From a virus (lineage: Duplodnaviria > Caudoviricetes), in IMG/VR virus record IMGVR_UViG_3300044670_000088, positions 1-33,048 of that record: 33,048 bases of DNA; one strand, written 5' to 3'. Position numbers and translations under genes: made by a program. Shown piece by piece: positions 1 through 33,048 of the stretch (the first letter of the stretch is position 1; each line of letters opens with the position of its first letter). Under the pieces are notes generated by a model. That model had not been told where the DNA came from, searched no databases, and saw nothing but the letters and a program-made list of their open reading frames with translations.

Positions 1-28
1 ATTTAACATAATACATTTTATGCGACTA
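1..28 (-). other. dif: dif-like XerC/XerD recombination site
   Basis: Minus strand reads TAGTCGCATAA-AATGTA-TTATGTTAAAT, an 11-6-11 layout. The XerD arm is identical to E. coli dif (TTATGTTAAAT) and the XerC arm shares CGCATAA with E. coli GGTGCGCATAA. Confidence 0.9.
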
Positions 29-41
29 AGCAATTGTTTGT

Positions 42-54
42 TATCAAGCACTTA
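42..54 (+). promoter_or_regulatory. IHF binding site
   Basis: TATCAAGCACTTA is an exact match to WATCAANNNNTTR. A one-mismatch inverted copy lies at 27-39 (minus strand AAACAATTGCTTA). Confidence 0.6.
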
Positions 55-84
55 GCAGATCGCCCTATCCGCTGACCGCCCAAA

Positions 85-100
85 CCACAACATATAGTAT
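85..100. promoter_or_regulatory. NrdR-box-like site
   Basis: CCACAACATATAGTAT compared with the NrdR consensus acaCwAtATaTwGtgt; single copy. Confidence 0.45.
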
Positions 101-182
101 TTCAAAACCAAACGCCGGGGGTGGTGTTCTCGCGCGTAGCTCGGTCTCGATCAGGATGTGATATACACACACATTCCCCCAA

Positions 183-506
183 TCATCTGCTCATCAACGA
201 TCTCTTTGTTGCACCACCTTTGCTGCTTCTATCCTTGGCAAACCCTGTTGCCTCTGGCTCTCCCTTGAACCGTGGAAACCTTTTGCCTGTGTCCTCTTCG
301 TAACGCCTAGCTATTCCTGCTGCTGTCTCTTCATCAAGCACCATGTGTTCACCGTCTTGATTGAACCACACTGACGGTACTGCCCACCATTGATTGTCTG
401 GTGATGGCGTTGTGACTAGCCGCTCTGTCATTTGCCTTCCGTCTTCCAGCTGCACTGGCTTGTGCTTAGCTGGGTCAAACGGTACTGGCCCATTCCACTC
501 TGCCAT
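183..506 (-). CDS. Hypothetical late protein (107 aa) ending in KRSLMSR
   Basis: Translationally coupled to terS (TGATG overlap); protein-like composition. Confidence 0.8.
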   Translation of the reverse strand: MAEWNGPVPFDPAKHKPVQLEDGRQMTERLVTTPSPDNQWWAVPSVWFNQDGEHMVLDEETAAGIARRYEEDTGKRFPRFKGEPEATGFAKDRSSKGGATKRSLMSR

Positions 507-967
507 CAGTGCTTAACGATCTCCTGCTGCTGCGTGCTGACTGTCACGCTGTCCTCGTCGTGTGCGCTGACAGCTACATCACCGCCTGCCCATGATATTG
601 TGATGGCCTGTTGCTGTGGTGCTTCCTCTTTCTTATCCCGGATACCCCAAGGCTGGTTTCTTCCTAGCGTCCACTTGAGCGTGTCTATCTCCAGCCTGCG
701 GCGTTGCACTTCAGCATTGGCTAACCTGTTGTCATCGAACTCTGGCAGTGGCGAGAGTGCTAGCTGATTGATATGATCTGTGTAGTATTCGGCCTGCATT
801 ACTCTGCCTTGCCGGTACATTTCCCACAATTCCTCGTCGCGCACTGCTGCCTTTGTGATTGCTCTGTAAGTTGGCATATCTGGATCTTTGACGATCTGCA
901 CGAGTGTTTCGCCTTGCGCTAATCTGTCCATGATCTTTTGCATGACTGCTTTTGTGACGCGTTTCAT
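506..967 (-). CDS. terS: Terminase small subunit (Sf6/P22-like)
   Basis: IMDRLAQGETLVQIVKDPDMPTY HTH and RRRLEIDTLKW motif. ATG at 967 with GGAAAG upstream is preferred over the TTG at 979. Confidence 0.85.
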   Translation of the reverse strand: MKRVTKAVMQKIMDRLAQGETLVQIVKDPDMPTYRAITKAAVRDEELWEMYRQGRVMQAEYYTDHINQLALSPLPEFDDNRLANAEVQRRRLEIDTLKWTLGRNQPWGIRDKKEEAPQQQAITISWAGGDVAVSAHDEDSVTVSTQQQEIVKH

Positions 968-977
968 TGTTCTTTCC

Positions 978-1007
978 AAAAAAAAGCCCCGCTACTGAGA
1001 GCGAGGC
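978..1007 (-). terminator. Intrinsic terminator immediately upstream of terS
   Basis: GCCTCGCT-CTCAGT-AGCGGGGC stem (8 bp, one G-U) followed by T8. Confidence 0.75.
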
Positions 1008-1079
1008 AAGTTCTCCTGCTTGGGAGGAAGGAGGTTCATCCATAAGGTAGAATAACCGGCCCAAAGTTCTGCCGATTAT
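978..1079 (-). ncRNA. Candidate ~100-nt late-leader/small RNA with CCUCCUUCCUCCC anti-SD motif
   Basis: Lies between a promoter-like element and the terminator. Contains hairpins CGGC..GCCG and CTCCT-TCCTCCCAAGC-AGGAG. Confidence 0.45.
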
Positions 1080-1114
1080 ATCCAAGTGTTAGCTTATTTC
1101 GGTACGCTGAGCAA
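1075..1114 (-). promoter_or_regulatory. Candidate late promoter
   Basis: TTGCTC(1114-1109)-N17-TAACAC(1091-1086), followed 5 nt later by TATAAT(1080-1075); A/T tract upstream. Confidence 0.5.
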
Positions 1115-1149
1115 GGAAAAATAACTTTTTTGTTCTTGCTGCTTGCAAT

Positions 1150-1166
1150 GTAACAGTATCTGTCAT
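1150..1166. promoter_or_regulatory. Operator-like palindrome, second copy
   Basis: GTAACAGTATCTGTCAT matches 4054-4070 at 13/17 positions and sits just downstream of a TTGCAA -35 (1143-1148). Confidence 0.5.
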
Positions 1167-1199
1167 ACCTACGTGTCAGCTACAATGAGGAGAAAAGCT

Positions 1200-1334
1200 A
1201 TGAACAATCTTAATAAACTGCGCGCTCTAATGCGCGACATGGAAGACAGCTTGGGCATCATCGGTGACATCATCGGTGCCCTCTCACTCTTCGGCCTGCT
1301 ATTCGTCGGCCTGTTCTTCGCCGGTATACTTTAA
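1200..1334 (+). CDS. Small single-pass membrane protein (44 aa), stand-alone transcription unit
   Basis: SD GAGGAG at 1187-1192; hydrophobic C-terminus IIGALSLFGLLFVGLFFAGIL; own terminator. Confidence 0.75.
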   Translation: MNNLNKLRALMRDMEDSLGIIGDIIGALSLFGLLFVGLFFAGIL

Positions 1335-1360
1335 CCGCAACCCGCCCTCACAGCCACAGA

Positions 1361-1391
1361 GAAGCCCCCTGAGTGGGGCTTTTCTTTTTTT
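1361..1391 (+). terminator. Intrinsic terminator
   Basis: AGCCCC-CTGAGT-GGGGCT followed by a long T tract. Confidence 0.8.
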
Positions 1392-1442
1392 ATAGACCTA
1401 CCTAGCCAAACCACACCTTACCATGCCCTGTTCAGCCGCATA

Positions 1443-1898
1443 TCAAATCCTATCCACATTGTTGCCCAGTACACGCGCTCGCTTGGGATCGATAATCCAA
1501 GTCAGTCTAATCAATGCAGCAGCATAATCTGCTTTGACAGTATGCCGAGAGCATCCCAGCATCTTAGATAGCTTTGTCCACTTTGGCCCTCTGCCGCTAC
1601 CGACTGCACTATGCGCCACAGCCCAGACAATCTGCCTGTCCTCTGTCGGCATCCGCAATCCCAGATCCATTGCAAGATCCAGCCGATCTATCTCAGCAGC
1701 ACTTGGCGCTACTCTGACCGGGCCAGCCTCTGTCCATCCATACGCATTCCAGCTTTGCACGTAGTCAGGCCAAGAAGACATCTTCTGCTTACGAAAGGCT
1801 GAAGGCAAGCTGCGCTCAGTCTCGGCAGCTTCCATGAACAAGTCATCAAAATCTGTGACCGTCCACCTGTGAAGATCCTCAAGCTTGGTTATCTTCAT
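1443..1898 (-). CDS. DUF6362-like protein with C-terminal sigma-4-type HTH; candidate late-gene regulator
   Basis: EAAETERSLP..SSWPDY..PSAAEIDRLD..DRQIVW..WTKLSKMLGCSRHTV; SD GAGGAGAGG before ATG 1898; last gene of the early-left operon. Confidence 0.75.
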   Translation of the reverse strand: MKITKLEDLHRWTVTDFDDLFMEAAETERSLPSAFRKQKMSSWPDYVQSWNAYGWTEAGPVRVAPSAAEIDRLDLAMDLGLRMPTEDRQIVWAVAHSAVGSGRGPKWTKLSKMLGCSRHTVKADYAAALIRLTWIIDPKRARVLGNNVDRI

Positions 1899-2274
1899 TA
1901 AACCTCTCCTCAATGATGTGACAGAACTGCGCCTGATCAAGCGGCTCCATTGCAGACAGGGAAGTTACAATCTCAATGTATCTATCGTGGCTCATCTTAA
2001 ACCTGAGCTTGCGCAGGATCTTGCTCAGCCTGTGCCCCAGCGGATCGGCAATGCTGGCCGCCTTGCCTGCCTTGTAGGCCGGTGACATTTTCGCAAGCGT
2101 CGACAGTAATACACTGTCTGCGCTTACACTGTAATCACTTACAGTGTTATTTATATTAGAGTAATCTTCCGTGTAATCACAGTAATCACTATGCTTAGCA
2201 CTGTATGTATTAGCACTGTAATCACTGTTATCTCGGCCTAGCGGCCTCGCGTTAGCGTATCGACGTATTGGCAT
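1879..2274 (-). CDS. Hypothetical protein whose 5' half carries iteron-like repeats (possible replication-origin gene)
   Basis: SD AAGGGG; repeated (S/D)DY(S/T) peptide encoded by GTAATCAC repeats. Confidence 0.65.
   Translation of the reverse strand: MPIRRYANARPLGRDNSDYSANTYSAKHSDYCDYTEDYSNINNTVSDYSVSADSVLLSTLAKMSPAYKAGKAASIADPLGHRLSKILRKLRFKMSHDRYIEIVTSLSAMEPLDQAQFCHIIEERFNEDNQA
2102..2229. repeat. Direct and inverted repeat cluster with AT-rich patch (candidate origin)
   Basis: GTAATCAC at 2131, 2173, 2182 and 2218; TTAGCACTGTA at 2195 and 2210; inverted repeats ACACTGTAA/TTACAGTGT (2126-2147) and GACAGT/ACTGTC (2102-2118); TTATTTATATTA at 2147-2158. Confidence 0.75.
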
Positions 2275-2277
2275 TTG

Positions 2278-2616
2278 TCAATCCCCTTTTTTTATGCGCG
2301 ACATCGCGTCGATTTCTTTGCCTATAACCTCTGCAATCTGCGCATCGCTGATGTTATCCTGCGCCAAATCTGCATAGAGATATGCGTAGTTCACCAAGTC
2401 TACGACATTGTCTTCATCATGCTTTCCGTAGATCTCTCTGGCTATCTTCATGTCAGCCAGCATAAGGCATGTCTGCTCAGCGCTAATAGGTACGCCAGCG
2501 ATTTGGCTCCACCTTTGGGCTAGCGCTTTGTAAAGCCTGATCGCGGGCCCGCGCAACTGCGCCCGGCTCTCCAATATCTGCGCGCTTCTTTTCTTTAATT
2601 CTTCGATGTAAGTCAC
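2278..2616 (-). CDS. DUF6378-like all-alpha protein (nucleotide pyrophosphohydrolase-related)
   Basis: AQRWS..ISAEQTCLMLADMKIARE..HDEDNVVDLVNYA; GTG start with GGAG SD. Confidence 0.75.
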   Translation of the reverse strand: MTYIEELKKRSAQILESRAQLRGPAIRLYKALAQRWSQIAGVPISAEQTCLMLADMKIAREIYGKHDEDNVVDLVNYAYLYADLAQDNISDAQIAEVIGKEIDAMSRIKKGD

Positions 2617-2752
2617 AAACAGTCTCCCAACATTTTTGGTTACTGGCGCAGATCAACTCGCCGCTAAGCAAGATGACCCAGCCATCTAGGTTTAAGTCAT
2701 GCAAGAACCCGCAGCCCTTGCACGTTACGGGCCTACTCTTCTTCCGACCCAT
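2483..2752 (-). CDS. Small Cys-rich (zinc-finger-like) protein
   Basis: CKGC..C..C pattern; fills the operon gap; 3' end overlaps the next gene by 134 nt. Confidence 0.55.
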   Translation of the reverse strand: MGRKKSRPVTCKGCGFLHDLNLDGWVILLSGELICASNQKCWETVCDLHRRIKEKKRADIGEPGAVARARDQALQSASPKVEPNRWRTY

Positions 2753-2975
2753 AGTCAGGCACCCAGCCGTAGCTGTCGCAGTCTTCGCAGGTTGCAATGC
2801 ATTCATCCAAGAAGCCACCGTTCACGTAATCAACAACCGCCTTCTCGGCTGTCACTTCACCATTGCCGTGACACGTACTGCACTTCTTCGCAGGCTCTTC
2901 CCACTTCTGGCCGTGTGCATAGAAAGTAAACACAGCCGTATCGCCTTTGATGTACAAGCTTCTGATGTCGCTCAT
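2733..2975 (-). CDS. DnaJ-type CxxCxGxG zinc-finger protein
   Basis: CSTCHGNG and CEDCDSYG; ATGA coupling with the upstream gene. Confidence 0.7.
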   Translation of the reverse strand: MSDIRSLYIKGDTAVFTFYAHGQKWEEPAKKCSTCHGNGEVTAEKAVVDYVNGGFLDECIATCEDCDSYGWVPDYGSEEE

Positions 2976-3262
2976 TTGAACGCCCGCCATAGAATGCAAG
3001 ACTTACCCCACTGGCTCTTGCCGCGCATGGTGCTGTCATAGATCTTACCGGCATTGCGTAGCTCAGAGATCCGGGGCTGGATGCTACCGTATGGCCGGTT
3101 TAACTTCGCAGCAATCTCTTCACTGCTCAGCGGCAGCAAAGAAGACTTCAGCAATTCATGCACCTGATCACGCAGCGTGACCTTGCGCCCTGCGCCCGAC
3201 ACTGCAGCAGCCTTGCTGGTGTCTGTGCCCTGATAACCTGTGCCTTGTTCTGTGTATGGCAT
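2972..3262 (-). CDS. Winged-HTH DNA-binding protein
   Basis: DTSKAAA..LSSEEIAAKLNRPYGSIQPRISEL..IYDS..R; SD GAGGAG. Confidence 0.8.
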   Translation of the reverse strand: MPYTEQGTGYQGTDTSKAAAVSGAGRKVTLRDQVHELLKSSLLPLSSEEIAAKLNRPYGSIQPRISELRNAGKIYDSTMRGKSQWGKSCILWRAFK

Positions 3263-3263
3263 T

Positions 3264-3605
3264 TCATTTCTCCTCTTTGGTTTCAATCCATCCGAGCCAT
3301 TCTAGGATAGCCTCGTATGTTTCCATCGGCAGCACAACCAACGTGCGCTCCCGGTCTTTGCGAACAAACAGCATGTCGCTGTCGTCCTGATCAAGCGCAT
3401 CATACAGATCTTGATACGCTCTTGCTCTGCGCTTGCACTCAGCAGTCAAAGCCAATTGCGGCCCCAGCTTTATGTCACTCGCATAGTTTCCCTTCATTGC
3501 ACCAGACAGCGGTATGCGCTCTGCTTCCACGCCCTTGTTACGATGCCAGTTTACTATCTCGCGCTCGTATGCAGCGCCCTTATCCCGGCTAGCCTTACCC
3601 CCCAT
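3264..3605 (-). CDS. Holliday junction resolvase (Hjc-like PD-(D/E)XK)
   Basis: SRDKGAAYEREIV..RIPLSGA..SDI..AECKR. Confidence 0.8.
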   Translation of the reverse strand: MGGKASRDKGAAYEREIVNWHRNKGVEAERIPLSGAMKGNYASDIKLGPQLALTAECKRRARAYQDLYDALDQDDSDMLFVRKDRERTLVVLPMETYEAILEWLGWIETKEEK

Positions 3606-3807
3606 TTACTGGCCTCGCTTTCGGTCTGATCGTCCAGCGCGGAGCTAAGCTTTGCTCTTGCGTGTAATCAGTTCTATGCCCCTGCGCATCAACGCCAACG
3701 CACTGCTCAGCAAAGTCATGCAGCTTGTGCTGTCTGGCAAATGCTTGGCAATCATCCCAGCTTTCAAACGGCATGAACGCTATGAATAAATAGCTCATGT
3801 TGCTCAT
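3595..3807 (-). CDS. Hypothetical protein
   Basis: ATGA-coupled to the Cro-like gene. Confidence 0.7.
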   Translation of the reverse strand: MSNMSYLFIAFMPFESWDDCQAFARQHKLHDFAEQCVGVDAQGHRTDYTQEQSLAPRWTIRPKARPVNGG

Positions 3808-4016
3808 GTCAGATCCCTATAAAAATCATTAGGCTTTACCTGCCCCAAGCTAGCAAGCTCTATCAGCCGCATGAACTTAGGCGCTGGCATCATCCGATCC
3901 TTGTGATCGGCAGGCAGGCACCAACGCCTTGCTACGGTTGCATGTGATGCACCCACCTTCTGCGCAAGCTTGGCATAAGAATACCCCTGCGCCTGTCTCC
4001 ATTGTTCTAGTGTCAT
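3804..4016 (-). CDS. Cro-like HTH (XRE) regulator
   Basis: MTLEQWRQAQGYSYAKLAQKVGASHATVARRW..GQVKPNDFY; first gene of the leftward operon. Confidence 0.85.
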   Translation of the reverse strand: MTLEQWRQAQGYSYAKLAQKVGASHATVARRWCLPADHKDRMMPAPKFMRLIELASLGQVKPNDFYRDLT

Positions 4017-4025
4017 AATCGCCCC

Positions 4026-4070
4026 TTGCTTTGTTTCTTCGTATCATATACATTTGACAGTATCAGTCAA
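4026..4070. promoter_or_regulatory. Overlapping divergent sigma70 promoters with a 17-bp operator palindrome
   Basis: Rightward TTGCTT(4026)-N17-TACATT(4049); leftward TTGACT(4070)-N16-TATGAT(4048); palindrome TTGAC-AGTATCA-GTCAA at 4054-4070. Confidence 0.7.
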
Positions 4071-4086
4071 TACGGGGAGATTTGAT

Positions 4087-5064
4087 ATGGGGCTGAAAGG
4101 TTCAACAGCTTTTGCTGATCGCTTTAATTATCGATGGCATAGCAACCCAAGTACCCCAGATGCTTGGACTTTTTTTGATAAGGCCGTGCAAAGGGTGCAA
4201 CGAGATGAAGCGTTTAAGATACTACGGGGCGAAACAGAAGGTGACACTTCTTGGGCCGAAAAGATCTTGGATCAAGGTGCGTACTATAAGGATGCGATGG
4301 GCTCAACGCAGTTCACTGACAATCCAAACATGGTTAGCGGAAGGGCAGTGCAGCAATATGCTGATCGGCTACTCGTCGATGAAGTATCACCTTCTGATGC
4401 ATACGCAGACGCAATCAATTTGCTGCATGGCTTTCGGGGCGGTGACTGGCGCGACACTGAGAAAGATGCGCGCATCATTGAGAACCGAGAGAGACTTTAC
4501 TACGATGCTGAAGGCAAGCGTAGCAAAGAACCAACTCATAATGAGTTCGGGCTTGTCTGCGAAAACGCAGCGGCAGGCATACGCGAGGCGATGCAAGGTG
4601 CGAACAGGATCACGGGTGAAATAGAATTGTTTGGCCCGCTGCCTGGTTGTGAGTTGCCATACTTTGGCAAGCCAGATTACGGTGATGGCCGGTGCGAGTT
4701 AAAGACGCAATGGGATCAGGCTGCAGATACAGACAGCCCGCGTGCGAACTCACTACCAAAAAAAATCAAAGCACCGCATATGATGCAGATCGCAGGCTAT
4801 TGGTATTTGTCTGGAATTGTGACGCGCATCGTCTATGCTAACAGGCTCGGATATGTAGTGCATGAGCCCACAGAGGAAGAGCTAGACCGTGCGCTCGGTG
4901 ACATTGCGTCAGCCTGCAAACGCCGGGAAAAACTTATGAAGGTTGCAGATGATGTACAAGATCTGCTGCGCCTGACCGATCCGCATTTTGCTGACAGCTT
5001 TGTCTGGCGAGATGTTCACCCAGAAGTATTAATGCAAGCCAAGAAAATGTTTGGAGTAATTTGA
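4087..5064 (+). CDS. PD-(D/E)XK exonuclease-like protein
   Basis: GKPDY..ELKT..HMMQIAGY motifs; SD GGGGAG before ATG 4087. Confidence 0.75.
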   Translation: MGLKGSTAFADRFNYRWHSNPSTPDAWTFFDKAVQRVQRDEAFKILRGETEGDTSWAEKILDQGAYYKDAMGSTQFTDNPNMVSGRAVQQYADRLLVDEVSPSDAYADAINLLHGFRGGDWRDTEKDARIIENRERLYYDAEGKRSKEPTHNEFGLVCENAAAGIREAMQGANRITGEIELFGPLPGCELPYFGKPDYGDGRCELKTQWDQAADTDSPRANSLPKKIKAPHMMQIAGYWYLSGIVTRIVYANRLGYVVHEPTEEELDRALGDIASACKRREKLMKVADDVQDLLRLTDPHFADSFVWRDVHPEVLMQAKKMFGVI

Positions 5065-5699
5065 TGGCAGATCTTTTAAACGCAATGAACGAGGTCAATG
5101 ACCTCAACCGCACGCACGGTGTAACGCAGCGTGGCGGTAAGAAATACACAGAGGTCTTTGTGCGCGTCGAAGCTTTTCGTAAAGCTTTCGGCCTAGACTT
5201 TGGCATCAACACAGAAATACTTGTGGATGATGGGCAGCGCGTAGTGGTAAAAGCTACAGTAACAAATGCACAGGGCACGATCATTGGCTCTGGCATGGCT
5301 GAAGAAGTACGCGGGCAGGGCAATGTAAACAAAACATCTGCATTGGAAAACGGGGAAACATCTGCGATAGGCCGAGCGCTTGCCAGCCTTGGCCTGCATG
5401 GCGGCAGCTACGCCTCATTGAATGAGATAGATGCAGTGCAAAGAAAGACGCAGGCAATGGCACAGCAGCCAGCACCGGCAGCACAGCCTGCAACACCTAA
5501 GTCAGATAAAGAACAAGCAATCGCTTGGTGCAAAGATCTTGTTGCGAAATACAACGCAGCAAATAGCAGGCGGGAGCTAAGCGAGATTGACCGCAACACA
5601 CCAGACGCAGCGCTGGAAGCATTGAAGAATGATTATCCAGATCTGCACCAACTGCTCATAGAGCGCTTCACTCAAAAGGAGAATAACCTTGTCAACTAA
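5064..5699 (+). CDS. Single-strand annealing protein/recombinase (Rad52/Sak-like)
   Basis: KKYTEVFVRVEAFR..VVVKATV..GSGMAEE..ALENGETSAIGRALA; lies between the exonuclease and the SSB-like gene. Confidence 0.7.
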   Translation: MADLLNAMNEVNDLNRTHGVTQRGGKKYTEVFVRVEAFRKAFGLDFGINTEILVDDGQRVVVKATVTNAQGTIIGSGMAEEVRGQGNVNKTSALENGETSAIGRALASLGLHGGSYASLNEIDAVQRKTQAMAQQPAPAAQPATPKSDKEQAIAWCKDLVAKYNAANSRRELSEIDRNTPDAALEALKNDYPDLHQLLIERFTQKENNLVN

Positions 5700-6063
5700 A
5701 CCAGAACTCGGCGTCAAAAGCTTTAACATCGATGGCTTTATGCACAACGGCGCACCCGTAGATATGCGCGCATCAGCATGGCTGAACGTACCAAAGGGAA
5801 TGGATCAAGATCCTGCGGCATCACAAGCACTAAACCAAGTGCGCCAGCTTATGATGGATCACGGCATCTCTGTGCGCATCCAACTGCAGCATCGTGCTGG
5901 AGAAGATCCCAAGACTTGGCCTCGCATTGCGAGCTTCCCGCTATTCCCGAACAGGCCGCAACAGCAGCAGGGGTTTCAGCAGCAAGGGTATCAAGCTCCA
6001 GCACCTTCTTATCAACAAGCGCCTGCGTCAGCGCAAGTGCTAAATGATGAGATCCCGTTCTAA
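5689..6063 (+). CDS. SSB-like protein
   Basis: Q/P/A-rich tail ending in DEIPF; TTG start with AAGGAG SD. Confidence 0.65.
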   Translation: MSTKPELGVKSFNIDGFMHNGAPVDMRASAWLNVPKGMDQDPAASQALNQVRQLMMDHGISVRIQLQHRAGEDPKTWPRIASFPLFPNRPQQQQGFQQQGYQAPAPSYQQAPASAQVLNDEIPF

Positions 6064-6338
6064 TGACGGCACTGGAAAGAATGAAATTGGACGCGAGGCT
6101 TTGCAATCAAGCCTTGCGTAAACTGTCAGGTGAACATATCGAAAACTTGAAAGCAGAAATTGCTGGGAAAAAGCCGGGGCCAAAGAGCGGCGTTGGATGG
6201 CGCAACTCACCGCTTACGCAAAAAGAAATAGAGGACATCTATTACTTCATTGATAAGGGATGGGATCGTCAATCAATTTCGCAGTTTGTTGGCGTGAGTT
6301 TAAGCAGCGTAGATAAATACAAATACGCTAAGGCCTAA
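6063..6338 (+). CDS. HTH DNA-binding protein
   Basis: LTQKEIEDI..GWDRQSISQFVGVSLSSVDKY. Confidence 0.7.
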   Translation: MTALERMKLDARLCNQALRKLSGEHIENLKAEIAGKKPGPKSGVGWRNSPLTQKEIEDIYYFIDKGWDRQSISQFVGVSLSSVDKYKYAKA

Positions 6339-6627
6339 GATCCTGATCCACCTGTCGCTGCTTGTTCTTTGACAGGCCGGTGTCCATCTTATCTAAGCGT
6401 TGCAGCATTGCGTTGTAACGCTTTTTCAGTTCTGGATCTATCGGCCCAGAGAGATAGTCTTTTATCTCAGCAGTGTAATTATTGATGCGCCGCTTCATGG
6501 CACCACCAGCTTCTTCATTGGTAAGACGATCACTCATTATGCTGCCGCGAAGTGATGTGATCTCTTTGTTCAGCACAGCGGCGCGCTGCTTTAACCTAGC
6601 CTTTGGCGTGACATTACCTTTGGGCAT
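6328..6627 (-). CDS. Hypothetical basic helical protein, last late gene
   Basis: Starts 1 nt after the upstream stop; converges on the early operon. Confidence 0.7.
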   Translation of the reverse strand: MPKGNVTPKARLKQRAAVLNKEITSLRGSIMSDRLTNEEAGGAMKRRINNYTAEIKDYLSGPIDPELKKRYNAMLQRLDKMDTGLSKNKQRQVDQDLRP

Positions 6628-6628
6628 G

Positions 6629-6691
6629 TTACTTGCCCTTCCCGTAGCTGTTCATCATAGACTTTTTCTTCTTAGGCTTGCTTCCGTACAT
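6629..6691 (-). CDS. 20-aa basic micropeptide MYGSKPKKKKSMMNSYGKGK (not in ORF track)
   Basis: GGAG-N7-ATG; the stop abuts the next start; carries the shared KKSMMN motif. Confidence 0.6.
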   Translation of the reverse strand: MYGSKPKKKKSMMNSYGKGK

Positions 6692-6833
6692 TACCTGTCT
6701 CCGATGCTTTCTTGCTTAACTTAGGCCCGCCTACTTTCTGCATCGTGCCATACACATAGGCATCACGGCGCTTGCCGGTTAGCCCCATCTTCTTAGCCCT
6801 GTTCATCAGGCTGCGCTCTAACTTTTCTGGCAT
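6672..6833 (-). CDS. 53-aa basic protein MPEKLERSLMNRAKKMGLTGKRRDAYVYGTMQK... (not in ORF track)
   Basis: SD GGAG; starts 1 nt after the upstream stop; fills the gap. Confidence 0.8.
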   Translation of the reverse strand: MPEKLERSLMNRAKKMGLTGKRRDAYVYGTMQKVGGPKLSKKASETGNVRKQA

Positions 6834-6834
6834 G

Positions 6835-7545
6835 TTAATTCTCCACTAATATACCTTCAACGAAAATAGATACCTCGTTTGTTGATGCACTGCTCTTCGC
6901 CTCAAATTGAAAGTCAGTCTTCTCCGCAATGCGAAACGGCACTTGCCGATCATAACTTACTTGGCTTGTTTGGAACGTAGCCTCTGCGACACGCAATGTG
7001 CGGCCAGCACTATTCGTAACCACATTCCTGATTGTCAGATACTTACTGCCGTTTGTAGTTCCAGAGTTTGCATCAATGCGAAACAGGTACAGCGAGAACC
7101 CAGCCGGCACTGTGTACAGACAAGCCTGCGTAATGCCCAGCGTAGCCCCTATGAAGCCATACGTTGTGCCACCGTTGCTGATCGTGATGTCACCTACGTT
7201 GCTGCCCGTTAGAATAACAGCGCTGTTGATGCGGTAAAAAGATTTGGCTGTGGTCACACTGCCGGTGCCGTTCAGTGTTAATACGTCGAAGATACTAGCG
7301 TAGTCAGCGTCAAGCCCAGTCACCATGACCTGCATGGTATCAGATGCACTGCTGGATACCAGATCCATAGTCACAGCAGAGCCGGGATAAGCATAAGTAC
7401 CGCCATCATTCCACACAGTTTCAAAGCCGGTGCCAACATCCCGGTTAAATCCAAAGATGTTTACAGCACCCGTGCCCGGTACACCCCTGTGTACTAGCTC
7501 AAGCAAAGCGTGTGGCGAAGAAAGCTTTTCGTTGACGTATCCCAT
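6835..7545 (-). CDS. Beta-rich putative virion/decoration protein
   Basis: NIFGFNRDVGTGFETVW..SSSASDT..YTVPAG; S/T/G-rich. Confidence 0.75.
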   Translation of the reverse strand: MGYVNEKLSSPHALLELVHRGVPGTGAVNIFGFNRDVGTGFETVWNDGGTYAYPGSAVTMDLVSSSASDTMQVMVTGLDADYASIFDVLTLNGTGSVTTAKSFYRINSAVILTGSNVGDITISNGGTTYGFIGATLGITQACLYTVPAGFSLYLFRIDANSGTTNGSKYLTIRNVVTNSAGRTLRVAEATFQTSQVSYDRQVPFRIAEKTDFQFEAKSSASTNEVSIFVEGILVEN

Positions 7546-7757
7546 TAGGCGCGTTCTTTCTTCCGCTTGTTAATCATTGAGATCCGCTTGCCCTTGCGCA
7601 CAGCCTCAGACTTTGATGATGCGCCCCAGTCACGCAAGGCCTCAAGCAATGGCGTTGCCTTGCCATCTCTTTTTTCTGGCCCAGCCATCTTGCCCATGCG
7701 CTGCAGGAAAGCAGCCCGCCTTGGGCTGTTGCCTGTTCTTTCTGGAGCCGCACCCAT
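7545..7757 (-). CDS. Small basic protein (DUF6321-like)
   Basis: RRAAFLQRMGKMAGP..ALRDWG. Confidence 0.7.
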   Translation of the reverse strand: MGAAPERTGNSPRRAAFLQRMGKMAGPEKRDGKATPLLEALRDWGASSKSEAVRKGKRISMINKRKKERA

Positions 7758-7758
7758 G

Positions 7759-7944
7759 TTACGCGCTCATCATTGATTTGCGCTTAGGCTTCTTAGCAGT
7801 CTTTGCTGATTGCGCGAATGCTTCTTCCGTAGGCGCGCCTGCAGATCCGGGCGTGCGCATCTTCTCTGGCGTTTTGCCAGCAGCTTTCTGCGCTTCTATG
7901 CGCTTACGCTTCTTATGAATGTTTGCATATAATCCTTCAGCCAT
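7759..7944 (-). CDS. Small basic phage protein (GLYANIH family) ending in RKSMMSA
   Basis: GLYANIHKKRKRI..EKMRTPGSAGAPT..AFAQSAKTAK. Confidence 0.85.
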   Translation of the reverse strand: MAEGLYANIHKKRKRIEAQKAAGKTPEKMRTPGSAGAPTEEAFAQSAKTAKKPKRKSMMSA

Positions 7945-8371
7945 TGTACCAATCCTCTACAGAAAATCCGGGGCAAGCTTTGCTTGCGTAGTCGTTGTGA
8001 CCAGTAACTTTAACGATACTGGGAAACTGCTTCTTATATTGTTCAATAAGATTGCGCAAAGCATCTTCCTGCTCTGACGTAAAGTTATCTGAGAAAGCAT
8101 CGTCAGCACAGCAACCACGGCCACCGACCAAGCTCACCCCTATGGTGTGCTTGTTCATCTTAGCGACATGCGCTCCAGACTTCTTTACTGGCCTTCCATA
8201 GCCTACCGAGCCATCGCGGTGGACAAGCGCGTGATAGCCTATATCGCGCCACCCGCGTTCTTCAACGTGCCAGCGGCGTATCTCCTTAACGACATCTTCC
8301 ACCGGGCGATCCGCAAACCACTTGGAATTGGTGGCGGTGCAATGCACGACGATTTCATCTATCTCTCTCAT
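7937..8371 (-). CDS. Endolysin, N-acetylmuramoyl-L-alanine amidase (T7 gp3.5-like)
   Basis: VHCTAT..WH..RGWRDIGYH..GAHV..GHND..KACP zinc-amidase motifs. Confidence 0.92.
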   Translation of the reverse strand: MREIDEIVVHCTATNSKWFADRPVEDVVKEIRRWHVEERGWRDIGYHALVHRDGSVGYGRPVKKSGAHVAKMNKHTIGVSLVGGRGCCADDAFSDNFTSEQEDALRNLIEQYKKQFPSIVKVTGHNDYASKACPGFSVEDWYNG

Positions 8372-8763
8372 TTCGTTAGCCCTTTTTGCTTTTCATATGT
8401 TCTCAAGCCACCAATCCCCAGCATACCGCCAAGAACAGTAAGCAGCGTTCCCATGTCAAACTCTGGAAGCGGCGGGATTTGTGTACCCGTCAAAGCTACA
8501 ACAAAAAGGGCAACAGGCTGACCAATAAAATGCCAACCAAAAGCAAGCCCACAGATCCAGCCAATGAAAGGACGCCAGCCACCTTTAAAAACACTTCCAC
8601 TTGCAGCTTCTGCTGCGTTGACTTGTATCTGAGCGAGGGCCAAGTCTTGCGCGTGACGCTGTGACATGGTGGCAATCTCGTGCGCGAGCTTTGCTTTCTC
8701 ATCAGCATCAGGAATGAACTTGTCTAAGAGACCAGTGACCGGCGCTATCAGCTTATCAATCAT
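8368..8763 (-). CDS. Holin (GTA-type 3TM holin family)
   Basis: LDKFIPDADEK..NAAEA..GWRPFIGW..LLTVLGGMLGIGGLRTYEK. Confidence 0.85.
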   Translation of the reverse strand: MIDKLIAPVTGLLDKFIPDADEKAKLAHEIATMSQRHAQDLALAQIQVNAAEAASGSVFKGGWRPFIGWICGLAFGWHFIGQPVALFVVALTGTQIPPLPEFDMGTLLTVLGGMLGIGGLRTYEKQKGLTK

Positions 8764-8960
8764 TTCTTGCCCCCGTTTACATACAGCCCAAACCAAGCAG
8801 CACCAGCGCCTACAATCACGCTGACAAAACCTGCCTGCGCATTTGTCGGATCTGCAAGATCATACATAAACCAGCTACATGTGCGCCAGAAGACAACCAT
8901 GTAGCAGAGTATCAACAGGCGCGGAACAATGCGCCATGCGTCCAGCTTATCAGGTGTCAT
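8760..8960 (-). CDS. Small two-TM membrane protein in the lysis module
   Basis: LDAWRIVPRLL..PTNAQAGFVSVIVGAGAAWFGLY. Confidence 0.8.
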   Translation of the reverse strand: MTPDKLDAWRIVPRLLILCYMVVFWRTCSWFMYDLADPTNAQAGFVSVIVGAGAAWFGLYVNGGKK

Positions 8961-9244
8961 TGGTTTCTGTAGTCTGGATCGCCAATGCGTAGCGATGCAG
9001 TGCCGCTGGTGTAGTTGCCTGTCTTGATGCCAGCCCGGTAGAAATATGGCTCTGGATCAAAGCCATAGGTTTCTATGATCGAGGTGAAGTCATCAACGTC
9101 ACGCCATGTTGTGCCATCCAATGAACGCTGCACCGTTACGGTTCCAGAGAACGTGTTGGAGATTGACAGATTAAAATAATCCTTAACGCGCAACGCGTCT
9201 GTGAAGGTATTCTCAGCAGAGACATCCTTAGTTACTTCTGGCAT
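8957..9244 (-). CDS. Small beta-sandwich hypothetical protein
   Basis: FSGTVTVQRSLDGTTWRDV; SD AGGA. Confidence 0.8.
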   Translation of the reverse strand: MPEVTKDVSAENTFTDALRVKDYFNLSISNTFSGTVTVQRSLDGTTWRDVDDFTSIIETYGFDPEPYFYRAGIKTGNYTSGTASLRIGDPDYRNQ

Positions 9245-9262
9245 TAGCTCGTCCTTTCCTAG

Positions 9263-9517
9263 CTAAACTTCTATGTTTATCTTTGTGCCTTGTGGCCGAT
9301 CCGCATTTGTCTTGCGGCCAAACCTATCATACGTTTCCTGCAAATCAAATCTTTGCTTTGCCAACGCTTCGAGATGGCTGTGGTTTGCTCTGTGCGCTTT
9401 CTCTACACGCTGCTCTGTTAGATGCGCCTCTATGCGCTCACGCGACTGCGTTTGCTGGTGTATGTCTGATTGCACGTTAAACGGCGCAGATCCAATGCCA
9501 CTAACACCGTCAGCCAT
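9263..9517 (-). CDS. Hypothetical protein
   Basis: Directly follows the upstream stop; protein-like composition. Confidence 0.7.
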   Translation of the reverse strand: MADGVSGIGSAPFNVQSDIHQQTQSRERIEAHLTEQRVEKAHRANHSHLEALAKQRFDLQETYDRFGRKTNADRPQGTKINIEV

Positions 9518-10000
9518 TTACCACCATCCAGCGCCCAAACCAGTCAACCATGTGCCGCCAACTATAATAGCAGCCAACATTATTAACAGCAGCACAACTA
9601 ATAAGGTTTCAAAGAAAGCAGCCTTGCGTTCTTGCTGCCGGTACAGGGTTTCTTCGCGCTCTTTCTTAATCTTGCGCCGCAGCTCCACCATTTCGCGCCA
9701 GGTGCCATAGCCAAATCTATTGTTTAGCATTTGCTGCAAGTCTTTCTCTTGCTCTGCCAACTTCTTCTGGTGAATTATAATCTGCAAAGCCTCTTGCTCT
9801 ACAGAGCCAGATGAAAACAGCTTGGTAAATATTGGCGGGTTCTTGCGCTGTTGCTCCGCTCGGCCAAGATCAGCCGCAAAGCCATACCACTTGCCAAGAG
9901 CGCCAGCTACATTCTCTAGTTCCTGCCCCGCATAAACCATCTTGCGCACAAGGTTATAAGCCTGTGTAGCACCGGCAATAGCTGTGATAGGATCGATCAT
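9518..10000 (-). CDS. Coiled-coil protein with C-terminal TM helix
   Basis: MIDPITAIA.. start; long hydrophobic C-terminus. Confidence 0.8.
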   Translation of the reverse strand: MIDPITAIAGATQAYNLVRKMVYAGQELENVAGALGKWYGFAADLGRAEQQRKNPPIFTKLFSSGSVEQEALQIIIHQKKLAEQEKDLQQMLNNRFGYGTWREMVELRRKIKKEREETLYRQQERKAAFFETLLVVLLLIMLAAIIVGGTWLTGLGAGWW

Positions 10001-10167
10001 GTGTTCTTACCTATCTTGATGTAAGACAAGCATGGAGCCTTATAGGGAACCCGAATGGTGTAAGGATAATGACGCCAGATCCCAGAGGGGCATCGGTATA
10101 TACAAGCAGTGTACAAATATCCGTAGGTTGCCACGCCCACCAATATGTTGGTGAGCGAGCAGAGCAT
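9997..10167 (-). CDS. 56-aa Cys/Tyr-rich protein MLCSLTNILVGVATYGYLYTACIYRCPSG... (not in ORF track)
   Basis: TAATG coupling upstream and ATGA coupling downstream; exactly fills the gap. Confidence 0.7.
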   Translation of the reverse strand: MLCSLTNILVGVATYGYLYTACIYRCPSGIWRHYPYTIRVPYKAPCLSYIKIGKNT

Positions 10168-10358
10168 TAGCTCATCATGTTTACGCGAAGAAGAAGCGCT
10201 ATGATGAAGGCAGACGCACCAATAACAATCGCTTCTAAACGCTTTACGCGGTTAAAAAGATCTTTGAATTGAATATCCATCTCGGTTTTAATAGCCACGA
10301 TTTCCTTCTCCAATCCATCAATGCGCGTGTGAGCAGATGATACAGTGCGTTTATCCAT
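10167..10358 (-). CDS. Small coiled-coil plus C-terminal TM protein (XhlA-like architecture)
   Basis: AHTRIDGLEKEI..RVKRLE followed by a hydrophobic helix. Confidence 0.75.
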   Translation of the reverse strand: MDKRTVSSAHTRIDGLEKEIVAIKTEMDIQFKDLFNRVKRLEAIVIGASAFIIALLLRVNMMS

Positions 10359-10561
10359 TACTCTTCTTCCTTTATTTCAGCTTTCAACTTTTCCATGTAT
10401 CCAGCACGACCAACTTGCATCTGCTCTATGTTAAGCTCAAGGCCTCGGATCTTTCCATCAAGAGAATTGATCTGATTTATGCAGTGCTTTGCAACATCGC
10501 TCAGTTGATCTTCAGTGTATTCTACTTCGTCAATCGTAATGACCTTTTGTTCTTCAGCCAC
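10358..10561 (-). CDS. Small acidic coiled-coil protein downstream of the fibre
   Basis: ITIDEVEYTEDQLSD; GTG start with AGGAG. Confidence 0.8.
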   Translation of the reverse strand: MAEEQKVITIDEVEYTEDQLSDVAKHCINQINSLDGKIRGLELNIEQMQVGRAGYMEKLKAEIKEEE

Positions 10562-10584
10562 GTTGATCTCCTTTCAGGTTATGT

Positions 10585-10890
10585 CTACCACGGAACTCCG
10601 CTTGCAGACGTTGGATTAGCTATCGCATCAATCTTAGCAGCAATAGCAGCTTCAGTATCCTCTTGGGATACATGACCCCAGACCCAGCCTTGCGCTTGAG
10701 CCTCAGTTATATCGTCATACGGTGTGAAATCAGCAGCAGAGGCATCGTAGGTAAAGCCACAGGTGCCATAAGCTGATGCTGTGTTGCCATCGTCATCAAC
10801 GCCTGTGCATCTCCAATGTGCAATGTAAACGCCACCGTCAGCGATTTCATGTTCCAATGTTGGAATACTCCAAGTGTAAATAATAGCCAC
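10585..10890 (-). CDS. Tail-fibre-associated protein
   Basis: YTWSI..HWRCTG..FTPYDDITEAQAQGWV..GVPW; GTG start with GGAGG. Confidence 0.8.
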   Translation of the reverse strand: MAIIYTWSIPTLEHEIADGGVYIAHWRCTGVDDDGNTASAYGTCGFTYDASAADFTPYDDITEAQAQGWVWGHVSQEDTEAAIAAKIDAIANPTSASGVPW

Positions 10891-10891
10891 G

Positions 10892-11116
10892 TTATCCTCC
10901 GTTAGCCGCAATAGCTGCATTAGCAGCAGTCATGTCTTCTGTAGTCCAGAAGTCTTTGGCTACCATTAGTTCCAGATGCTCAACATTACGAGCAACTGTG
11001 TCTGTCCATTCAGCATCTTCCATGTCTTCTGGTTGTCCAGCGTTTAGCAAGTCAACTGAATGACCCATTGCTGTGTAGTGTTGTGCGATTTCTTCCGCAG
11101 TTGGTGTATCAGTCAT
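10892..11116 (-). CDS. Tail-fibre-associated acidic protein
   Basis: EEIAQHYTAMGHSVDL..RNVEHLELM..DFWT; SD AAGGA. Confidence 0.8.
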   Translation of the reverse strand: MTDTPTAEEIAQHYTAMGHSVDLLNAGQPEDMEDAEWTDTVARNVEHLELMVAKDFWTTEDMTAANAAIAANGG

Positions 11117-11126
11117 GGTTTTTTCC

Positions 11127-14100
11127 TTATGCGTTTTCTAAGGCAGTTACTTTTGCCTCTAGGGTTTCAATCCGATCCATTGCCTCTTGCAGTGCCTTGA
11201 CTGCTTTCATGTAGAGGATGGAGTAGTTTACTTGCTTTGTGGAAGTTTCAAGAAGATTACCCTCACCGTCTCTGTCTATTGTTTCCCTGACTAAACCAGT
11301 CATACCAGCCGCTTCAACTTCTTGAGCAATAACGCCAAGCATATTTGGTGCATCAAGATTGTCAGACTTCATACTGTATTTACGAACAGTTAAAGCTTTA
11401 ATGTCATCCCATTGAGAATTACTATCAACAATGTTTTCTTTGAGTTTAACGTCAGAAATGGCACCATAGCTGTTGTTAGTGTTTACAACATCACCATCAT
11501 CGTGGACTTGAAATTTATAAGCTCCTGCCGCACTATCATAAGCTGCATAAAAATAATAATTTCCACCCGAGGATGTTCTATTAACTTTAGACTGGATATT
11601 TACAGAACCATATACACCTGTGTTATTAATTTCCAATCCTGCGCCATTGGTGTTTGACCGTATTGCATACCAACTTCCATTACCATCAGAATATAATCTA
11701 GGATTACCATCCCCATCCGACAGCACGATGTTGTTGTCTGATGTGCGGATGTCCAAGCCGCCAAAGTTGCCGTTGTAGCGTCCAAGGATGGTGTTCTTTT
11801 CACCCGTAGTCATAGCATAGCCTGCCGCCGTGCCAATAAAGGTATTTCGACCATTTGTTGCATTGCTGTTGTAACCAGCTGTATCGCCTACAAATGTATT
11901 TAAGCCGCTTGTGGTTGCACTATACCCCGCCTGATACCCAACAGCAGTGTTGTTGGATGCGGTGGTGTTGCTCCCCAAGGCAAACTGACCGACTGCAATG
12001 TTGTTTCCGCCTGTCGTATTAGCATCAAGAGAACGATAACCAAGTGCAGTATTGTTAGAACCAGTGGTATTGAGTCGCAATGCTTCACGACCAAAAGCCT
12101 CGTTTGCGCTACCTGTGGTATTAGTCCCTAAAGAAGCATAACCTACAGCGGTGCTATAGTTACCCGTGGTGTTGGCATCCAATGATTGGTAACCTATCGC
12201 CGTTAGATCAGTCCCAGTAGTATTACTATACCCCGCCTGATACCCAACTGCTGTGTTGCTGCTTGCGGTGGTGCTGGTCTTTAAAGCTTCAAAACCCACA
12301 GCCACATTGTTATCACCAGTAGTAATAGCAGTACCAGCTTCATCACCTACAACCGTATTATAGTTGCCGCCAGAAACAATGCTGTTACCTGCGTTTACAC
12401 CCGCACGAAAGTTGGATGTACCTGCTGTGGCTGTTTGTAGTGTACCGCCTGTGGATGCTATTATGAGGTTACCGCTGCTGTCGATGCGCATGGCTTCAAC
12501 ATCATCTGTTGTGCCGTCTGCTGTTGAGAATGTTAAATAACTGGCGTTACCCCCGCCAGCCGTAAATGCGTTTATTCTGCTTCTAACATTTGCACCTGTG
12601 CCGCTTTCGTCATTGCTGTAAAACTCAAGTGAACCCAGTATTTGATCTCCACTTTCAACTGTACGAGTATTCTCAAAGCGTAGGATAGCGTCTCTATCCC
12701 CTGATATGTGTAATTTTTTACTAGGCGAAGTCGTGCCAATCCCTACATTACCAGAGCTGTCGATGCGCATGTACTCACTGGAATAGCCTTCAATAGCTAG
12801 ATAACCATTAGCATTACCAGCGTCATTCCACGCCTGTATCTTGGAGCCACCAGAAGTATTACCACCAGCAAAGTTCAGTGTACCGTTGGATAAACCTGTT
12901 AAATTTACATTACCGCTGCTGTCGATGGTCATACGTTCATTAGTATGCCCATTTGTATAGAACCGCATGTCAGCATTAGCTCTTGTCATAATAGACAAAC
13001 CACCAGATGCACCTGTACCAGAGCCTATAATTGAGGCATCTTGAACAAATCCACCTGCTGTTGTTCCGTTTGCGCCATATGTTTGAAGGAATAAACCATC
13101 AGCAACAGTTGAAGAATTAGTGATATAAATTACTGCCTCTGCCGCTGCGCCAGAGTTATCATTATAAAAATGGCCTAACTGTGGATCGCCATTGAGGCTT
13201 TTGTACGATGTAAATTGCGCACTAGGCGAATCTGTACCAATGCCAACCCGATTATTCGTTGCATCAACGTGCAGCGTGTTTGTATCCACAGTCAGCCCAT
13301 CGCTGGTGATAGTCCCAGTGACGTCAAGCGCACCAACGATATTTGTAGCATCTAGGTTTGTTGTACCGTCTACGTCTATGTCACCAGAGATGTCTAATGA
13401 AGCAAAGACAGAAGTGCCTGTTGCCGTGACAGTGCCAGTTACGTCAATCGCTGCAGCAAAACTTGTTGTTTGATCGGCATTAATTGTTACTGCTTTTATT
13501 AGATCTCCAGGGCGGCCAGTGTAAAGCTCCAACGCGGCAAGATTAGTTGAGGCAGAAGTAGAGTTTGTTTTGCGCGCTTGTATACTTGCTAAAGTTCCCG
13601 CCTCATTGGTGTCGCTGGTTTGAAAGTCTAATGCGCCAAGGGTTTGGTTTTGTATAGCCGTAGTATCAGTGCAGATTATATCCAGAGTAGGCAGGAAGCC
13701 TGTTCCAGAATTACGAGAAATCGTTAAGCTGTTATTAAAGGTAGCCGTGCCGGTGCTGTCTGCAATGCTAAAAGAAGTCGTACCATCGCGCGCAGAAACT
13801 GTAGAAGTTTCAATGTCAGGAGTATCTATAAGGGTTCCTACTGTAACGGTGCCTGTGACGTTTACACCTGTGCTATCAACTTTAACACGCTGTGTGCCGC
13901 CTGTCGTAATGCCAACCTCGTCAGCCGCAGGGAAATAAATGCCTGTGTTAAGATCGCCCGTAGTTGTCAAAGACGGCAACGCATTCGTTCCATCGTCCAG
14001 CGAAATAACATCATTTGCGCTTACAACTATATTGGTGCCGCCAGTCGTATTACCATTGCCAAGAACCTCAGCAAGCGTATCAACTGTGCCAACCTGTGCA

Positions 14101-15293
14101 TCAACATAGGCCTTAATAGACTGCTGCGTAGCCAGCTTAGTATCGCTGTTAGATGACATGTCATCTTCGTCTAAGATCCCAGTAACCGTAGTGCTGCTGG
14201 CAATGTTAAGGCTTGTGTTAGTCGTAATCGCACCAACAACTTGAACCAGGCCAACAAACCCCAAAGTTGGAGATGTAAATGTTATCTGATCTCCACTACC
14301 ATTTAAGACAATGCCAGCCTTACTTGCGCTGTATGACTCGATATTTACAGCGCCATTGGTGGCTGAAAGCGTTGCCCCGCTATAAGTCTGAGAGAAAAAG
14401 CTGGTAGTCGCAGCTATAAGTGGCTGGTTAAAGCTACCATTAACTTCAAATGTCGGATTAGCCGTGCTGCCAAACGAAAGTTTTTCAGATCCGTTTGTAG
14501 TGTCAAAAGTTAAATAATTATTAGAACCCTCTTTAATCTCCAAGGCAGTTGCAGAATTATCCGTTAGCAATATATCGCCGCTGCTGATTGTAAGCCCAGA
14601 AATAGTTGTGCCGGTGGATGCTACGCTAATTACCTCAGAGCCACTGACAGAAAAGTTTATCTGGTCTGCCGCGCCGAAATACATACCTGTGTTAGTGTCA
14701 CCAATATTTGTAATGCTTGGCGCAGAGGCAGATCCATCTGCAAATGAAGCAACGCCACTAACGCTTAAATTGACCGTTCCGATACTAGGAACATTAGCTA
14801 TATTTGTTGTTGAAACATTGCCAGAAGTATCAAAGCTAATAATTTGACCCGCACGATCAGCAGCAGATGGCAAAGTGTTTTCAAGCCCAGATCCTACGTC
14901 ACCTTCTGGGAATGAAATCGCTAAGTCATTGCTTGTCGCTTCCTGCTGCACAAGCATTGTAAGCTTATCCAGCGCGTCTTCATGCGCCTCTGCAGGAAAG
15001 GGATCATTTGGCACATAGTTTGTTTCTTGCGTTATTGGGAGAACGCGACGAATAACAGCCGTGTTGCCACTCGGAGGGGCTGTAACAAAAACCACATTTC
15101 CACCGCTGTCAGACCCCACACCAGTTACCGTGTAGTTTGTAGTCAGAGACTGTGTAGTCTCTGCTCCAGTAGTGTCATTAACCAAAGTTACAACAAGATT
15201 TGTGTCTTGGAAAATTTTAAAGGTATACGCAAAAGTGGTTGTGCTGCCATTGCCAGCATAACTCTTAAAGTTTGTGCCTGTTGATACTGTCAT
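11127..15293 (-). CDS. Tail fibre with T7 gp17-like N-terminus, repeat shaft and C-terminal intramolecular chaperone (peptidase S74)
   Basis: YAGNGSTTTFAYTF..EDALDKLTM; MRIDSSGNVGIGT repeats; ~14-aa NTAVGYQAGYSNTTG repeats; SDVKLKENI..GVIAQEVE..coiled coil. Confidence 0.92.
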   Translation of the reverse strand: MTVSTGTNFKSYAGNGSTTTFAYTFKIFQDTNLVVTLVNDTTGAETTQSLTTNYTVTGVGSDSGGNVVFVTAPPSGNTAVIRRVLPITQETNYVPNDPFPAEAHEDALDKLTMLVQQEATSNDLAISFPEGDVGSGLENTLPSAADRAGQIISFDTSGNVSTTNIANVPSIGTVNLSVSGVASFADGSASAPSITNIGDTNTGMYFGAADQINFSVSGSEVISVASTGTTISGLTISSGDILLTDNSATALEIKEGSNNYLTFDTTNGSEKLSFGSTANPTFEVNGSFNQPLIAATTSFFSQTYSGATLSATNGAVNIESYSASKAGIVLNGSGDQITFTSPTLGFVGLVQVVGAITTNTSLNIASSTTVTGILDEDDMSSNSDTKLATQQSIKAYVDAQVGTVDTLAEVLGNGNTTGGTNIVVSANDVISLDDGTNALPSLTTTGDLNTGIYFPAADEVGITTGGTQRVKVDSTGVNVTGTVTVGTLIDTPDIETSTVSARDGTTSFSIADSTGTATFNNSLTISRNSGTGFLPTLDIICTDTTAIQNQTLGALDFQTSDTNEAGTLASIQARKTNSTSASTNLAALELYTGRPGDLIKAVTINADQTTSFAAAIDVTGTVTATGTSVFASLDISGDIDVDGTTNLDATNIVGALDVTGTITSDGLTVDTNTLHVDATNNRVGIGTDSPSAQFTSYKSLNGDPQLGHFYNDNSGAAAEAVIYITNSSTVADGLFLQTYGANGTTAGGFVQDASIIGSGTGASGGLSIMTRANADMRFYTNGHTNERMTIDSSGNVNLTGLSNGTLNFAGGNTSGGSKIQAWNDAGNANGYLAIEGYSSEYMRIDSSGNVGIGTTSPSKKLHISGDRDAILRFENTRTVESGDQILGSLEFYSNDESGTGANVRSRINAFTAGGGNASYLTFSTADGTTDDVEAMRIDSSGNLIIASTGGTLQTATAGTSNFRAGVNAGNSIVSGGNYNTVVGDEAGTAITTGDNNVAVGFEALKTSTTASSNTAVGYQAGYSNTTGTDLTAIGYQSLDANTTGNYSTAVGYASLGTNTTGSANEAFGREALRLNTTGSNNTALGYRSLDANTTGGNNIAVGQFALGSNTTASNNTAVGYQAGYSATTSGLNTFVGDTAGYNSNATNGRNTFIGTAAGYAMTTGEKNTILGRYNGNFGGLDIRTSDNNIVLSDGDGNPRLYSDGNGSWYAIRSNTNGAGLEINNTGVYGSVNIQSKVNRTSSGGNYYFYAAYDSAAGAYKFQVHDDGDVVNTNNSYGAISDVKLKENIVDSNSQWDDIKALTVRKYSMKSDNLDAPNMLGVIAQEVEAAGMTGLVRETIDRDGEGNLLETSTKQVNYSILYMKAVKALQEAMDRIETLEAKVTALENA

Positions 15294-18200
15294 CTGACTA
15301 TTTCACCCTGTTCTTGTAAGCGCTGACTGTCTTCGTATGCTTGCGCTAAGTTAGCATATTTTGGAATTGCAAGTAACACTTCAAATCCCCTATCAAGATA
15401 TTGCTTGTTTAAAGCGCGTACCATAGACACACGATCCTTATCTGATGCCCGATCATAAGCACGGCCCAGAGGATTGCTTGTCGTTGTGGTCATCGCCTCT
15501 AACGCCTCGCGGAATGTTACGCGCCCTATGCGAGACTGCCTGACCGTTACCTCGTTTTTGCTCATGTCAATCCAGTCAGCCATTGCGCCATAGCTTAACT
15601 TCATGCCGCCTTTGCTTGACGGGTTTGTAAGCGGCCAGCCACCAGTCGCGGAAGATAACCGCATAAGCTCTGCTTGATAGTCTGGCACCTCTTCACCTTC
15701 GCGGATACGAATACCGCTAAGATTGTTGAAGATAGCCAGCCCCGGCTTTGTTGCAAGGCTAACATCATTGGCACCGATCTTATTGCCCAGCGTGTCAAAG
15801 ACTGGAGCATTGCGGTCATTCTCGTCGCGGAAGAAACTATCCTTAGATTGATAGCCATCCATTGTTTTAAACAAGCTAACGATCTGACTGCCAAAGTCAG
15901 TCTTAGGCATACCCACTAGCTTATAGTCTGGCGTACCGTCAGCCTTCGCATATTTAAACGTGCCATCTTCGTTTTTCTCTAGCACATCTTTTTCTGTGTA
16001 ATATGTAACGTCACCGCGTGGCCTAAGAACAGATGGATCTATCATGCGACCACGCGCTCGCTGCAACGAACTCACTGGGCTTGGGATACCTACAATCGTT
16101 GCAGCCTCTGCTGGCCCTCTGCCTAATCGCGTAGGATCGCCATACTCCAGAGCAAAGACAACATCAGACAATCCCTGCAGCATTGGCAGTTCTTTGTAGT
16201 AGTCTATTACAGATCCAACTGCAGCAGCCGCTAAGTTACCGCGCACCTCTGGATCTCTCGTCATATGCATCCGCTGCACTACGTCAGCAGTTAGCGCAAG
16301 AATACCGCCAACAGGTTCATAGCCAGAATAACTTACATAGGTTAGCTTTCCATTTGGCCTGCCATACACATCATAGAGCGGCATGTCATCGCCGTTCCGA
16401 TCTTTCGGCCAATCTTCGCCCCTAAACACAAGGCTATACGGTTGCCATCCAGATGGCAAAGCTTCCCGCAACTTAGGGTCAGACGGCATCGCTCCCGTAA
16501 TATGCCCCTGCATCGCATAGTTCGCCATGACAGCCATTGTGCCGCCGCCAACAGTTAAACGCCCTGCCGCCATCTGCTGCGCTCGCGCACCGTTTCTGCC
16601 AGAAAGATCTGCGTAAACCTTGGGGTTAACTCCCATAAACTCTGTTGTGCGCAAAAACGCGTTTGTTGGCGCAGTAGCAAATGGCAGGATCATTCTGCCT
16701 ACTGGAATGCCGCCAATGTCAAAGCGCTGCACCATCCCGGTAAACTTACCAAACTGGCCGAGATCGCTCTGCAGCGTGTCATACTTTGCTTTGTAGTCTA
16801 ACTCTTCTGCAACATACTGCGGATCTAGCAGCAGCATACCCGCTTCATCTTGCGCCTGCTCTACAGTCTTACCATCGCGCAGTGCTTTCTTATACTGCCG
16901 GTTTGCCTGCACGTATAACTCACCGCGCTGAGACATCGTTTTGAAAAACTCATCTGATGTCAGCAACAGACGAAAAGGTATGCGGATACGCTTACCAAGC
17001 TCTGTTGTAGCCTTAGCCAGCGTGCTGTCGCTTTCACCGGCAATCGATGTGTACTGCTCAACGTCTAGCTTGCTAGCCTCACTGGCAGGCACCTCTGTGC
17101 GCCATGCAATAGATCCAGCTTTTAACGCATCACGATAGCTGTCCATCCAGCCCTTGAACCGTAGCATCGCATCATCAACGTAAACCTGATCGTCACTGAT
17201 CGGATATGCATCTGTTCCAAGAACTGTTTTGCCTTTGCGAATTACAGATCCATACATTCCTGCAATCATCTCAGCGGGCAGTTGATATGCCATGAATGCT
17301 GCAGAGCCGACAATGTTTTTAACTTGCGTAGCAGGGTTGCTAAGAAGACCGGCCAAGTAAGCTTCAGAAATCATCTGCCGTGTTTTAGCTCTCCAGCCGC
17401 CACGCGCAAACTCATTCGCTCCACGCATACCATTTGCGTTTAAATCCTGCAGGAACCGCGTTGCCATTTCATCAACAAGATCTCCACCGCCGCTTTCCTG
17501 CAGTAATCGTTTGGCCTCTTGCGCCTGACGCACTGCGCTTTCTTCGCCGCCCACCTTAATCTGAAAAGACTGCAATGCACGCGCTGCCTCTGTTTGCGCG
17601 CCTTTGACCTGCAACTGTATGCCAGCATGTATTGATAGCTGCCTGCGGAATGCTAACCGATCTGCATCAGAGCCCATGCCAGACTTTATCTTTGTGGCTA
17701 GCGTTTCCAACTTGTCAGCGCTGCGCACCAATAGCTCACGCGCCGCAACCATTTGCTCTGCGTTTAGTGAGCCATCGCCAATCTTACGTTTTAGCAGTGC
17801 CTTGGTAAAGCCTGCTTCATCTGCTAGCGCCTCTGCGGCCCGATCAATCGTAACCTCATTCGGCACATAGCCACGCTTGCGCGCAACAGTCTCATCCTTG
17901 TAAATCTCAGACAGCGCTGTGATCGTAGCCTTTACGTCATCAGTCGTGTCCATGTAATCAAAGTTAAAGTCACCGCCTTCTTGCAGCGTCTTAATGCCAG
18001 CCTGCTGGCTTGTTAGTAATTCTTCTAGCTGATCGGTAACGCTTTCATCTGCTACACCAGTTTCTGGCTTAAACCCACGCGCCTCTGCTGTCAGAGACTT
18101 CTTTGCCATGTCATTGACATCAACTGCCAATGCTTCTGCTTCATCAGCCTCTTTGCTAATTGCTTCCTGCGCGCCCTCTAAGATCTGCGCTGTTTCATCA

Positions 18201-18574
18201 GGCTGCGCTTGAAAGCCACGCCGCTCAAACTCTACCACGCCTTCCGGGCTAAGAACCTGTGGAGCCAACGCCTTCTGCGTTGCACGCTGAGAATATGTGC
18301 CATCGTCAGGCACAAGCCCGCGCTCTTGCGGCGTAGGTACACGCGCTGGCATAGCAGGCTGGCGTCTTGCGGCAGGCACTTGCATTGGAGAAATAGGTTG
18401 CTGAACGCTGGTAGACATCTTGTCAAGAACTTCCAACAGCGCACGGGTGCCACCACCCGCAAGCTCTACGCCTTCACGTTCTGGCCCTACAGCAAATTCA
18501 GTCGGAGCGCCCGCAACTTGGATACGCTGCCGCTGTTCCTGCTCTTCAGCAAGCTGTGCTGGATCTATTGCCAT
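15290..18574 (-). CDS. Large internal virion/ejection protein (gp16-like position)
   Basis: 1094 aa, helical; GLLSNPATQVKN..DEFFK..LPFATAPTN; immediately upstream of the fibre. Confidence 0.8.
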   Translation of the reverse strand: MAIDPAQLAEEQEQRQRIQVAGAPTEFAVGPEREGVELAGGGTRALLEVLDKMSTSVQQPISPMQVPAARRQPAMPARVPTPQERGLVPDDGTYSQRATQKALAPQVLSPEGVVEFERRGFQAQPDETAQILEGAQEAISKEADEAEALAVDVNDMAKKSLTAEARGFKPETGVADESVTDQLEELLTSQQAGIKTLQEGGDFNFDYMDTTDDVKATITALSEIYKDETVARKRGYVPNEVTIDRAAEALADEAGFTKALLKRKIGDGSLNAEQMVAARELLVRSADKLETLATKIKSGMGSDADRLAFRRQLSIHAGIQLQVKGAQTEAARALQSFQIKVGGEESAVRQAQEAKRLLQESGGGDLVDEMATRFLQDLNANGMRGANEFARGGWRAKTRQMISEAYLAGLLSNPATQVKNIVGSAAFMAYQLPAEMIAGMYGSVIRKGKTVLGTDAYPISDDQVYVDDAMLRFKGWMDSYRDALKAGSIAWRTEVPASEASKLDVEQYTSIAGESDSTLAKATTELGKRIRIPFRLLLTSDEFFKTMSQRGELYVQANRQYKKALRDGKTVEQAQDEAGMLLLDPQYVAEELDYKAKYDTLQSDLGQFGKFTGMVQRFDIGGIPVGRMILPFATAPTNAFLRTTEFMGVNPKVYADLSGRNGARAQQMAAGRLTVGGGTMAVMANYAMQGHITGAMPSDPKLREALPSGWQPYSLVFRGEDWPKDRNGDDMPLYDVYGRPNGKLTYVSYSGYEPVGGILALTADVVQRMHMTRDPEVRGNLAAAAVGSVIDYYKELPMLQGLSDVVFALEYGDPTRLGRGPAEAATIVGIPSPVSSLQRARGRMIDPSVLRPRGDVTYYTEKDVLEKNEDGTFKYAKADGTPDYKLVGMPKTDFGSQIVSLFKTMDGYQSKDSFFRDENDRNAPVFDTLGNKIGANDVSLATKPGLAIFNNLSGIRIREGEEVPDYQAELMRLSSATGGWPLTNPSSKGGMKLSYGAMADWIDMSKNEVTVRQSRIGRVTFREALEAMTTTTSNPLGRAYDRASDKDRVSMVRALNKQYLDRGFEVLLAIPKYANLAQAYEDSQRLQEQGEIVR

Positions 18575-18590
18575 ATTACCTCACAAACGC

Positions 18591-18611
18591 AAAAGGGCGC
18601 ATATGCGCCCC
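18591..18611 (-). terminator. Palindromic hairpin, possible weak terminator
   Basis: GGGCGCATATGCGCCC (18595-18610) followed by TTTT on the minus strand. Confidence 0.45.
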
Positions 18612-18656
18612 ATTATATCGTCCTTGTAGCAGATTTAAGTCAACTGAGAAAGTTAT

Positions 18657-21413
18657 TTATTCAGTCGCAAAAATTTCATCTACTCTAGGCTTTAATCTTG
18701 CCACCTCTGCATCTTGCACAGCAAGAGCCTCGTCATAGTCTGTAAAGACCGGAACATCTACAGCTTCGCCAAAATAATCAGGGTCATACACAAACATTAC
18801 AACATCTGGCTCGCCGTTATTATACTTTGAGAATGTTGCTTTATCCCAATCGGGCGGCGCAAACTCATCATTCCACGGCAATCTAGCAACAGGCCTAAAA
18901 CCAATGGTTTTGTATATGCCCGGAAGATATGTATCGAATGCGTCAAGCTTACGGCCACCAGCAGCCACAGCCGCCTGCAACATCGCATATGCTCCACCTT
19001 CTGGTTCTGCTTTCGATGCAAAGACCGCAACAATGTCACCATCAGATTTTATTGCAAATCCACTGCCGTTATCTGTTCTGAATAGCTGCGCATTGGCTAG
19101 CTCATCAGCAGATTTAATTTCTACTTGCGCGCCAAACTCATGGCCTGCCATCGCTTCTGTCATGTCAGAGTTATATCCTGCAGCATTATCCGCGGCTTTT
19201 ACTTGACGTATTGTTGGAGTAGATAAACCCGCTGCCTGATAGCGCGCATTTGCCGCTGGATCTGGCGTAAACTCTAGAAGCCCATCTCCCTCATCCCCTT
19301 CAACACTTCCTCGCGTGTAAGGGATGGGTTCTTTTCTAATGTCTCCTTCAGCGCGTCCTCCCGCAACTTGAGGCCTGCGCTCGGCTCTGATGGCGCGCTT
19401 GGTTGGGCTGACTTCCCTGAAACCGGCAAGCCCCTCGCCTGCCTGTTCATCTCCAGCTTTAACTTCATCGCCTGCGCGAACTCCTGATCGTAAGTCATTT
19501 AATATCTTCTCCGATGCTTCTGAAAACGAACCGGGGCGCGAAACCACGCCTAAATCCGTAAACAAGTTTTGCTCATAGAACCACAGAATAGCCTGCGCGT
19601 CCTGCTCAGATAAACCTTCTTGACCGATCCTGTCAAGCAAGCGGGCAGTGAACTCTTCCATTCTGCGCCGCTCTGTTTGATTGCGCGGCCCACCAGCTAT
19701 AGATCCATCCGGGTTTCGCATATCCCCAAAGTGTCTATTATAGCTGCGAGAAAACCATACATCTTTTGTGGTGCCCTTGTATCCGTTTATATTCAAAGAA
19801 TATCTGCCGGTCTTATCGCCAAGCACCATAGCCCCAAGATGCACGCTATCCTTACCGCCGCTTAATCCACTAGGCCCGCCACCTAATCCTGCAGCTTTGC
19901 GAACATCTGTTAGCTCTTTTAGAGTATGCGGTGACAGCCACCAATCAGCAAAACCTTCTGGGCCAAGCTCATCAATTAGATGGCTGATAACTTTCATTCC
20001 AGCGCCAACAGACTTTTGCTTCATTCCCCAACCGGCACCTTTGATGCCTTCAGTTGTAGCACCCGCCGCTGGTGGGTTCACAGGAACCTTGCCTGTTTTT
20101 AGATATTGTAAAAACGCAGCCGTTGCAGCGCGTGTATTTAGATCAACCTTGTTTCCTATAGAAGTCGGAGCCGCAAAAGCAGACCAAATAATGCGCAGCG
20201 TTTCATTGTTCGCCAGATCCTCTAAGCCCGGAACCTTAGATAATGTTAGGAATGTTTTGTTTACGTCTTCGTCATACCAGCCTCGGCCGCTGACAGATTG
20301 ATCCATTTGATATTGTATCTCATCAGCCGCAGCATCTACTGCTACATCAAAGTCTTGATTAGACGTAGGATCTAATTTTCGGCCATGAATATTAACATGG
20401 TCTTCTTCAAAGAAATCTACCAGATCTTCTATCTTAGGCTTTTTGTTGCCTTTAGCCTGCGATATTTCAAGCACTCTGTTTCTTGCAGTTTCATTGGCAG
20501 CGCCATCTGTTCTGCGTTCTACATAAGATCCTACTGGTCTTTGCGGCCCAGCGGCAGCAGTCGCATCATCAATCGCGCCAACGCCAAACGAGCTAGTTGT
20601 CGGCATATCGCCGGGCTGGTTCATTCTTCTGCCAAGCTCGGTCAAAGCATTGCGTATAGCAGGCATTGACGCCTTCAAGCCCTTAGCACCCGCCGCAGTC
20701 AGCGGAAGAGCCTCAAGAAACGACAGGCCTGCCTCTAATGCGCCCATGCCAATCGTTAATGGATCGCCAGTATTCCTACCGCGCTCAAAAGTTCTCATGC
20801 CTTCCTGCGCACCAAAGAACAAACCTGCCGGTGTAAAATCAGCAACGCCCAAGCCTAGATCGCGTGTGCTTTCTGGATTACCCCACAAGCCCTCTGCCAT
20901 CTTGCGCGCAGTAGATCTATCAATTCCAAGCACCTCAAAGATCTGGCGCAAATCACCTTCAGTGTTTTCAAAGGTTAAACGCGTAAGATCTTCACGCATT
21001 GTCGGATCACCTGGCGTTACCATTGCAGCGCCCTCACGGCGCATACGCAGTTCCTCGCCTTCGCGCAACGGTTCTGTGCGTATGCTTGGCTCTTGCCCTT
21101 GCGGGATTATACCAGCGTCTTCTACTTCGTTCTGCGTAAATCCAGCCGCCTCGTAGTCAGCCATGTCAAACGGCCGATCCAGCGTGTCTGCGTAATCACG
21201 CACCTCTGCCAATCGATCTACCGGCTCTTCACCAAGCTTGACATAACCGCCGAGAGACAGTGGCACCAAAACGTCATTGCGCCCGTTCAAAGGATTGTAC
21301 ACAGCCATCTTGTCTCTTGTCGCGGCCAAGGGCGGGGGATTGCTGGCGATCAGCGTAGCCTCATCGTACTTGTCAATCTCTTCGTCGGTGTCCATTTGGA
21401 GGAGGTCAGCCAT
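18657..21413 (-). CDS. Polyvalent internal virion protein: N-terminal region, HhH/EndoIII-glycosylase-like domain, linker, GNAT-like domain
   Basis: GWY..APTSIGNKVDLN..GDKTGRY..N..G..TKDVWFSR..AQAILW; then GFAIKSDGDIVAVF..AVAAGGRKLDAFDTYLPGIYKTIGFRPVARLPW. Confidence 0.8.
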   Translation of the reverse strand: MADLLQMDTDEEIDKYDEATLIASNPPPLAATRDKMAVYNPLNGRNDVLVPLSLGGYVKLGEEPVDRLAEVRDYADTLDRPFDMADYEAAGFTQNEVEDAGIIPQGQEPSIRTEPLREGEELRMRREGAAMVTPGDPTMREDLTRLTFENTEGDLRQIFEVLGIDRSTARKMAEGLWGNPESTRDLGLGVADFTPAGLFFGAQEGMRTFERGRNTGDPLTIGMGALEAGLSFLEALPLTAAGAKGLKASMPAIRNALTELGRRMNQPGDMPTTSSFGVGAIDDATAAAGPQRPVGSYVERRTDGAANETARNRVLEISQAKGNKKPKIEDLVDFFEEDHVNIHGRKLDPTSNQDFDVAVDAAADEIQYQMDQSVSGRGWYDEDVNKTFLTLSKVPGLEDLANNETLRIIWSAFAAPTSIGNKVDLNTRAATAAFLQYLKTGKVPVNPPAAGATTEGIKGAGWGMKQKSVGAGMKVISHLIDELGPEGFADWWLSPHTLKELTDVRKAAGLGGGPSGLSGGKDSVHLGAMVLGDKTGRYSLNINGYKGTTKDVWFSRSYNRHFGDMRNPDGSIAGGPRNQTERRRMEEFTARLLDRIGQEGLSEQDAQAILWFYEQNLFTDLGVVSRPGSFSEASEKILNDLRSGVRAGDEVKAGDEQAGEGLAGFREVSPTKRAIRAERRPQVAGGRAEGDIRKEPIPYTRGSVEGDEGDGLLEFTPDPAANARYQAAGLSTPTIRQVKAADNAAGYNSDMTEAMAGHEFGAQVEIKSADELANAQLFRTDNGSGFAIKSDGDIVAVFASKAEPEGGAYAMLQAAVAAGGRKLDAFDTYLPGIYKTIGFRPVARLPWNDEFAPPDWDKATFSKYNNGEPDVVMFVYDPDYFGEAVDVPVFTDYDEALAVQDAEVARLKPRVDEIFATE
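19274..19498 (-). CDS. Nested (+1 frame) 74-aa gene inside the polyvalent protein
   Basis: GGAG-N10-ATG; helical protein-like sequence ending LEKNPSLTREEVLKGMREMGF; coincides with a low-complexity linker in the host frame. Confidence 0.65.
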   Translation of the reverse strand: MTYDQEFAQAMKLKLEMNRQARGLPVSGKSAQPSAPSEPSAGLKLREDALKETLEKNPSLTREEVLKGMREMGF

Positions 21414-23155
21414 TAGTTAAGAACCCCTTTGTTTATGTATTCACGCATTAAAGTGCTTTTTATTCTGCCGTAATTTCTTTGTTGCGCAGTTTGATCTGTG
21501 TCTGGATTGCTCCACCATGCATCTAAGCTTGCAATCGGATCGGCAGGATCTAGCACCAAACCAACGCCTGACAAGTCTTGGTTTACGTCCTCAACATACG
21601 CCTCATAATCTAGGCGCAGACCTAAGATAAACGCTTCTTGCTGGCCTGCAATTAGCTCTTTGGCTGCAGCATTAATTTCTTGCGGTGTCATTCTAGCGTC
21701 AGGCGTAAACCGGCGCTCAACAACCATTGCCTCAAGCTCTTGCACCACGGCGTAATACGCAGCCTTTGACGCTCGCCCAGCGTCAGGATCACCAGCGCTA
21801 AGCTCATCATACTGAAACGTAGCCTTAGCAATGCGCTTTGCATCACCCAGCGCCGCATCTTCTTCTGACGCAACTGCGTCCAAGAAAAACTTAAAGTCAG
21901 CCCTTGTTAGCTGGGCTCTGCTTTCTTGCACGTCCATAGCCGTTAGCTCGCCAAAATCTTTCTTAACAAACAAGTTTTCATAAACCGTTTCATTACTTTT
22001 CGTTGCAAATCGCAACACCGGCTCATCTTCGTACTTGTCAAAGTTGGCTTGCATCGTAGGCGTTACAGCATTGTTTATATATAAAAACTTTTTCATTTCT
22101 TCAGCCGCTGTTGATGCTAAAATTTCTGCATCTGGGTCTGGAAACTTATCTTTTAAATCTGGGATGTAACGCGTAATTTCAATAGCTTTAACTCTTTCAC
22201 CGGGCTCAAATCCTGCAGCGAAATATGTAAATCTGTTTGCAGCCTGATCTATGGCAAAGTTCCTGTAATCTTCTAACTTTTTCTCTAGCTTTTCCTCTGC
22301 ATTGGCAAAGCGCGTTGCAACCTTCAGCGCATTGTCCAGCACCGCAACAGCATCATCTCTCGGCAGGTTCTGTAGCGTGTAAAGCGGATAACCGCCATTC
22401 GGCAAGTCACCAGTCTTGTCTGGATCAAGCTCACCAGCATCAATCTGCTCTAGCGCGCCAATCAGGTTCAGCACTCTAATCGGATCGGCACCCACATATG
22501 AGCCAACAACATTTTCGGCAATGTCGGTCTTCATCTTGAGATTGCTAAGCTTTACAACGTTAGCGTTTGCTGCGCCTGTCTTAACCAGACGCCCCTGATC
22601 GATAGCAACGCCCGTCAGAGCATTGTCGTAGTCTTCCCTTGTTGCGTCAGGATCAGACAGCAATTGAACAACACCAGACTGCCGAGAAGCAAGCGCAGCC
22701 TGATTGGCCGCATCAATCTTTCTGTCCAGAACGCCGCGCAGTTTAAACCGAGCATCAAGCTCCATCTGCCCAAAGCGCTCTTCAAACGCTCTGCGGGTAA
22801 ATCTATTCGGGCCCAGAGCCTCTAGCACCTTGTCGCGGATGCCTTGGCTTTCCTCATTCCATAGAGGGTTTTCGCCATCTAACACATTGTATGGCTGATC
22901 AGAGCGCGCAAAGTCTCTTGCCGCCATGTTCAAGCCTTCTGTTGCTGCGAGCAAGCCCTCGTTTAGCTTAGTCTCTTCTGCCACCTTGTAACGCATCTTA
23001 GCGTAGGCACCGACCTGACCAAGCACCTCACCAAGCACTTCGCCCTTCTGTAACTCTGCCTGAGCCAAAACACTGCCGCGCATACGCGCTCCAATGCTTC
23101 TGCCGGGTGCTTCACTGGTTGCGGCAATCTCACTACGATAAACTGGTATTCTCAT
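21413..23155 (-). CDS. Internal virion/ejection protein (gp15-like position)
   Basis: 580 aa, helical; MRIPVY start; lies between the small ejection protein and the polyvalent protein. Confidence 0.8.
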   Translation of the reverse strand: MRIPVYRSEIAATSEAPGRSIGARMRGSVLAQAELQKGEVLGEVLGQVGAYAKMRYKVAEETKLNEGLLAATEGLNMAARDFARSDQPYNVLDGENPLWNEESQGIRDKVLEALGPNRFTRRAFEERFGQMELDARFKLRGVLDRKIDAANQAALASRQSGVVQLLSDPDATREDYDNALTGVAIDQGRLVKTGAANANVVKLSNLKMKTDIAENVVGSYVGADPIRVLNLIGALEQIDAGELDPDKTGDLPNGGYPLYTLQNLPRDDAVAVLDNALKVATRFANAEEKLEKKLEDYRNFAIDQAANRFTYFAAGFEPGERVKAIEITRYIPDLKDKFPDPDAEILASTAAEEMKKFLYINNAVTPTMQANFDKYEDEPVLRFATKSNETVYENLFVKKDFGELTAMDVQESRAQLTRADFKFFLDAVASEEDAALGDAKRIAKATFQYDELSAGDPDAGRASKAAYYAVVQELEAMVVERRFTPDARMTPQEINAAAKELIAGQQEAFILGLRLDYEAYVEDVNQDLSGVGLVLDPADPIASLDAWWSNPDTDQTAQQRNYGRIKSTLMREYINKGVLN

Positions 23156-23688
23156 TTAAAGATCTCCCCCAACCCGCCAACAGCATAAATATCCTGTGAT
23201 GCTGTTCCCAAGCTATTAATCAAGCTGCGCGTGCCTTGCGCTCTAAGACCAGCAGCCTGCGCGCCGCCTTCCATCCGAGCAAGCTGCGCATTTAAAGAAG
23301 CCTCTTCCTGCGCATCGCTAATCTGCATGTTCGTAATGCTGTTGTTAAACCGCGCAACCTTTTGCGTGTAATCAAATTCTCTGGCATTCTCGCGCAACAC
23401 ATCCATTGGCGTGCCGCTGCTTAGATCAAACCCACCGTAAGAAAACCCAGAGCGCACACCGCCCTGCACCTCATCCTCAAACGCATCCCGCGCCCGATCT
23501 TGCTCAACTAAAAAGTTAGCGTTGATAATATCTCTTTGCCTGCCCAGAAGATCTATGTCACGCTCGATCAGGCTAGCATTAAAGTCAGCAGCTTCTTGCG
23601 CCCTGCGGGCTGCAGCATTCGCAGAATTTTTCTGCTGAATGCCGCCTAAGATCGTCATGCCTAAAGATATGGCTTGGAATATACTCAT
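23152..23688 (-). CDS. Small internal virion/ejection protein (gp14-like)
   Basis: Hydrophobic N-terminus, A/Q-rich helices, SYGGFDLSSGTPMDV. Confidence 0.8.
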   Translation of the reverse strand: MSIFQAISLGMTILGGIQQKNSANAAARRAQEAADFNASLIERDIDLLGRQRDIINANFLVEQDRARDAFEDEVQGGVRSGFSYGGFDLSSGTPMDVLRENAREFDYTQKVARFNNSITNMQISDAQEEASLNAQLARMEGGAQAAGLRAQGTRSLINSLGTASQDIYAVGGLGEIFK

Positions 23689-23698
23689 CTATCTAGCC

Positions 23699-26215
23699 TC
23701 ATATATCAAACGTATTCATACGTGGGAACAATGCAAGCACTGTTAATGGCAACGCTTGATTTTGCCTTACATACAAACGATCATCATTGTCAAAGCCACC
23801 GGGAAACTCAATCTTCTTATCGCCGGTAAATAACGGCAGGCCTTCGTCCATCTCATCTGCACTGCTGCGGAATGGTATCCGATCAGTTTCGTTAGAGCTA
23901 TTGCCGATCTCAGCGCCGACAGTTTCAAAGAAACGCGCAGTCAATCCATGCACACGCTTTGGCTTGCCTTGGCTTGTACCGTCAGCAGATCCGCTTTCAA
24001 TACGCATTGTTTGCATATTGCTGGTATAGCCAAAGCCAATAGCTGCAGTTGTGGAGCTATAGTTTAGCGTAATGCTGCCGCCCGATACAGTTACATCAGG
24101 ATGCGCAGCGCCGTTGGCAATCACCGTCAGCGTTTCGCCTTCCAGATGATACAATCCGCTCAGCGTAGTTGTTGCCGCGCCGCTATACGATAAACCGCTG
24201 TCAACAAAAAATGCGCCAGTCGTAACGCTGCCAAAGTCAAATGTCTTCATCCGCTCAACGTATCTTTTAGTAACACTGTTAATCGTGCGCTTCACAACCA
24301 TGTAAAGCTCATCTTCGCCGACCTCTGTTGGCAATGACGTAATGCTTTCCACAACTGCCTGCCCGCTGCCAAACACACCGCCGACCACATGCTTATGCCA
24401 TGCAACAATCTGCTCTTCCCTTCGATAGCTAAGGCCTAGAAGCGTGCCATCAGCGCGCAATGCCCACACAATGCTGTCGGGCTCTTGCTGGTAAGCAAAC
24501 TGCGTTAAGCCACCCTTGGTGATATGCTCGGCCAAGATCGTCATGTCAGGGGCGGCGTAGGCGTTTACATCAACATCCCCAGCATACTTAAACTCACGCA
24601 CCTTTCGATCACCGCGCTGCAAGAACAGCGTAACATCCGCAACCTGCACCGGCTCTACATTGCCAGATCCATAGTTACTGTATTTTCTGATCAGCGTAGT
24701 GGTAGGCGTAATCGGGCCGTCACTTGTCGATGACAGAACATATTCACCGCCTGATGTACCAATCGTCATAACACGCGTGGCAGACAAGTAACGAATGTCG
24801 TTTACCTGATTACTGGCAATCGTATAGATTAGCGCATCATCCGCTGCCGTGCCCGTATCAAAATTCTGGTAATCCGCGTTTTTACTAAACCACAACGTTT
24901 GCGGGCTTTCATTCGTATTGCCAAAGACAAGACGCTGCTCAAAGAACGTCACAACGCTTGGCCGGTTATTAGCGCCAGACAAAGGCTGCGTAACGGGATT
25001 AATCTCCTGCACGCTCGACAGCGTAAGCTCTGCAGTGCCGCCAGATGTATAACCCGTAAAACCCGTGCTATCTACGTCAACGCCCGCCAATGTCTTTAGC
25101 TTAAACGTATTCGTTGTAGCGCCATCAACAATGTAGTGATTGCCATTAAGCTCTGTCATGCCGACTACGCTTTGGATGTATATCGTATCGCCATCAAAGA
25201 ACGCGTGATCATTGCTTGTAATTACACAAGGGTTGGCCTGCGTAGCGCCGGTAATTACTTGCTCGGCACCGCCGCCGGGATCAAACGTAGTAAATGATGT
25301 TGTGTCTACATCATCGCCAGCTTCATCTTGCAACGTAAATGTATCGGCTGTAACATTCGCAACTCGGTAATTTGCCGCGTCAATTTCTGTCATACCTTGA
25401 ATGCTAGACAGCGCAATCTCATCGCCATTGCTATAGCCATGCGCCGTTACCGTCAAAACGCCGGGATTAGCCTTAGTAATTGCTGTAATCTTCTTGGCTG
25501 CCTCAAGCGGGCCTTGAAAGATTGGTATGGAAAACTTCCATGCATTGTGATCTGTGCGCGTCAGCTTACGCACATCATAGCTTGGATGCACCAAATACAT
25601 TGTATCCGCAGATTGCACAAAGCGTATGTTAAACAGATCTGCTTCTGCATACGGCGTGGCAATCTCAAAGATTTCTGTTGCTGTGCCGCCAGATGTGTAC
25701 GCAGTAAATGACGTTGTATCTATGGCATTGCCGAACAAATCGGTTAGCGTAAATGTATTCGTTGTGGAGTTTGCAACGAGATAGTTACGTCCATTTAGCT
25801 CTGTCATACCAACTACGCCGGTAACAAACACCTCATCGCCATTGCTTAGCGTATGCCCAGCGCTGGTAATAACGCCGGGGTTGGCTTGCGTAACTGCTGT
25901 TATTGTCTTGTCAGACGCATCCAGAACTTGCGCGCCATTGCGATACACGCGCATAATCTGATTGCCAAACTCAAGAACATACGTGTCAGAAGACTTGAAC
26001 TGAAATGGAAACAATCGCGTTTTTACGCTGCTGCTCTTTACCTCGCCCAGAAACTCTGAGCCCGGCCTGCGCGTAATACCGCCAGAGGGAATAACGATCA
26101 TATTCGTTAGATCGGCCAAGCCCTCTTTGTATTTCTCAATGTTTATGCGGCCTTCAAACTTTGGGCTGATCTCGCCCGCCGTAAAAGAGCTAAACGCTGG
26201 AGCAGATCGCGCCAT
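23699..26215 (-). CDS. Tail tubular protein B/nozzle with three inserted E1-FCCH-like beta domains
   Basis: SFTAGEISP..RRPG..QSADTM..FFEQRL..AWHKH..FVDSG; three ITxxTxANP..H..GD..GMTE repeats. Confidence 0.9.
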   Translation of the reverse strand: MARSAPAFSSFTAGEISPKFEGRINIEKYKEGLADLTNMIVIPSGGITRRPGSEFLGEVKSSSVKTRLFPFQFKSSDTYVLEFGNQIMRVYRNGAQVLDASDKTITAVTQANPGVITSAGHTLSNGDEVFVTGVVGMTELNGRNYLVANSTTNTFTLTDLFGNAIDTTSFTAYTSGGTATEIFEIATPYAEADLFNIRFVQSADTMYLVHPSYDVRKLTRTDHNAWKFSIPIFQGPLEAAKKITAITKANPGVLTVTAHGYSNGDEIALSSIQGMTEIDAANYRVANVTADTFTLQDEAGDDVDTTSFTTFDPGGGAEQVITGATQANPCVITSNDHAFFDGDTIYIQSVVGMTELNGNHYIVDGATTNTFKLKTLAGVDVDSTGFTGYTSGGTAELTLSSVQEINPVTQPLSGANNRPSVVTFFEQRLVFGNTNESPQTLWFSKNADYQNFDTGTAADDALIYTIASNQVNDIRYLSATRVMTIGTSGGEYVLSSTSDGPITPTTTLIRKYSNYGSGNVEPVQVADVTLFLQRGDRKVREFKYAGDVDVNAYAAPDMTILAEHITKGGLTQFAYQQEPDSIVWALRADGTLLGLSYRREEQIVAWHKHVVGGVFGSGQAVVESITSLPTEVGEDELYMVVKRTINSVTKRYVERMKTFDFGSVTTGAFFVDSGLSYSGAATTTLSGLYHLEGETLTVIANGAAHPDVTVSGGSITLNYSSTTAAIGFGYTSNMQTMRIESGSADGTSQGKPKRVHGLTARFFETVGAEIGNSSNETDRIPFRSSADEMDEGLPLFTGDKKIEFPGGFDNDDRLYVRQNQALPLTVLALFPRMNTFDI

Positions 26216-26820
26216 TAGAACCTCGCTTCAATAAAGTCGCTGGCCTCAATTTTTTGCGGCGCACCTTCCGTGCTATCCACAAACCGCGCTTCTTTTAACT
26301 TGCTGTCATATAAAGAAGCCATAAGCTGGATCATTGTAGTAGACCCAGAGATTGCATATGCAATTTCCTGCGCCAGCCGTGCGGCCAGCGTATCAGTTAA
26401 TGTCGCGTCATACTCAGCAGCATCTGTAATCCTGCCAATGTATTTAATCTTAGCGGTGCCCTCATCTGTCAGAAGCTTTCTGCCCTCAATGACAAAGACA
26501 GGCCCGCCTGTCGCATTCTTCATGTTGTCCTGCGGGTATCCCATAGTGCCGTTGTTAAACTCTAACACACGCAAGCAGAACGGGTCTGCAGGCAGTTGAT
26601 ATGAGTTTTCATAACCATACACCGGGCCAACAGTATCCTGCGCTAGCTCAGCCCTGCGGATCAAACAATTCCAAGGATGCGCCCGAAAGACTGCATCGCG
26701 GATGCTCGTGTATCGCTGATTAACAATGCGCGCCGCCTTACTGTCTTCAGTTAAGCTAATAATGTTAGACGCCCCGATTAGGTTCAGAGCATTGTTGGCA
26801 ATATCAATCACGCTAGACAT
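26215..26820 (-). CDS. Tail tubular protein A/adaptor
   Basis: IANNALNLIGA..HPWNC..YQLPADPFCLRV..LAARLA. Confidence 0.9.
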   Translation of the reverse strand: MSSVIDIANNALNLIGASNIISLTEDSKAARIVNQRYTSIRDAVFRAHPWNCLIRRAELAQDTVGPVYGYENSYQLPADPFCLRVLEFNNGTMGYPQDNMKNATGGPVFVIEGRKLLTDEGTAKIKYIGRITDAAEYDATLTDTLAARLAQEIAYAISGSTTMIQLMASLYDSKLKEARFVDSTEGAPQKIEASDFIEARF

Positions 26821-26835
26821 TAAGCATCTCCATGT

Positions 26836-26866
26836 AAAAAGAGGGGGCGGTTGCCCGCCCCGCTCT
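26836..26866 (-). terminator. Intrinsic terminator after the capsid/cement genes
   Basis: GGGGCGG-GCAA-CCGCCCC then CTCTTTTT. Confidence 0.85.
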
Positions 26867-26873
26867 GTAAGCC

Positions 26874-27335
26874 TTAGTCAACCACGTACTTAATGGTCAC
26901 TTCAATGGTTCCAGTACCAGCGGCACCGCCCATTGTGGCAGTAACAATCATACCGTCTTCATTGGTATCTGTTACAGTGCCAGAGCCCAAAGCCAGCGTT
27001 GCCAAGATGTCTACCTTTTGGGCAGATGTCGAAGCAGCAGCAGCTTTGTAAGCAGCAGCAGAAGCTGAAACCGCAGCACCGGCAGCAGTCGTATGCGCCG
27101 CATAACCAACTGACAATGTTGTTGAGCCACCCAACGCATCATGCGCTAGTGAGCCTTCCAGCAAACGTGCGCCATCAGGCAGTACAAACATCTGAATGAC
27201 ATCGCCAGATGCCAATGAAGATGCTTCGTACACACCATGTGCTACGCGGATGCGACCGCCCAGAACATTTGATGGGTTTTTGACAACAGGATCTGCAGTC
27301 GCATTAGTCTGTTGTACAGAATAAACAGTAGCCAT
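26874..27335 (-). CDS. Capsid cement/decoration protein (BPP-1 Bbp16-like position)
   Basis: Small A/G/T-rich beta protein directly after the major capsid gene. Confidence 0.75.
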   Translation of the reverse strand: MATVYSVQQTNATADPVVKNPSNVLGGRIRVAHGVYEASSLASGDVIQMFVLPDGARLLEGSLAHDALGGSTTLSVGYAAHTTAAGAAVSASAAAYKAAAASTSAQKVDILATLALGSGTVTDTNEDGMIVTATMGGAAGTGTIEVTIKYVVD

Positions 27336-27347
27336 ATCCTATTCTCC

Positions 27348-28217
27348 TTACGCTTCAGAACACAACACTTCGACTACTTTTGCTTCTTCCATGCGTGTAG
27401 CACCCACAGATTGGCAATAGTAGACTTGCGTTGCGTAAGATTTATCAGCGCGCTCATCAATACGTGCAGTCGGCTCTTTACCGATTGCAAGTTTGATACC
27501 ATCGCTAGCGAAAGCAATTACGCGGCGATAGCTGGATGAGTCAACACCCAAGCGGTTTGATGTGATGAATGTGAAGCCAACAAACTGGTTTAACTCGCCT
27601 TGAGCCAAAGCCTTAACAGTGTTGAAATCACTCGATGTTACAGTGGTATCACCCAACAAATCAGAGATTTGCTTAGGAGCTACAACGATGTAACGCGGGA
27701 TTGATGGGTCAACATTACCGGCATCCAAGATTTCCTTGGCTTCCAGCAGCTTTGCCAGCGTCAAACCAGCGGCAGGAGAACCCACACCGATAGTGTTGTT
27801 GCTGTCAAAAGCAGTAGTTGTTGAACCGTCTTTACCAGTCTTTGCATTGCCAAGAGCAGCAGAGATGATCACATCATCCATTGCGCGGCCCATAGCTGCA
27901 GCAGCAGCACGGCTATATGTCGAAGTCGGATCTACCAACAAGCGAACTTTGTCCTGATCATCAATCAGATCCGCATATTCATAGTCAGACATCGTCACCA
28001 TACGACGACTGTGAGGGGTATCGATCAGCGGTGTATCCGCGTGCCGAGTAGTTCTCAGAACAGCAGCAGCGCTACCGACCTGATCAAAAAAGGCTTTCTC
28101 GCCATTCACAGTTTCCACATCAACTGCAGGACGCAGTAGTGAACCCATTTGCTGTGAAAGCATCTGGATGTTCGCGGAGAACTGATTGACAAAAGCCGTA
28201 GTGATTTGTGAAGACAT
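27348..28217 (-). CDS. Major capsid protein
   Basis: MSSQITTAFVNQF..LSQQMGSLLR..DTPHSRR..AMGRAMDD..TSSDFNTVKAL..GATRMEEAKVV. Confidence 0.93.
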   Translation of the reverse strand: MSSQITTAFVNQFSANIQMLSQQMGSLLRPAVDVETVNGEKAFFDQVGSAAAVLRTTRHADTPLIDTPHSRRMVTMSDYEYADLIDDQDKVRLLVDPTSTYSRAAAAAMGRAMDDVIISAALGNAKTGKDGSTTTAFDSNNTIGVGSPAAGLTLAKLLEAKEILDAGNVDPSIPRYIVVAPKQISDLLGDTTVTSSDFNTVKALAQGELNQFVGFTFITSNRLGVDSSSYRRVIAFASDGIKLAIGKEPTARIDERADKSYATQVYYCQSVGATRMEEAKVVEVLCSEA

Positions 28218-28258
28218 TGTCTCACCTTTCTACAGTTTACGTTACAGATTGCTGCGCG

Positions 28259-28347
28259 TGGTTATCCCTTGCGGGGCCAATGCTTACTGCTTGGGCAGTC
28301 ACTCCACCTGACACACAGGCATGATGCGTGGGCCTTTCGGTTATCCA
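28259..28347 (-). ncRNA. Structured cis-RNA in the capsid 5' leader
   Basis: Four hairpins, two with GNRA loops and the same AUAA/C internal loop in mirror orientation. Confidence 0.65.
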
Positions 28348-29145
28348 CTATAGATACTCCCGGAGCGTAAGAACCTGTTGTACATAGCTCTCATGCTCTG
28401 GATGCATCTTATCCCAGTATGGCCCGCCGCGTCCAGTCATCTCAGCAATTTGCCGTGATGCTTCGTCAGGGGTCATAATCATTTCTGTCGGCGCGCCTTC
28501 CAGACTGTCTTCACCAATCTGTTCAGCCAAACCGGCAAACATCTTAACGATTTGCGGATGATCTCCCAACATACGACCATCTGCCAATGTGATCTCATCA
28601 AAGATCTCAGTGCCGCCAAGCAATGTATGGGCAGCTTTCTGAGCAAGCTCAACTTTCTGCTCAAACGCTCGGCCAAATTCTTGACGTAACTCTTGCTCAC
28701 CTTGGTGCCTTAGATCTTCCGCAGCCTCATCAAAGCCAGACTTAGCACCCGTTAGCGTTTCCTCAAGATACGCCGCAATGCGCTGGGCCTGCGTATTATT
28801 TAACCCCGCATCAAGCGCTGCAGCCTTTAGCCCGCTTAACTCATTCTCACTGAAGTCAGCGCTCTCAAAGTTTAGCTCATACGCATTTGCATCATCTGGT
28901 GCGCCAAGCCTTTGATATACAGCGCGCCACTCGTCAGGCGTGGCACTCTTACCCGGCAGCGGCACCTTATCCGCTCCGATCATACGCTGCGCATGTATAT
29001 AGCTTTTTGCCAGTGAAGCAGGATCAGCAAAATTTCTTAATGACGGCTCAGACCGTAAATCCTCTGGTAAGCTTTCCAGAAAGTTAGCCGGTGCCGCCTC
29101 TGCGACTTCTTGAGATCCATTGTCTTGGATTGCCTCTTCGCTCAT
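28348..29145 (-). CDS. Capsid scaffolding/assembly protein
   Basis: FLESLPEDLR..LAKSYIHAQRMIG..LGDHPQIVKMF..PYWDKMHPEH; acidic and helical. Confidence 0.88.
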   Translation of the reverse strand: MSEEAIQDNGSQEVAEAAPANFLESLPEDLRSEPSLRNFADPASLAKSYIHAQRMIGADKVPLPGKSATPDEWRAVYQRLGAPDDANAYELNFESADFSENELSGLKAAALDAGLNNTQAQRIAAYLEETLTGAKSGFDEAAEDLRHQGEQELRQEFGRAFEQKVELAQKAAHTLLGGTEIFDEITLADGRMLGDHPQIVKMFAGLAEQIGEDSLEGAPTEMIMTPDEASRQIAEMTGRGGPYWDKMHPEHESYVQQVLTLREYL

Positions 29146-29351
29146 TGTGGTTCCTTCTCGTCGGACAGCATCCGGGCGATTAGCAACACTGTTGCGCGCT
29201 GTCCTTCGTTAAATGCAGATTGATATGGATCGCCCGAAAACGTGGTTGTCTCAAAGCTAAAACGCTTCTTGAGATCACTCATTACTTGCTCACCGTCCTC
29301 TGTATTAAACGTGCGACGATACGCTAATTTCAATTCTTCTACTTTGTTCAT
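29142..29351 (-). CDS. Bbp19-like small head protein
   Basis: YRRTFNTEDGEQVMSDL..AFNEGQR. Confidence 0.85.
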   Translation of the reverse strand: MNKVEELKLAYRRTFNTEDGEQVMSDLKKRFSFETTTFSGDPYQSAFNEGQRATVLLIARMLSDEKEPQ

Positions 29352-30940
29352 TGGTTAATAGCCTTGACCAGCGGAGCAACCTGCTGCGCTTGCTGCGCTT
29401 GCATCATGTCCTGCTCTTGCTGCGCCATAACCTGCGCCTGCTCTGCCTGCTGCCGCCGTATCCGCGCAATCTCTTCATTGCTACGAATAACCCGCGCTGG
29501 CATACCAGTAACCTCAACAAGATACTGCACCAGCTTATCAGGATCTAAGTAATCCTGCACAGGCGCAACCTCACCGATCTGCGTTAACACCTCAAACCCG
29601 CGCAACATTCCCTGCAGATCTGTTAGCTTCTGAGCCTTCGCAAGCGGCGAGACATACTCAATGTCAATGTCCTGACCTTGTAAAAGCTCCGGGGCAGGGG
29701 GGAGAAGACCTTCCCGGAGCAACAGCGCAAACGAGCGAGATATGAGAGGACGAAGGAGTTCCGCTTGAAGCCGCCCTAGAACAGGCCCAAGCAATCGCAT
29801 CTTTTCCTCGTTGCGCTGTAACACTTCAGTCGCTGTCATCGATGGGCCTTCACCCAAAAGCAACTGATCAACATAAAACGCCTGCCTAATAGCATTGCGC
29901 CGTTGTTCTTCCATATTCAAGCCCAGCGGATTGTTTGCACCAATCTGCAATGGCTCCAGCCGATCACGCGTGCCAGATCTATAAAAGTTCAGCGAGCCCG
30001 GCGTTGTTCTTACCGGCAGCATAAACCCGTCATCTGGAACCATAAGGGGCGGGTCAATCTGCTTCTGCGCAGCCCTGATCGTCACCTCTGACATCTTGTT
30101 GACCATCTTAACATCTGGCAACGCAGTCATTGCTGGCGATCGGCCATAGCTGCTTACGCTATCCTTATTAAAACGCGGCACCATAAACGGGAAGTCATCA
30201 AAGCCACCCTCGCTCAAGATCTGTTTGCTAGCGAGATGATAATAAACAGATGCAATAGGCTTACTCTTCGCCATCTTTCCCTTGGCTTCTGCCCTCGGAA
30301 ACACAGCGTGTATGATCTCATGCTCTTTGTACGGGTCATTCTTTTGATCAACCAGCACAGTGCGCGGTGAGTTCTCTTCGCCAAAACGCATAACAATCGC
30401 ACGCGCCGTTAGCTTAAACTTACGATATACCGTATCAACGCGGCCCTCTGCATCCTCAGAGATCATTATCTCCGCTATATGCCGAGAACTAAACCGCAGC
30501 CCATCACCATCGCCCTCTACATAGAAGGCAGCAGTACCAAAGACCACCAAGTCATAATAAAGCTCGTGGATCTCTTGCTGGAAGTTAGAACGATTAAACG
30601 CCTGATACATCTGATCAAGGCTGCTCTCTAACCACTCATTCGCCTCATCACTGCGCTGCAGTTCCTGATCGCGGAAACGCATAGAAAACCAAGGCGTGCT
30701 AGGACTGGTAAGCATACCATGAAGACTAGATGCCAATAATTCTACCGCATGAATAGCAGTACCATCATAAATCAATTCAGTGCGCTTATCACCCTGCGTG
30801 CGCTTCTTCGTAATATCTGCCTTACGCGGCAGCATATAATCAGCTAGCTGCTGCCAGTGATTTTCCCAGTTAGACCGCTGAGATTGCAACGTCTTATATC
30901 GACGCTCAAGCTGCGTCACTATCGGAGAAACTTGCGCCAT
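29348..30940 (-). CDS. Portal (head-tail connector)
   Basis: WENHWQQLADYMLP..DLVVFGTA..YGRSPAM..MTATEV..IEYVSPLA. Confidence 0.95.
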   Translation of the reverse strand: MAQVSPIVTQLERRYKTLQSQRSNWENHWQQLADYMLPRKADITKKRTQGDKRTELIYDGTAIHAVELLASSLHGMLTSPSTPWFSMRFRDQELQRSDEANEWLESSLDQMYQAFNRSNFQQEIHELYYDLVVFGTAAFYVEGDGDGLRFSSRHIAEIMISEDAEGRVDTVYRKFKLTARAIVMRFGEENSPRTVLVDQKNDPYKEHEIIHAVFPRAEAKGKMAKSKPIASVYYHLASKQILSEGGFDDFPFMVPRFNKDSVSSYGRSPAMTALPDVKMVNKMSEVTIRAAQKQIDPPLMVPDDGFMLPVRTTPGSLNFYRSGTRDRLEPLQIGANNPLGLNMEEQRRNAIRQAFYVDQLLLGEGPSMTATEVLQRNEEKMRLLGPVLGRLQAELLRPLISRSFALLLREGLLPPAPELLQGQDIDIEYVSPLAKAQKLTDLQGMLRGFEVLTQIGEVAPVQDYLDPDKLVQYLVEVTGMPARVIRSNEEIARIRRQQAEQAQVMAQQEQDMMQAQQAQQVAPLVKAINQ

Positions 30941-31137
30941 TACACCATCCTAAAGCTATTCAGCATACTTTTCTTTTTCTTCACGCCCTCTATGGCCCCA
31001 CCTTGGGTGCGACCCACCATGCGCTGCTGTAGGCGTTCCAACGGGTCAATCGTTGCCGCCTTCATTCCCTGCGCCGGTTGCGAAGAAATCTGCCCCATCA
31101 TGCCAGCAATATTCTGAGGCTGCTTTTTAATCATCAT
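30940..31137 (-). CDS. Small basic protein ending in KKKKSMLNSFRMV
   Basis: ATGA/TAATG coupling on both sides. Confidence 0.8.
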   Translation of the reverse strand: MMIKKQPQNIAGMMGQISSQPAQGMKAATIDPLERLQQRMVGRTQGGAIEGVKKKKSMLNSFRMV

Positions 31138-31676
31138 CTGATCAAACCCATTAAAGAACGACGAGGGCGCGTTGTATCAGGATCAGCAAGCAATCCCTGC
31201 GGACCCGTTAATATCGTGCCCTTGCGACCCTTCTTGCCAGCAGTCATGGCACCAGCCTCTGTACGGCCCTCTGGGGCTGCACCCTTTAACGGCTCATCAG
31301 CGCCGGGAACAGCAGCTTCTGACGCACCGTCAGCCGTATCCGCATCAGGAGCCTCTGCAGGACGCGCACCCTTTGGCTTGTCCTCTGTACCAAAACCAAA
31401 TTGCTCCATACGCTCTTGCTGAACCTTAGCCATCTTTTGCGACTGCGCAGTGCGCTCGTCATAGCCATAAGGCTTTTCCTTAGAAATCCCTAAGCCATAC
31501 GCAACATCACCTTTCGCAATGTCAAACTGTTCGCCAATCGTTGTACGGCGCGCTTTAGGACGCACAGCTTCTGGGAATTGTTTCTGCCCAGTAAATTGCC
31601 GATCCTCAGATGTACGATCCTCTAACTCAGTTGGCCCGCCGCCAAACGCAGCCCTTAAATCATCAAAAAATCCCAT
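31134..31676 (-). CDS. Pre-portal virion protein (T7 gp7.3-like position)
   Basis: KKGRKGTILTGPQGL..RRSLMG C-terminus; SD GAGGT. Confidence 0.8.
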   Translation of the reverse strand: MGFFDDLRAAFGGGPTELEDRTSEDRQFTGQKQFPEAVRPKARRTTIGEQFDIAKGDVAYGLGISKEKPYGYDERTAQSQKMAKVQQERMEQFGFGTEDKPKGARPAEAPDADTADGASEAAVPGADEPLKGAAPEGRTEAGAMTAGKKGRKGTILTGPQGLLADPDTTRPRRSLMGLIR

Positions 31677-31684
31677 AGCCTACC

Positions 31685-32959
31685 TCATGCTGCAAAAGGG
31701 TCATACTCCATGACCGCCTGTCTCTGCGGTGCCCTAGATCGATCCCGCGTTTCCCTAAGCCCCACAGCAAAATACCTAAAAGCATCCGCAGCGTGACTGC
31801 TCCAATCATGTACCGGCGAAGCGCGAAAACTCCGCGTCCTCTCATTATACGCCCGGTGATACTGCCGCAACGCTTCCAAACCATCCTTGCACTTCTCACG
31901 GTCAAACCACAACCGAGGTATCAACATCTGCGCAGCGTGTATCCCATCCTCAACAGGAAGCTTAGGAACAACGCGGAAATTCAAACCAAGATCCCAAGCA
32001 ATCTCCCGCCTGCTCTTACCACTACCAAGCTCACGCACCTCTATGTCATGCGGCGCATTGTGATCCCCGTATAAATACTTCTTCTCCGAAAGAACCTTGC
32101 AATAATGAGGCAAACCCTCATTCCTGTTTTCATAAAAGTCTATCACATGCACAGCACGGCCAACACTCTGCGTAAACCAAACCGCCGTGCTATCACCAAC
32201 ACCCAAATCCCACCACGTATCAACACGCACAGAAGGATCATAAGGAACATTAGCTATACGACCAGACGCCGTTATCTCCTCTAAATCCTTACCGTAAATC
32301 GCACCCGGAACATTCGCATTCCAACTGCACTCAAATTCCTGCGCATACTGATCAGCACTCATCATATTCTGTGCAGCAGACAATTCCTCATCATCCAACA
32401 ACCCAGTCTCTGAAGCCTTATATATCGCAGTCAACCAATCATCATTCGCAGCAGACTGCTCATAAAGCTCATAGAACGCGTTATGACCCTTTGGCGTACC
32501 AACAAACACACCCCAGCCCTTACGGTCACTCAGCGCTGGCCGTATGACCTCTGGGAACACATTCTCAGGCATCTGTGCAACCTCGTCCATCACACAGCCA
32601 TCCAAATAAATCCCTCGCAAACTATCCGGGTTCTCAGCACCCAGCAAAGAAATCCTGCCGCCAGTAGGCAAATCACACCGCAACTCAGTCTCGTGAAACT
32701 TCACACCGGGTATCTTCCCAGCAAACTGCTTCAAATAATCCCAAGCTACATTCTTAGCCTGACGATAAGTCGGTGCCATATACGCATATCTCGGCGAGGG
32801 CTTGCTGTTCATAATCGCATCCCTAAGAATGTGATTAATCGCCCACACCGTCTTCCCAAAACGACGATGACAAACAACAACACCCCAACGCTTCGCCTGC
32901 ATCTCATTGTGCAGCATCATCTGCAATGCACGCGGCTCATAAGGTATCTCAATCTTCAA
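31685..32959 (-). CDS. terL: Terminase large subunit
   Basis: HRRFGKT Walker A; LRGIYLDGCVMDE Walker B; GTPKG; WDLGVGDST; HAADAFRY; TTG start with GGGGAG SD. Confidence 0.96.
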   Translation of the reverse strand: MKIEIPYEPRALQMMLHNEMQAKRWGVVVCHRRFGKTVWAINHILRDAIMNSKPSPRYAYMAPTYRQAKNVAWDYLKQFAGKIPGVKFHETELRCDLPTGGRISLLGAENPDSLRGIYLDGCVMDEVAQMPENVFPEVIRPALSDRKGWGVFVGTPKGHNAFYELYEQSAANDDWLTAIYKASETGLLDDEELSAAQNMMSADQYAQEFECSWNANVPGAIYGKDLEEITASGRIANVPYDPSVRVDTWWDLGVGDSTAVWFTQSVGRAVHVIDFYENRNEGLPHYCKVLSEKKYLYGDHNAPHDIEVRELGSGKSRREIAWDLGLNFRVVPKLPVEDGIHAAQMLIPRLWFDREKCKDGLEALRQYHRAYNERTRSFRASPVHDWSSHAADAFRYFAVGLRETRDRSRAPQRQAVMEYDPFAA

Positions 32960-33048
32960 TGCTCTGTCTCCCCATCACGGAACACCATTACACCAGCACG
33001 CTCCAACATCCGCTCGTACAAGTCAATCAACAGCACCTGAGCATGTAC
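32956..33048 (-). CDS. 3' end of a gene truncated by the window edge (..VHAQVLLIDLYERMLERAGVMVFRDGETEH)
   Basis: Open 30-codon frame whose TGA overlaps the terL TTG. Confidence 0.55.
   Translation of the reverse strand, partial: VHAQVLLIDLYERMLERAGVMVFRDGETEH

Follow-up and report, generated by a model that had tools for sequence, protein, structure and literature searches.

The window, by which we mean the whole stretch of 33,048 nucleotides analysed here, is a linear IMG/VR virus contig that is 96% complete and represents an HTVC010P-like podovirus, with syntenic terL, portal, scaffold, capsid and tail tubular genes. A scan of its 46 ORFs against Pfam and PHROGs returned no DNA polymerase, no RNA polymerase and no recombinase. 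Six-frame searches of the window (E<=1) likewise detected no tyrosine recombinase (PF00589), no serine resolvase (PF00239), no FtsK-gamma domain (PF09397) and no DUF3653, which we take to be the XafT family. The preliminary description of this DNA, which had seen a phage devoid of recombinase, is thus borne out. The following genes are relevant here.

183..506, minus strand: accessory gene of 107 aa between terS and the slot described below (phrog_938, E 2e-13), missing or replaced in close relatives
506..964, minus strand: terS, terminase small subunit, Sf6-like (PF20901, E 1e-20; phrog_1482)
4054..5064, plus strand: probable PD-(D/E)XK exonuclease (tblastn to the 'putative nuclease' of HTVC028P, E 8e-7)
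5061..5699, plus strand: probable Sak/Rad52-type single-strand annealing protein (Atlas neighbours at 0.95-0.98, mostly PF27148, some PF06378 SSAP_Sak)
31685..32959, minus strand: terL, terminase large subunit, 56% identical to that of HTVC010P
32956..33048, minus strand: 3' end of a small ORF preceding terL, the start of which falls in the missing 174 bp in relatives

For the product of 4054..5064, the nearest Atlas cluster having a family carries PF12705 on 32% of its members; this 336-aa ORF resembles a nuclease, and its identification as a hidden recombinase is unsupported. The product of 5061..5699 may, as a lead only, give the phage a homologous-recombination route of its own. Comparison of TerL with solved structures gave no hint of the packaging mode.

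The first 28 bases of the window read, on the minus strand, TAGTCGCATAA-AATGTA-TTATGTTAAAT. They and their surroundings can be described as follows.

1..28, minus strand: dif-like XerC/XerD site of 11-6-11 layout, recognized by its sequence and its conservation in the terS-terL slot
1..11, minus strand: XerD-type arm, identical to the E. coli arm and the least variable part in relatives (diversity 0.006)
12..17, minus strand: 6-bp spacer AATGTA, five positions of which vary fast, the A adjoining the XerD arm being almost fixed
18..28, minus strand: XerC-type arm, the inner 7 bases of which are those of the E. coli XerC arm
42..54, plus strand: exact match to the IHF consensus, a predicted site, 13 bp from the XerC arm
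131..138, minus strand: motif A (TACGCGCG), conserved and bounding the slot on the left; present in 126 of 143 regions

Comparison with the E. coli dif arms (Table 1 of PMC2731167) agrees with the initial reading of a full 11-6-11 dif with a perfect XerD arm on the minus strand. The inner arms ATAA and TTATG stand in dif-type layout, and the spacer AATGTA differs from the TGTATA of E. coli dif. With a matrix made from 40 sites of the window's own clade, this is the window's single strong dif site (35.6 bits; the runner-up scores 7.5). It is non-coding and present in a single copy, and each of six dif-bearing long records scanned also carries one site. The exact 28-mer had no match in other viral contigs.

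The position of the site at the contig end would suit a chance match or an assembly artefact, a reading to which we attach practically no probability and which is refuted by conservation in relatives. Exact 7+11-base matches at dif spacing are expected about 1e-6 times in the window by chance, a site one base different from the window's lies inside continuous phage DNA of the related locus L189, and 184 of 200 loci spanning terS and terL have the site. Relatives with 99-100% identical TerL run unbroken through terS, an optional gene, the site, 174 bp, the small ORF and terL. The contig start had been proposed to be a phage-host or prophage boundary; this has to be abandoned, as relatives continue as phage DNA across the site. 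The gap between window positions 33048 and 1 amounts in relatives to these 174 bp, which hold the start of the small ORF and motif B (CCC(C/T)ACCC). An integrase, the presence of which in the missing sequence had been named as a possible objection to the use of host Xer, cannot sit there, because relatives show only 174 bp at this place.

Two further contigs (L108 and L204) terminate in or beside their dif site, and populations differ in the spacer and three bases past the XerD arm. Such strain variation in and just after the site provides an ordinary cause for assembly breaks. Contig ends within 750 bp showed no clear enrichment on the slot side over the other side in three sets (14 vs 6, 14 vs 16 and 12 vs 7), and no loose contig end at dif was present among those listed. 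In the assembled contigs of the probable source run (88% of the run read), about 290 bp at the slot are uncovered, with a depth of 69 vs 92 on the two sides; as assembled contigs are unable to show genome ends, we base no conclusion on this. The window contains no terminal repeats. The 125-bp 'DTR' of Skadi phages (PMC10504331, available text) was set aside as evidence on termini, because the distance from terL to the record end differs among Skadi records; the repeat could be an overlap left by assembly.

Scans with TerL and TerS yielded 200 loci spanning terS-terL, representing 144 distinct regions. A dif site of at least 13 bits lies in the terS-terL gap of 130 of these 144, which answers positively the proposal that related phages be searched for dif between the two terminase genes. 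Arranged by TerL identity, the site is found in 15/15 regions at 95% or more, 106/110 at 80-95%, 8/17 at 70-80% and 1/2 below, so that it is neither absent nor degenerate in close relatives, an outcome that had been named as contrary to the initial proposal. Flanking DNA outside the gap (1.53 Mb) contains no match of at least 18 bits, and 18 of 400 stretches reach 13. We regard it as supported that the dif site is conserved and selected, and that it tracks the lack of an integrase. Its orientation is free (89 minus, 41 plus), with 12 flips on a TerL tree of 71 tips.

The arms and the spacer evolve very differently. The 130 dif sites contain 49 spacers, the last base of which, adjoining the XerD arm, is A in 99% of 73 unique sites. 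Across 19 species-level clusters, spacer positions 1-5 diverge by 0.126 per site, compared with 0.039-0.057 for the flanks, 0.027 for terL, 0.006 for the XerD arm and 0 for the last spacer base. A fast-evolving spacer between conserved arms fits pairing of the site with itself rather than with a single fixed partner in the host. Five spacers occur in the species-level group of the window itself (AATGTA, TAGTGA, TATCTA, CGTGTA and CATGTA), corresponding to five triplets on the XerC side and three on the XerD side, only the last A being fixed.

The site is flanked by motifs A and B, which lie 96-246 bp apart. An exact IHF-consensus match is present between the two motifs in 49 of 143 regions, against 0.016 expected per 150 bp. 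In relatives the match often lies 13-14 bp from the dif site; allowing at most one mismatch, it is found exactly 13 bp from the XerC arm at 41 of 130 sites. A sigma-70 promoter scan of the slot revealed no excess. Motif B (L003:4752-4790) is kept in dif-bearing, dif-less and pelagiphage genomes and may be a late promoter or a packaging signal. Read on its reverse strand, it matches KOPS exactly and points at the slot in 36 of 144 regions, and it is an exact KOPS in the dif-less phage Greip too. The window has 3 KOPS; within 3 kb of the 130 related sites, 56 point toward the site and 29 away, and most of them are motif B. We consider motif B doubtful as a dedicated KOPS, because it is kept in phages without dif.

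Several local variants deserve mention. Between terS and motif A (183-506 in the window; L003:4042-4543), near-identical phages have a further exchange slot, which contains nothing, the 107-aa gene or other inserts. Locus L042 carries a decayed dif (4 bits; L042:4151-4178 and downstream) and about 700 extra bases, HNH-like by eye, between motif B and terL. Two loci from alphaproteobacterial genomes (L099:7999-8026 and L101:8019-8046) carry, some 2 kb upstream of terL, an almost perfect palindrome with two XerC-like arms.

The dif-less relatives offer a second view of the same slot. Among records at least 90% complete, PF00589 occurs in 0/16 dif-bearing records (12 + 3 from the relatives, and the window) and in 6/6 dif-less ones (Fisher p 1.3e-5, uncorrected for kinship). 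None of the 15 integrase-positive records has dif in the slot; a tyrosine integrase is encoded by two of the first five dif-less records, all five being fragments. The TerL tree of 71 tips requires 6 switches between the two site types; ten tips show neither site by the patterns used. In dif-less relatives the slot contains a palindrome whose 7-bp spacer varies. A tandem repeat with a core 54-58 bp beyond it was found in 32/54 and 10/14 dif-less regions and in 0/12 and 0/130 dif-bearing ones, the pattern being derived from these same sequences and the two sets overlapping in a few loci. In integrase-positive records, the repeat and core were detected in 11/15 by script and in L360 by eye, while L337, L380 and L392 (3/15) show neither site by the patterns used.

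The real attP of these temperate relatives adjoins int, 7-10 kb from the slot. It comes with either the 3' end of a tRNA (tRNA-Asp in the case of the commonest core) or a fragment of an alphaproteobacterial tmRNA (E 2e-9); such targets were seen upstream of int in L302:483-969 and in L440-L452. The slot repeats match the attP of their own phage best in a 9x9 matrix (1 of 362,880 permutations). This matrix used 9 of 14 pairs: L440 and L451 had too little upstream DNA, and L445, L446 and L448, the attP of which was not within the 650 bp taken, gave no diagonal signal. The slot core carries the arms of the tRNA T-loop att core (for example ACAGG-N7-CCCGT) with 22 other spacers. In cultured HTVC028P, the best genome-wide match to the pre-terL repeats is again the attP region, the ATTCACTA repeats and a core-like stretch upstream of terL matching it (L083:36165-36388 and 10165-10601). 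The temperate slot can be read as an attL-like half-site with an overlap that cannot match attB, because lambda-type exchange needs identity over the 7-bp overlap (PMC1807965, available text). Taken together, the comparisons show a fixed terS-terL slot occupied exclusively by either a host-type dif or a putative integrase-type half-site, each with conserved arms and a private spacer.

Both kinds of site might serve for docking only, XerCD or the integrase bending or blocking the DNA upstream of motif B together with IHF and thereby regulating late transcription or the start of packaging. Integrases can repress promoters that overlap att regions (PMC2951348, available text), and motif B is retained even in pelagiphages with neither site. 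Several temperate relatives, moreover, carry an extra, similar arm-plus-core copy just before int, possibly for autoregulation. Plain binding, however, would not select for a spacer that evolves faster than the adjacent non-coding DNA. The inverted arms are both preserved, with the 6-bp or 7-bp spacing exact, as strand exchange requires, and dif stands in either orientation at anything from 42 to 222 bp from motif B. We therefore regard docking as unlikely.

The preliminary description had favoured an attP through which the phage would integrate at host dif by means of XerCD. Integration would split terS from terL. It is not without attraction: throughout the clade dif stands in for the integrase, the window stops exactly at the XerD arm, with L108 and L204 ending in or next to the site, and the base adjoining the XerD arm is fixed, as in host sites. 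In gokushoviruses the dif spacers vary and the phage still integrates (PMC7062461, available text), so that spacer variety alone does not exclude integration. Against this, the loci from the TerL and TerS scans contain no prophage or host junction at dif, no integrated copy bounded by attL and attR at a host dif, and terS lies upstream of dif wherever enough DNA is present, L060 aside. Two pattern scans for the site returned 15 and 13 contigs, all of them previously known loci, and a GTDB scan gave 20 loci from 114 stretches with no prophage at dif. The site was present in one GTDB locus only (66% TerL), a 38-kb phage-like contig in which the order terS-dif-terL is unbroken (L087, PAOW01000004.1), filed in an archaeal MAG, probably through a binning error. 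Rare lysogens could be missed, because viral contigs make up most of the collections and each species has a single genome in GTDB. Within the window's species, with its five spacers, neither half of the spacer is constant; temperate relatives have in this slot a second integrase-type site distinct from their attP; and the contig ends have the ordinary explanation of strain variation. Integration at host dif thus looks improbable, more so than docking.

Candidate hosts of relatives bear on the same question. Of 101 Alphaproteobacteria sampled, 27 contain the commonest attP core, which was found in none of 61 Rhodobacteraceae. Of the genomes with this core, 15/19 match a dif pattern, mostly as CGCATAA-T(A/G)TATA-TTATGG(A/T)A. 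Dif-bearing phages of the sister clade have the arms of these candidate hosts, but their spacers (CATCTA, TATCCA, CATCCA and GATCCA) differ from the hosts' mostly TATATA or TGTATA. The dif-like arms of Rhodobacteraceae use the same words (227 of 301 genomes matched, among the matches listed, 150 of 350). Rhodobacteraceae were rejected as hosts, the tRNA core of several temperate relatives being present in 0/61 of them.

The temperate relatives seem to point to alphaproteobacterial hosts other than SAR11, and the 49% GC of the window phage and its dif site argue against a SAR11 host. The SAR11 host P. ubique is described as lacking dif and Xer (PMC2731167, available text). The window resembles the HTVC010P-type pelagiphages in gene order, TerL (51-56%), capsid (63-72%) and the lack of a DNA polymerase, but differs in its 49% GC and in its dif, which a scan with the dif matrix did not find in the three pelagiphages HTVC010P, HTVC028P and Greip. 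This absence, in phages whose host lacks dif and Xer, suits our preferred reading given below. No integrase is annotated in HTVC010P or Greip, which lack dif as well. A palindrome, GGTCA-N7-TGACC, stands ahead of motif B in HTVC010P (L082:470-500, upstream of terL). Lytic and tRNA-integrating subgroups are distinguished among HTVC010P-type pelagiphages in PMC8477408, in the available text of which the word 'xer' does not appear.

An unrelated group of phages provides an analogue. The window's first 30 bases match 231 cultured-phage records, which, among the matches listed (the 60 best and 60 spread over the 231), are mostly rV5-like myoviruses and some seuratviruses. All nine phages examined (Hena1, rV5, VogelGryff, PBES 02, UPEC06, Pr121LW, I29, phiTE and CarlMeissner) combine E. 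coli-type arms with non-host spacers (9/9; loci L290:289-316, L291:5613-5640 and L292-L300, from Vequintavirinae and one Seuratvirus). In Hena1 the dif lies inside an annotated direct terminal repeat of 519 bp, of which it is the sole part found by blastn in the others of the nine; in UPEC06 it lies inside a terminal repeat of 462 bp. Phage I29 has two dif copies 594 bp apart. The Vequintavirinae share with the window the dif arms and a non-host spacer ending in TA. They are, unlike it, large and unrelated myoviruses with their own DNA polymerase, and in the stretches examined their dif is not beside the terminase genes. According to the available text of PMC3606486, which does not contain the word 'xer', rV5 is lytic and its genome is circularly permuted.

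We think that the window's site probably recombines with itself, with host XerCD as the likely partner, and most likely so as to circularize the injected genome; we give this reading a probability of about 0.5. The packaged DNA would have two copies of the phage's own dif-type site in its terminal repeat or terminal redundancy, and host XerC and XerD would recombine them, closing the injected linear genome into a circle. That the slot is duplicated at the packaged ends and serves circularization is suggested because its position is fixed and because the analogue has dif in a terminal repeat. The circle would then be copied by host enzymes, because no DNA polymerase is found among the 46 ORFs. 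Thanks to its changing spacer, the site would pair neither with the dif of the host nor with co-infecting phages. The attL-like copy of temperate relatives would be served in an equivalent way by the phage integrase together with IHF; attL-by-attL recombination is known as the 'bent-L' pathway.

Several observations speak against circularization. Contig ends show no clear excess at the slot. FtsK activates XerCD at dif (PMC5357621, available text), and the window has no FtsK-gamma or DUF3653 activator and only 3 KOPS. The probable exonuclease and annealing protein of the phage itself could close redundant ends into a circle independently of Xer, HTVC010P and Greip do without either site, the rV5 genome is circularly permuted (PMC3606486, available text), and the variable spacers of gokushoviruses still permit integration (PMC7062461, available text).

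A self-recombining site might also have nothing to do with the packaged ends. In that case XerCD (in temperate relatives, the integrase) would act as at plasmid Xer sites, resolving multimers or joining sister circles into concatemers for packaging. The free orientation, the private spacer and the exclusion with the integrase site would fit this equally well, the probable recombination proteins of the phage would generate dimers, and multi-replicon bacteria hold a different spacer per replicon (PMC2731167, available text). This would leave unexplained, however, why two unrelated site types, in either orientation, occupy one slot of 100-250 bp, and why dif lies in the terminal repeat of Hena1 and UPEC06. 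Although it is the strongest of the rivals, we think it rather unlikely. The dimer-resolution half of the original proposal comes close to our preferred reading; its attP half is not supported.

The circularization of phages without cohesive ends is usually assumed to occur by homologous recombination. A site-specific XerCD route, interchangeable with a phage integrase, would change this picture for an abundant marine group. The site is a real feature and a new form of host-Xer use. It is conceivable, although we would stop short of calling it probable, that many tailed phages keep at the packaging end a swappable 'circularization slot' filled according to lifestyle: temperate phages would use their own integrase on an insulated attL-like copy and integrase-less ones a dif mimic with XerCD, the slot having switched repeatedly with lifestyle in the marine podovirus clade. 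If this is true, lytic rV5-like coliphages would share the XerCD dependence, XerCD would be an unrecognized host factor for lytic dsDNA phages, and integrases would gain a second job in the lytic cycle.

Phages known to use dif are filamentous, microviral or double-jelly-roll, and they integrate (PMC5357621, PMC7062461 and PMC12715192, available text of each). Such a route would be a warning that a dif in a phage need not mean lysogeny. In the literature, most subscription papers aside, we found no report of dif beside the terminase genes or in the terminal repeats of tailed phages, including those of Vequintavirinae. What appears to be new here is the mutual exclusion of dif and an integrase-type site in one slot of one clade.

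In phage P1, Cre and loxP cyclize the terminally redundant virion DNA. The window would be similar in having a tyrosine-recombinase site near the packaging start that recombines self by self. It differs in that the enzyme would be host XerCD, or a lambda-type integrase in temperate relatives, no Cre-like gene being present; a phage-coded recombinase acting on the site is lacking in the window and present in the dif-less temperate relatives. Duplication of the site in the terminal redundancy, as in P1, was seen among the phage analogues only in Hena1 and UPEC06. In P1, site-specific recombination serves stable inheritance (PMC5357621, available text).

The Xer sites of plasmids and secondary chromosomes (cer, psi and dif2) resemble the window's site in their XerCD arms and replicon-specific spacer (PMC5357621 and PMC2731167, available text). 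The window's spacer has 6 bp, that of cer 8 bp, and the window's site, unlike cer, belongs to a tailed phage and is tied in position to the terminase genes. Unlike at plasmid Xer sites, an IHF-like match often adjoins the phage dif. The integrative elements exploiting Xer, or IMEXs (CTX, VGJ, TLC, enterogokushoviruses and dif-type DJR phages; PMC5357621, PMC7062461 and PMC12715192, available text), are likewise integrase-less phages with one dif-like site, and the window phage shares with them the lack of a recombinase of its own. Unlike them, it is a dsDNA tailed phage of 33 kb for which no prophage at dif was found. The XerD arm is the best-kept part in the window's clade and varies in gokushoviruses and TLC; the window has neither the XafT/DUF3653 activator nor the divergent XerD arm of the TLC type. 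The slot of the temperate relatives, finally, is comparable to a lambda attL half-site, with two tandem arm-like repeats about 55 bp from the core and a 7-bp spacer. Unlike lambda attL, it is an additional site at a distance from attP and has an overlap unable to match attB; in the window its place is taken by dif.

Follow-up and report, generated by a model that had tools for sequence, protein, structure and literature searches.

In the spanin genes, of which lambda Rz/Rz1 is the example, embedded, overlapped and separated architectures are all known, according to the account in PMC6139136. Small immunity ORFs are reported to follow 89% of the MuF toxin genes surveyed in PMC5576092. Polyvalent proteins, as presented by Iyer et al. 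(2017, PMC5512222), are multi-domain virion proteins with shuffled conflict domains, including GNAT; the words "overlap", "linker" and "glycosylase" do not occur in the main text of that article, as far as it was available. Finally, GNAT toxins are described as being wrapped by the C-termini of their antitoxins, as in the KacAT GNAT-RHH pair (PMC6698736). No description of nested genes in the linkers of polyvalent proteins was found in our literature searches, whose coverage of subscription papers was thin.

The locus analyzed here resembles Rz/Rz1 as described in PMC6139136 in that the gene of the presumed partner contains a small gene in a shifted frame: the latter lies wholly inside another gene of the same strand, in the +1 frame, and its different forms (nested, running past the host stop, or free-standing) parallel those reported for spanins. 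Unlike Rz/Rz1, the nested protein has no lipobox and its 74-aa sequence contains no cysteine that could serve as the lipobox cysteine of a spanin; the locus is not a lysis locus, and the holin and amidase genes lie 10 kb from the nested gene. Moreover, the nested product appears to be a two-module chimera, each module being tied to a different flanking domain, and free copies are found among cellular genes. As in the MuF systems of PMC5576092, a virion-associated protein with enzyme domains is accompanied by an adjoining small ORF, which would protect the producer. However, no Pfam or PHROG match to MuF was obtained with the 918-aa host protein, its domains are internal, and the small gene lies inside the span of the big gene, where it would serve both sides; in addition, the host gene is positioned after the tail genes, whereas MuF genes are next to the portal. 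With polyvalent proteins (as portrayed in PMC5512222) the host gene shares a multi-domain product, a place in the virion block and shuffled conflict domains including GNAT. KacAT (PMC6698736) is similar in that the C-terminal helices of a small protein would be wrapped around a GNAT domain, but here no RHH family was present among the Pfam matches of 31 members of the peptide family at E 0.1, there is no bicistronic chromosomal operon, and the GNAT-like domain is only a putative toxin. What appears to be new in this locus is a bipartite peptide, each half of which is swapped with its own domain, together with free-standing copies among cellular genes.

The window, that is, the whole stretch of DNA analyzed, is a 33,048-base virus record with a completeness of 96% (CheckV). 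Its minus-strand gene set comprises terminase, portal, capsid, tail, internal virion proteins, tail fibre, holin and amidase, and the genome is podophage-like, its source being a marine phage. The 918-aa host protein has 238 relatives, and a PDB sequence search with it gave no match. The features of the locus are as follows:

18657..21413, minus strand: host gene for a polyvalent-type, multi-domain protein of 918 aa; it lies in the internal-virion-protein block and has terminase, portal, capsid, tail and internal virion proteins as neighbours
19494..20441, minus strand: upstream domain (host residues ~325-640), DUF7178-like, with a predicted fold of the HhH-GPD DNA-glycosylase superfamily
19509..19512, minus strand: Shine-Dalgarno (SD) core GGAG of the nested gene, 10 nt before its ATG
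19274..19498, minus strand: nested gene, 74 aa, in the +1 frame of the 918-aa ORF, over host codons 639-713
19439..19492, minus strand: N-module of the nested protein (residues 3-20, YDQEF..AM.LKL..NR), which travels with the glycosylase-like domain
19367..19438, minus strand: spacer of the nested protein, in which the host frame is more constrained, with an Arg-rich host motif at 19371-19427
19277..19366, minus strand: C-module of the nested protein (residues 45-74, ..PGLTREE..M.EMGF stop), which travels with the GNAT-like domain
18714..19274, minus strand: downstream domain, putatively GNAT-like (host residues ~714-900), phrog_2563 at E 3e-11
15290..18574, minus strand: downstream neighbour, an internal virion protein (phrog_6651, E 3e-15), given as context only
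21413..23688, minus strand: upstream neighbours, one of 580 aa without family and one of 178 aa, internal-virion-like (phrog_418 match at 23152..23688, E 6e-4), given as context only

An earlier note on this DNA had placed a +1-frame ORF with a GGAG Shine-Dalgarno sequence between the end of the glycosylase-like domain and the start of the GNAT-like domain, and its coordinates, termini and host codons were confirmed; a +1-frame TAA immediately precedes the ATG. The host span is indeed rich in G, R, E and A, with a share of 53%, compared with 36% in the whole host protein. The nested frame had also been read as amphipathic helices. This holds for both ends of the peptide, with hydrophobic moments of 0.30 (residues 3-20) and 0.32 (residues 61-74), but only for them, since the moment drops to 0.10 in the spacer and to 0.08 in residues 45-57. 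No Pfam or PHROG family matched the nested 74-aa peptide, and its best Atlas score, 0.89, is a lead only. When the host codons of the window copy alone were shuffled synonymously, the probability of an open +1 frame was 0.06, and a longer stop-free +1 stretch, of 84 codons, is present in the GNAT region of the same host gene. Judged from the window genome alone, the case for the nested ORF is a weak and suggestive one.

As for the flanking domains, the upstream one scores 0.96 to DUF7178 clusters in the Atlas, and PF23802 matched 10 of 50 aligned homologues, the window copy being without a match. An alignment-based model of this domain (pLDDT 94) is predicted to have the HhH-GPD glycosylase superfamily fold, in agreement with the glycosylase-like character assigned to it by the earlier note: the top 23 VIA rows were all HhH-type (Z 11.3-5.3, with the next unrelated row at Z 4.6), the best of them with Z 11.3, rmsd 3.9 and 198 aligned residues, and the Foldseek top rows agree, at E 0.2. 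A PDB sequence search with the domain profile returned chance rows only. The same fold set includes the phage base-modifying enzyme PUGT, along with queuine salvage enzymes, so that the reaction may be either base excision or base modification. Structural relatives are named large polyvalent proteins in BFVD, and a literature search for DUF7178 returned zero papers. The downstream domain can be called GNAT-like only weakly: relatives in Streptomyces phages carry the depositor annotation "acetyltransferase", its profile matched PDB 2qec weakly (E 0.012), and a weak match to Acetyltransf_7 (E 0.041) was obtained in one of 17 members.

The +1 frame was scanned at GNAT loci in 76 sequences, consisting of 75 loci (with the same contigs repeated) and the window; three sequences without a GNAT-like domain and one cut short were left out. 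All 72 GNAT loci with enough upstream DNA carry a +1 ORF, which ends 102-109 codons before the GNAT core motif. These loci yield 43 distinct peptides, and an SD-like core followed by ATG or GTG was found in 42 of them under a loose pattern. No +1 stops were seen in the homologous linkers, all 43 distinct homologues being open; under synonymous shuffling, the chance of an open +1 frame reached 0.63 in single homologues, with a median null of 0.085 and a mean of 0.15 over the 43, which are relatives and therefore non-independent. A survey from the side of the upstream domain covered 55 dereplicated loci, down to about 30% identity, under a strict rule (SD-led +1 ORF of 35 aa or more). Such an ORF was present directly behind the domain in 44 loci, versus 0, 0, 0 and 4 of 55 in control windows, and 11 of the 55 representatives failed the strict SD test. 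Genome contigs contributed another 12 loci; inspection by eye showed an open +1 frame behind the domain in 11 of them, and 6 have an SD-led start under the strict rule.

Selection in both frames was estimated by a dual-frame count on close pairs, with tens of substitutions per block. Omega was 0.17 in the +1 frame and 2.4 in the host frame of the N-module, and 0.25 and 1.13, respectively, in the C-module, whereas control regions exhibited the reverse (1.2-2.3 in +1, 0.01-0.08 in the host frame). Thus, the frame-specific dN/dS comparison called for by the earlier note gives about 0.2 in +1 versus 1.1-2.4 in the host frame at both ends of the nested gene. The host third codon position, the most variable one in the flanking domains (0.50-0.63), is the least variable in the N-module (0.36/0.30/0.13) and in the C-module (0.41/0.39/0.26), and amino acid identity over the N-module is 71% in the +1 frame versus 50% in the host frame. 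Stop codons are depleted as well, with none in +1 over the 924+522+364 module codons (C-module 0/924) versus 49/1344 and 31/638 in controls. In the spacer, omega was 0.11 in the host frame and 0.20 in +1 (small counts), with amino acid identities of 59% and 41%; in the middle of the nested gene both frames are constrained, the host frame more so. Population variants (40 of 54 examined) are distributed in the following way: at nested codons 13-22, in the N-module region, 3 of 3 are synonymous in +1 and change the host protein; at nested codons 25-31, 4 of 4 are host-synonymous; one changes both frames; and outside the nested gene 27 of 32 are host-synonymous. With a conserved initiation signal of its own and purifying selection in its own frame, the nested ORF is, on these comparative data, a real gene, and chance is excluded.

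The earlier note had proposed that the small gene travels with its domain when domains are shuffled. This was borne out in a survey of 53 dereplicated GNAT loci, in which the window-type N-module was found in 29 of 30 representatives with the glycosylase-like domain upstream, a different N-module in 17 of 17 with an unrelated domain (domain X) upstream, and the C-module in 50 of the 53 loci; on the GNAT tree the upstream class switches 7 times, 2 of them forced by strong branches. When module profiles were run over 10,477 segments from 335 loci, which had been collected through these same domains, 48 of 48 N-module matches lay behind the end motif of the glycosylase-like domain and 65 of 66 C-module matches before the GNAT motif, the remaining locus being cut short. 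From this profile run, the flag for a GNAT domain downstream of N-module matches, based on too short a window, and the faulty row L324 were left out of account. Exchanges and losses follow the same pattern. In L021-L023, an HD.FGH domain takes the place behind the glycosylase-like domain; the N-module is kept and the C-half is exchanged for an HD.FGH module. Such a module lies upstream of the HD.FGH domain in 41 of 49 representatives, often as a short gene preceded by an SD of its own. In L267 the HD.FGH module is fused to a domain-X-type N-module. Behind a zeta-toxin domain (Pfam E 3e-14) lies a module of that domain's own, which stands alone in L041, L053, L066 and L104 and is fused to a window-type C-module in L057. 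The N-module occurs without the C-module in L126/L127 and L131-L135, and the C-module without the N-module in L228/L232.

More distant relatives extend this association. The isolate Limnohabitans phage DC33 retains the arrangement in a 3125-aa protein at domain identities of 24% and 38%, its nested ORF occupying codons 1280-1350 of the gene. In Microbacterium phage Caron, the same GNAT-like domain is part of a MuF protein and is preceded by a divergent +1 ORF with a weak SD. A small ORF that adjoins a putative effector domain and co-travels with it is the rule in these loci, with exceptions: the GNAT-like domain occurs without such an upstream ORF in vir075 (a MuF fusion), Itza and HATV-2, and the HD.FGH module was absent by pattern in 8 of 49 representatives as well as in BD1 and Rizal. 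Behind the GNAT domain, the +1 frame of most linkers is closed, so that nesting is not general to all linkers. The single partner for a single domain assumed by the earlier note is replaced by a fusion of two modules, one per flanking domain: by the distribution of its halves, the nested peptide appears bipartite, its N-half tied to the upstream domain and its C-half to the downstream domain, and the halves are swapped with the domains.

The idea that the small gene had been overprinted on the linker is probably to be reversed in view of the omega values, since the host linker is unconstrained over both modules (2.4 and 1.13) and is therefore more likely the overprinted frame. Its G/R/E/A-rich composition would more likely be a by-product of the frame of the small gene. 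Where the glycosylase-like domain comes last in its gene, it too has a +1 ORF behind it; in 8 of 14 cases this ORF continues beyond the stop of the host gene, much as an ordinary gene downstream would. In the distant loci of this kind (L138-L160 group, L159, L321), the N-module profile did not detect the +1 ORF, finding only L135, weakly, so that the likeness of these ORFs to the nested peptide is positional only. From these patterns we infer that small partner genes may have come first and were then read through in another frame when domains fused, an origin that would also account for the G/R-rich linkers.

Homologues of the nested peptide occur both nested and free-standing. A profile search with the peptide gave 104 clusters, 93 of them of 125 aa or shorter; long repeat proteins among the profile matches were set aside as generic helical similarity. 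For the metagenome query, 11 clusters were aligned, most of them picked for overlap-free-looking spacers, and the best 80 of 168 confirmed contig stretches were kept. Among these best 80, 77 (60 distinct peptides) are free-standing, with stops in the would-be host frame, and 3 are nested, a proportion that is not a frequency estimate, the query being enriched for free-standing forms. Such orphan copies are among the features of toxin-immunity cassettes. The free-standing homologues keep both modules fused, and in the fetched DNA, many contigs being short, domain-profile matches near the 80 copies were obtained only at the 3 nested loci. An SD core was found in 72 of the 80 loci, and 1 kb on both sides was available in 23. 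In the subset scanned, neighbours include a urease operon, FAA hydrolase, M24 peptidase, IbpA and C5 methylase, and also an MrcB-like protein with a type III restriction helicase, HNH, resolvase, integrases and IS630; judging by these neighbours, the surrounding DNA appears cellular, and often mobile or defence-like. Viral contigs searched with one free-standing representative yielded nothing, nor did a search of 401 sampled genomes of one class with the free-standing profile, run without a positive control. Thirteen free-standing copies, together with one cut locus, are spanned by open frames on the opposite strand, which do not amount to a same-strand host gene. Free-standing homologues among cellular genes have the look that would be expected of captured immunity genes.

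Building on the gene, its selection, the co-travel and the free copies as observed, we infer translation, binding, inhibition, injection and protection in a scheme to which we assign a probability of roughly 55%: the nested product would be a two-sided inhibitor that silences both domains in the producer, reassorts with them and has been captured by bacteria. The nested protein would be translated from the late mRNA of the host gene, starting at a ribosome-binding site of its own. Its N-terminal helix would bind the glycosylase-fold domain upstream and its helical C-terminal part the GNAT-like domain downstream, which would keep both enzyme-like activities silent in the cell that produces the phage. 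Of the two proteins, only the big one is predicted to enter the virion and be injected. The halves adjoin their own domains on the DNA, so that recombination in the spacer would give a new domain pair and the matching chimeric inhibitor in one step. Free-standing copies, apparently carried by marine bacteria, may act as captured antidotes. The toxin-immunity reading of the earlier note is thus retained in its real nested gene, its co-travel and its free-standing copies, but not in its single partner for a single domain.

Several other explanations were weighed. A hydrophilic linker poor in +1-stop codons could be open by chance, and values of P(open) of 0.06 in the window and up to 0.63 in single homologues would allow it; nevertheless, 43 of 43 homologues are open against a mean expectation of 0.15 (non-independent relatives), the modules show their lowest variability at host third positions, the +1 frame is closed in most other linkers, those behind the GNAT domain, and the same protein is found free of any overlap. 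Selection tests and free-standing genes already contradict a mere shadow ORF, and hardly any credence is left to it. Very improbable, too, is a translation-control device, either a programmed frameshift giving an alternative C-terminus or a restart coupled at the GNAT-like domain. The fixed place of the +1 stop, 102-109 codons before the GNAT core motif, would suit such a device, but the +1 stop closing the frame upstream lies 0-1 codons before the start in 19 of 43 homologues, only 6 scattered host-frame start codons were found near the stop in the 43, and neither amino-acid-level selection in +1 nor the free-standing copies would be expected from it.

The nested gene could also be real and have a job of its own, for example as a small regulatory or host-binding protein, its halves following the domains through breakpoints in the spacer. 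Co-travel is also expected from physical linkage alone, which counts against the inhibitor; so does the occurrence of domains without a module (vir075, Itza and HATV-2, and BD1 and Rizal for HD.FGH). An independent job would likewise agree with free-standing copies that keep their modules fused with no domain nearby, and with a C-module pattern that also scores on unrelated helical repeat proteins. A protein of this kind, however, should not tolerate exchange or loss of its halves, and N-only forms, C-only forms and at least 5 N x C combinations were found, each matching its neighbours; moreover, the C-module is retained with the GNAT-like domain in the distant 3125-aa protein. We regard this explanation as unlikely. 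Podophage core proteins must be packaged and ejected, and modules acting as folding, solubility or packaging chaperones of the neighbouring domains, or as their activators, would fit the location of the host gene in the virion block and explain the cognate co-travel equally well. On the other hand, a free-standing chaperone for a phage domain would be of little use to a cell that does not encode that domain, and the zeta-toxin, GNAT-like and glycosylase-fold types met with here belong to the conflict enzymes, which makes this possibility doubtful. Inhibition by a two-sided protein is the reading we prefer. A broader form of it, in which phage genes for injected proteins would consist of cassettes, each effector domain would be flanked by a cognate +1 antidote module, recombination in linkers would by itself put together the chimeric two-sided antidotes, linkers would be the shadow of read-through, and chimeras would have been captured by marine bacteria as stand-alone anti-effector defence genes, is put forward tentatively, at rather less than even odds.

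In summary, the hidden gene is real, with an unusual two-sided design and a probably inhibitory function. On this view, phages could produce injected enzyme domains and reshuffle them without harm to the producing cell; small phage proteins of this kind would form a layer that escapes annotation, since they lie inside giant genes. The free-standing copies suggest a so far unrecognized bacterial counter-defence, the theft of the phage's own off-switch. Since the modules are short and come with a natural series of swaps, cognate specificity is directly testable, and the modules may offer a handle on the roles of uncharacterized DUF7178-like and GNAT-like domains.

A second +1-frame ORF, counted relative to the 918-aa host gene, was found within its GNAT-like domain, and was rejected as a gene. 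Across the corresponding region of the homologues, 49 +1 stops were detected in 1344 codons, and this ORF is therefore a shadow ORF. In the host frame of the linker, the arginines are invariant and under selection, and may form an N-terminal helix of the GNAT-like domain. The segments concerned, together with a pair of ORFs elsewhere in the window, are:

18797-19042, minus strand: 81-aa +1 ORF within the GNAT-like domain
19371-19427, minus strand: host-frame linker arginines, FR......R..R..RR
4054-5699, plus strand: two ORFs of 336 and 212 aa, amid an otherwise minus-strand genome
Second ORF of that pair (212 aa), plus strand: phrog_11717

Among the collected relatives, a distinct and widespread nested module with the pattern DPN.PETEEDGIRAEAL lies directly 5' of the HD.FGH domain (loci L240-L319), and isolate MinM2 matches this pattern loosely. 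In Octadecabacter virus BD1 (L077), the place of the +1 module is occupied by a host-frame acidic helix (residues ~700-735, before HD.FGH) that weakly resembles it and is possibly an in-frame fused version.

Three database proteins matched in the profile search (P0209, P0211, and P0201) change between nested and host frame, probably through assembly frameshifts, or possibly as natural fusions. Two homologues, P0202 and P0216, share an additional N-terminal Trp/Asp-Pro motif ahead of differing N-modules, perhaps a third module.

Further Shine-Dalgarno (SD)-led +1 ORFs were also observed. In Limnohabitans phage DC33 (L076), a second one, of 62 aa, spans host codons 1563-1624 of a 3125-aa gene, after the GNAT-like domain and before the next domain. 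In four loci (L041, L053, L066, and L104), a zeta-toxin-like domain is followed by an SD-led +1 ORF of 49-56 aa; these ORFs are candidates for a new type of zeta antitoxin.
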